Below are positions 1 to 64,000 of a DNA stretch of 64,000 nucleotides, one piece after another. The position numbers were made by a program, and so were the translations under genes. The notes under the pieces are model-generated. The model saw only the letters and a list, made by a program, of their open reading frames with translations. It searched no databases and was not told where the DNA came from. The DNA is from Podarcis filfolensis (lineage: Eukaryota). The stretch is from NCBI GenBank assembly GCA_964270895.1, contig OZ185442.1; one strand, given 5' to 3'. The stretch's first letter is position 1. Every line of letters begins with the position of its first letter.

Positions 1-600
1 ATCACCTAAGTGTCTTGTACCCGTACTTTTCCAGGTGATGCATCAGGTTTTAGCTAAGATAGTTGTGAAGTTGGAATAGAACAGCACTGACATAATGGAG
101 GCGCTGGACCCAGCTTTTAAGTGGCTAATTACCATTTTTGAATTACGTGCTGGTTTTTAAGGCTACTAGAACCAGAGGTAATTCACTATTCTATAATTCA
201 GTCTATCCCTATTGATCCAGTAAAGATTCGAGTCTTTCTGTAAGTGAATCAGCAGTGGTGATATACACTTCATCAAAGAAAAGTTTCAAATTGGGGGATT
301 CATACGTCACTGTCCTGTTTTTGTCACTGGGCAACAGCTTACAGTATTATTTCTACCTCTAAGCTTTTCTTACCGGTCCAAATGAAATAGTTTGTTATCC
401 TTAGTTAGTTATCCTCCCCCCCCCCCCCGCCGCCCAAATGTCTGGGAGACCTTAGTTTGAAAAATAGTTAATCCAAGGATTTTTAGCAGCCACTATTTTG
501 TCAAACCATAATAAAGTAGAGGTTTTGAAGTTTGGATGTCCTGGAAAATGTGATATAACGATTATCAGATTTTGTGTTTTCAGAGATACTGATGCCTAGA

Positions 601-883
601 CAGTGCCAGATTTACGTATAAGCTAAACAAGCTATAGCTTAGGGCCCCATTCTCTTGGAGGGCCTCCAAAAAAATTAAAGAAAAAACAACTGGATGTTCA
701 TTTCCAAAATATAATAAATAAATAAAATAAAACCTACATACAGCAACAGTGTTTTGTGTTGTGTGGGCTCCTATTATGTAAGTAATGGGTCCCACTTGCT
801 AGCCTGCTGCCTAAAATATCACATATAAAGGGCCCCATTATTTTTAGTAGCTTAGGGCCTCATCAAACCTAGATCTAGCCCTG
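601..883. mobile_element. hAT-type MITE
   Basis: Imperfect TIRs (CAGTGCCAGATTTA / TAGATCTAGCCCTG) and a perfect 8-bp TSD TGCCTAGA at 593-600 and 884-891. Confidence 0.8.
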
Positions 884-1207
884 TGCCTAGATACTTCTGC
901 TTCTCGGATTTTGAGAGATTCCATTAAGGAAGTGTCACTTAACCGTATCAGTACTAACGCTTGGAAAAGATTGATCATAATTTACCTTGAAGCCAGAAAC
1001 TTAGCCAAATTGGACAATCTAATCTGAAGTCTTGTTAGGCTAAACAAGGTGAAGGTGACATTTCAAAGTGACATTTCCTTCCAAAGAAGCCTGGCTTGTG
1101 TTTTGCTGGTACATTGAGCTACGCTGCCCACCTTCCCATTATTTCTAGTAATCAAGAAACAAGATTATGTTGTTGGCTTGTTGTCAGAGTACACAGGCCA
1201 AGCATGA

Positions 1208-1213
1208 TATAAG
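1208..1213 (+). promoter_or_regulatory. Candidate TATA box of the CTSA-like gene
   Basis: TATAAG 55 nt upstream of the ATG in a non-CpG-island context. Confidence 0.5.
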
Positions 1214-1262
1214 GTGCCCTGCAACTCCACCACTCTATGGCAGCCTGTCCCAGAACAGCACC

Positions 1263-1435
1263 ATGCACCTCTTGTTCAGGTTGTGCGCCATCTTCAGTGT
1301 CTCCTTTGGCCTCTGCACAGGGACAGATGCTTCTCCGGATCTCATCACTTCCCTGCCAGGACTGTCTGAGATGCCAACCTTCCAGCAATGGTCCGGCTAT
1401 CTCCAGGCAGGATCTGGCCAATACTTCCATTACTG
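1263..1435 (+). CDS. CTSA-like coding exon 1
   Basis: ATG 1263; [20 protein letters not shown]...[17 protein letters not shown]; donor TG|GTAAG. Confidence 0.9.
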
Positions 1436-4400
1436 GTAAGCAGAGAGACAGAGTTTGAGTTAATATTCATGTCTCCTCTTCATTGAACTGTTCGTTGCTT
1501 TTGGGTATGTGCTGGCCGACCTAATGCATGCTTCCAATTGCTCATTAATTAAGAGCTAAAAAGCTAATCCTGGCTAGACACATTGCTAACATCCAGGCAA
1601 CAGCTGCTTCATGGACTTCCACCATTGGCAGCAGCAGCAACACTTCTGAATGCCAGTTGGTGGAATGTGCAGGAGGGCAGAGCACCCCTGTGTTTGGGTC
1701 TTGCCTGCAGGTTTCCCTTGGGTTGGCCCCTGTGAGAGCAGGGTGCTGGACTAGATGGGCCCCCTTGGGTGTGATCCAGCAGGCTCTTCTGATGTCCTTA
1801 TGCTCTTGCTAACCGTTTGTTGAAATTGCCTTTGCCAATATGTTCTGGATGAGCTGCAGCTTACAGAAACGTTTATGCTTCTCTACTGCCCTGGAACGTA
1901 GCTGTGTAGAGCAGCCTAAGAATAAGTTGGTTGCTTGTAACATTAGCTTGATTGATTGATTGATTGATTGATTATAATAATTTGTGTCTTCCCTTTACAG
2001 GCACAAATTTCCCCCAAGGCAGCTTACAAATAAAGTCAAAGTGCAATAACAATAAGGCCATTATGAAAACAGAAGCTGTTTCATTTCTGGTGGTGATCCC
2101 TGGCCCTCCAGAGGGGCGGGGGTGGGGGCAGGAGGGAGGCAGGTCCAGTAGGAGCAGGCTGCCATGTTGGATGTTGTAGTTCCTTGCCTGCCTCTCTCCT
2201 GGATTCCTGCCCATAGGGTAGCTGCATGGAGGAAAATGTTGATTCAGTGGGGGCTGGTTCACTAGCGTAAATGCGACACAGCCCCACCAACCTTAGCCAT
2301 GTCACAACTGCCTGTCTTATGATTTACAATGGCCCTGCTTGCCACCTTCCTCTTCCTCAGTCTCAAGGTTGATCTTGTAGAACTCACTTGGGAGGAAGAT
2401 GGGGACAAAATTTTCTGGCTCTGCCTGTTGCTGGCTGTAGCTCCACCTCTCTCTGCCTACCATTAGCCTCTCTGCCTTCTGCCCTACTAGTCCCACCAGC
2501 TAACACCACATTTATTTACACCCCCAATGATGATGCCCCTATTCCTCCTTCCATGTTCCCAATGCAGCCCCTCACTCAGCACAGGCATGCTTAGCTGTAA
2601 GACTGCTACAACATCAGGCAGAGGCAGTTTTAGGATGGCACAACCAGAGCAGTCACACTGGGTGCCACACTGCAGGGTTCACCAAAACAATGCTGTAGAA
2701 CAAAGCATAAGAGGCGAGGTTGCACCAAATATTAGCGTCACACAGGGTGCCGCTGAAATTTGAGAGCCCAAAGTCTGCTACTGCATCAGGTATCTTCCTC
2801 GGGTCTCCATTCTTTGGGCCTTCTCTAAAGATATCCATCAGGGTGTTTGCTCTCTCCCTTTCCATCCTGACAGGTTTGTGGAGTCTCAGGGCAACCCAGC
2901 GACTGACCCCGTGGTGCTCTGGCTAAATGGGGGACCTGGCTGTAGTTCCATGGAAGGCCTCCTGGCTGAGAATGGACCTTTCCATGTGAGTCTGTGGCTG
3001 CTCTGTACGCTGATGGGAAAGGAGAGAAACATGGGAAAAGGAAGGGGTTGTGGATCAGGCAGTTGAGGCTCAACTGGGCCTGACGCTCTTGATCTCATAT
3101 CAAAGTTGTGGAGGCTGCCTGGGATCATTCTTCCAGGAGGGAAAGGTGCTCTATACCAGCACAGAGGCAACATTATTTACTTAATATGAGATCACCAGAG
3201 CCAGGTGCAAAGGGGCTCTATGTTGCTTTAGTTTTGCCCAAAGTTGTTGAACTTTTTTGGGGATTTTCCCCGACATTTGCCCGATTTCCACCTGGACACT
3301 GCTGCCGACTGCAGTATTCTGTATGTGTCTGGGAGAATCTGGATGTATGGCAATCCCGCAATAATGCCCAGACCAACTCACAGATGCCTGATTTCTCAAG
3401 GACTGGGAATCTGAGACGCTGCTTGGAGGCAATTGATATGGAAGGTTTAGTGAACAGCATGCTGCAAATACCTCACATCCCCAAAGTAACCCTCTTTGTC
3501 TACCTCGTGGTTTTGTGTAGCTGAATGATGATGCAACACTCTACCTGAACCCCAACAGCTGGAACAAGGTAGCCAACGTGCTTTACATGGAATCTCCAGC
3601 TGGAGTTGGTTATTCCTATGCCACAGAAGACAGCCCTATCAATGACAGCCAGGTAGGTCACTTGCTGTTCGTTCCTGGCCTAAGGACTGCATTCTCTAGT
3701 AAACAAACTGGGGGCGATGCATATCACATGCCAGTGGTGGGTGGGGCAATAGATGGAATGGTGATGGTAGCAGCTGATGGGGGAAGGTTGTCAGTCCTGT
3801 AGCAGTAATATAGGGCAGAACCACACCATACATCATCATCATAATTAATTTGTACTCCACCCAACTGACTGGGTTGCCCCAGTCACTCTGGGCAGCTTCC
3901 AACAGAGTATAAAAGAACACATGATACATCAGACATTAAAAGCTTCCCAATACAGGGCTGGCTTCAGATGTCTACAGAAAGTCATATAATTGTTTATATC
4001 TCCCATCTTTGATGGGAGAGTGTTCCACTGGGTGGGCACCACTACCAAAAAGGCCCTCTGCCTGGCTCCCTGTAACTTCACTTTTTCAAAATGAGGGAAC
4101 TGCCAGAAGGCCCTCTGAGCTGGACTTCAGTCACGGTTTTAAAACACAGCCAGTGCACATTTAAATCATACGACTTCCCCTAAAGAATTCTGGGAATCGT
4201 AGTTTGCTAAGGGCACTGGGAACTGCAGCTCTTTGAGGAAGAAACTACAATTATCAGCATTATTTTGGGGAGCCATGTGTTGTAAATGTACATTGGCTGT
4301 GCCTTAAATCTATGGCATGGTTCTATCTAGTGGCAATATAGACTTCCTACACAGCTGCCTGGGCTGTGAGGAATCAGCTCACAAAGTTTGTAAGTATTGT

Positions 4401-7400
4401 TGGGACAGAATCCATTTGCCTGACAGGTAGGAGAAGTCTTTATTTGGATGTTCATTGAGGCAAATCAAGACTTCTGTCATATACTCCTGATGGATGAGGA
4501 GCAGAGGGGTGGGATGGGAGAAGATAATGCCAGGAGTGTGTTTCTTAATGCAGCCTCACATGATATGCACATCAAATTCTGTCCTATGATTTGTACCAAA
4601 GCTAAGTGGTGGGTCAAAATTTCTCCCTACTTCAGGTAGCTGAGGACAACTACCAGGCTCTCCAGAGTTTCTTTGCTAAATTCCCAGACTTTGCAAACAA
4701 CGAATTTTATGTTTTTGGGGAAAGTTATGGTGGAATCTATGTCCCCACTCTCACTGCCAAGATTGCGGAAGGATCAGCAGGAATTAACCTGAAGGTAAAC
4801 ACAATCGCGGCACAGGAAGCAGAGTCACTGGAAAACTAGGAGAGCTAAGATCTTCTATGTAGGCCAAATGGCACATTTAGGGGCAATGAGTGAGCACTGC
4901 CAACCCACAAGCAGAAGCCACTAATGCAGATTTTGCCCTGATGACAACAAACCCTGAAGGCCTCACTCCTCTCACATCCAAACCAGGCCACATGGAAAGG
5001 ACATGCCTAGAAGTGGGGAGGTGGATCCGCTTTGAAGGCCTTGCTTAGTAGCTGCCTCTGAATGTCAGGTGCCATTGCCCCACATCCAGTTGTGCTGTAT
5101 CTCAAGAGGCACTAGTCACTACAGTTCCGCTGCCTGCTATCTTCAAACCTGGCATCAGGCCTGGTTCTAATTATAGCCTTTTAACTAACTATCCCATCAT
5201 CCAATTTCATACAACTCCTCCTTTCTTGGCATGATCTTTTGTTATCTGATTCCTCAGGGATTTGGGGTTGGCAATGGCATGCTGAGCTATTTCCTCAATG
5301 ACGAGACACTGATGGAATTTGCCTACTACCATGGAGTGTTTGGAGATGAGTGAGTATAGAAGAGGACAAGGGGAGTTTGGTCAGCAAGTGGCCACAGATA
5401 AATCTCCCACCATACAAGTCAACAACTGGTAGCTCCAAGTTCACACCTGGCCTCTAAAATAATTGTCCCCGCCTTCTCCATTTGCCAGATCAAATCAGAA
5501 GCAAAAAAGGAGAGTGGAGACTGTAGTAAAGTGTCTTGCCCTTATTATGTATCACTGAGTACATCAGAAACAAGAAACTGGCAAGCAAGGTGGTTAGACG
5601 GCAAGTGAGTCAAAGGTGTACTAAATAAGGAGAAGCCATTGTTTCCTGTCCTTCCTTCAGTGAATAAAATTAGCAATTATCTCCACTGAAGAGAGGACAG
5701 AAAGGAAAGCTTAACTTGCACAAACTGTAGGCAGAATAGTCAGGGAGGTTGTTGACATCTCCAAGGAACACAGGACAGATACCTGTCAACGTTGTTTGAA
5801 CAATCTGTTCTCCTTTGTTGGGCAGGGGAGCCGGTGTGTGTGTGCGCACACACACACTTTGTGCTTCTAAGTTGTGAACCACCCTGTGATCTTGGAGTGA
5901 AGGGTGGTATACAAATTTAATGATTGAATAAAAATGAATAAGCTTCCCTCTACCTGACACTCCACCTCCTTCTCTCTTGCCTTACAGCTTGTGGGCCTCC
6001 TTGAACGAAAACTGCTGTGATGAAGGAACTTGCAACTTCTCCAGCAACATGAACAGTGATTGTATCACAGCAGTGAGTGCCTGGACTGAAAATCCTTGAT
6101 ACTAACTCATGTAGTGTGCACTTTGCAAACTCCATTTGCACCTGTCCATAAACTAGAATGTTCTAATTGTTATGCAATAATGTGTTTTGGCCTGAACTGG
6201 TAGATTATGGGTTTAGTAAAGTCTTCTGGAAATGTCTCTGCCCTATTTTGTGCCCATAGCACCTACTACACCAAATTCTCTGAACAGCATTAGGATGTTG
6301 CCAACGTGTTACCACACCGTTGAAATAATTGCAATGGGTGCTAATTATGTAGTTACTGGGCTAAGTTCAATGTGCTGGTTTTGGTGCATAAATCCCTATA
6401 CACCTTGGAACTAGGATTCCTGATAATCCCACCCCTTATATATTCAGTTGATCACAGTGCTCTGTAGGTGAAGGCTGCCTGCAGATACCATCTTATAATG
6501 AGGTCTGTTCTGCACAATGTAGTAATCTGGTCCTTAGTGTTGGGGCACCTACCCTTTGGAATCCCCTCCCCTTGAATATTACACAGGTGCAATCTCTTGT
6601 CTTTTCAGTGGTTATCTTTACCCCAGTCTGCATCTGTACTGGAATCGTTTTTAAGATTTTGGAATATGTTTTATCGCTTTGTTGTTAGCTGCCCTGGGCT
6701 CCTTTGGGCAGAAGAGCAAGATATAAATTTGATAATAAACCCATAAAAATAAACTGATGACCCTCGAAGGCTATAAATATTACCGAATTCCACACATCTG
6801 TTTCCTTTCTCCTCTTTCTGCACATAAACTCAGAGCGTAGCTAACTCTTCTATCTTCTTCTTCCCTGTTCCCATCCTCAAGATATCACAAGCCTATGGAA
6901 TTCTTTATGGAATTGGCCTCAACGTGTACAACCTCTACGCATCTTGCTGGGGAGGAGCACACTACCAGGAGCGTTATGAAGCTGATTTCTCGAGCCTCTT
7001 CCACCACTACCAGTTTGATGTTCCAGTGCCAGTGAGTTGCTAGGCTATCTTCATCAAATTTACATCACTCAGGTGGCTCTAGCGATTCTGTGAATTTGGC
7101 AAACTTAAAAAAACCAAAAAAATTTTTTTCTTAAGCATTAATATTCAGTATGGAAATTTATTCCCAAAAGTTTATGCTGGGAAGGCATGATTCATCCATT
7201 TATAAATGAACTATGGGCCACTTGCTGAATCAGGCTTAGGTCTGGCAAAGCAAGGTGCTGGTATCTTGCACCAGCTTTTCCCAGAAGAATTCAACCTCAT
7301 CTTGCCTTCTCTTTGCTTTCACTTTCAGAAAATTGGCTCCATCCCAGGAGTGCCACATTGTATAAATGCCACTGCTATGTATGTGTGGCTGAACCAGGAT

Positions 7401-10400
7401 GAAGTCCGGCAGGCTCTCCACATCCCCAGCACTCTCCCAGACTGGGAGCTCTGCAGGTGACTCCCATCAAATGTTTCTGCCCTTCAGAAGCATGAAAAAG
7501 TTGTTTGGTAATGGAATGGTAATGAAGGGCAGTGGCCTGGCAAGGCTTTCTGGAAAAGTGGTGTTTCTCTGCTGGTATAGAACTGATGCACTGCAGGTTG
7601 CCAGAGCTTGATAACATATGGGTATGTACTAGGACTGAGATCAAATGAAAATGCAGACTGCAACAAAAACAGCTTCCCCATCTTTGTTTTGACAACCCTC
7701 TAATGTGAAGCACCTGTTTCACTCTGCCCATACTTTATTGCCCTAAACCTGGAAGCTGGGGAAGTAGTATCCTTTCCCAGATAATTCTGTCCCATATACT
7801 TCCAATTTTTGTATGGATGTACAATATGGAATCAAGTGAAGGGAACTGAAGATTTTATTGATGTACTGACTACCTTGCTTCTTCAAGACCCCTTGGGTGA
7901 GCTGACAGAAGATCTCCAATACCGATAGTCCGGGGAAAACAACAATCATGTTACAGTCATCTTGTAAGATGTGGCATAAGTCCTTTATGATATTGAAGAA
8001 ATCTTTCCCCCACTTCTCTGTTGGGGTTGCATGCATAGTGAGTCATCTGGTAGAACTTTTTCAGGTGACAAATGGACCTTTCTTCTCCTTGCTCATCTTA
8101 CTGACATGCAGTCATCGATAGTCTTCTGTGGTATTTTTGTTGGGCATTTGCAGGGGTGTGCAAAACCTTATCATTATTTATTTGGGTATTTCAGTCTCAC
8201 TGAAAATTGGCATTACATGTTCAGGAAATTTATTTGCAAAAAATAACTCCTCCAAGGGTAAGGTTTTCCACATGACTAATCCTCACGTTCATTCACACCT
8301 AGCATAGTTGTGCATTTTTCTGTATTCTAAGTACTGATGCTTACCATCATTTCCCATTAAAATGTCTTATTGTGGCTTAGATGGTTTTCCTTAAAAGAGA
8401 CAATGAATACAACAACTAACTGCTACTACTGGGCATTAAGAGGTTTTGGCTGGAACTAATAAGTTGGATCTCAATTGTATGAGAATTCTGAAAACAGTTG
8501 TAAAACAAACTGCCTTCCAGACATCACTGGATTAAATTATAAAGGATATTTGTCTCAGTTGTGGACCGCTAAGGTTGGGAACATTTATTTCTCCCCAGCT
8601 TATTTATTATTCTTCCTCTGGGGCAAGGTATAGAGTACATGGGTTTGTATATTCAGCATCATTTCCTCTTGAAACCACTTGGTGGTGGATGGCCTTGGCA
8701 CATGCTCATATTCTGATAGGCCTGCAGGGGCAAGAAAGGAATTCTGTGGCTGTTGGCAGTCAATGAGAACCCCAACTTGCATGCTCTTGGCAGCTTGGAT
8801 TTGCATTTTGGTGACAAAATCAAAAGGGCACCCTTGATTGATCTTACTGGTGAAACAAAGGGGAGAAGGGATGAGGGGCCGAAGCTCCTTGAAAACTCCG
8901 CCCCCCATGCATTTCTCTTCTCCATGCAGTACACAGGTTAGCGCTCATTACCAAAGGGTGTACAGAGACATGACTCCCTTCTACAAGTATCTGCTGGCTC
9001 AGGACCTACGAGCATTGGTTTATAATGGAGACGTGGACATGGCCTGCAACTTCTTGGGGGCTGAAAAGTTTGTTGAGTCTTTAAATCAGACTGTAAGTAA
9101 CTCCTTTGAACTTTGCATATCTTAAGTGCTGTATTGAAAACCTATTGCTCCTTAATTTATGTGGGAAGACACAGCTGATCCTGCCTTTTAGGACCCAGGT
9201 TTCCAACACCGACAGATGTGCAGTTGTTGTTAAAGACATAACCAAGCTGTCATTTAGAAAAGAAGTTAGAATGGATGGGCAGAGATGAAGAGAAAGTTAG
9301 CAAAACATGATCTGGAGTAATAAGTCTACTAAGAGCCAGTTTTGGAGCATCCGTGATAGACTAGTATGTACACTAATATTGGGTCTGCTTTCCATTTCCA
9401 GTTTGTGACCTTCTTTTTCGTTAATTCCACAGGTGCTAAATGATTACCAGCCCTGGTATTTCAATGATCAGATTGCAGGATTTTTCAAGGAGTATGAGAA
9501 GATCACATTTCTCACCGTAAAGGTCAGTGATTTAATTGGAGCCAGTGGGCATTATACTTTTCATTATTTAAAAGATTTACGCCGTGCTTCTCCCCTGTAC
9601 AACAGTGTTACTCAAAGCAGATTTCAAGTAAAAATCAGCAACAAGCCAATAATTAAAAGACAAAATAACAAGTTTATGAACAGCAGGATAACACAAAAAC
9701 AGGAAGAGCAACACTAACAGCCAATACTTTAAAGCAGGAGCAGAGCCAAAAGCTTGTTTAGAAAGCACATTATATGGGCTCAGTTATTTTTTAAGCATGA
9801 CATGGCTCTCAAGATAGAGGTTTGTGATGGGCGCAGTGACTGCTTTACAGATTTCATCCCAACACAGCCACAGAAAAAGGTTGACCCCTCTTCCAACAGT
9901 AAATAAAGCCAATATATAAAGCATTGGGTTATAAAAGATTGCTACTTCTACTCTTCCAGCTTTTCCTTCGGGTTCTAGGAGGAGGAAGCACCTTTTATTT
10001 ATTAGCCAAAATGGGTCCTAGCGGGCAAAAGTGCTGATCTGGGTAACAGTTTTACATTGGGAATCTTCTGCCCTTGAAAATGAGGCTTTTTGCTCCCAGG
10101 ATAAACCTTTAAGAAAAAGCCTGGGGGAAACTGCTGCACTGACTACCAATCAGAGACAGACCAAATAAAATGTTGCCCCCAATACTTGGGGGGGGGGTTG
10201 GCTGGCACTCATGGCTTGATTGAGTTTACACTACTTCTAGCCCGGGAAATGCTATTGCTTGCTAGATCACCTCCCTATCAAGCGACAACTATGATTTTAG
10301 TACACAGTTAAACAGGACCTGTCATCTGTTCCATGTGCCCTACAGAAGCAGCCAGTCCCTCACCTATGTGTGTGTGTGCAGTGTCCCATAAAAAATGCTG

Positions 10401-11276
10401 GTCAGAGTTAGAGCATAAGCAGCCAACAGAAAACACGTTGGAGGCAATGGCTTCTCAAGCTGGAGAGACCCATTATTAAAAGGGCTTAGGTGTAATCCTG
10501 GGCCCTGTAACAAAGGCCTGGTTCTCATGTAACATTAAACTATGGTTTGTTAGTGTAACTGTGGTTTGTCTGAACATGTGAAAACATATCAGCAAACTAG
10601 CCTGTTTATTTTCTGTCAGCAAATGACAGAAAATAAATGGCTTGGTACTGACTTAAAAATCATGGCTTATTCTAACTATGGTTTAACATTACTTATGAAC
10701 CTAACAACCCTGCTTAACTATGGTTGTTTTCCCTACCTGTTACCCGAGATGCTCCTCAAGCTGGGAAGGCATGACGCAAGAGTAGCTTGAAAACAAAATA
10801 AGATCTAAGCAGGTGTGGGGAACCTTTGGTTTGCCAGCTGTTGCTGAACCACCACTCCCATCAGTCCCAGCAAGCATGGCTAATGATGATGGGAGTTGTA
10901 GTTCAGCAACAACTGGAGGGCCACGGTTTCCCACACCTGCTCTAAATAAACAATACATGGCTTGTTTGTTAAATAACAACCCCAATTTATGTGAAAACAC
11001 AGCCAATATGTGATTAATTGTACACAGCACTGGCAGAAAGTTGCTTTCTCTCCTTCACACAGATGTTGCCTCTTCTTGCTCTGCTCAATATAAGCTTCCA
11101 GTATCCTTCACGATGTTTTAGGCAGGGGGAAATTATTTCAGATGTGCTTTCTCAGCTCTTTTCTAAACCGTCTTCTCTCTCATATATAGGGTGCTGGTCA
11201 CATGGTTCCACAGTATAAGCCTGGACAAGCTCAGAAGATGTTTGAATGCTTCCTCTCCAAAGCCAGCTACATCTGA
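1263..11276 (+). CDS. Cathepsin A / lysosomal protective protein-like serine carboxypeptidase (S10), complete spliced CDS, 11 exons, 456 aa
   Basis: Exons 1263-1435, 2874-2985, 3521-3652, 4636-4794, 5258-5349, 5988-6072, 6882-7031, 7329-7456, 8930-9092, 9433-9522 and 11190-11276 all have GT-AG borders and join in frame (1371 nt including stop). S10 motifs: [33 protein letters not shown] (Ser), [10 protein letters not shown] (Asp), GAGHMVP (His). N-terminal hydrophobic signal peptide. Confidence 0.95.
1658..1805 (+). mobile_element. Squamate CR1-tail short retroelement fragment
   Basis: CTGGACTAGATGGG...GATCCAGCAGGCTCTTCT 3' end; related copy near 47810-47985. Confidence 0.55.
1948..1973. repeat. 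(GATT)n microsatellite
   Basis: About 6 tandem GATT units. Confidence 0.9.
2874..2985 (+). CDS. CTSA-like coding exon 2
   Basis: [37 protein letters not shown]; AG/GT borders. Confidence 0.95.
3521..3652 (+). CDS. CTSA-like coding exon 3
   Basis: [44 protein letters not shown]. Confidence 0.93.
3832..4090 (-). mobile_element. L2-type LINE 3' end fragment
   Basis: Reverse complement of the CCCAGAGTGGCTGGGG...CCCAG...GATGGG tail also seen at 22555-22610 and 50965-51040. Confidence 0.6.
4636..4794 (+). CDS. CTSA-like coding exon 4 (catalytic Ser)
   Basis: [13 protein letters not shown]...[13 protein letters not shown]...INLK. Confidence 0.95.
5258..5349 (+). CDS. CTSA-like coding exon 5
   Basis: [30 protein letters not shown]; 92 nt. 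Confidence 0.93.
5988..6072 (+). CDS. CTSA-like coding exon 6
   Basis: [28 protein letters not shown]; 85 nt. Confidence 0.92.
6882..7031 (+). CDS. CTSA-like coding exon 7
   Basis: [25 protein letters not shown]...FDVPVP. Confidence 0.9.
7329..7456 (+). CDS. CTSA-like coding exon 8
   Basis: [42 protein letters not shown]. Confidence 0.92.
8930..9092 (+). CDS. CTSA-like coding exon 9 (catalytic Asp)
   Basis: [14 protein letters not shown]...[26 protein letters not shown]. Confidence 0.93.
9433..9522 (+). CDS. CTSA-like coding exon 10
   Basis: [30 protein letters not shown]. Confidence 0.94.
10810..10939. mobile_element. hAT-type squamate MITE in the last CTSA-like intron
   Basis: TIR CAGGTGTGGGGAAC / GTTTCCCACACCTG; internal GGGAGTTGTAGTT core shared with 19893-20023, 23015-23156 and 63860-63908. 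Confidence 0.75.
11190..11276 (+). CDS. CTSA-like coding exon 11 (catalytic His, stop)
   Basis: [28 protein letters not shown]; TAG acceptor. Confidence 0.93.
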   Translation, partial: GAGHMVPQYKPGQAQKMFECFLSKASYI

Positions 11277-11421
11277 TCTAATGCCTTTTAAAATAGTAAA
11301 TGTCACTGAAAAGTTATGGGGAAATGGTATTCCACATAGTACACAATACTTTGTAACATAGTAACATAATTGAAGCTATGTACATACTTATCTTCTTATG
11401 ACTGAATAGTTGCAAAAACTT

Positions 11422-11427
11422 ATTAAA
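11422..11427 (+). terminator. Candidate polyadenylation signal (ATTAAA) of the CTSA-like gene
   Basis: Variant hexamer about 145 nt after the stop; an AGTAAA at 11295-11300 is an alternative. Confidence 0.3.
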
Positions 11428-12389
11428 TCATGTAATCTCTTGGGTGTGTGGTCAATCTTGGCAGGGCAGGGAGAACAGATACGTCTATGGCACTTTTGGG
11501 GGGGCATCACACAGAAATGCCCCCCCCGCTCTGTGGTAGAGAACCTATAACATGACCTGATTCTAGGGCTGACATACATCATGTTTTTGTATATATAAAA
11601 AAGCTCAACAACTTTTGGGGTGTCCTGGTTTTTACTTTCTGAAATATGGCAACCCTACCTGAATATATTTATTATATTTATATACTGCTTTCAGAAAAAT
11701 ATTTTTTCACAAAGCAGCTTACATAAAAAAAAGTAGCAGGCCCTTCCCTTTGACTTACCAACTAAAAGAAAGCAAGAGAAACAGGGGAGATGAGCCTAAT
11801 GTTGTGAGAACAGAGCATAAGTTGTACAAAAGCCTCCACATCCAGCTGAGGTTATGCTTCTTTTCTCACATAAAAGTGGTGTTGTATGCAACTGGCTCTT
11901 CATCGTCTGGTTGGTGACATAGGGCCAGAATGGCTTGCTCTTCCCTTGCCAAAGAGCAACAGGCAGTTGGAAGTGTTTTTTGTTGTTGTGGGAAAGGAGC
12001 AAGTTCTCTGAGGCTGCTCTGTCACTGGGTAGGACCAGGCTGGTCATCCGATTGCCATGGAGGCAGAGGGAGGGGGCAGGGATTGTCTCAACTCTACCCA
12101 GCTTTTCATGCTATGACAGAAAATTCTCCTCCACTCCAACCTGAGGTCTACAAGGCTCACAAGCTGCCAAAACAGATTTTACAAAGTTCTGCCTACTTGG
12201 CTGGAGCCCTTGAAGAGCAAAGCCACAAACAGCAAGAGTGTTACAGGGGAAACTACCAGTGTCCTACTGGTGTTTTGCAATATTGACCTGTTGCAGGACC
12301 TTAGCAGAGCATACGCAGAGTTCCAGAAAGCAATCAATTGCAGGCAGGATGGACGAAGCAGGAACAAGACGCTGCTACTAGTAATTTGA

Positions 12390-12760
12390 TTACTTAGAGG
12401 TGTTTATTATTTACAGCAGACTCTACAAGTTACTATATACAAGAACAGAAACAGATCTTAACTAGCTCTCTCATAACAAACTCCAAACGACTCTCAGAAC
12501 ACCACACTGATCAACAAACTATCCAGTCAGTAAGGTCATCAGTCATCATGCCTGTGTGAGACCTCAACCAAGGTCTCATATCTCCAGGCAGAATAATGCC
12601 TCTCTGCTCAGTCATCCTTGGCTTTCAGCCAACTCTTAATTGACTGTGTGAAGCTGCACAGAATGGCACGTAGTCAAAAAACCCAGTATGTCCAACTCTG
12701 CAGAGCCAAACCATATGCAATGATGCCTTTTTGCAACTCACTTTGGGGAAGGGGGAGAAA
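12390..12760 (-). mobile_element. Possible solo-LTR-like remnant
   Basis: Strongly CA-skewed tract with a minus-strand AATAAA near 12402; family not recognised and boundaries approximate. Confidence 0.25.
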
Positions 12761-13789
12761 GATCAGGATTGGGGTTCTGGGATTTAAAACAACCTATTTC
12801 CTAGGATTAAAACTCTGGTCTATGCAAGGATACCCTACCCCATGTAATTTTTGCTGGGAAAATGGCAGCAGAGGAAGATTAATACCAACATCCATTCTTG
12901 TTACATATCAGAAGTTTAAGAAGAGACTTCTTAAGATCATTGGCAGGCCCCTCCACAAGAGGTTCGGAGTGGCAGCACGAGAATGGTCCTTTTCTGCAAT
13001 GGCTTCCCATTTGTGGAATGGTCCTCTTTAACCAGGCCTTTGGCCGACTAACATCCGATGCCCTTTTAAAATGTGCTGTGGAAGGAGATATTATTGGGTT
13101 GTCTTTGATTTTATTTTTATTACATATTTTGTGTTTTGTACATTGTGATTTTATGTTCTGGACTGCCGAGATCTATGGGTGGTATACAAATTAAATAAAT
13201 TGGAAGAGCGCTGCTTGATCCGGCCATCAATCTGGTCCAACAACCTATTTTCAGAGTGGCCAATCCAATGCCTGCCAGAAGCCCCAAAGCAGCCACATGA
13301 AGGCAACACACTTGTGCTGTCCACTAACCTACTTGGAGGCCTCTCAGCCTTCACTACTGGCAGCACTGTACACAGCTGCCCTGGCTAGTATCCATTCTCC
13401 TTCTCCACGAATCTGCCTAAAAAGATTTGTTAAAGCCCTCAGAGTTGTGGGCCTCGCAACACACTTTAATTAGGCGAGGAGGAAGTAGCAGAGAGTTGGT
13501 CGGGCCTGAATCTTGCAACATTCAGCTTCACTGGCGGGGGTCCAACGTTATAAGAAAGGGTGGGGGGACTTCTTTGCCCGCTTTCTCCACCGCCGTGGTT
13601 TTAAGCACCTCTTTCACGCCTGCTCTCAGTTGCCCTTTTTATTTTCCTGAAGGAAACAGACCCCAATGGCACGTGGTTTCCCCCACCCAGGATGCTGCTT
13701 CTCCAACACTTTGGTCCCCCTCAGCCCCCCGTCTACTCTGGCCCCGCGGAGATGCCCCAGGGAAGCGGCCTTCCGAGAGGACCCCCCAC

Positions 13790-15130
13790 AAGCCAGGCAC
13801 CAGGAGCGGCTCCGAAGGGAGGCTGTGAAGACCCGCTTAGCAGCTGCACAACCGCCTCAGGCGCACCCCCGCTCTCCGGGTAGCCCGTGCGCATGCGCTT
13901 CCATCCAGGGTGGAGCGCTCGTCGACCTCCTAGCTGCCCCGTTACACTTCCCAAGGAATCGCGCCTGACGCCTGGCTCCTCGGCCACAGCAACCGCGCCC
14001 GACTTTTATTGGTCGTAGCTGACACGCTCCCTTCGCGGCGCCACCTTATGATTGGCCGAGCTGAGCTCAATATTGCCTTTAACCAATCCTTGTCGGCCGA
14101 TAGTTCTGCAGCGCCCCCTAGCCATCTCCTCCGCTTTGCGCCGCCTTCCAGCAACCACTTCCGAACACGGATTGGGTAACCTGGCCTTCGTCCCTACGCA
14201 GACGCAAAGGGGGAAAAATAATATCGCGCTGCCCCTCGAGGTGGGGATTGGACGAAAGCAGGGAGGCGGGCTCGAGCGCGGAGCTGGACACAGCCTGCGA
14301 TTGGGCCAGGGCTTCCTCGCGCGGGCGACCTAAGCGAGATCGAGGAGCCCCCGCCCCCTGGCCTTACGTCCGTCGCAGGGGAAGACGGGAAGAGAAGGGC
14401 CGCGACGTGAGCGCGCGACTCCCGGCGCCATTTTGTTTGGGAACCAGCGGAGGAGGTAGCTAGAGAAGCGCGAGCGGCTCAGCCAGGCGCCCGCCCCGGC
14501 CCCGAGACCCTCGCCCCCGGCCCGCCCCAGGTGAGAACCGCGCCATTCGCTCCAGGCGGCAAGGCCGGCGCTGGCGGAAGCCACCGGGAGGCCGAGCGGT
14601 AGTGGCGGTAGCGGTGGGCGGCCTGCGTCCCGCGTCTCTCCCGGCGTAGCCGGCGCTGAAGCGCTAAGCAAAGGAGTGGTGAGCTGGGCCTGCCCGTAGC
14701 TCGCCTGTCCCTGCACGTGTTGTCCCCTGTGGTGGGGCGAGGAGGCCTCCCGGAGACCCCCTGCCCCTCTCTCCCTCCTTCCCCTCTTGCGCCCCGAAGG
14801 CGAGTCCGGCCGCGGAATAAATAAAAGCCGAGGGTCGCTCGCGGCAACGGCGGGCTTCTGCCTGCCCCCAGGAGGCCGTCCCAGTTGGGCCGCCGAGGAA
14901 TTGTGAGGGGCCCCGTCCGCTCCGTTGGCCTGTCCTGCCCGCCCTCCGAAGCCGGAAGTGACTTGGGCCACTACTTGTGGGAGCGAACGAGGCAGGTCGG
15001 GAAGCGTTGTTGCTTGTTCAGAGGCTTTAGTTAATCCATGTCGAGGCGCCCGCCAGTCCCAGGTGTGCGCCGCCCTCGGGCTTCCTCAGCCGCTCCCGAA
15101 TCGTCTTGGAGGATACCCGTCAGAGGCTGC
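13790..15130. promoter_or_regulatory. CNOT1: CpG-island promoter of CNOT1
   Basis: High GC and CpG density; NRF1-type TGCGCATGCGC 13888-13898; six CCAAT/ATTGG boxes 14008-14304; YY1-type GGCGCCATTTTG 14424-14435; ETS CCGGAAGTG 14952-14960. Confidence 0.85.
14420..14530 (+). other. CNOT1: CNOT1 non-coding exon 1 (start approximate)
   Basis: YY1/initiator-like GCCATTTTG followed by a strong donor CAG|GTGAGA at 14530/14531; no ATG inside. Confidence 0.6.
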
Positions 15131-15593
15131 TACGATACAGGCGGAGAAAGAGCTTAATTCCCGTTTTTGTTCTTTTTTCCTCCTATCTCTGATCCACGAC
15201 GGACTTGAATCTGCTTATAGGTGCTATATCTGTTTCAAACGTCCTATAAACATCTTTACCGGGGATAGGCGGGGAGGTAGTGGGATCTTATTTCTGGCAA
15301 AAGTCTGTGGTCTAGTGCCCGTTTGGCCGGGCTTCTTTTGGCAGGTGAGACAGGCACTGGAATAATGCTTTCTGGTAACTTGAAGAATGATTTATTTGCT
15401 TGTCTTCATATTACAGAACTGAAACCATTATCTTTTCATGTGAACCGCATGGTTTCACCTATATGGGCTTGGACTTTTCTTGTGCCAAAAAAAGTGATCT
15501 AAAGTGTTGTTAATAAGAAAATAACTAAGCATATGGGAGAACAAGACTTACTGAAGTAGAACCTGCATAGCTTCTGCAAAGACAACTCTTGTC

Positions 15594-15915
15594 TTCCAGT
15601 AGCACCTTAAAGACCAACTAAGTTAGTTCTTGGTATGAGCTTTCGTGTGCATGCACACTTCTTCAGATACCTAAAGACCAACTAAGTTAGTTCTTGGTAT
15701 GAGCTTTCGTGTGCATGCACACTTCTTCAGATACCTAAAGACCAACTAAGTTAGTTCTTGGTATGAGCTTTCGTGTGCATGCACACTTCTTCAGATACCA
15801 AAAGCTCACGAAAGCTCATACCAAGAACTAACTTAGTTGGTCTTTAAGGTGCTACTGGAAGGAAAATTTTTGTTTTGTTTTGACTATGGCAGACCAACAC
15901 GGCTACCTATCTGTA
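15594..15915. mobile_element. Penelope-like element remnant: three 64-bp direct repeats plus an inverted copy
   Basis: Units start at 15608, 15672 and 15736; 15807-15860 is the reverse complement of 15594-15647; flanked by direct repeat AACTCTTGTCTT (15584-15595 and 15921-15932). Family assignment is from memory. Confidence 0.65.
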
Positions 15916-16059
15916 ACTGGAACTCTTGTCTTATGAAGCTTTTAAGAGTTCTTTGAGAATGTCAATAAACATAGTTAGAGGTGATCTGCTTACAGTACTT
16001 GCATTTCAAAAAGCTTATGACAAGTTGCCCCACCAAAGATTCCCAAGTAAACTTAGCAG

Positions 16060-16925
16060 TTATGGTATAAGAGGAATTGGTTAATAGGAAGCAAACAGTA
16101 GGAATAAACGGAAAGTTCTCTGAATGGAGAGCTGTAGAAAGTGGAGTTTTCCAAGGATTGATATTGTGCCTTTTAACTTGTTCATAGACGATCTAGAGAT
16201 GGGGTAAGCAATCAGGTGCCCAAAAGTTTTGCAAGAGCTTCAAAAAATATTCTCTAAACTGAGTGAATGGACTGTAAAATGGCAAATGCAATTCAGTGTG
16301 TAGAAAGTGTGATGCAAAAAATAATAATGCATCTATGCTCATGGAGTCTGAACTGGCAGTGACTGACCAGGAATGAGCCATTGGGGTCATAGTAGGTAAC
16401 TCAATGAGGATGTCTACCCCAGTGTGCAGCAGCTGTGGAAAAGGCATACTAGGGTGGAAAAATTAAAATCTTTCAGTATCATAGCGCCATTATACAAATA
16501 TATGGTATGATATGATGGAAGTTTATAAAATTATTCACAGCATGGATAAAGTGGGAAGAGAAAAGTTTTTCTCTCTGTGTCATAGCACTAGAACTCATGA
16601 ACATGCAGTGAAGCTTAGTGTTGGAAGATTCAGGATTGGCAAAAGGAAGTACAGTCATACCTCATGTTACGTTGCATGTTATGTTTTTTCATGTTGCGTC
16701 CTGCAGCAAACTGGAAGTACCGGAAAGGGTTACTTCTGGGTTTCGCTGCTCGCGCATGTGCACCTGCGCAGATACGGCACTTTCAGGTTGCGGGCTTTTC
16801 ATGTTGCGAACGGGCCTCTGGAACAGATCCCGTTCACAACCACTGTAATTCTTCACACAGTGCATAGTTAAACTGAAACCTGCTCCTACAGGAGACTAAT
16901 GGCAACCCATTTGAATGGCTTTTAG
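16060..16925 (+). mobile_element. Degenerate CR1 LINE 3' region
   Basis: RT-region and 3' end remnants (AGTGGAGT..CCAAGG, CAGTGTGCAGCAGCTGTGGAAAAGGC, TTCTTCACACAGTGCATAGTTAAAC), interrupted by a MITE. Confidence 0.7.
16652..16845. mobile_element. Tc1/mariner (Tigger-like) MITE
   Basis: TA|CAGT...CACTG|TA ends; similar to 18714-18939. Confidence 0.65.
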
Positions 16926-17934
16926 TGGCTACTGGCCATGATAGCTGTGGTTTGGCTCAAGTTAGAGGCAATAATGGATCCAACAACTTAGGCCTAATTT
17001 TTGTGTAAAGGAGTGGATTTAGCAGACCGATGAATTAGGAAGTTGCTGGTTCAAATCTCACTTTACCATGAATTAGCTAGACCATCTTGAGGAACAGCTC
17101 TTTCAGCTTTAGGATCCCAATAAAATTCAGCAAAAGTATTGGCTTCCTTTGCAGCACACTTGTAGTTAGCTCTACCTTGTAATCCTTGGCAGGTGGCAAA
17201 CTTTAGTGCTAAGTTATGTGATTTTCGAGCTGTATTCAGGATGTTCCATATTTAACTCATACAGGTTAAAGCATTTAACATCCGTCAACATTGTACGTAG
17301 TTCCATTTGTTCAACATACACAACAGGTACTACTAACCTTTACCCTTGATACTGCGTGTGAGGCAATAAACTAATATGGGTGGGGCAGAAGCTGCTGCAT
17401 GCTCATTTAGACATTTCGATCAGTTTATGTTGGCTACTCATGTTTTGTTTCCCACTTGTGTGCAATTCTCATCTTGCTCTCATTTTTCAAGAAGCTCTTC
17501 CTTTCACCCTTCCTCCCCCTCCCCCTTTTGAAACATTTAAATTTGTTTTATCTTACACATTCATCATGATTTTTTATTTTAATATGCTGTTAGTTTTTGA
17601 GAATACTAAGCTACTCAATTCTGCCTTTTAGATAATTAGATTTATATATTTATTTAAGGTGGCTTTGTGCCCCTGTGTGTCACAATGTGGTTTGAGTGGT
17701 AGTCCTACCAGTTGGTTAGTATCTGTGCAGAGTGGCTAATGCTTAAGTTGCTGAAAGCAGTTTTGTTGTAATCTAAATTGTAGTGTAGCTAGCCGATTCC
17801 TTTGTCTTAAACCTTGCTGCTTAAATGCTAAAAGTTCCCTAGCTGAATTTGGGCTAACCTCGATAGACTTTGACTACCCACTATGTATTTCACCAATATT
17901 GGCTACCCTCATGAAAATAAAATTAAAAAATCCC

Positions 17935-18008
17935 TTCCAGTAGCACCTTAGAGACCAACTAAGTTAGTTACTGGTATGAGCTTTTGTGTGCATGCACACT
18001 TCTTCAGA
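17935..18008 (+). mobile_element. Single copy of the Penelope-like repeat unit
   Basis: Near-identical to 15594-15667. Confidence 0.75.
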
Positions 18009-18713
18009 AAATAGTTTATTTCATGAAAATAATTTATTTGGCAAGTGGAAAGGTTTCTGTTCAGTTCTCATCTTCCTTGATCTCTCTGCCACCCCTTGAT
18101 TCAGCTGATCACAATTAAGTTGTGATTCCCTTTAAGCCCTAGGTCCTTGATTCTGTCCTCAGTTGATTCTCTTCCTAACTGGCTAATCATTGTTTATTTA
18201 GAAAAGTATATATATGTCGCTCTCAGAAAACATTGGGGTTTTATACATCAACATTATAGCAATCCTTTAAAAGCAGTACAGAACAATCATTAAAATGACT
18301 GGCTGCTCAAGAAAATGCTAAGCAATTGCATAGGCATTAAAAAGTCTTCAAGAGATGCTTGACAGTCAAAAGTAAGGGTGCCTGCCAAATCACTGCTGCA
18401 AAAGTGTTCCACAGCATGGGACACCAGTGACACCAAATGACTGACTTCTAGTTGAGGCCAGTCAGACTTCTAACACACAAGAGGAATGTCTTCCTCTGCT
18501 TTCTCAGTTTGTAGGGATCCCTTGGGGTTCTGTTTTTGGCCCTCTGCTATTTCTCTTGGTACATTCTTTTTGGGTAACCTCATCACATACTGTGGCTTTG
18601 CTACCACTTGTATGCTAATGCTGTACAGCTGTACCCCAAAAAAATATTTATTTCCCTCCAATCCCATATCACTTCTCTGATATTTCCACTGGGATGTGTC
18701 ATTGTTGCCAGTA

Positions 18714-18939
18714 CAGTGGACCCTCAGGTTATGTTACCTTTGGGTAACGTAACTTTCGGGTTGCGAATGCAGCAAAGTGTATACTTCCAGGTTTCACCGC
18801 ATGCGCAGAAGTGTTTTGTCACGCCGTGCGTGTGCGCAGAAACTTTGTGTGTGCAGTGTACGCAGAAACTAGATACAGACTTTTCGGGGTACGTACAGAC
18901 CCCTGGAATGAATTAAGTTCGTATCTGGAGGGACCACTG
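18714..18939. mobile_element. Tc1/mariner (Tigger-like) MITE
   Basis: TA TSD; TIRs CAGTGGACCCTC / GAGGGACCACTG. Confidence 0.75.
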
Positions 18940-19892
18940 TACATCCACAGCCAAACGTCTCATCTTTCCTCCCGTCTACCAATCTCATTTACACTTCCTC
19001 TATTGCCCACTTCATCAGGATGAAATCTTTGTTTCTCTGACTTTTTTTTTTTTTTTTGCTTTTGTCCCATATTCAGTCCATCCACAAATCAATGCCACTT
19101 CTCTCCATATATTACAGAATGATCATCTTTCTTCAGCAGAATTTCAGGCCTTGCAATCTTTTCCGCATTGGGCTTGGAAGTGGCCTGTAAAAACTGAAAG
19201 CAAACCTGGTGAAGATTTCAAGATTGCCTTGTAAACATGAAGCAATTTTATCATTTCATAAGTTTGGAATCTATATTGGCAGGACAATAACCTATTAAGA
19301 AACCTACAATGCTAATGATAAGCTTCCGTCAAGAGAGGCAAATGCCAATGAACAGATCATTTAAAATTATTTTTAAAAATTGTATATTTGCTTAAAACAA
19401 TAATTGGGAGTTGGTACTTGGGTACACATCTTATACATGACACTTCATGCTGTTGAAAGTGTAAATAAACTCCTGTGTTCTCATTAACAAGTGAAGACTA
19501 TTCATAATTCTATAGATCTGAATAAAATAGTCTTTTGCTCCGATTGGACTCATTGACTGTATTTGGACAATACACTAAACAGGGATTTTAGTGTTCTTTG
19601 GCTTGTGCACTACTTCCCTCTTCCAGTGCAACCTAGAGGAGGAAGTCGAAAGCACTTGTTTTTTATTCCACCTTGGAGTGGCTTGTTATGCCCAAACTAG
19701 GGCCAAATGTGGTTAGTTTTAACTCTGGTTGGTTTGTCTGAATAGGGCAACTTCAGACTGTGGCTTATGATGCTGGCTTTGAATAGCCACAAGCCTACCT
19801 GTAGCCCCAGATTGACTTTCAATACCATTTTCTCCCATGCCACGCTCACCTATGACTTCAGGTGTGGGGCAGGTACTGCTGTGGCTCTAGAG

Positions 19893-20023
19893 CAGCCTTT
19901 CTCAACCTGTGCATCCCAAAATGTAGTTCAACAACATCACTCCTAGCTAGCAAGGCCAGAGCTCAGGGATGATGGGAGTTGTAGTCCAACAACATCTGGG
20001 GACCCACAGGTTGAGAACCGCTG
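19893..20023. mobile_element. hAT-type MITE
   Basis: TIRs CAGCCTTTCTCAACCTGTG / CACAGGTTGAGAACCGCTG; perfect 8-bp TSD CTCTAGAG at 19885-19892 and 20024-20031. Confidence 0.85.
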
Positions 20024-20523
20024 CTCTAGAGAAACAATTGAGAGCATTACCGTGATCTGCCACTTGTTCCTTTTAGCTCCCAAATGCAGATGATCCTTGA
20101 CTCGCTTTCATTGCTGAATTGAAATTCAATGTCAAATACAAGCCCTCCTTTTGGAAGGGTAAGTGGCAGAATATTCTTCTGCGGAATAAACTTCCTCTGC
20201 AGTCCCAATTTTAATTAAATTTGGGGCTGGAAAGTATCCAGAGTGTACTTTGAGTGCTCTTTGATTCTTCAGTTGAAGGTTCACAGATGGTGTGGCAGTT
20301 TTGGATTCAGCCCTCGGGGCCGGATCTAGTTCCTGACCCCTGAAATAAACTAGTTCAAACTGCCTTTAACAGCCTTATCAAATCTGCAACCTTTTGCTTG
20401 CAAAGCAAGTGCTTTCCCATAAAACTCTGGCCTGTACCATCATTACATTTACGATTGCTTAGTTATACATGACCAGTCACTAGCAAATAGATTATGTATA
20501 ATCATTGCTATTTTGTCTTGCAG

Positions 20524-20612
20524 GTGCCATGGTTCAGAACAGAGTGAGAATACTGGGAAAGAAGAGCTGAACATACAGCATAAATTGATTATATAGGCTA
20601 ACTGGAAAAAAA
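20524..20612 (+). other. CNOT1: CNOT1 exon 2, 5'UTR part (truncated by the assembly gap)
   Basis: Pyrimidine tract plus CAG acceptor at 20523; resembles the vertebrate CNOT1 5'UTR as recalled; runs into the N gap. Confidence 0.65.
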
Positions 20613-20816
20613 NNNNNNNNNNNNNNNNNNNNNNNNNNNNNNNNNNNNNNNNNNNNNNNNNNNNNNNNNNNNNNNNNNNNNNNNNNNNNNNNNNNNNNNN
20701 NNNNNNNNNNNNNNNNNNNNNNNNNNNNNNNNNNNNNNNNNNNNNNNNNNNNNNNNNNNNNNNNNNNNNNNNNNNNNNNNNNNNNNNNNNNNNNNNNNNN
20801 NNNNNNNNNNNNNNNN
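20613..20816. other. Assembly gap (204 N)
   Basis: Run of N flanked by A-runs. Confidence 1.
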
Positions 20817-22249
20817 ATTAAAAAAAAATGAAAAGGGTATCCACAACTTAGTTTGTACTGTTTATATTCCTACTTCTCACTGCTTGATTGGTTTAGTTGC
20901 TAGAACAATCTTCCCCAACCTGGTAATCTCCAGATGTTGTGGATTACAGCTCTGACCACTGACCATGTTAACTGGTTGATGTGATTTGTAGTGCAAAACA
21001 CCACAGGCCACTAAGATCTTACTATATTTTGCTGGCTGGGAGTTGACAATTGTCAAGTTTATTAAACTCTAAGTTTCATATCTTATTTATCCTGTTATTT
21101 CGTCTTTTTTTGTTTGTTTGTACCTGAATTGATTTACGACATTGGCTTTAATTACGCAGTGGTCCTGTAGAGTTATTGCTCATTTCCATGTTTATAACAG
21201 AGTTCTTTTGAGTATTTAAAATCAGCCTGTCCTGACCTTCTTGCAATGTCTTATAGTAATTTAATGCAAAATTAAATTGGCAATACTTAGTTCATTCTAG
21301 GGTGAATTTATTGCAAGTGTTATTACTGTCTGTTTTCCTTATTAAATGAAAATTGTTCATTCTAGCTTGTATTTTTCATAGTTACAAAAGTAGTTGCCTC
21401 TTTCTTTTTTTGCATTCCTTTTTTGAATGGTTAGATTTTTTAAAAAGGGGAAAAAAAGAATTGAGGCTGGTACTGGTGGTGGAAATGATGGTGAAAATAG
21501 TGAAGTGAACCTTCAAGTTTGCAGTTCCCTGCCCAGTGTGGCTAGTAATGTCATTTAATTCTCAACCTGGATGAGATATGAAAAAGTGAATGTGGAAGAA
21601 GTGTAGCATGAAGCATGAAGAACAATTACTCCAGGGCAACATCTTTGTGGCACCATATGCCCATGTTGTTGCTGCCCTAGTTTTCCTGCAAACTTTTGAA
21701 GCTGGCAGAGGGTTTTTGGTTAGCGGTGTGTTCTGGTCTTCCTCACTTGAAGGGTCTTATACTCAGTACTACTTAGAAGTATGCTACTTTGATCCTTGTT
21801 TACATCCAACTTTCAAATGATTTTTAACTTCTATGTTTAAGGTCTTTAAATAACTGATTCTTTTGTAAAGTTTTAAATTTTCATTTTATAGTGTATATAA
21901 TACGGAGAACAATTATAATAGACCAAAATTAAAACATGAAAAACAAAACTATAAAATATGCACGTAGCAGGGGGAAATAAGACTTTTCATATTGCAAGCA
22001 GACCATAAGCGATGCAAAAAAAGAATTTGAGGATGACAGCTGCTAAAAACAAAAATCAACAACCATAAAATACTTGAGTAGTTAGAGACCATCTAGGTAG
22101 ACAGCTGGACCTTTGAACAGTAAAGGAGTCAAAAGCTGTCAAAAGGAAGAAAAGGTGAATGCAGAGAAGCTGAGTGAATTCACAGCAGAAGATATAAGGA
22201 AAGCCCCTGTGCTTAAACTCACGTTTGCTCTTTCTTCATTGACAAAGTA

Positions 22250-22608
22250 AGCTGTTGCATCTTCTTTAAAAGAAGCTACAAGTCAGCCCAGCCTGGATCC
22301 AGATGATATTAACTATAGGCCAGTGGCTAATGTTTCCTTATCAGTTTATTGCAGTGCACTATATGGGGTTCCCCTTGAAGATGGTTTGGAAGCTGCAACT
22401 GGTGCATAATATAGCAGCTAGCTAGGTTACTGCTGGGTGTTACTGCTGGTCCTGAAAGATTTTGTGCTGGTTGCCAATTTGCTGCTGAGCCCAGTCTAAG
22501 ATGTTAATATAAAAAGCCCCAAACAACTGAATACTGGTGACAAATGAGAGGGCTGCCGCCCAGAGTGGCTGGGGAAGCCCGGCAAGATGGGTGGAGTATA
22601 AGTAATAA

Positions 22609-22660
<52 letters not shown>
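22250..22660 (+). mobile_element. L2-type LINE fragments ending in a (TTA)n tail
   Basis: RT-like remnants (GATATTAACTATAGGCCAGT; GAAGCTGCAACTGGTGCA) and a 3' end followed by an (ATT)n run at about 22610-22661. Confidence 0.65.
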
Positions 22661-22663
<3 letters not shown>

Positions 22664-23014
22664 TTCCCTTCTGGGGTGTGTCATTGTAACATTTTCAGTG
22701 TCAAGTTAAGACATGCTTCTTTACCAAGCCTTTCAGGCAAGTGGATGCTTTCCCTTCTGCTGTATTGCTGCACTCCTGTTTTGTTGCTCTTGTGATTTTG
22801 TTTAGTTTTCTGAATTTAGCTTACAATTTTAATGAACTATATATTGTTTTCAACTGATATTTTGTATAAAATTTCCATGTCCATTTGGTGATGTGTGGGG
22901 CTGTAAGTATTTTTTAAAAAAGAAAATTGTAAATAAATCCTTCCTCACAAAGTGATCAAGAGAGTAGGGGCCTGCTCATTCTAATTATTCTTAGATGAAT
23001 CTGATTATCTAGAA

Positions 23015-23156
23015 CGGGGTCGGAAACCTCTGACCCTCCAGATGCTGCTGAACTACAACTGTCATCAGTCCCAGTAAGCATGGCTAGTGGCCAGGGTCAG
23101 GGATGATGGGAGTTGTAGTTCAGCAACATCTGGAGCGCCACAGTTCCCCGCACCCG
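23015..23156. mobile_element. hAT-type squamate MITE
   Basis: Same family as 10810-10939 (CTACAAC...GGGAGTTGTAGTT hairpin core). Confidence 0.75.
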
Positions 23157-23813
23157 CTCTGATATGAAGTAAACAAGCTGTGACTTGTTTGCTTGTCTGC
23201 GAGGTGAGTCATGGTCTGTTAAATAACATTAACCACAGTTTATGTGCAAACACAGCCAATATGTGATTCATTGCACACACATTATCAAAAGACAGCACTG
23301 GCAAAAAGCTGCTTTCTCTTCTTCCGCTGCTCAGTAATAAGCTTCCAGTGTCCTTTACAAAGCTTTAGGCAGGGAAAAATTATTTGAGAGGTGCTTTATC
23401 AGATTGTAGGGACGTGGGTGGCGCTGTGGGTTAAACCACAGAGCCTAGGCCTTGCCGATCAGAAGGTTGGCGGTTCGAATTCCCGCAACGGGGTGAGCTG
23501 CCGTTGTTCGGTCCCTGCTCCTGCCAACCTAGCAGTTTGAAAGCACGTCAAAGTGCAAGTAGATAAATAGGCACTGCTCTGGCAGGAAGGTAAACGGCGT
23601 TTCTGTGCGCTGCTCTGGTTCGCCAGAAGGGGCTTAGTCATGCTGGCCACATGACCCAGAAGCTGTACGCCGGCTCCCTCGGCCAATAAAGCAAAATGAG
23701 CGCTGCAACCCCAGAGTCGGCCACGACTGGACCTAATGGTCAGGGGTCCCTTTACCTTTACCTTATCTGATTAGTTTTGAATTGTTTATCCCTCTTATGG
23801 TTCCACAGTATAA
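23157..23813 (+). pseudogene. Decayed duplicate of the CTSA-like last intron and start of the last exon (split by a SINE)
   Basis: Colinear similarity to 10940-11218, ending in an exact 17-mer ATGGTTCCACAGTATAA (11202-11218 = 23797-23813). Confidence 0.75.
23409..23765 (+). mobile_element. Sauria SINE, full length
   Basis: tRNA-like head GGGACGTGGGTGGCGCTGTGG...GGTTCGAATTCCC; (ACCTTT)n tail; TSD-like TTATC(A/T)GATT at 23396-23405 and 23763-23772. Confidence 0.9.
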
Positions 23814-23899
23814 TAGGAGTTGTGATTCAACAACATCAGGAAGGCCAGAGGTTCCTAATCCAGATCCATTTCTGTTAGGCTTCTAACCTGGTTTGGAGC

Positions 23900-25620
23900 C
23901 AAAAATTACCCTGGTCTTCCTGTAGGTTGATCTTTGCTGGCAGATGGGAAATGGAACCTTGTTTGATTCTCCTGGACCTCTCAGTAGTGTTCAGTGCCAT
24001 TAATAATGATGTCCTTTCAGTTCAGCTGTCTGGTTTAAGTTTGAGAGGTACTGCTTGATGCTTGTTCTGCAGAGTTCTATTCATTTGCCCACACTGTTTA
24101 ACATCTTGATGAAACCATTGAGAAAGAGCATCTGAAGATTTGGTTGAAGGTGTCACCGGAATGAAGATGATACTCAGCTTTATATTTATTGCTCACCACA
24201 TGCAAGTGAGGCTGTGCACGCTGCTTGGGCATGGCAATGAACTGGATGAACTCTGAAAAACAGAGGTTCAGGGTGGAATTGAACATCACACTATGATGAA
24301 TGTCCCTATTAGTACAAGCAAATGCAGCTTGCCAGATGGAATGATCCTCCCTCTTCTTCCTGTGCACTGTTTTGGGGATTCTTCTGACCTCCCTTTGCAG
24401 CCAATTTTGGGGGTAGGAGGAGGAGGAGAGCAAGGAAAGCCCTGTTGTGCAAGTGGAAGCCCTCTTGCCCATAGTCACAGAAGATTAGAGGTATTGATTG
24501 GTTCAGGGTGGTCCATTGCATGACATATGGCCTTGAGGCTTTTTTTGGCAGCCTCTGCAACATTTGACACAGACCCACCCCATTTCTCACACTGCCTTCC
24601 CAAAGCTGGTTAAGTGAGGAGCTGGACTTTGGGAAGGAAGACTGAGGACTGTAACCATGTCTTAAGAGTTCTCCCGCCTCCTTCCCAAAGCTGGGAAAGA
24701 GCTAACAAGGCTTTGGGAAGGAGGTGGCAGAACTGTTGGACCCTTATAGAGATTCATGCCTCCTTTCCAAAGCCTGGCACCTCACTTAGGCAGCTTTACG
24801 AAGGCAGAGTGGGGGGCAGCATCAAATTTTGGCCATGCTCCCTTGTGTGCAACAGGGCAGTGTGCAGCCCATGGGCTCTGTGTCAAATTAGTATTGCGGC
24901 CCACTTGGTATGAAAAGTTGAGCTGCCCTGTTTGCTTGGTTTATCTATCCAGGTGAATAGTATTCAGCCGGTTCTAGATGGTGTTCTACTCTCCCTAAAG
25001 GATCAGGTGTACAACTGGGGGTGCTTATTGATCCAGCACTGGAGGCTCAAATGATCTTACGACTCAAATTACCTATTCTCAGCTTTGGTGGATACACCAG
25101 CTTTGACCTTGCCTGAGTGGTGATACCTTGGCCACAATTGCCCATCCTCTGTTGACTTCCCGTTTAGACTGTTGCACTGCATTGTATGTGGGACTGCCTA
25201 TAAAAATGGTCCAATAACTGGTTGGTTCAGAACAGGAGTGCAAAGGTTTTAACTAAGACTGTGCAGTTTGATCATATTATGCCTGTGGTTTGTTCAGCTG
25301 CGCTGGTTCTCCATATGTTTCCGGGGCTAATTTAAAAGTGCTGGTTTATAAATGGCAAGCTGTGTACCTACCTGAACCTTAAGATCTTTTGGAGGCCCTG
25401 CTCCTGGTGCCCCCACCAAAATAAGTAAGGGCGGTAATCTTTCAGTTGTGATATCCTGATTATGAGACAGCCATCTCTGGGAGGCTTGTATTATCCCATT
25501 CATGTGGTCTTTTGGCCACCAGGTAAAATCTTTTGTTTCACTCAGGCCTTCTGAAAGAGTGGTGTGGTTTGGGCCTCTCTATTTTTAAAATATTGTTTTA
25601 ATTTTGGGGTTGCTATTCAG
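23900..25620 (+). mobile_element. Degenerate L2 LINE RT region with an internal insertion (about 24330-24950)
   Basis: Remnants of LLDLSAAF-, SRLDYCNAL- and LHWLP-type RT motifs with stops and frameshifts. Confidence 0.65.
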
Positions 25621-26299
25621 TTGCCTTCTTGTTATATTTATGCTGCTTTTGGTCGTAGTACTTACTTTGTATTAAAATAGCTTTTATATTCAATATAAGT
25701 AACCCAGATAAATGACAAATCTTCGATTCTGGACTCAACAGGAATTACCTCAATTATATGCATACTGTGCAATATATTTAGGTTGCTTTTTTATTTTCTT
25801 TTGCTTAGTGCTAACATGCTCTACTTTAAAAGCAAGCAGATTTTCTGTTTATTAAAGAGTAATTTAAATTATATCCCTTTTCATTTTTACAAAGTGGTTC
25901 TCAGCCCTATTTTTCTGGGTCATTGGCCCATTTGAACCCCTGAAAGACTGCTAGGGTCACTTGCTGCTGTACTTGCTTCCCCCTTCAGTCTGGCTTGTCA
26001 TGTTGCCTGACAAACCACGAGCATTAAACAAAGTTCATTTTTGGCTTGCCACTTTAGTTTTTTTGGGGGGAAACCAACTAAGAGCCCAGGTTCAGGTGAC
26101 ATCAGAAGTCAGACACTGTGGCATTTGAGCAGTGTTTACCACCACACTGTTCAGTCATGTTAAACCAAAACTTGTTTAAACTGTAGTTTAATGTGACCTG
26201 GACACTCTGTGACTTTCCCTTATTTTCTCCTTTTTGCTACTAGCATGGACCCTGCCAGAAAGCTGTGTGGCTCCTGTTCCTTAAGAGTGCAGCTGAAAG

Positions 26300-26451
26300 T
26301 GGTAGAAACACTCAGTTAGAACATGGTGCTGATAAACACCAAGGTTGAAGGTCAATCCCCATAAGAAACAGCTGCATATTCCTGTGTTGCAGGGGGTTGG
26401 ACTAGATGATCCTCAGGGTCCCTTCCAATTCTACAGTTCTGTGATTCTATG
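26300..26451 (+). mobile_element. tRNA-derived SINE with a CR1-like tail
   Basis: CTCAGTTAGAACATGG head; GGGGGTTGGACTAGATGA...GTCCCTTCCAA...GATTCTATG tail. Confidence 0.7.
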
Positions 26452-26506
26452 TAGTTACAAATGCTATGGTACCTCGCTTCAGCTCTTTTGTTTTTCTTGC
26501 AACTAG

Positions 26507-26614
26507 ATTGTGAATCGGCACGGCCCTGAGGCAGACAGGCATTTACTACGCTGTCTATTCTCGCATGTGGATTTCAGTGGCGATGGTAAAAGTAGCGGTA
26601 AAGATTTCCATCAG
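26507..26614 (+). CDS. CNOT1: CNOT1 exon 3
   Basis: [36 protein letters not shown]. Confidence 0.96.
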
Positions 26615-29600
26615 GTAAATTTTGTCCTTAAAGAATTTCCAATTAGTTTCTTGATTTTTAATTTTTACATTTTTTTATTCTACAATGCTTCCATCTTGTA
26701 GTGACTTACAAAATTCATTGTGAAAATACATACAGTAAAAGCAGCATTGAAACTATTACTAAAACATCATACATATGGATACATTTAAAACAGGCAGCAG
26801 ATTTACAACAGAACACTACTTTTAAATGTCCTATAGCTCATTGATAGAGCACAAACCTTTCATATAAAATGCTCCAGAGGCATCTCCAGGCAGGTATGCC
26901 ATGCCCTCCTGCCTGAAACCCTACAAAGGTGCCTGCCAGTCAGTCTATAAAAATGAGTTAGATGCACCAGTGGCTTGACTCTGTATAAGACAGGTTCCTG
27001 TGTTCCTAAGTTTTAAAAAATAGCTTGATTTTCTGTCCAGCAGTTAGTTCAAAAACTTCCTAAAACATTGTTTTTGTTACCCTGTAGAAATCTGGAAGGG
27101 AGTCAGGTAAGCACATCTTTCTGGGAGAGTTTAAAAGAGGCTCTACTCCAGAGAAGACCTGTGCTTTTTTTCAGATTGGCTTAGCCCACTTATGAGTACA
27201 AAAGTTGCATAGAAGTGCCATATCTGAATGCCAAGTCTGTGTATGTGTTGTATTTGAACTGTTTCATATATGTGTTAATTGTTGGTATTATTAATTGCTT
27301 CAGGAGGCTTCATAGGAAGCTATTCATAAATGGAAATAACTGTATCCCTGAGTACTTCTGAAGTGGCTTGTAAATGTAAATAATCCCAACACATTTTAGA
27401 TTTGTGAACTTCAGGAAATGTTAAAATAGAAGAGTTGAGCTACTTTTGAATACTGCTGTTCCTAAGGTCTTGTGTGATGGAACTTCATTTTTCTCAAGCT
27501 TTGAATGACTTAGTAACTGAGTTCAGTAACTTGAATTTTAGTCACAAGTTTAGTCACAAGTCAAGTCAAGTCACTTGTTTGGCTTGTCTCTGTAAAATAT
27601 TTCTTAATATTAGCTTCTATTTTGTTACTATGGATACAGTATTCAGATGATGTTTGTTGTGCTGGGCATAATCAGTAATGACGAAGAATTGTGAATTGCA
27701 TTCACCTTCTTGAAAGACTAACCAAAATAGTTTAATCTGACATCTCATCTTTATGATATCAAAATATTTGTCAAACGTATCCTATAGTAAGAAGACGGTT
27801 TGAAGTACTTTAATGGGTGTATATATTATGTTTACAGAAACAAAATCCTGGTAATATCTGGTAACTAGATCATAGGTGCCTCCCCCAAAACAACCAAAAC
27901 TTTTGCTACAGCTGTCTCCTTTCTTTTCAGACGCAGTTTCTGATCCAGGAGTGTGCATCATTGATTACAAAGCCAAATTTTATTTCGACGCTGTCCTATG
28001 CTATTGAAAATCCATTGCATTATCAAAAGGTTTGTATGCAGTTTTAAAGTGCCCTTAACAAGAATGTTAAAGAAAAACCTATTCAGGTGTCAGTGAGCTA
28101 ATTTTACAAAATGTACACCTATGTTCATTATTACAAAGGAGTTTTTAAGATTTACATCATGTAAATTCTGTACTCGTAAAATATCCAGGTAATTGCCTTA
28201 TTTTACATTTCTTTGCTCTGCAACACCCACTCCTCATTGGGGCTTCTGTAGCAATTTACAGAACTTTGTATGCTGGAATTGGAGAATACTGGTAGTTTGG
28301 CAACAAATGATACTATCTTCAGAGAAGTTGGAAAGTACCACTAATGAGCAGAAGTTGATTTTATTTTTTTCTGTAGAGGAACTTATGACACAGAGAATCT
28401 TTTTCTTGGTACAGTATTCTGTTAAACTGTAAACATAAGCATCTCATATATAAAACTTTTTTCTTTCAGAGTCTTAAGCCGTCACCCCATCTATTCACTC
28501 AGCTGAGCAAAGTTATCAAATTAAGCAAGGTTCAAGAGGTGGGTTAAGTCCATAGATTTATCTTCCATGAAGTAGTCTGATCCCCTTTTAGTCTGACCAT
28601 TAAAAATGTTGGCCATCGTTGCATGCTTTTTATGTGAAGAAATGCCTCCTTTTGTCCAACCTGAATATCCCAACATTCAGCTTCATTGTCTGAGCCTGAG
28701 TTCTGGTATTATGAATGAGGAATGAATATTTGTCCAGTGACTTTTTCAACAGCATGCATAATTTTATAGACCTCTATCATGTCATTACCACCACCTCACC
28801 CCCCAACTAGCCCCAGTCATTGAAACTCTTTCTCACTAGGCAGTTCCTTCAGTTGCTCATGCTAATTGCCCTTTTCTGTACCATTTGTAGCTCTACAATA
28901 TGCTTTTTAAGGTGTGGTGAACAAAATTCTACACGCTACTCTGAACACAGGCAAATCATAGATTTGTGTAAAGGCACCATGACAGTGATAGTTTTAATTA
29001 TTATTTCCTTTCTAATTGTACGCATGAAATCTGCTGTTTTCATTTTTTTGTAAATAATTTTTTATTAGTTTTATAATTTGTAACTTCAACAATTATTCTT
29101 CATTAAAAAAACAAGCAGAAACAATAACAACAGAATATAAACAAAAGCATAAAACATAAACACTTTTATCATCATATAATCTGCTGTTTTCAGAACAGCT
29201 GCACTCTACACCAGTATTTTCATGAAACTGTCCATCACAACTCCCAAGATCTTTTTCCTAGTCACTCTCTCAGTTTGGATCTCATCAGTGGTTTTTTTTT
29301 AGGCTTTTGTTCATCGCTTTTCACTTGTTTTATGCTGAACTGCATTTGCGTTTAAAATGTCCAGTCACCCAGTTTGGAGAAGATCTTGTGGAGCACCATT
29401 TTGTTTCAATGCCCCAAATAATTTGATGTTGGCTATGAACTTGGCTACCTAAATATAGATCATTTATAAACAAATTAAAAGCACTGGCCCCAATAGGAAT
29501 CCTATGGAGGGACTGACATCCTGACAGAATCTGAGGAAGGTTAACAGCTGGTAGTGCTCTTAGAAATGTTCCAACCACATTAAATAAGGTGTGGCATTAG

Positions 29601-30908
29601 TCACAATGATTTCCTGTCCATCTTGCTTTAGAGTAGCAGCACTGACATCAACGTCACCCTCCAAATCCTAATCCACCTCATGGGCATCCTTGGTGGGGGT
29701 ATTTTTAACTCTCAGTGGGATGAGGAAAGTTGTGGGGAGGACAGTAAAATTCAGCCCTGGTGTTTCTCTTTGCCAGTCTAGTTGCCAGACAGCTGGACTA
29801 TGTATGTGATAGGTGCTAATGCAGTTCTTTCTTCTATTTGTAGGTTATTTTTGGCCTTGCTTTGCTAAACTCCTTCAATCCAGATCTACGAGGCTTTGGT
29901 AAGATAAATTTGTATAGTATTATAGACACACATACCAGATTTTACTTCAGTTTTAGTATAATCTGATTCCTGAGTTGTCTATAAGAGACTTTAGTTTTCA
30001 TCCTTCTCCTGGATTTAGTTGCTTAAGTTGTAGAATCCAAGGGCCAGAAGGGACCACAGTGCAAGGTCCAGTTAACTCATTCAAGGATCATCCTTGTAGT
30101 TGCCTCCGCTGATGTTTGGAGGGAGGGGAAACACCCAAGATCTTGAAAATCTTGCCTGATCTTTGTGGCTAATAGAATGTTCTGAAGACATAAGATACAG
30201 CTCTCCTTGAGCCCTTCCAGAAAGGGAAGACAACATGGGAACCATATGTAAGCTGCTCTGAGCTCACAATATAAATCTAATACAACACACCCACCCAAAA
30301 AATCTTAAGAGGTAATTAAGAAATATGAAATCTGCTTCCTTATGTCAGTTCTATTGACCTGGACTCTGAAAGTAGTTGATCTGCGGGTCACTGATCCAAA
30401 ATATTCCCTTCTTTCTTAATTAAATGAGGTAACTACAGGCAACAATTTTTCCATTAATCTGAGTTTCCTAGAACCACTTGTTAGTCCTGTTTAAAGTATA
30501 TTTGGAAGTAAAAATTCTTAGGGTGTAATAGAAGCTGTATCTGGATCACCATTAGAATTTGAGTAGAGTCATGATAGGGCAGACAGGTTTTAGGTGCAAC
30601 CTAAGCAGGAAAAAGTGAAATTGGTGAAAAAGCCAAGCATGTATGCCTGGAGAAGTACCAGCTTCCACTTCTCCTTTCTTGTGCTTGTACCAAACAGTGT
30701 AAGGAAATGCAAGGTGGCATCAAGTGAGGTTGCATTCCAAGGCAGGGTGGTGCTGAGTTATTCTGACTGGTTGTTCTAGTATGCAACTGTCTATATACTG
30801 TCACACTTATTGTGTGACGATCAGAGCAGTTGGCAAGTGCTGTTGATAAACCAGAAGAGCAGATGCATAAACTTTTTTAAAAAGCAATTTAGTTAACTGC
30901 TTTTGGTT

Positions 30909-30955
<47 letters not shown>

Positions 30956-33900
30956 TTAAAAGCTGCTCAGTTTATTAAACAGAAACTTCCTGATCTTCTG
31001 CGTTCATACATTGACGCAGACGTCAGTGGAAATCAAGAAGGTGGCTTCCAAGATATTGCAATAGAGGTCTTGCACCTCCTCCTATCCCATCTTCTTTTTG
31101 GACAGAAGGGAGCCTTTGGGGTTGGACAGGAACAGATTGACGCTTTTCTCAAAACATTACGTAGAGGCAAGTATTGTATTTGATACATCTATTTGAAACC
31201 CATTTCTAAAAGGAATAAATTTTTGTGGGGGGTAAACATTTGGTGGTAATCCAGAAAAGAAACGAGGATCCTGAAACGATTATCTTAATGCAGATCCTTA
31301 TAGGATTGTCTGCACATTATGTCTTTCAGATACTATAACTGGTAGAGGTTTGGCTATCACAACTTTAGATGGGTATTATTGTTGGCACTCCATTTAGAAA
31401 TGGGATGGGGCTTGGATATAAATTGATGCTTTCCACCCCTCTGAAATTTTGGCCTGGGCTTCTCTGGCCCTACTATCTTAGCCTTCCCCTTCCCTTTCCT
31501 GTTTAAACTTGTGGCAGTTTCAAGGTGCTTTAGAATGTTGCTGTGACAGTCCAGAGGATGTAATGGAGGCAGTAATGTGAGGCCCAGTTTGCACAACATA
31601 GTAAACCATAGTTTACTGTGCACACACCTTAATGGGCAATAATTGACTTGTTGAGAGCAAAGTGAACCATAATTGCTGGTTTGGTCATAATATTAAGCCC
31701 TGGGATAATTGTTTGCTTCCTCCCAGAGTGTGTGGGAAGGAGCAGAGGAGCCAAGCGAGACATGTTCATTGGTAAAGCATTAAGTATGGCTCGCCATGGT
31801 ATGCAACTAAGGTCATATTATCTAAATAGCTGTACTGTCACAGTAGGACGGTAAATAGGTCAAAAGTTGGGGTATAAAATAAATTGCTTTCTGTGTCTCT
31901 AAATTCCAAGACAGTGATCTTAAACACCTTTTTATTCAAAACTTCTTTGGTCATAACATGATTTTCACAATATGAAACAAATTATTATTGGGGTTCTTTG
32001 TTGGTCATTGGTCCTTCTGAAATGCTAAAATACTCTGGGATCTCAGATTTTCCCCAGGAACGTTGCCCTGTGGTGCTTGCACCACTCCTATACCCTGAAA
32101 AACGGGACATTCTAATGGACAGGATCCTGCCTGATTCTGGAGGGATAGCAAAAACAATGATGGAGAGCTCTCTTGCAGACTTCATGCAGGAAGTTGGCTA
32201 TGGCTTTTGTACAAGGTACGTAGATAAATTCACTGAAATTTGGAGTTGATGTCCTGACTCTTAAGTCATACTTTGAATAGCCCCATTGAAATGAAAGGAC
32301 AAGTTATGTCAGTTGAGAAGGCTGTTGGAGGTTGCAGGACACCTATACAGCTGCAAGTAAAACTTTTAGTGTGTTTTAAGTGCAATATATAATGTCACAC
32401 TAGGCGGTGATGGTGAGCCTTATGGAAAATTCAATGTATTTTTAAAAACGCTTTTTAAAAAAGTATTTTCAGAATGGTTTTTATATGCACATAGATTCCA
32501 CCCTAGTCTAGCTTAATGTACTGACTTGAGTATTGGTAATACTCCTTAAAATAGACATACTTGATAGAAAACAATTATATACTAAGTTTTGTGGAGGTCA
32601 TTGTGACTTGCCTTTTTAGTGTGGAGGAATGTCGCAACATCATCACACAGTTTGGTGTGGGAGAGGTCACTGCTGCCCAGGTTGCCAGGGTTTTGGGAAT
32701 GATGGCTCGAACACACTCAGGACTGGCAGACGGCATTCCTTTGCAGGTGAGTGTCCTCTGTGTTGAGAGGTGTTTTAACTGAATATAACTTAAACAGAAC
32801 TACTGAATGGTGTTTACACAGAAGATTTTGGAGCCGCTTAATTCCTATGATACTGAGCAACAAGCATGACTGAAAGGTTAAAAGACTTCCAGCACTTCAG
32901 CATTTTATGCCAAATGCTGTTTAACAGCTCTGTGTAACCTGTTGATGGGGGGGTGGGATTATAAGGGGACTTGGAAGTGCTGTGTCATAATATCCAACTC
33001 TGTTTCTCTGTACCATCTTAATTCAGTGTGGCTGTGCAAATGAACTGGTACCTGGGTGCAGTGAAGGGCTAGAGGGTGGCCAATAAACTGAGCTTGAAAG
33101 ATGGAGGTTCTCCGGGTGGGCAGGAAATAGGTTAGTAGGGTGGGGCTCCACTAAATCCATTGTTACTCAAGGCTCAAGTGGTTTCAGTGGATAGGAGTGC
33201 CTTCTGCCAGCTTCTTTTGATATGACAGTTGTGGTCGTTCCTGGATCATGATAGATTGGCTGTGATAGTTCATATACCACCCAATTGGATTGCTGCAGTG
33301 TGCCCTGCTTGTGGCTTTTCTTAAGGCATGTCTGGAAGTTGCAGCTGGTGCAGAATGCTGTAACAAGGTTGCAGGAGGGAGAATAATTTTGACAACACCC
33401 TTGCTGAAAGGACTGCACTGGCTTCTGGTATGCTACTGAGCCAAGTTTAAGGGATTGTGGAAAAACTTGGGTCAGATTATCTAAGTCTCCCTTAACATGT
33501 GCCCCTGCCTGGTTGCTCCGTTCCTCAGGAGAGACAATCATAATAGTACTCCATGCTCCTGCTTTTTGTCCAGTGTTCACAAAAAAGGGGTTTTGTTTTT
33601 AATTCTGTTTATTACTGTTTGCTCATAAAGCCTTTCCCTCTATTTTATTGTTAAGGGACATGCTGACAGTGCATTATAGAAGACAGTTTAAGTATTGCTA
33701 TAATCTGCAGTAATAAATGTGTTGCAATCGTAAAATTCAAACTCCACTCTGTCACTTGATCTTATTTCTTGATCTACTAAATCCATCTACACAACCGACG
33801 TCACAGGAATTCTAAACCTACATGCTTAATTTACAGTCCATCTCTGCTCCTGGAAGTGGAATTTGGAGTGATGGAAGAGATAAAAATGATGGAACACAGT

Positions 33901-36900
33901 CCCATACCTGGAATGTGGAGGTTCTGATTGACGTGCTTAAAGAGCTGGTATGTTGATCACAATCTGACCTTTTGAGGAAAAACTGATTGCCAGAAACTTA
34001 AGGGCTGTTTCATGTATGATAGATTTCCTGTAAGGATGTCACTTCTGTGAAAGAAACTGCATATGTTTGGTTATGTTTGAGCATGTGTATATTTTGCCAT
34101 GTGTGTATAGCTGGAAATGCTGAATGGTGGGTTCTGCTGCATTTGGTTGTAAAACATGTAGGTTAAACTTAGAAAAACTGATCAACAGTATTAACAGGCA
34201 AGCTCTGTATACTGTATGTGTGGCTATTGAAGAAGACAAGCAAACATGATTTTAACCAGAGATGATTATAACCAGAGAGAGGTTCATTTGGTACTAGATT
34301 GTCATCACTGTAACTAGGTCCCTGATGAACTGGCAAGTCACTATTTTCTCAAAGGTCAACTGAGAATGACATAGCATGTGTATTCTGAACAGCTATTCCT
34401 ATGCATGATTAGCATTAGTGCAGTGTCCCCTTGTTTGGCTCCATGCTTACATTGCAAATGATGTAAGATTTATTCTGCTTTGATCAGGACTTTGCAAGTG
34501 GTGCTGATTAGAGATATGGTATCATTAAAGCACACCTTTATTTGTTCTTTACTGGTGACAAATCCTTAGCAAGTATTTAGTAGTGTTTTAGTTCATTTAA
34601 GGGACACTTATCCTCTGTTGTATTTAGTGTTTTTAAAATATATTTTCTATGTAGTACCCTGTTTTTAAAATGCTGTAAACTGCTCTGAGTGGTGCATAGG
34701 GACTAGAAAGATTGATAGACATTTCTGTGTGGGGGAAAATATAAACACCTCATTCTGCATAATGCGTACAAGGACTCTTGAATGCTTGTGGGACCAATTT
34801 TTACATGATTACTAATTTTTTTAATGACTGACTTAAAATATATAATGACTATTCATCATTTTGACAACTCACATGAACCATATTAAAGAAAAAATTAACT
34901 GCAAAGTTATATTCACAGACTTACTATGGGGAATGTGCTAGAGTTCATGTTTTGCATGTTGGAAGCCTGAGATTCAATCACTGGCAACTTTGCTTTAAAA
35001 ATGGGTAAAGGGAATCAGGAAAACCCCATTTCCCCTCTGTGGTTGAGCTGTTGTCAAAAGTAGCAGTCAATATATGAGCTAGAGCTAGATGAGCTAATGG
35101 CCTGCTTCATATCTTACGAATTGTTTCTAAGTTGTATAAGGAGAAATGTGAAAGCGTGCTCTTTATTTTTGCCTCCATAAGTTGCACCACTATTTGTTTT
35201 ACTCTTTGCAGAACCCAAATTTGAACTTCAAGGAAGTAACCTATGAACTTGACCACCCTGGATTTCAAATTCGTGATAGCAAAGGCTTACAGATTGTGGT
35301 GTATGGTGTCCAGAGAGGGCTAGGGCTAGACGTCTTCCCAGTTGATCTCATATACAGACCTTGGAAACATGCAGAAGGACAGGTAAAAATCAAAGAGAAG
35401 TTTTTTTTTCATGCTTTCTTTCTCACTCACTACCGCCACATTGGTTAAAAAGGTAGAGGGACCCCTGACCATTAGGTCCAGTCGCGGACGACTCTGGGGT
35501 TGCGGTGCTCATCTCGCTTTGCTGGCCAAGGGAGCTGGTGTACAGCTTCCGGGTCATGTAGCCAGCATGACTAAGCCGCTTCTGGCGTAGCAGAGCAGCA
35601 CACAGAAACACCGTTTACCTTCCCGCCAGAGTGTTACCTATTTATTTACTTGGACTTCGTGCTTTCAAACTGCTAGGTTGGCAGGAGCAGGGACCGAGCA
35701 ATGGGAGCTCATAATTACCATAGAACTTTTAAAAAATGTTCTTTCAGTTTTTTGTTGAATTTTGGCTTTGGGGCTCACTAAGACAGTTGCTATCAAGATG
35801 TGATACATCCTTTAATACACTGCAATTACTGTAACAGGTAGCGATCAGACTATAGAAGACTGAATCTTAGAACTTTCAGAAAGTTATTTGGAAAAGCAAT
35901 CATAATAGCAGAAGTGTGAGAGGGAGGGGTGGTGATTGCTTAGGAGGAAGTGCATCAAGACAGTGTAACATGAATGTAGATATGAAATGACTCTTACAGT
36001 GATGTAATTTTGTTGCAGCTCTCATTCATCCAGCATTCCCTCATTAATCCAGAGATCTTCTGTTTTGCTGACTACCCCTGTCATACTGTTGCCACGGATA
36101 TTTTGAAAGCCCCTCCCGAGGATGACAATCGAGAAATTGCCACATGGTAAACAGTATTATTTTTCTTGGGAATACAGCTGCTTCAGCATTCTGAAATGAT
36201 GAGCCAGAGTATTCATGGTTGATATCCCTTTCTTGCTTTTCTGACAGCCTTTTGGTAAGAAGGTTTTGAGTCACTAAGTGCTTCAAACTTGAGAGGGTGT
36301 GTGTGCAACAGGGATGGCCCATTAGTTCAGCAGAGGGGTCTCCCCCAGACACTGGCTGCATTTGCTAGTCTGTAAATAGTTGCATAGATAATGAGAGCAA
36401 CATGTTAAATTAACCATGTGTATTAAGCTGCTATGAACTAAACCCTGATTATATTTTTGCTGTGGTCTGGTTTGTGAAGGTTGGATCTTGATTTCTAGGC
36501 AGGCCTTTGGACTGTTCTGACCACTCTGCATGCTACTTGATGGAAGTTGACTTTGATATCTATTTCCCCAAGTTTGGTTATTTCAAATATTGTCGAGCGT
36601 AACAGAATTTAGAATTACGTCATTTGATACCCATGTTAGCTTGGTGTAACAGACATCAAGCCAGAATCCTGTCAACTGATTCACAATATTGCATTTCCCC
36701 CCCTTATTTGTTAGGAAGAGCCTGGACTTGATTGAGTCCCTGTTGCGGTTGGCAGAGGTTGGCCAGTATGAGCAAGTTAAGCAGCTCTTCAGCTTCCCTA
36801 TCAAGCACTGTCCAGATATGTTGGTATTGGCATTACTACAGATCAACACTTCCTGGCATACTTTGCGGCATGAACTCATCTCCACACTTATGCCCATTTT

Positions 36901-39900
36901 TCTTGGCAACCATCCCAACTCTGCCATCATCCTGCATTATGCATGGCATGGGCAGGTAAGGGCATTACAATGGTTTTGTTTTGACAACAAGAGTTTAAAC
37001 TTGCCACTGTGTTATGCTCCTGAAAGAAGGGTGGGATAGAAATTTGATTGTTCTTTGCTCCATGAGAGTTGTCCTGGGTGTGAGGTGATTTTTGTTATGT
37101 ACCTGTACTATTTTTCAACTGTGAAGCTATCCAGACAGCTTGACCTCAGTATGAATATACTTATGACTTCCAGATATCCCTCATTTTAATCTGCCCCAGG
37201 AACAGAGAGGGGTCAGTCCTATATTAGTGTTTGGGTGGCCTGTAACACAGCTGGATTGGAATAAACACACTGAGGTAGAGACTGGCAGTAGCAACCCCCT
37301 GTCCCTGTCCCTGTCCCTCTCCTTTCCCTAGTTAAAAGTTGCTTCATGCAGCAGTTGCATGTGCATTCTGTCTTGGAGAGACAGCACACATGTGCTATTT
37401 CCTTTTTTCCCCTGCCAAGTTTAATTGTTACAGACCCTGCATTTATATGCAATATGACCTGCTGCAGTTCTATAACCTCAGGAAATAATATACCTTGCTA
37501 CCTGACCATGGAAATAAATTGCTATGCTATTATGCATCAGCCACTTAATTGTTCTTTTGTGCCTTTATGGAGAGATGGAGCATAAATGTGTTAAAAGTGG
37601 AGCCAATCTTTGGCATCTCCGTTGTTATTCCTGAAAGTTAAGTCAGTAAAGAGGAAAATGGCTTGGTGTTTTGATTTGTTATTGTAATAAGGCTCCATCA
37701 CATTTGCTGGTGGAGCAAAGCACAGGGGCCAATCTGGCTGTATGGTAGGGGCAAGTTGTGGAGGCTAAAGGGTTGGAGGAGCAAGGTACCTAGAACGGGG
37801 GGGGGGGGGGAGAAATAAGCTGAAACCCTCTTCCACCTGCTACTTTTGTTTTCATTGAATTGGAACCTGTGATTTCAGTGTTCCAGAGCAGCAAGGGACT
37901 TGCCATGTGCCGGTTTAATTGCTCTTTAAGAGCTAGATAATTTATGTAGTAATCTGAAATTCAGCTGATGTTTCCTTAGGGCCAGTCTCCTTCAATTCGC
38001 CAGCTCATCATGCATGCTATGGCAGAATGGTACATGCGAGGGGAACAGTACGACCAAGCAAAATTATCACGTATTCTAGACGTGGCCCAAGACTTGAAGG
38101 TGAGTTTGATTCTATATTTTAATTTTGTGGAAAGTGCTTTGACTTTAGTGTTGGGGTTGTGTGAGATACAGGGTTTGGGAGTGGAGGAAAATAAGTATCA
38201 CATCAGAGGACATGTTTATCCTAAGGACAGGAAGAGGTTATGTGTAGGAAGAGAAACTCATCTCTTCACTTAATATGAAGCTGTGTTGCTAAATTTGTGA
38301 CTTGCTAAAGTAATTTTTTCCATCTGCAGAGTTACTAAGATCCTGAGCTGTAGTTTTCTTTTTTTTTTTTACAATCTTGCATTAGAGCAACTCCAGAGAC
38401 TCTTAAAAACTTGCAAAGTGTCACTGCTGTTGTATGTTTGTCTTTCCTCTTCATCAAGAAAGTATGCGAGATTTTGGTGGCATTGAATATCATAACTCTA
38501 TAGCTTTTACTAGACACTACTGGGTCAGCATTCATGTTATAACTCTCCCAAAGGAGCCCAGGGTGGCAATCTGGTTAAGTTTGGTTCAGCACTACTGAAG
38601 GCCCATAATTACTTGCTTATTTCAAGCAAGGTGTATTGTCACCAGAAGGTATCAGTGTATTGCCTCAAGCTCCATGGGTATGCAACCTCTTTTTCCTTGG
38701 AGTTTGTACAAGAGCCCTTGCAATTGAAATGAATAGAAGTCATGTATAGTGTATATTCCTCTGAAATTTAATGGGCAGGATAATGTTGGGTTTCCAGCAG
38801 TGATAGGAGCTCAAACCACCCATAAAAGCTGCTCCCCCAAGCAGCCAGGTGGTGAGGTAGGGGTTGGTTCTCCGGTCTTCCTCCAGTCTTGCACAGGCAG
38901 TTTGTAGGCCTGTTCCACCCAAACATAGAAAGAGCCGTAACTGCTGAAGGAGGGAAGAGTGAGCAGTCCCACTTGTGGATAATGCACACAGCCCACCCAG
39001 CTTTAATGGCCATGAGGGTGGTGAGGATTACTGTCAACAGGGTGCCTGTCACCTATAGATCAGAAAATAGGGAGAGAAGAATTACTTATGTCACTTTGCT
39101 GTGAAGCCTTCCACCCTCAGTGGCTTTGCCTTGCCTGTGGTCTTCCATATCTCCCCCCTTCAAATTCTTAGGTTGGGGGGAAAAGCAATGTGTCCAGTGT
39201 ATTCTTCTCCCAGGAGGAGGAATTCCCACCCTGAAAGCTGCTTTGCTGGCTGCTGTCTCTGTCATGTTCTGTGTGACAGGAAAAAATGTTGGGAACTGAA
39301 TAATATATAGATGTGGTGGGGGAGGGTGTATGTGTGTAGGCTAATTCTGAGGGAAGCGTAGCCTGATACTTTGACTAGCAGTTTTCTAACTCTCTTTCTT
39401 TAGGCGTTGTCAATGCTGCTAAATGGTACTCCATTTGCCTTTGTTATTGACCTTGCTGCACTTGCCTCTCGACGGGAATACCTCAAACTAGACAAATGGC
39501 TCACAGATAAAATTCGGGAGCATGGGGTAAAGCAGGATTTTCTTAATTATTTTTGCAATTTTTTTGGTGGTAACAGTCACTTCTTTTTATAAAAAATGTT
39601 TCCCTGCAGTTTATAAAAATTGCTTTCAGCATGCACTCTTGAGTGATAATGTTGAACTAATACCCAGTATTTTCTATATCATAATTTTGTTAACATTCTT
39701 GAACTATTGTTAAGTGTGTGTATCCCACTGAAATTTGCACTTTTCCTTCCCTAGGAGCCTTTCATCCAAGCCTGTATGACTTTCCTAAAGAGAAGGTGCC
39801 CCTCTATCTTAGGTGGCCTTGCCCCAGAGAAAGACCAGCCCAAAAGTGCTCAGCTTCCTCCAGAGACACTGGCAACTATGCTGGCTTGCCTGCAGGCTTG

Positions 39901-42900
39901 TGCTGGGTAAGCAGATCATATCTTCTGGGATAGGCTGACAGTCTCATAAATAGTGGTTAAGAAGGTGAATTTACAAACTGGGAACTTGGCTATGAGCTCA
40001 CTAGGTGACCTTTGTGAGCTGCCATTTCTCAGTCACCTTCTCATCCTCCAGATCCTCTGTAGTACTGGGCTGTCTGGCAAGGTTGGTGTAAAGTTTGTAC
40101 TGTGTCTGTTTGGGAAGTGCTTTGAGCATTTTGGAAAAGTACTAAATAAACCCTGTGTAAGTCATTCTAGTTACATTGGGGCCATTATTAGGAAGTATAA
40201 ACTCAGGGCTTTGGCAAATGCAGCCTTTGGACAGAGGGTTTTGCCTTTGCCAAGGTTCAGTGCTGTGTAATGAGTAGGATTTTGTATGTTTAGGTTGTAC
40301 TTAAAAGCATATGTAGAAGAGTTGGAGATAACCCCGTAGGGCTATTTGTCACTTGTCTCTGGAGTTTGTAATACCTTGTTAGTTGGTTGGCAAGTTTGTC
40401 CTTCAGTTAAATAAGGGGTCAATATATATATTGGCTGATCAGTTGAAACAAGCCAGGTGATAGTTTTTCTGGTCTTGGGAGGTTGGGGAGCTCTTTCCTC
40501 TGGTCTAGTTGGGACGTTGTGTTCCAGGCAGTGCTAGTGCTATCCTAGTTCTAAAGACAGCTCTCTTAGCACCAAGATAAAAGGGGGGGTTTTATTGGCA
40601 AGTAAAAATCATTTCTTCTCCCATTAGAAGTGTGTCCCAAGAGCTGTCAGAAACTATTCTAACCATGGTAGCTAACTGCAGCAATGTCATGAACAAAGCC
40701 AGGCAGCCACCACCTGGAGTTATGCCCAAAGGACGCCCACCAAGTGCTAGTAGCCTAGATGCCATCTCTCCTGTACAGGTACGTGGATGCTGAAAGAAGC
40801 CAAAGTAGCATAATAATGGGAGGTGCCTTTTTATATGTCTCTAAACTTACTTTTTTATTCATAATCAAATGTAATTCAAACATATTAATTGAAACCTTGC
40901 AGTTTAAGCACCATCTTTGAACCTGAAATGTCCTTTTCATGGCGTCTTGGGTCAAGCAATGGTGCTAGATTGTAAGGACTTGTTATAACTGGGGCTCCTC
41001 AGTTCTCAGCTGAGCTGCTCTTTTAAAAACAAGGCACATACTAGTTGTTCACCACCACACACTGTCACTGCTTCTTCTAGGTTTAATAGGGAGGAAGACC
41101 TGGTTCTAGTAACTATATTCAGTGGTAGATATAATAGCCTTTCATGATTTACTTTCTAAAGATTTAATTTGGCACCATTCTGCAGACTAAAGATTAATTG
41201 AGCAGCTTTTCATTAATAAAAAGAAACTGTGTGATACTAACAAGCAAACAGTGACAGTAGCATTGTAAGGATTCTAAGCTTTCTTCTATAAGTTTCACAG
41301 AGCTTTTTGTAAAAGTTAACTCTTAAAGCTAAGTGGTTGCTTGGGCTGCAGAACAAACTATTACTGTGCAGACCAACCCCCAAAACCACAAGATGATGTC
41401 TAGTTTTAAAAGATTATACAGAATACCTTGCAATGCATGCATTTTGAAGGTGGAGGATGCCTAATGGGTCTGAAAGAGTAGTCCCAAAGTGTAAGGAATT
41501 GATGTGTGGTCTTAACTGATTTTAGCAAGGCTGATCTGAATGAAGATTGATTGATATAGAAAATAACCCCTTGTCTCTTTTTGAATATTGATTTTATCTT
41601 CAGATTGATCCACTTGCTGCTGGGATGGCATCTCTCAGCCTAGGTGGTTCAGCAGTTCCACACACACAGAGTATGCCAGGTTTTCCTCCAAACTTGAGTT
41701 CTGCTTTTAGTACTCCGCAATCACCAGCAAAAGCATTTCCACCACTTTCCACACAAAACCAGAATACACCTTTCAGTGGGATTAGCGGACTCTCTTCACA
41801 GCTTCCAGGTACTTTTGTGTAAAGGGGCTGGTACTCATGGGAGGAATGTGGCTGCTTTTCCTGTAATTCTGGCTGGGGGCAAGCACTTCAAATTGTATCC
41901 AACTTAGTATACTCAGTGTAAACCCATCGAAACCAATGGGCATGATATTACTTGTGTGAATTAATTTCAGTGGGCCGAATGGAAGTACCATGTTGACACT
42001 ATTCAGGGTGGGAACAGCAAAAAAGTTAAAACGTCTGTCAGCATTTGTAAACATAACTGAAATGATAATTTTATTTTTCTCAGTAGGTGGTCTTACAACA
42101 GGTAGTCTGGGCATAGGAACTGGGGCCCTTGGCCTCCCTGCAGTGAATAATGACCCATTTGTGCCAAGAAAACTGAGTACATCAGGACTGAACCAGCCTA
42201 CATTCCAGCAGAGTAAGATGAAACCTTGTAAGTGGTAATGTTGTCTGATTGTGAAGTGTGACTGTGGATGTGCAGTAAATGTGAGTTTTCCCTCTAGGGT
42301 GGGGGCTGGCAGCGGTCTCTAAGGAGCCTTCTTTGCCCTCCCCAATATCTAGCCTTTCTCCCAGGAATCTTGGAGCATCTTATGTTGCGCTTCCAGGCAG
42401 TCTCCCATTCTTGTGGTGACTAAATTAAAACCTGCTTGGCTTTACCATGCTAATCATGCTCCCAGCTACTGATGCCAAAAGCTTAACCTTGTACAGTTGT
42501 AGGTTCCAAGTAATTTCAGGTTTTAACCAACACAGATCAAGTGGTTTATCAGGCTTCATGAACGAACAGCTTTCATGTGAGTACTTCATAGAATTATTCA
42601 CAATTGTCCTCAAGATCAAGCTTGTGATATTAGACTAGGAAAGTGTCCCTCAGTTTGATGGGAAAGTGGCACTGTGTACATAGTCTCTGCCACTTTTTAG
42701 TGACATTGAAATCTTGCCCAGAAATTGATTTTGTCCAGCTCATTGAGTCTATGCTACTTGTATTTGTCTGTTAGCCCTCGTTCACTCAAAGTGTACCTTT
42801 CGTGTCCTTTGGTGATTTTTTTCAGCTTATAGGTGTCTGGGTTGTGGGGGTTGGGAAACTACTTTGAATCATGAAGATGACACATGCAATAGGCAGCATC

Positions 42901-45900
42901 TTTCAAATCTTGCTGCTGAATATTTCTCAGTAAACCAAACTGAGGCAATGGCCAGAAAATAGGAGAAAGATGTAGAAATATGCTAGCATTGGTATTAGGG
43001 TGGTGGTTTTTAGAGGGTCAACAAGGGGTTAGGTGGCCAGTTGAATGTGGAATGCTTGGTGTTTGGTGTCAGGAATAGATAAAAGGACTCTTCTGGGCAG
43101 GGAAGACTTAAGTAGTGAGAACGTACGTCTACAGTTTGCAAGGCCATTATGTTTTGATAATCATAGCTACCTGCAAACACCTTAATGTGAGCCTGTGGAA
43201 CAGAGATGATCTCCAATCTCTTGCTTTGCCTGAAGAAGTTTGAAAGTGTACCTGCACATTAATGTTCAGCATGCTGTGAGTGCTTGTTGCATCCTGTCCA
43301 ATACGCTAATCTAGGGATGAATGATACTTTAATTCTGCAGTCATTCAGATTTGCTTTCCTGGCTTCCAGAATAATCGCTAATGAAGAACAAATGTGTTCT
43401 CATAACTAAACCAGCCCTTTCCAACTAAAATTCTTGGTCTATATGCAGTCCCACATATGTGTTACATGCCTGAGCTAAACACCATTCAGAACCCTTTAGA
43501 ACTGTGCCACATTTTGGTGACACAGACCTCGTTCTTTCCTGCTCAGTGCCTTTTTGACTGCTGCAGCAGCTTTTGGAGCTTGCTTCCTCCCATTTATACC
43601 ACAACTTGGCCCTATTTTTCCTTGCTTTGCCAAGCTTCAGCTTTATTTTCGTCTTCTCTCCTAGTGTATCCTCTTTAAGTTGTCTCACAGTTTCTTCTCC
43701 TCTCACACCTATAGCACAGCAAGCATTCTTCAAGAAATGCTGGGAAGATGGGTTTAATATTTTATCTATAGATGGAGGAAATGTCCCTGGGTGATCAACA
43801 TGCTGTTGAGTGTTGCCCAAGTTGTCATGAATTCATGGCAATAATCCTCTCTGCAATGCAGCAGTCTCCCATCGTGGAACTTCTTTCTTTCCTTACTGGG
43901 ATGGCTGTGCCCAACTTACTATGCTTTCTGCCTTGCTCTTGCCAATACGCCCCCCCGCCCCAAGTTCTTTCTCCAACTCCAGTCAGAGTGATCAAGATTA
44001 TGTGCACTTGATCCTTTGTTGTGATACAGCTTGATCTGATCTGTCCTGCCTGCTGAAGGTGGTCTTGGTGTTTCATCTTAACTGGAACTTAGTTCTTTTT
44101 ATATTGTACCCAAATCCCAACTCAACAACTTTCTTACTAGGTCTGCATGACTATCAGATTTTCCACAGCTTGCTTGCTGTCCCTGTCAGTAATCTGTTCA
44201 CATTTGACATGGGAAGTAACTACATTCACAGCCTTGCGACCTTGCTTTCTGTGAAATGATTACCCCTTTGATGTGCAAGTTTGAGTGGATGCTGTCATTG
44301 AAAGGACTGTACTTATAACATACTGTTTTCCTGACAGTACCTTTCCCACCTTGAGGTAAGACAGCTTGCTAGTCTCCATATGTGGGACCACACGCTGATC
44401 ATGAAGAAGAAAGATGGGTTGCTTATCTGTAACTGTAGCTCTTTGAGTGGTCATCTGTGCAATCACACAGCTCACTTCTTTCTCCCTCTGCTGGTGTTGC
44501 TCTTCTTTGGTCTCCTTTGGGCAGTTACATCCTGCTGGCAAGCACCTTGGTAGCTGAGACAGGGCATCTTGCCAAAACCTTTCCGTGTCTTATCTCTACA
44601 AGTTTGGTTTGCAAAGGCACACAAATCCATACATGTAACTGAAGGGAGGACCGCTCAAAGAACTACAGTGACAGGAAAGCAACCTCTTTGAGCTCATAAT
44701 ATGAGTGAGACTGCATCATCATGAAATCTACTGAAATATTCCAAACTGCTTCTGTTCCCTTGGATCTGTGATTATGAAATTAATATATTTCCCCTCCATT
44801 TTGTGTATTTATTTAATTAGTATCTACTTTTTTCAACAGCTGACTTATCTCAGGTATGGCCAGAGGCAAATCAGCACTTTAGCAAAGAGATTGATGATGA
44901 AGCCAACAGCTATTTTCAGCGTATTTATAATCACCCACCACATCCAACTATGTCTGTAGACGAGGTGAGCTGTGGGTAGTAATGGCATCTCTCTCAACTT
45001 GCCCTTCTTCCTTACTGTAGACTTTCTTTTCAGTCTTATGGAAAATTTGAGAAAGTAGGTACTTGCAACATTGCTTTTTGTTTGGTTGCAGTTTAAGGGA
45101 AATTTAAATTGTAAAATTCCAAAATGTATGTCCATACAGTTGCAGACAACTTTTGTGCAAGTGAAATTGGATGTTTTAAGTTGGGTCCAGTGGAAAGATA
45201 ACTATTCTGAAAGTTTTGTCTGCTTGTTATATGTCACAGTGGGGAAAAGTTATACTTCACTTTAATTTGATTTGTGCCTCTGTTGGGTGAACACTTCTCC
45301 TGAGGGGAGGGGTTGTTCCTAAATCAACAAAGTGCTACTTAGCAAAGAAAGCTGCAGTTGCTGAGCCTTAAATGTCTGGGTGACCCAGTACACTAAATTG
45401 GGTCAAATTAGAGTTTCCCCTTTTAGAATGCGTTTTTGAACACATTTTAGGCAATATTAGGACACACTATTTAATGTTTTGTGCTTACGGTGTTACAATC
45501 ATCAGAATATAAACATGCAAAACCCAGCATAATGACATAAACTTCAGTGAATGGGGCCAGCTGCATGTAGCAAGTATTATTTGTTCTTAGTGTTCTGATT
45601 CAAGCATGTTAACTGGAGAAACCCTTTTGGCAAGTAAGCAGAATAGAAATAAATAATACATGTGAGATTTTCCCTAGCAAAATTTTTCTGATTTTCTCAG
45701 CGAACTTTACTTTGTGTAGGTGCTCCAAGGGCTAAGCATAATAAATTGAGTCTCTTCATAACATTCTGATTTCTTTACAGGTGTTAGAAATGCTACAGAG
45801 GTTTAAGGACTCCAACATTAAACGAGAACGCGAAGTATTTAACTGTATGCTGAGGAACTTGTTTGAGGAATATCGGTTTTTCCCCCAGTACCCCGATAAA

Positions 45901-48900
45901 GAGCTGCACATAACAGCCTGCCTCTTTGGTGGGATAATAGAGAAAGGACTGGTTACATATATGGCGCTGGGCCTGGCCTTGCGCTATGTTCTTGAAGCCT
46001 TACGAAAGCCTTTTACATCCAAAATGTACTATTTTGGTATTGCTGCACTAGATAGATTTAAAAATAGGTGAGTGTGTTTTTATAATATTTCCAAAATGCA
46101 TGGGGGAATCTCATAACTATATGCCTACTTCAGCAATATATTTAGCTTTCCTATACAAGGTTGACAGTATATTGCAGTTATTGAACGTGTCTCACAGTAG
46201 AGGCATAAATTAAATAGAACCTTCGGCTAATAAAGGGAATGCAGATTTTAAAATAAATGAAAAGGAAGTAAATTACTTATAGTCTGAATCTGAATAGAAA
46301 TTGCCTTAAAATGGCTTTGAAAGTATCAGGTGGCATATATATTAATATTGCTATTGGGGGGGAAAGGAGAAAGCAAATCAGTGTTACTGGAAGTGAAGCT
46401 GCCTTGTAGACTTACAAAGACTAGGAGCAATCCAGCTAAAGTCGAGCCCATTTTTGTCTCATTGGTATTAATGGGAGGAGCCTCTTTCCCACTGAAATAA
46501 CTTTGACTGGATTGTACTTTATACGTCTGGGTCATGCAAGGTGACTCTCCCAAGATTTGTTACGATGGAAAGCTTAACTTTCATCCATTTTGCAAGGCAG
46601 TATTCATGGCCCTCTAGAAACAACTAGTGGGGGCCTCACTTACCAGATGCCAACATGTCAAAAGTGCTGGTAAGTAGCTACTTCTTTGTTGCACAGTAGA
46701 AACCAGTCTGAGTCCATTTCTCCTCTCCCCACAGCAGTGTGACCATTCCACATCCCAGTAGTCAGTTTCCTCTCCTCTTCCTTTCACACTACCTCTGTGT
46801 ACTCCTCCATGCCACCCCTGTGAATCCTGTGGCAAGCACTCTGTGATTCTGCACCCTTCTCTCTTTTTCAGACAGTTTGCATATTGTTCCTTATCTCCTG
46901 CATCTTTGGAGCAAGATACATAGCTTCATACCCCTGTGGGAAAACTTGTCATGTTCAGGATAATTTCTGCAACCATAACTGCTACAAGTTTTTAATGAAA
47001 GCTTGAGATTTGCAGAACTTTAGTACATCTTTGGAACATCAGTGCAATTTGGGGTTTTGTTTAATATCCCTACTGAGAGACTTTGTAATTTTTATCCATT
47101 ATTGCTCTGTACTGTTCTTCCATTCAGTGTTGTATATTTGAATTGGTTTCTTGTTCAGTAGAAACTTTCATTCAAAGAGCTGTCATAGTTTTACAGCTAT
47201 CTAGCTGATAAAATGAGAGAGCATAAGGATTCCTATCCTTAAAGTATATCTAAGCAGACAGGTGTTCTAACAAACATATAGTTCTGAAATTGAAGTTAGC
47301 CTTCAAGACTGAGATTTCTTGACTTATTTAGTTATCAAAACATTTTTATGGCTGAATTTTGCAAATTGGGTTCTGTACCTATATTAGCCTTAAATTGCAG
47401 AATGTTCTGCATTAAAAACTGTTTCTGCATTTAGAATGTTGCAGGGAGAGCTGCAGAAGAAAGAGGGCCAACAGGGTAGGGAGTTCTAGAGGGGGTTAGA
47501 GGGGAGCAACAACAAGCTGTGTATTTAGTAAAGAGGCATATGTCTGCCATATGTCACTTGAGAAGACTGCTGTGGTTCTTCCAAAGATGTTATTGGGGAC
47601 TATGAGAGCTATATTGACAAATTGATTGTGCTATTAGCTACCCTTTTCTAAAAACCCAATCTGTAGGGGTGGCCCATAAATGTGGATCTAAGTCTTACTG
47701 TTTGGTAGGTTGGCCCCTTTGCAATATGCAGTATTCTTGGAGGAGAAAGCCACCAATAGCTCCTAGGTTCCACAATGGCTATGTTCTGCCTCCATTTTTG
47801 GAGACAGTGTGCCTCTGAATACAAGTTGCTGGGAACTTCATGTGGAGTGAGTGCTGTTGTGCTCAGGTATTGCTTGTGGGCTTCCCATGGGCATCTAGAT
47901 GGTCACTATGAAAACAAGAGTTCTTGACTAGATGGGCCTTTGCCTAATTCAGCAGGTTCTTCTTGTGTCCCTGTGCTTATGTCTTGGCAGCATATAGTTG
48001 GAATCACTGGCTACATCAGTAGCATTCATACTTTTGCTAACTAGCTTGCATCTGGTAGAACCAGAAATCTTTACTGCAGATCCAGTATCAGTTAAGGCAA
48101 AGATTTAACCATTAATGTATTGATCAGGCCATTTGTTTTCTCCTACTAATGGATAGTTTTACTGTTGACAGATTGAAGGACTATCCCCAGTATTGTCAGC
48201 ACTTGGCTTCTATTAGTCACTTTATACAGTTCCCTCATCACCTGCAGGAGGTGAGTGTTAAAGGCATGGACAGTGAGGGGTGGGGGAGGACATCTGAATT
48301 GAGTTAGGTGTATTTGCATATTGAAAAACCTCGGCGTTCCATTAGTTTCCTGCTTCAGGGTCCATTCAGTAGAAGGTACAAAAGGATCTGGAAAACTTGA
48401 GTGTGAGTAGCCCATGCATCTGAGAGGAGAGAAACGGGTTAATCTTAATGCATGTCCGCTTTTCTGTAAACCTCCTTTCAAGGAGACTTGTAGCCCTTTG
48501 CCACTGGAAGTGTTCATTTGACAATTACTTTAATCCTTGCCAAGCAGCTTCTTATATGGTTGGGTTGTACATGGTCTTTCCTAGCAAATAAATCCATACC
48601 GCTAGGCACAGCAGTCTGTCTGCCCAGACCTTCTGAAAGCAAACAAAACCAGGGACAGTGGAATTAGGATTCTGAAGGTCTGATCCAAAGGCTGTAGTCC
48701 AAACACTAAAAGCAATGTTGGTTTAGGATCTCTACGTTAGTAACACACCAATCAGTGGGGATTTCTATATTTTATATGCAGTATTGAATATTTACATGTG
48801 ATTAATAACACTGAAAGTCTTACCAATTGTAGTTCTTACACCTTTGCTTCAGAAAAGACAGCATTAGTCTCTTAGTTGTAACATCGTGTGTCATCTGTGG

Positions 48901-51900
48901 AAATGGGCTTGATCAGTGGTTACAGGAAATTTGTTGTCCTTATCTAGACTATAGGATTTGGAATATTTCTACCCCTGGATTACAGTACTTCACTGTTTAC
49001 TACTTTTTGCTCTCATTGAAGTCTGCAAGGAAGGCTTACCCTCCCTTTCAGAATCAGGGCACATCTTGGATCTAGTTCCTGCTACTTCTGCTCCCACAGA
49101 ATGGGAGAAAGAGGATGGAGTGGAAAATCCAGGGTTAACATTGGAATTGTTAATTGATCCAAGACAAAAAGGAAACTTCTAAAATATGTAAAATGTCTTT
49201 TGTTGCTGATTTCAGGCCATTTATGGAGTTTCATTTGTGCCACAAACTTCAAGGCCAAGAGTTTGGGGAGTAGTTCTAGAAGACAGTTGTAAGATTTGCT
49301 ACATACCTGTGGCTGTATGTGAGTTTTAAGAGCTATATACTTCTTGTCTGTTATAGTACATTGAATATGGACAGCAGTCTAGAGATCCTCCTGTGAAGAT
49401 GCAGGGGTCAATCACCACCCCTGGAAGTATTGCACTTGCCCAGGCCCAGGCCCAGGCTCAGGTTCCGGCAAAAACTCCTCTTGCTGGTCAAGTTAGCACT
49501 ATAGTCACCACCTCTACTACCACTACTACTGTGGCAAAGACTACAATCACTCCAGTGGGTCGAGTCAGCTTCAAGAAGGATGTGCCAGTAAGTACATGAG
49601 CCATTTTACGGGAGAAAGTAGAATGAGATTACGAATGCATCAGTTCTTAGGAGTAAAACAAGGAAGATAAACCCCATCTAATGTTCATAGCATACACATA
49701 TCACATGCAAAACCTCTGATACTTTAATCACAGTTACACTGTTTTTCTTGTATGCCTAGTCTGGCCATTTTTGTTTTTTCTGTTGTTTTGCTATTAAATA
49801 TCAAGCAGTTGTTTCCTTCCCTGTGTTGGCGTTAGCTGCTTCTCCTGCTTTCTGTTCTCACTCTTAGTTCTTCCAAGCTGTTTTTAGTGGGCCAGTTTCA
49901 ACTAAGAAATCCTGCTGGGTTTCCGTTTCTGGCTGTTGTTTCTTGTACCATGAATTTCCACTTTGTTTAATGAAGTCATTTTTTTCTTTCACTATTCAGT
50001 TGCCCAAGTGAGCAAAAATCTTACTCCTCGTGTCTTATAGATTCCCAAGTTTAAGTTAACTCCTATCATTCTCTAACACATAAACTAAATGTACACTCCT
50101 TTTTGCATGTATAACTGTTGACTCCCTTTTGTAACTATTGTGAAATATTGCTTATGCTATAGCATAAGTCCATGATGGTCTGTTGTATCATTAACTGAAT
50201 CAACTCACTTCCTCAAATCATTTTTCTTGTTCTGCAGCCTTCTATTAATACAACCAACATTGACACCCTGTTAGTAGCCACAGATCAAACAGAGAGAATT
50301 GTTGAACCCCCTGAAAATGTGCAGGAAAAGATTGCTTTTATCTTCAACAACCTGTCGCAATCCAACATGACTCAGAAGGCAAGTGTTGCATAACATTTTA
50401 GTCCTGATAATTTATGTTCCTTGAGTGATTCTTATACATGTAGAGAACTAACTAGAATTATGCCTATGTATGCATGCCAAAGGTTCTTTTATTTAGCAGC
50501 CTTCCAAAATTTTAGAATTGTAAGCATAAAATAAATATAATGAATTAACATATAATAAGTAAAATCTAAAATAATTTTGGGATAGTCTTTTGTGCCTTTG
50601 GGTAGTCCTTTAAGCTGCTCATATATTGGGGAAATGTGATCAGATTTGTCTACCAAAAGATCAAAAACTTTAAACCTTATCTGCTGCCAGATTTCTGCAG
50701 GGACATTTTATCATCTGCAACTGATACTACTTAATGGAAAAAAGGCATTGCGTACACATTTATTCGATCAGGTCTCTGTATTGCATAATTGGCTCTCCAT
50801 ATTCCTAACTGAACATAAAAAGTGATGTTGGGTGCCAGACTCTGCTTACCTTAATCATTTTTTACTTGATGTAAGTTTCTTTTCATTTATGGCTTCCAAA
50901 CCATGGAAGAAGCCTAGCAAAATAACGCTTTGGCACTCCTTACAATGTTTTAATATATGCTGTAAGCCACCCAGAGTAGCTGGGGAAACCCAGCCAGATG
51001 GGTGGGATATAAATAATAAAATCATTATTAATAATAATCAAGAGAAGTATTATGCAAATCTATTTTATTTGCATGATTTCTAGAGATCTCTGAATTCTGA
51101 TTTTCTTGGCTTATAACATTTCTAGCTCAGAGTCTACATAGCATTGTTCATGATGAGTTAGTAGGAGAGGAAGAAATAAATGGCTTTACAGTAGGAAATA
51201 TATGGTTAATTGAAGTAAGCAAATCAATTAGTGATGTGGTGCTAGTTAGGTTCCAAGTCTTGGTAACTGAATGTTTTCACTGGAATGAATGCCTGGGGGT
51301 ATCACGAACATTATGTTTCATTGATCCATTTCCCTTTAACGTGTTTATGGAGCCAGGTTGAGGAACTGAAAGAAACAGTGAAAGAGGAGTTCATGCCTTG
51401 GGTTTCGCAGTACCTTGTGATGAAGAGAGTTAGTATTGAGCCAAACTTCCACAGCCTTTATTCAAATTTCCTTGACACACTTAAGAATCCAGAATTCAAC
51501 AAAATGGTTCTCAACGAAACCTACAGAAATATCAAGGTGAGTGTTTCCAGTTGCTCTTTTTTGTGACATGAACGTTAACTGAAAAATATTTGCTTTCAGG
51601 GAGGCACTGCACAGCAGGGGGGGGGGAACTTTCTCCCATGTATACCACCACCTTCATAAGATTATGCTGCTGCTGCAATAAAACAATGAACAGAGCTAGA
51701 TGCTGCTATTTTGAAAACTAATTGAACTTGATCATCAAAGTAATGTGTTGCTGGACTACCTTGATTGCTGTTTCTGTGCTACAGATGGGCCCCAGAGCAT
51801 TGTTTCCTGTTGTCCTTCAGGGACCCAAACAATTAACTCCCAAATAAGTAGTTTGCCTTTCTAGGAGAAGTGATCTCCTGAGCAAGATCACAGAGAGGAA

Positions 51901-54900
51901 AGTACTCCACATCATTTTGCTGTTTTCAGTTTGTTAAATTGATTTTTCTGCTTTTAGAGCTCATGTTGTGTTTTATTCTGTTTTTACCTTGTGTACTGCT
52001 TCGATGACTTTATGCCTTGAAGCAGTCTATAAACTAGTTTAATAATGACATATACAGGCTATATTATAAGCATTTTATCACACATGTTTTAATATATTTC
52101 TGAGATTGTTTATTTACTTCTTTCCTTTTCTTTTTCTGCTTTATAGCTATAGGCTGTATTTGGTTGACCAATAAAATTTGTTGTTTGTTTTTTGAAATAA
52201 CATTAGTCTAATTCTACAAGAAGATGGTTAATGCATTTTCATGGATTTACCATGGTTTCCTGTTAACTAAGATTTCATCTCTCTGGGGAAAAAAATCCTT
52301 CAGGTGCTACTCACATCAGATAAAGCTGCTGCCAACTTTTCGGACCGGTCCTTGCTGAAGAACCTGGGTCACTGGCTGGGGATGATCACACTGGCTAAAA
52401 ACAAACCCATCTTGCACACGGTGAGACTGGGTGGAGGAGAAAAACATAAACTGGCTTTAAGGCTAGAAACTTTAGTGCATGCTTAAATCAGCTCAATTTT
52501 TGGTGCCTTTTTATAATTAGGGGGGAAAGCTATGTAGAAAATTTACAAAAGAAAGGAATCTGATTTGTGGGTGTGAGACTGCCCATTGCTGGGTTTAATT
52601 TATACTCCTTTTATTTTAGGACTTGGATGTGAAATCCTTACTGCTGGAGGCTTATGTTAAGGGACAGCAAGAACTTCTGTATGTCGTGCCATTTGTTGCC
52701 AAAGTTTTGGAATCCAGTGTGAGAAGTGTGGTAAGTATGATGTACAGTGTCCTGTGACAAACAAGTAGACGGGATTGGTCCAAGACCCTTGGCAGCCTAA
52801 GCCAAAGCACAGGACAGTTCTCCTCCCATTGAACAGAGAGAAAACAACTGGACTTTCAGATGAATCTTAGTTTAGTACTGGGGAAAGGGGTTTTTGTTTT
52901 TGCTACTTCTTGACTGGCAGGCATGGGCAGGGAAGTAGGTGGACAGAGGTGATGACACTTCCAGACTCTTGCATATATTTGGTGTCATGTGTGTTAGTTC
53001 AAAGCAGAGGTGGGACCCTGTGGTTATTGTTGATGATAGCTGGCAGCCATTGGCATCTGGAGGCCACTGGGTTCTCCTCCTTGGCTTAAAGTTTACAGCC
53101 TCGTGTTTCCATTGTTTTGCTAACACCATTTAAATGATGTTCTAGACCCCTTTTTGAAACAGGACTGTTAACTTTATCATTCCACTCTTTTTGTAGGTTT
53201 TCCGGCCTCCAAATCCTTGGACCATGGCTATTATGAATGTACTAGCAGAGCTGCACCAGGAACATGACTTAAAAGTAAGTTTCAGTTTGCTGCTTTGAGC
53301 TCCTCAGCATTGCTTTGTTTTTGAACAACTTGTTAACAATGCATCTGTTTGAAGATTTGAGCTTAGCTAGTGAGCTGTAGCCAGTTTAATGAGAATAGAC
53401 TTTCTCCAGAAAATTACACATGTTCCAATGGTTTTCACCTCATTCAAAATATTTGCCTTGAAGCATGTAGCTCTTCAGAACTTGCCTTAAGATTTATATA
53501 GCAGGTATACATAACTAATAATTACATTATTAAACCTGAAATCATTAAATATTGTACAGCTGAATCTGAAGTTTGAAATTGAAGTGCTCTGCAAGAACCT
53601 TGCCCTTGACATCAGTGAACTGAAACCTGGGAACCTCCTAAAAGACAAAGATCGATTGAAAAGTTTGGATGAACAGCTGTCTGCTCCAAAGAAAGATGTA
53701 AAACAACCAGAAGAGCTTCCACCAATTACGACCACTAGTAAGTGTCAAGGATGATTCATACAGTCATCCTTGTATCATACAAATATAGCCTGCACCTCAC
53801 AGGGCAATTAGTAAGGAATCTTCTTTCTATTATCTGTTCTCTCTTACTCTTAATATTATTAACACTACAACTGTTTTAGCAAACCTGGAGACAGGGAATT
53901 CAGTTTAGGCCTGGGTAGAGTAACCTTTCACGAGATACCCTCCCACGTCCTGGTAATAGGAATACTACAGTAAATTCTAGTACTCATTCTGCCTGAGCAG
54001 TTCACCTAATTCCTGATTGCTTTTCAAGTGACATCTCTGATATCAAAGATAATAGCGTTGTCGGACTTAGCAGCATGACTTTAGACCTGAGCAAACACTG
54101 TCATATTGGTTGCCAAAATTCTTTTGTTTCCTATAAAACAAGTTTGTAGTATTGAATCTATGTTAGGACATACTCTGAAAACGTTTCTCCTTTTTGCTCT
54201 TGTATTTTCTCAGCTGCTTCTACAACACCAGCTACCAGCACCACTTGCACAGCTACTGTTCCCCCACAACCACAGTACAGTTACCATGACATCAATGTTT
54301 ACTCCCTGGGAGGGCTAGCTCCACACATTACGCTCAATCCAACGGTAAGCTTTTAGACCTGGTCACTTTGAGAAGACTTCCACCTTTAGGTTGGAAGGGA
54401 TAATTTTATGCTTTCTTTCAATGGTGTATAAAAAGTTGACATTGACTTTTGGTTGTTTTGCCTTCTCAGATTCCATTGTTCCAGGCCCATCCACAGTTGA
54501 AGCAGTGTGTGCGCCAAGCCATAGAGCGTGCAGTCCAAGAACTTGTCCATCCTGTGGTGGATCGGTCCATTAAAATTGCCATGACTACGTGTGAGCAGAT
54601 AGTGAGGAAGGATTTTGCACTAGATTCAGAAGAGTCCCGCATGCGTGTAGCGGCACATCACATGATGAGGAATTTGACTGCTGGTATGGCTATGATCACC
54701 TGTAGGGAGCCTTTGTTGATGAGCATAGCTACCAACCTGAAGAACAGCTTTGCCACTGCATTGCGGGTATGTTTGCAGTTTATAAGAGGCTTTTTTTTTA
54801 AGCAGAATAAGCTAAACCCATGTTTTGTGGCATTGCATTCTAGCAAGATTTGGCAGTACTCTGTTTCTCTGCAGGTAGGAGTTAGTTTCATGATGTATCT

Positions 54901-57900
54901 TAATGCCTTGCTCAGATTCAATAGTATAGAAAGGTGATGAGAATGCGGACAGAACTAGATTTGAAGTGAGATGTGTCTGCATTTAACCTACGTGTTTTTA
55001 AAAATGCAGATAGGATTAAAAGAGAAATTTTTTTGTCAGCTGGGAAGGAAAGGATTCACGTGTGCACCTTCTGCCTTCTGCAGGCCTGATAATTATTGCC
55101 TCCCCTCAGCAGCTGTTGTTTGCATCCTGAGCTATGACTTGTGCGTTGAAGATTTCTGAAGACCACGTCTCATCCGTTACCATTTTCCATTGATTGAAAT
55201 TAATAACCCATTGTTAAATCCAGTCTCAAGTTGTCTCCTTTGTTGTTCTTTACCTTTTCCTTTTTCAGTGACGTGCTGTGGAGAACTTCTGTATTTTTTC
55301 CGGGGGGGGGGGGGGGAATCCATTGTTCTATAAAATAACAGTGGATAGGGATATTGTCAGTGGATATTGTTTTTGTAGCTGGCTTGTTATTAAACTAACC
55401 ATCGTTAGTGTTAAACCACAATTCCAGGTTCAGATGAAACAGGAACCTGTGATCAGCAAAAAAAAGGAAGTGAAAACTTGCACTTCTTTTCAGCCATGCA
55501 AGAGGAGGGGAGGAGTGATGGGACAAGGGCATGGCTAGCAGGCTCATTCACATTTTGTTAAACTGTAGTTTAGACTTGTGGCCAATAAGTAGACTTTAGC
55601 ATTTGCTTTAGTTCATCTGTGAAACAATTCTGCTTGACTTCCTGAACATTTGCTATGTGGCCCATGGTTGATGCAGCAACAACTTGCAATTAAAGGCTAT
55701 TGGAAGCAAGTGAAGTTTACAACGAACACACACAGCCTTGCAGCTGTAACTGCGCTAGTTCTTCGTGGAGTGAATCGTCTTGTGTTCACTTTTCTTGGCA
55801 TTATAACAGGCATGGCATGAGAATGCCTGTTTTGATATTGAGGCTGAATAAAACCTTGCAGCACTAAGGAATGGTATGAGTAATGGCTTTACGAGAGTCT
55901 TGCCATTAGCAGATAAGAATTCTGTTGATTTGTCAGACAGCATTAATCAAGATAATTTTTCCTGATTTGTAGAAGAAACGAGAAGAAATAAGGGCAGCCT
56001 GTTACTGAAGGATCTTTCACTAAAGATCTTTTGCTGTGGTTTAGTAAAGCCATTAGTTCCAGTACATTGGTTTTTGCATTTGTGTATACTAATGAGGGAA
56101 AATATCCCATTACTGCATTTAGAGGGCACCTATGATAAGTGAGTTCAGTCCTATGCCTGGAACTTATTTCAGAAAAAAGCACATACATAGAATTGCACTA
56201 GAAGTATGTAATGTGGGGCACATGCTAATTATTTGGCAGATTTTTCCCCTTTTGTTTATATGTAGATTTTGAATGAAGCATGTAATTTGCTTGATAGTTT
56301 ACTTTATGCTAACTCCATGCAAAGCTATGCCATATTTATGAACATCTGTAACTGACATTATGAGTATTTGCCCATTGTGGGCATAGTCCTTTTTTAATGG
56401 CTTGCTTTTTAAAATAGGCAGCCTCGCCACAGCAGAGGGAGATGATGGAGCAGGCAGCAGCACAGTTAGCCCAAGATAACTGTGAGTTGGCATGCTGTTT
56501 CATTCAGAAGACAGCTGTAGAAAAAGCAGGCCCTGAAATGGACAAGAGGCTGGCCACTGTAAGTATGTTGCAGAGTTTCAGTTAAAAGTTAAATCATGTG
56601 ATTACCAAGTCATTAATCTTTTCTTCTTCTTTTTTTCCAGGAATTTGAGCTCAGAAAACATGCCAGGCAAGAGGGTCGTAGGTACTGTGATCCTGTAGTA
56701 TTGACTTATCAGGCTGAACGGATGCCAGAACAGATCAGGTTGAAGGTGCGAAATTAAGAGAATTAAAGTTATGATCAATGCCACAATATCAGTTGGGAGT
56801 CCTTGCTGGAGTCTTCTACTTATCCAAATTTTCCTACTTTCTTTTAAGGTTGGTGGAGTGGACCCAAAGCAGCTAGCCGTTTATGAAGAATTTGCACGTA
56901 ATGTTCCTGGTTTCTTACCAACCAATGACTCAACCCAACCCACAGGAATCCTAGCTCAGCCTATGAAGGTAGAAATCCAGTTGAGATGGTTGAAGTGATT
57001 CTGAGGTTAAAGTAAATTACACTGTGACCATTTATTTTACAAGTTATTGGGAGGCTTCCAGAAAATAGTGAGGTTGCTTATTGTTTGGGCTTCTCTTCAA
57101 AGCTATACAGTCTAATAGTATTATTTGAAAGTCAGAATGAAATGCCACACAAAGAAATTTAGATTATGAACTCTGTAGGAGCTAATAACGTAAACCAGTT
57201 CACTGATTCCCCCCCCTTTTAATCCATGACGATTTATCAAACACTTAATACTTTGTTTCATTATAAACTGTTCACAATAAAATCTGCAGATGATTTGCTG
57301 TTTTAGCTAAATGTTAAATGTAAAAAGTACCAGCCAATATTGCTGGTGAAAGCAGTAATGGAATGAAAAAGTTATTAAGAAATCTGTCATGATAAATGGT
57401 CAGAATTCTCATTCATTAGCATTCATTTAACTAATAAAGTATTCTTGATTTCTTTTAAATCAGCAAGCCTGGGCAACAGATGATGTAGCACAGATCTATG
57501 ATAAATGTATGGCAGAACTGGAGCAGCACCTTCAGTCCATTCCTCACACCCTGTCTATGAATCCACAGACTCAAGCCTTACGAAGCCTCTTGGAGGCTGT
57601 TGTTGTGGCTCGTAATTCTCGTGATGCTATTGCAGCCCTTGGACTGCTACAGAAGGTTTGTGTATGAACTTGCTTCATTATATATCTGTGACTCCTGGGC
57701 CATGGAGAGAGGCTCACTTTATCCAAGGCTTTCTACTCTAGAAAGATGCACACAGTTACAACATTAAACTACTTGAACTGAGCACAGGATCAGAACAGTC
57801 AGGATTGAATACAGATTATTCTGGGAAAATGCATACTGTTTAAGAAAAGCTGCCTTCCAAGTTGTGAGGAAGGATCTTTCTATAGTGGATACAGCGGTTC

Positions 57901-59648
57901 CTCCTGCCACCTGCTGTTTTTTGCTGTTTTTTCTGGGCTGTTGTGTAGGAGGCTTTAAAAACAGTTGCTTGGGAATGTCTGTCATTAGAAGCCTTTTTAC
58001 CACCCAATTGCCGCATTCCCTTGTGGGCTACTCTTCCAAAGCTTGAGTGCTGGTGGTGAGCATTGTTGGAGGCAAAAGTACAAGGAGCGACAGCGATGAT
58101 GATGATAATGGGCTGCATTCATACTATGCAAAAGCCACCGAATGCATTGTCTCCCGAGAGCAAAACAGTTTGATTCCTCTCCAAATGACTCAGTAAGATG
58201 TTGCTTTTAAGTGTTTGCTCCTCTTCCTACAGGCAGTTGAAGGTTTGTTAGATGCCACCAGTGGTGCAGATGCTGACCTCCTCCTCCGCTACCGGGAATG
58301 TCACTTGCTTGTTTTAAAAGCACTGCAGGATGGCCGTGCTTATGGGTCTCCATGGTGCAACAAGCAGATTACAAGGTCAGTGATGAAAGAATAAAGCTTT
58401 GAAGGCTGTAGTAGCTCTATTTAAATACGATTATTTAAATATATTCTGATTTTGGCCAACATAAGAATTTCACCTAGTAAGTTACTTCCCTGTATCCCAC
58501 TAAGTTACATAATGAGTTGCATGATAAGTGCCATATGGATTCAGTAGTCAAGGGTTTGGGGCTTTCTCCTGAAATAGGATATTGGTGTGAGAATTAAGTT
58601 GGGTGATAAAAGAGGCAAACTAAATACCATTCATGCAACTTAAACAAAACTGACCCCTGGTCTGGATTGAGAGTCTGGTGTGGCAGCGGGGCTTAAAACA
58701 TTTGTGTCCCGTCCCCCCATTGCAGTTTCTATTTGAATTGGAGAGCCATAACCTGCTACCTTCATTCAGAGATCAACTTCCATTCATGCAGTGGAAGTTT
58801 CATTAAACTGTGGCAGGTGCAGGGGACATGAGCCGTACTAGGGCCCCAATTCAGATCCCTACCCTATTTGCTTTTCTTTTAAAAAAAAGCCACTCACACA
58901 ACTGCTAGTTTCATCTGGTTTGGATCTAAAACTTGCAGTATGAATATTTTTAGATTCCTAAAATAGTTATTCTATGACTTTGTGGTTTTACATTGTTATA
59001 AGCTTTTGTGAATGGGGCAGCTGGACTTTAATCTGCTCCTTCATCTTCAGCTACAAAGTCTGTTGGCTTTCTTAACATGGGGCAGTTACAGTCAGCTGGT
59101 GTTTCTGAAATGAATGTGTGGAATAATTGGAGAGGAAGCTACCTCTCTGTGTGTTTTGAAACTTGAGACTGAGGAGAAAACAAAGTTAACACAAGAAAAC
59201 ATCTAATTTTTCCAGGTGCCTGATAGAATGTCGAGATGAATATAAATACAATGTAGAAGCAGTGGAGCTACTGATCCGTAACCACCTAGTTAACATGCAG
59301 CAGTATGACCTCCACCTGGCTCAGGTGAGATACTGCCGCCAAGTTAGTTATTAAATCTCTGCTTATGCTTTAGAAGGAAAACTGTTCACATTCTTGCCTC
59401 CTTTTTCTTGACAGTCAATGGAGAATGGCTTGAACTACATGGCAGTGGCATTTGCAATGCAGCTGGTGAAAATCCTCTTGGTGGATGAAAGAAGTGTTGC
59501 TCACATAACAGAAGCAGATCTGTTTCACACCATTGAAACTTTGATGAGAATTAATGCTCACTCCAGAGGGAATGCACCAGAAGGGTAATGTTAAGAGTGT
59601 TGAGTGCCAGTGAAGGAATGTTTCCTGCTAGTGCAAGTTTGGCAGTGG

Positions 59649-59694
<46 letters not shown>

Positions 59695-62600
59695 GTGAGG
59701 CTCTGCCATTCCTGTCCACTCCTTTTACCTTGTGGGATCACTGTGTAATATCTACTGTGCTTCAGAGTGCCATCCCCCACCCAGTCCTGAATCTCCATTT
59801 TTAACGAACTATGTAGAGTGTCATCTACAAAATACAAGCCTTCTTTAACCATTGTTAACTTTTCTACTTAATCCAGGCACAACTTTGATTTATTATGGCC
59901 CATTGCACATTTACTTCTGATTTAGAATCATACCACATATTTGGAAGTACCATGTGATAAGTCTTTTGAGACTGTTGCCACTTTAGCAACAATAGTCAGG
60001 GGAGATTTGAATGCTCTTCCACATCAGAAACTTGGTGAACGTATAAAAAAATTGCCACCTTGGGGAAAAGACTAGAATCCCTTTCTCTGGTTTGCAGTTT
60101 TCCAGTGTTTAGGGAGTTGCACATATTGAGGAACATTCAGACATGGATTCTCCCACCTACTTTCTGAAATTGCCACCTGGTAGTTTAGAATATGTAATTC
60201 AAACCTTAAGTTTGCTGCAGGCTGGACTGACATGCCTTTTTAGGCCTGCAGTATTAGGCATGGTTTTGTGGAAGCACGCCCTGGTGTGACACCTTCAAAT
60301 CTTCATTCTGGAAGGTAGTGATGATTACACTGAGGGTGTAGTAATAAGTGACAGATCAAAGGTTTTGAAAAGCAATATACCCACCATCTCTGAAGCACTT
60401 GTAGTCCACTCTCCTAGATGTCTTGGGCTGAAGGACAGAGGCCATTCTTTTCTGTTCTTGCCCAACTACAGCAGATCCATTCCCTAATGCCAGGCACTAG
60501 ACTAGGTCACCTCACTTTTTATCTCCAAATTTATCTGGCAGTAATAGGGCACAGTTCATTCAGATTCTTACTGTGTTTCTTTGAAGCTTATGTCTTGGAG
60601 CCATTGTGGGTTAGTGGATGGCATGTTGGACTTAAAGCTAGGCTACTTTGGTTCAAAGGTCTGCTGAACCAAGATGCCAACTGGGCTCCCAACTCTTGCC
60701 CCTAAACCATGTCATAGTTTTGGTTGCAATAATATAATAACATCTCGCATGCTATCTCTGTGGGACAAGGATGTGATGCAAATGTTTGAAATACAATGCT
60801 GTTTATTGTGGGCTATTTTTTAAAAATTATGCACATAGCACAAGTAATCTAAACCCAAGCATGTTCGTTCTGGATCTCTCATAGGTTGCCCCAGCTGATG
60901 GAAGTGGTACGGTCCAACTATGAAGCCATGATTGACCGTGCTCATGGAGGGCCAAATTTCATGATGCATTCTGGGATCTCTCAGGCCTCTGAGTATGATG
61001 ATCCCCCTGGCCTGAGGGAGAAGGCAGAATATCTCCTGAGGGAGTGGGTGAATCTCTACCACTCTGCAGCAGCTGGGCGTGACAGCACCAAAGCATTCTC
61101 TGCATTTGTTGGACAGGTAGAGCTTGGGGAAAGAAAGGTGCTTTTTATTCAACATAAGTAGGTTATGATGCCCTTGGATCAAGTAGAGTACTATGTAATA
61201 TCGATTTCCCCTTTTTAAAAATTCCACTTTGCATGATGGCAGTACGTGCAACATGTCATATCAGTGTAGTGAAACGTGTTAGTAAATACTTGTTTGTTTA
61301 TGCTAGCCAGTATCATGATGCTGGGGGCTCTCCACTGCATCCACTAGGAGGTTGTGTTCTTTAAATGAAGAAAGACCTGGCTGAGAGGGACTGCATGCCA
61401 TGGGGCGGTGGTCAGCAAGGAAAAGATTCCCAGTGCCCCACAGACTCTTTGGGTTTCTCAGGGTGGAGGATGTGTCCTTGCTCCAAGGAGAGAAACCTAA
61501 GAAGCTAGGACAGAGCACGTACCTGAGCAGCAGCTGCCACCGCCAGTGGGCACTTCGTGCAGCTCTTGACAGTCCCGAGGGTCTTCCACTCATTTATTTT
61601 GTGCCCAAAGGAAGCAGATGTAGAGGTCATGTGGGATATGCTCCAAGAAGAATCCCTGTGCCCTAAGGGTGTGGCCTTGGGTCAACCACCCTGAAGGGGA
61701 GGGTGACTGCCACCAGCCAGGTATGGCCACTGCTTGTACACTAATGCAGTTTCCTTAACTCAGTTTCTCCCCCCGCCCCCGGTGACTCTATGTTACAGAT
61801 GTTAGAGAGGTGTTTGCAAAAGCTAGAATCTCTTTACATATGTAGGCATGGAATATGGCATTTTTTACTCCGCTACCACATTCGTCCTTCAGAGGTGCCA
61901 AAACTTCTTTGCTGCCTTATTTTAGTTGCATTTCAAGTAGCCACTCCACTGCCTGCATATGAGAATAAAGTAAATTGCAGGTCCTCTTCCAGATAGAAAT
62001 GTATTTATTAAGACTGCAAAAACAGTGGTACTTGCCATTAAAGTTTTGCCTTGTTGGTGTATGGAGCACTTTGAAAACAGTGGCTATGAAAACTATTCAG
62101 TACTATCGAGGACAGCAAAATTACACATGCCTTTCCCCCCAGATCCCTAGACAGCTACCCAAAAAAGTTGCAGTGTCTCTGAAATGCAACATAATTTGCC
62201 TAAATAATGCACAAGTAAAACTGATAAACCTGTGTAGGGAATAAACTGAAAATCAGGTCTGCCTTCAGTGTTACGTTGACCCCTGCAAAATGCCAGAGTG
62301 AATGGATCACTGATGAATGGAGCCCTGTTGTTCAGTAGCAGAATTTTCTGCTCATATTTGCCACTTTAGTTGCTCTGCATTTTAGAGATTATTGCTTATG
62401 AGAAGCGTTTTGAATGCTTTCATAATGAGAATTTCATCCTGAATAACCATTGCTTTAAAAATTGTGATATCAGATCTTGCAAGTGACTGAAATACCTATT
62501 GACAGACTACTTATGAAACCGACAGGAGTAGCAATCCATTCTCATGTGCCTACATTCCTAAGAGGGGTAGTCTTAACCCTCCTACACCATGTAGCTTCCC

Positions 62601-63768
62601 TGCCTAGAATTTCACTTCACTTTTGCTTTTCTCCTACCCTCATGTGGAAGGGACCATTCACTTCTGCATCCTAGTCTAGCAATGTGTCCCTGGAGGAGAA
62701 GCATGACTAGTTGGGCCTCTCAACACTGCAGAATTGATGTGTGGTATTCTGCATAAAGTACAGCTTCCATAGTTCCAGTCTACTCTGGAATGGTATTGCT
62801 CCTTCATATTCCAGTGTTTTGGAATGTACTCTAGAAACCTTGAGAGAAGGAGATTGTCTATTGCACTTAATTCCTGTTTTCAGTGTCACCCAGAGGGTAT
62901 TCCACCTGCCATTGTTTCCTGTGGGCCAAGCTGCTCTGAGGCTTCTGCCTCACTGCACAGATGGGAAGCTGCTCCTCATGTTTTTGCTGCGTGTGTGCTT
63001 GGGTTATTGCGTACAGGTTGTTGGTTCTTTTAAGGCATTTAGAGTTTATTTCTGCTCTGCCAGTCCAGTCTAGGAAGATCAAGATGATGGCCCTGTCTGC
63101 TGCTCCAGGTGGAGGTGCTATCCCACTGGTTGGGAATGCCCTCCAGGAGAAGCAGAACAGGAATTCACAGTAAGAAATGTCCCTTTCTGCATATAGCATG
63201 CAGCATCAGTAATGCCTACATACAGAGGCAACATGGGTGTTGTGTTTACTTCCTTGCCAGCATAGTTTCCTTTTCCACCTGGTTCCTGGATGTAGATGTT
63301 ACCAGTGTGGGACCTGATTACATAGAAATGATCTTATGCTACTTGGTTGGTAATGTAGGAATTGACCCTAAGAAGCATCACCAGCCTTTTCTATGCCAAA
63401 CTGCAGTGTTACAGTCTAGCCCACTTGCTTTCCATCATGTCTCGATAGAACATTACTAGCTTGATTTTAGAAAAAAGAGAAGTTCTTTAGGTCTGAGTCT
63501 ACCTTTCCCCCCATTACAGATGCATCAGCAAGGAATCCTGAAAACCGATGATTTGATCACACGATTCTTCCGTCTTTGCACTGAAATGTGTGTTGAGATC
63601 AGCTATCGTGCTCAAGCTGAGCAGCAGCACAACCCCGCTGCCAATCCCACCATGATCCGTGCCAAGTGTTACCACAACCTGGATGCCTTTGTGCGCCTCA
63701 TTGCACTGCTGGTGAAGCACTCTGGGGAGGCCACCAACACAGTCACCAAGATCAACTTGCTCAACAAG
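26507..63768 (+). CDS. CNOT1: CCR4-NOT transcription complex subunit 1, spliced CDS exons 3-40 (start codon in the gap; gene continues beyond the window)
   Basis: 38 exons join in one frame and encode unmistakable CNOT1 sequence: HEAT repeats, MIF4G region ([12 protein letters not shown]...), DUF3819 region ([12 protein letters not shown]...) and the start of the NOT1 superfamily homology region. Confidence 0.98.
27931..28029 (+). CDS. CNOT1: CNOT1 exon 4
   Basis: [33 protein letters not shown]. Confidence 0.96.
28470..28538 (+). CDS. CNOT1: CNOT1 exon 5
   Basis: [23 protein letters not shown]. Confidence 0.95.
28575..29640 (-). mobile_element. Degenerate CR1 LINE fragments
   Basis: Reverse-complement CR1 3'/RT remnants similar to 16060-16925; boundaries approximate. 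Confidence 0.6.
29844..29898 (+). CDS. CNOT1: CNOT1 exon 6
   Basis: [18 protein letters not shown]. Confidence 0.95.
30909..30955. repeat. (CT)n microsatellite forming the exon 7 polypyrimidine tract
   Basis: About 47-nt CT repeat ending 7 nt before the AG at 30961-30962. Confidence 0.9.
30963..31166 (+). CDS. CNOT1: CNOT1 exon 7 (GC donor)
   Basis: [15 protein letters not shown]...FLKTLRR; donor G|GCAAGT. Confidence 0.94.
32047..32215 (+). CDS. CNOT1: CNOT1 exon 8
   Basis: [18 protein letters not shown]...GYGFCT. Confidence 0.96.
32620..32746 (+). CDS. CNOT1: CNOT1 exon 9
   Basis: [42 protein letters not shown]. Confidence 0.96.
33290..33640 (+). mobile_element. L2 LINE 3' fragment
   Basis: GAAGTTGCAGCTGGTGCAGAATGC and CTGCACTGGCTTC RT C-terminal remnants. 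Confidence 0.6.
33837..33947 (+). CDS. CNOT1: CNOT1 exon 10
   Basis: [13 protein letters not shown]...[14 protein letters not shown]. Confidence 0.96.
35212..35382 (+). CDS. CNOT1: CNOT1 exon 11
   Basis: [18 protein letters not shown]...WKHAEGQ. Confidence 0.96.
35446..35711 (-). mobile_element. Sauria SINE, 5'-truncated
   Basis: Reverse complement of the 3' two-thirds of 23409-23765. Confidence 0.88.
36019..36146 (+). CDS. CNOT1: CNOT1 exon 12
   Basis: [22 protein letters not shown]...REIAT. Confidence 0.96.
36715..36955 (+). CDS. CNOT1: CNOT1 exon 13
   Basis: [16 protein letters not shown]...HYAWHGQ. Confidence 0.96.
37980..38099 (+). CDS. CNOT1: CNOT1 exon 14
   Basis: [18 protein letters not shown]...VAQDLK. 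Confidence 0.96.
39404..39526 (+). CDS. CNOT1: CNOT1 exon 15
   Basis: [41 protein letters not shown]. Confidence 0.96.
39755..39906 (+). CDS. CNOT1: CNOT1 exon 16
   Basis: [21 protein letters not shown]...LQACA. Confidence 0.96.
40628..40778 (+). CDS. CNOT1: CNOT1 exon 17
   Basis: [17 protein letters not shown]...DAISPVQ. Confidence 0.96.
40906..41041 (+). ncRNA. SNORA50: H/ACA box snoRNA, SNORA50 (ACA50) family, in CNOT1 intron 17
   Basis: Close match to human SNORA50A as recalled, in the same host intron. Two hairpins; ACA at 41036-41038, 3 nt from the end. Pocket 1 TCTTTGA/CAAGCA pairs around 18S U34; pocket 2 ATAACT/TTTAA pairs around 18S U105. Confidence 0.9.
41604..41808 (+). CDS. 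CNOT1: CNOT1 exon 18
   Basis: [16 protein letters not shown]...GLSSQLP. Confidence 0.95.
42084..42227 (+). CDS. CNOT1: CNOT1 exon 19 (alternative acceptor 42087, alternative donor 42212)
   Basis: [25 protein letters not shown]...TFQQSKMKP. Confidence 0.92.
44418..44683. mobile_element. Short element with DIRS-like inverted terminal repeats
   Basis: Left GTTGCTTATCTGTAACTGTAGCTCTTTGAGTGGTC and right GACCGCTCAAAGAACTACAGTGACAGGAAAGCAAC are reverse complements with few mismatches. Confidence 0.6.
44840..44964 (+). CDS. CNOT1: CNOT1 exon 20
   Basis: [41 protein letters not shown]. Confidence 0.96.
45781..46067 (+). CDS. CNOT1: CNOT1 exon 21
   Basis: [11 protein letters not shown]...AALDRFKN. 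Confidence 0.97.
48172..48250 (+). CDS. CNOT1: CNOT1 exon 22
   Basis: [26 protein letters not shown]. Confidence 0.96.
49357..49587 (+). CDS. CNOT1: CNOT1 exon 23
   Basis: [17 protein letters not shown]...SFKKDVP. Confidence 0.96.
50238..50378 (+). CDS. CNOT1: CNOT1 exon 24 (GC donor)
   Basis: [15 protein letters not shown]...SNMTQK; donor AAG|GCAAGT. Confidence 0.94.
50940..51040 (+). mobile_element. L2-type LINE 3' terminus
   Basis: CCCAGAGTAGCTGGGGAAACCCAGCCAGATGGG...ATAAATAATAAA with a short ATT/AAT tail. Confidence 0.65.
51357..51536 (+). CDS. CNOT1: CNOT1 exon 25
   Basis: [21 protein letters not shown]...YRNIK. Confidence 0.96.
52304..52420 (+). CDS. CNOT1: CNOT1 exon 26
   Basis: [39 protein letters not shown]. 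Confidence 0.96.
52620..52730 (+). CDS. CNOT1: CNOT1 exon 27
   Basis: [37 protein letters not shown]. Confidence 0.96.
53197..53274 (+). CDS. CNOT1: CNOT1 exon 28
   Basis: [26 protein letters not shown]. Confidence 0.96.
53560..53737 (+). CDS. CNOT1: CNOT1 exon 29
   Basis: [14 protein letters not shown]...ELPPITTT. Confidence 0.96.
54214..54344 (+). CDS. CNOT1: CNOT1 exon 30
   Basis: [43 protein letters not shown]. Confidence 0.95.
54470..54766 (+). CDS. CNOT1: CNOT1 exon 31
   Basis: [25 protein letters not shown]...FATALR. Confidence 0.97.
56418..56558 (+). CDS. CNOT1: CNOT1 exon 32
   Basis: [12 protein letters not shown]...MDKRLAT. Confidence 0.95.
56641..56745 (+). CDS. CNOT1: CNOT1 exon 33
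   Basis: [35 protein letters not shown]. Confidence 0.96.
56849..56968 (+). CDS. CNOT1: CNOT1 exon 34
   Basis: [24 protein letters not shown]...AQPMK. Confidence 0.96.
57464..57655 (+). CDS. CNOT1: CNOT1 exon 35
   Basis: [15 protein letters not shown]...LGLLQK. Confidence 0.96.
58233..58375 (+). CDS. CNOT1: CNOT1 exon 36
   Basis: [25 protein letters not shown]...NKQIT. Confidence 0.96.
59216..59324 (+). CDS. CNOT1: CNOT1 exon 37
   Basis: [36 protein letters not shown]. Confidence 0.96.
59415..59584 (+). CDS. CNOT1: CNOT1 exon 38
   Basis: [19 protein letters not shown]...RGNAPE. Confidence 0.96.
59649..59693. repeat. (TGA)n microsatellite
   Basis: 15 perfect TGA units. Confidence 0.95.
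60885..61116 (+). CDS. CNOT1: CNOT1 exon 39 (alternative donor 61137)
   Basis: [15 protein letters not shown]...AFSAFVGQ. Confidence 0.95.
63520..63768 (+). CDS. CNOT1: CNOT1 exon 40
   Basis: [19 protein letters not shown]...KINLLNK. Confidence 0.96.
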
Positions 63769-64000
63769 GTTGGGAGCACCCTTCCCTGCCCCCAGTACCC
63801 ATCTATCTTGAGTTTAGCTGGTTGTGAGAATGGGTAGTATATTTTAGAATTGTGATGACTGAGGCTGGTGGGAGTTGTAGTCCATGGGGCCAGGTTGGCA
63901 AAGGTTTCCTTATTAAATGAATGGGAACTGGTGCAGCATGTTTTTTTACGAACACAGTCTAGGAGTTCCATGTTTTAAAATCGTGATCCATCTATGGATG

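Follow-up and report, generated by a model that had tools for sequence, protein, structure and literature searches.

Gene fragment of a neighbouring carboxypeptidase between the arms of a hAT-type hairpin MITE in a CNOT1 intron of Podarcis filfolensis: probable gap filling from a sister element 12 kb upstream

Pack-TIRs, in which host sequence lies between the ends of a terminal inverted repeat (TIR) element, have been catalogued in animals by Tan et al. 2021 (Nat Commun 12:4280, PMC8277862), who list 370 of them in 100 genomes. Those found in a single copy were attributed to transposition-independent gap filling, on the grounds that 57% reside less than 15 kb from the parent sequence, that break points are skewed towards the interior of the element, that the gap is small, and that unfilled orthologs are found in outgroups; lizards are not mentioned in the main text of that work (PMC8277862). 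Pack-MULE, Pack-CACTA and other plant Pack-TYPE transposons are non-autonomous TIR elements with host gene fragments, and are typically mobile, multicopy and often transcribed (PMC6379663, PMC8903248). Nonautonomous DNA transposons incorporating extraneous DNA have been reported in Anolis (PMC3014272), and abortive gap repair with filler DNA, following the excision of P and other cut-and-paste elements, is credited to Engels et al. 1990 where the same source refers to it (PMC3014272).

The window analyzed here, the whole 64,000-nt stretch of contig OZ185442.1 (assembly GCA_964270895.1), holds in a CNOT1 intron a copy of the end of the last intron and the start of the last exon of a carboxypeptidase gene located upstream, enclosed by MITE arms. 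The closest known kind of structure is the single-copy Pack-TIR formed by gap filling, and every testable feature of that kind is found at this locus. Host sequence lies between the ends of a TIR element, is present in a single copy, and is a fragment of a gene rather than a whole gene. The parent (10940-11218) is identifiable, and resides on the same chromosome and the same strand at a distance of 12.2 kb, that is, within 15 kb. The putative break points are internal, the left one falling within 23036-23075, and a small part of the element appears to have been lost. Single-copy Pack-TIRs feature 1-36 bp of microhomology, whereas the left switch at this locus would have involved the whole homeologous arm of a second MITE copy, so that the filler starts with transposon sequence, and the gene comes after. 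The element differs from those of Tan et al. also because it is a perfect-hairpin MITE, with both presumed break points at the loop. The kind of capture is one already catalogued in animals, and the locus extends the Pack-TIR phenomenon to a lacertid. It can be read as a clean fossil of a cut-and-paste element gaining a gene fragment without transposing, donor and product being held in one 64-kb window, with the putative resident ends, the sister element, the donor target duplication and the exon read-through all kept.

The donor is a S10 serine carboxypeptidase (cathepsin-A-like) gene on the plus strand. Its exon pieces were searched against Pfam PF00450 singly, by coordinate, and seven match the profile in colinear order, six of them being located upstream of the last exon. 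The latter (11190-11273) covers profile positions 397-419 of 420, with a score of 24.2 bits against a cut-off of 21.9, and the GAGHMVP catalytic-His motif corresponds to its start. CNOT1 is found downstream on the same strand, one exon residing at about 26507, and the composite region (23007-23871) lies in the CNOT1 intron upstream of that exon. A search for short peptide motifs did not recover, in the readable window, the first CNOT1 coding exon, to which the N-terminal ~34 residues belong. At 20480-20816 there is an exon-like stretch, preceded by a cag that resembles a splice acceptor; this stretch has an ATG in good context at about 20524, and enters a run of 204 N bases (20613-20816). The coordinates of all features are collected in Table 1.

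Table 1. Position of donor, composite and related repeats in the 64-kb window
Feature	Position	Strand	Remarks
Target duplications of MITE copy A, 8 bp	10802-10809 and 10940-10947		decayed
MITE copy A, donor side, last carboxypeptidase intron	10810-10939	+	nhmmer E 2e-52; hAT-type, palindromic
Donor tract (MITE loop, right arm, right target duplication, 242 nt of intron 3' end, 29 nt of last exon)	10859-11218	+	
Last coding exon of carboxypeptidase gene, 28 codons and stop	11190-11276	+	PF00450; GAGHMVP catalytic-His motif
MITE copy C, related subfamily	19893-20023	+	perfect 8-bp duplication CTCTAGAG at 19885-19892 and 20024-20031
Partial, diverged MITE copy, just past the N run	20918-20998	-	nhmmer E 3e-5
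Candidate left 8-bp target duplication of putative resident MITE	23007-23014		ATCTAGAA
MITE at CNOT1 site (copy B)	23015-23156	+	nhmmer E 1e-61; long inverted arms
Left arm, assigned to resident MITE, not copied from A	23015-23062	+	excess mismatches to A
MITE loop with inner right arm, derived from A	23063-23156	+	K2P 0.109 to A
Captured sequence, part 1: right target duplication of A and 3' part of last carboxypeptidase intron	23157-23405	+	86% over aligned pairs
Target duplications of SINE, 10 bp	23396-23405 and 23763-23772		TTATCAGATT/TTATCTGATT; 9/10 match
Squam1/Sauria-type SINE, full-length, 357 bp	23406-23762	+	absent from copy A
Captured sequence, part 2: weakly alignable intron end, then exon 17-mer	23773-23813	+	17-mer at 23797-23813
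Solo right MITE arm	23811-23863	+	nhmmer E 5e-6; model positions 105-161
Candidate right 8-bp target duplication	23864-23871		ATCCATTT
Second SINE copy, 5'-truncated	35449-35711	-	88% identical to 23406-23762
Further MITE-family fragment	63856-63909		

The two MITEs proposed in a first-pass annotation of this DNA, one in the last intron of the carboxypeptidase gene (copy A) and one at the CNOT1 site (copy B), were both recovered by nhmmer, and a third (copy C) belongs to a related subfamily. These MITEs are 130-142 bp long and have no coding capacity. The inverted arms of copy A match over 46 nt at 78%, and over the terminal 17 nt at 94%, and as single-stranded DNA the element forms a hairpin over its full length (-46.5 kcal/mol, z -8.95). 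The single-stranded DNA hairpin energy is -43.1 kcal/mol for the CNOT1-site MITE and -35.4 kcal/mol for copy C, z values ranging across the copies from about -6.5 to -9. The TIRs of copy C begin with CAG, and the perfect 8-bp duplication at its ends identifies the family as hAT-type; the 8-bp duplications of A and B are decayed. A TA-flanked, Tc1/mariner-like MITE, as A and B might be taken for, was ruled out by the duplication at copy C, and from the latter it also follows that the ATCTA found to the left of both A and B denotes target preference, not extended homology.

Comparison of 10750-11300 with 22950-23900 by BLAST, as advised in the same annotation, returned one long colinear match (10803-11155 with 23007-23402, E 1e-54), to which an exact 17-mer is to be added. 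The sequence past the MITEs, described there as following the donor block by block, does so at 75.5% over 196 columns (10964-11155 with 23214-23402, E 1e-33), and no further copy of 10964-11155 is found in the 64-kb window. Upon removal of the SINE and of one copy of its target duplication, 10803-11218 and 23007-23813 fall into one gapped local alignment, identity over aligned pairs being 80% in the MITE, 86% in the flank (10944-11155) and 17/17 in the exon piece. The 17-mer (11202-11218 = 23797-23813), which corresponds to codons M V P Q Y K, is colinear with the rest, 8e-7 chance 17-mers being expected in the neighbourhood. Taken alone, the 46 nt that separate the 17-mer from the last strong block show no significant similarity (p=0.54), and the colinearity of the 17-mer rests therefore on its position and exactness. 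The claim that the copy resumes at the 17-mer without the splice acceptor holds within this single alignment, an 18-nt gap in the CNOT1-site copy taking out the acceptor and the first 12 exon bases, His codon included.

The donor exon is the conserved C-terminal exon of Peptidase_S10 proteins, and copying thus went from the gene to the CNOT1 intron. The start of the donor tract was set by the divergence change point described below, with 2-unit support in A from 10832 to 10871. The copied tract measures ~355 bp, 279 of which are gene sequence. The earlier figure of ~280 bp of copied gene sequence is accordingly correct, but the tract starts inside the MITE and not after it. Its limits are sharp, since the 110 bases past either end score like shuffles (p=0.31 beyond the 11218 end, and 0.59), the captured sequence, used as positive control, reaching a local score of 99.5 against a shuffle mean of 10.6. 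A weak match between 11246-11273 and 24756-24783 (E 0.81) was taken as due to chance, because it lies 940 bp off the diagonal, and depth is single copy as far as 24300.

Copy number was monitored in relatives. In twenty runs, which come from eight studies and seven organisms, half or more of the words sampled from 22000-25000 are present (31-mers, at least 52%), and two contig sets and two raw-read sets were placed on 22600-24300 at 80% likeness; depth figures thus refer to relatives ~2% diverged, not to the assembly itself, and are summed over both read directions. Raw-read depth was 1.14 and 1.95 over the unique flanks, 1.87 in both runs over the captured stretch (23170-23397), ~35 over the solo right arm, ~7000 over the MITE right arm, and ~1e5, up to ~1.3e5, over the SINE. 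At 80% likeness or more, no second copy of the cargo apart from the parent was detected in the raw reads of two related lizards (depth ~1-2x). A cargo depth of ~1-2x, against thousands for the MITE arm and ~1e5 for the SINE, shows that the captured piece is not a repeat of high copy number, nor a Pack element present in several copies. The first-pass annotation had warned that the first ~70 shared bases could be the end of a repeat; the first 57 bases after the MITE are at single-copy depth, and the warning can be dropped.

The same figures bear on the view that no capture took place, the shared sequence belonging to some longer interspersed repeat and the 17-mer match being due to chance. The shared block does always adjoin a MITE, in the same orientation, and the 46 nt preceding the 17-mer add no significant similarity of their own. 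Yet depth over 23170-23397, at 80% likeness, equals that of the flanks in two raw-read runs, there are two copies only in the window, 17-mers are hardly expected by chance at the rate given above, and the exon is the conserved S10 catalytic exon; this view is effectively refuted. Both conditions named at the outset as fatal to a capture, a high copy number of the shared sequence and a 17-mer devoid of colinear support, are at odds with the depth and with the gapped alignment, which includes the 17-mer.

Mildly raised depth was noticed to the left of the composite, at 22771-22827 and 22885-22941, where contig word depth is 190 and 505-546 vs. ~35, and a smaller rise is seen at the same places in the raw reads of one relative (X24). 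The former bin, at the end of an ORF (22544-22795) with a long leucine run, suggests a simple repeat, and the latter may be a small low-copy repeat.

Depth is relevant also to a mobile Pack-type element, that is, a composite built at another MITE, possibly nearby, that reached the CNOT1 intron whole, by transposition. Transposition of hAT elements tends towards linked sites (local hopping), terminal inverted arms are present at both ends of the composite, and the flanking octamers match at four positions out of eight. Against this stand the cargo depth of 1-2x and the lack of a second copy besides the parent at 80% likeness or more. The extra internal right arm and the copy of the target duplication of A are predicted by read-through from A, and are not needed by a transposed unit. 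Furthermore, published multicopy Pack-TIRs are far from their parents, and single-copy ones close (PMC8277862). Transposition of a ready-made composite is on the whole improbable. Several copies of the composite, as a mobile multicopy Pack element would have, were not observed at a cargo depth of ~1-2x. Unlike plant Pack-TYPE transposons, the composite is single copy, old and decayed, with an exon piece of 29 nt, no acceptor and no reading frame.

The two copies do not diverge evenly along their length. The change point of best fit comes after 10858/23062, where the left arm has its inner end, with a log-likelihood ratio (LLR) of 6.85, a permutation p of 0.007 over all change points and a 2-unit support interval of 23036-23075, in a test made on the unpolarised substitutions of one sequence pair with ~56 left-arm columns. 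Mismatches between the CNOT1-site copy and A are 19/56 to the left (34%) and 34/275 to the right (12%). The difference is also found when CpG sites are excluded (Fisher p=0.0004), as in an arm-only alignment (16/57 vs. 34/270, p=0.007). The K2P distance to A is 0.445 in the left arm, 0.109 in the loop and right arm, and 0.152 in the flank. No arm pair is more similar than the right arms of A and of the CNOT1-site MITE, which share 89% identity. When the CNOT1-site MITE is folded at minimum energy, the terminal 27 nt of the left arm are not paired with the inner right arm, while A pairs end to end. The divergence shift at the inner end of the left arm makes the CNOT1 site a mosaic, formed by its own left arm, by copied loop, right arm and 279 bp of flank, and by what is presumably its own right arm. 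As both junctions are located at inner arm ends, the replacement would have been confined to the resident loop. The same divergence picture would result if another MITE copy had later converted one or the other left arm.

Such a conversion is part of a rival scheme, in which all of A and 279 bp of flank were copied or pasted in one step, via fragment capture at a break or template switching, beside an unrelated MITE remnant that was already truncated. There would be no resident left arm, and the divergence of the left arm would stem from later ectopic conversion or local hypermutation. In favour of a one-step event, the alignment does cover the whole MITE together with 5 bases on its left side, a preferential fit between the solo right arm and the local left arm is lacking, and the match of the outer target duplication does not reach significance. 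The 34% vs. 12% divergence, however, with a change point exactly at the inner arm end, requires an extra ad hoc event; the 5 shared bases (ATCTA) are accounted for by hAT target preference, as at copy C (CTCTAGAG); and a filler ending exactly at the inner end of a complete arm has to be seen as a coincidence. A duplication of this type is unlikely.

The right end of the composite is less well preserved. A right arm following the 17-mer, said in the first-pass annotation to complement the local left arm well, is indeed present, and shares 72% identity with the right arm of A, but its pairing with the local left arm does not surpass that with other arms. Duplex energy is -21.1 kcal/mol with the local left arm vs. 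-23.4 kcal/mol with the left arm of A, and no special fit to the local left arm was found by either identity or duplex energy. The solo right arm is the most decayed arm, and for this reason neither measure discriminates among partners; since the pairing is no better locally, the derivation of both outer arms from one element is presumptive, the solo arm being taken as the right arm of the resident element. The right junction coincides with the first base of a complete right arm, although the limit between exon piece and arm is ambiguous within ~5 nt (TATAAT), microhomology being obscured by decay. In line with the earlier remark that no clean 8-bp duplication survives, the outer octamers match at 4/8 bases only (p=0.11, not significant).

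The composite was probably formed by the break of a resident MITE in its loop, patched from the upstream MITE with run-on into the gene. A hAT-type palindromic MITE would have been already resident in the CNOT1 intron, and a double-strand break or a stalled fork would have occurred in the loop, where the hairpin has its tip. The 3' end bearing the left arm may then have paired with the equally oriented, homeologous MITE of the same subfamily that lies in the last cathepsin-A-like intron, 12.2 kb upstream. Repair synthesis would have copied the upstream loop and right arm, and 279 bp more, including the end of the intron and 29 bases of the catalytic-His exon. The new strand would have been released, and its joining to the resident right arm would have involved no more than a few bases of microhomology, to give the order left arm, upstream loop with right arm and gene piece, right arm. 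Later changes comprise small indels, one of which took away acceptor and His codon, substitutions amounting to ~14% between the copies, and the insertion of the Squam1/Sauria-type SINE.

Homology ends abruptly on both sides, as break repair predicts, the left limit lying inside the MITE and the right one where a MITE arm has its inner end. A K2P of 0.445 in the left arm against 0.109/0.152 elsewhere fits a resident left arm with the remainder copied in. Repair of a break from the copy 12 kb upstream, already put forward in the first-pass annotation, is supported by the same abrupt ends, by the low-copy filler, by a same-strand parent 12.2 kb away and by the mosaic divergence. Gap filling of the synthesis-dependent strand annealing (SDSA) type and replication template switching give an identical product, and are not separable at this locus. 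The composite looks like a fixed, single-copy, non-coding fossil, and, as the captured piece has neither splice acceptor nor open reading frame, no function is expected from its sequence.

The interruption of the shared sequence by a SINE, named as Sauria before, is confirmed by the target duplications that border the element (Table 1). Squam1/Sauria SINEs are described as ~360 bp long, with a tRNA-related head containing pol III boxes, a 3' end with short direct repeats, a target duplication and a very high copy number in squamates (PMC10058329). Compared with this description, the SINE in the composite agrees in length and in having 3' short direct repeats (PMC10058329); no tRNA was found by ARAGORN in its head. 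The donor is free of the SINE, which was thus inserted after the capture. The window holds one other copy only, and this is partial, which is too little for a consensus on which to date the SINE.

The filled form is present in another species (X20), whose contigs span every junction with 2-3% differences. Some run from the left flank into the MITE, and from the MITE through the filler into the SINE start, and one from the SINE end through the 17-mer and the arm into the right flank. The structure is therefore real, and predates the split of these species. The capture is old, since the two copies differ by ~14%, vs. ~2-3% between species sharing the structure. In 2-10 contigs each of X15 and X20 the MITE right arm (23118-23140) is joined straight to the SINE start (23408-23416). 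These joins skip ~270-296 bases, and have sides of 21-30 nt only. They are probably other loci or alignment artefacts, and not a filler-less allele, both sides being high-copy repeats.

The composite can also be set against known repair products. Filler DNA is left after Ac/Ds excision (Ds filler DNA). As in abortive gap repair, an interrupted homology-directed repair with a template switch would have left foreign DNA between kept transposon ends. From excision repair, in contrast, large internal deletions with break points near the termini are expected, whereas at this site both arms are complete and the loop alone is replaced, so that an internal break fits better than excision-triggered repair. 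A transposase would not be required, and may have had no role.

Palindromes and hairpins are fragile and break at their centre, and stalled forks may resume by template switching (FoSTeS/MMBIR). The site has in common with fragile palindromes a long near-perfect inverted repeat (-43 to -46 kcal/mol), with both junctions at the centre; judging from this geometry, a hairpin or cruciform may have caused the break. The locus suggests that homeologous MITE copies can guide template choice. It is a tentative and rather doubtful extension that the hairpin MITEs of wall lizards, with their thousands of copies, are at once prone to breakage and beacons of homology for repair, so that a hairpin broken at its tip is patched from a neighbouring member with run-on into its flank. 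If the process is recurrent, MITE pairs spaced by no more than tens of kb would regularly supply squamate introns, over short range, with duplicated gene fragments, and the process would represent a route to Pack elements starting from long transposon homology rather than microhomology. An effect on CNOT1 or on the carboxypeptidase gene is not evident from the DNA examined, and the value of the locus hence lies in illustrating the process, and in providing a search image for surveys of the whole genome.

Two details of the MITE arms and loops may be added. ACTACAACTCCCATCA or its complement is found in each arm (23050-23067 and 23104-23121 at the CNOT1 site, 10845-10863 and 10887-10904 in copy A), and resembles a ZNF143/THAP11-type promoter motif. 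The donor loop lacks, at 10884/10885, 13 bases that are found at 23089-23101, in copy C and in the family majority derived from reads, which indicates that the donor lost them after being copied.
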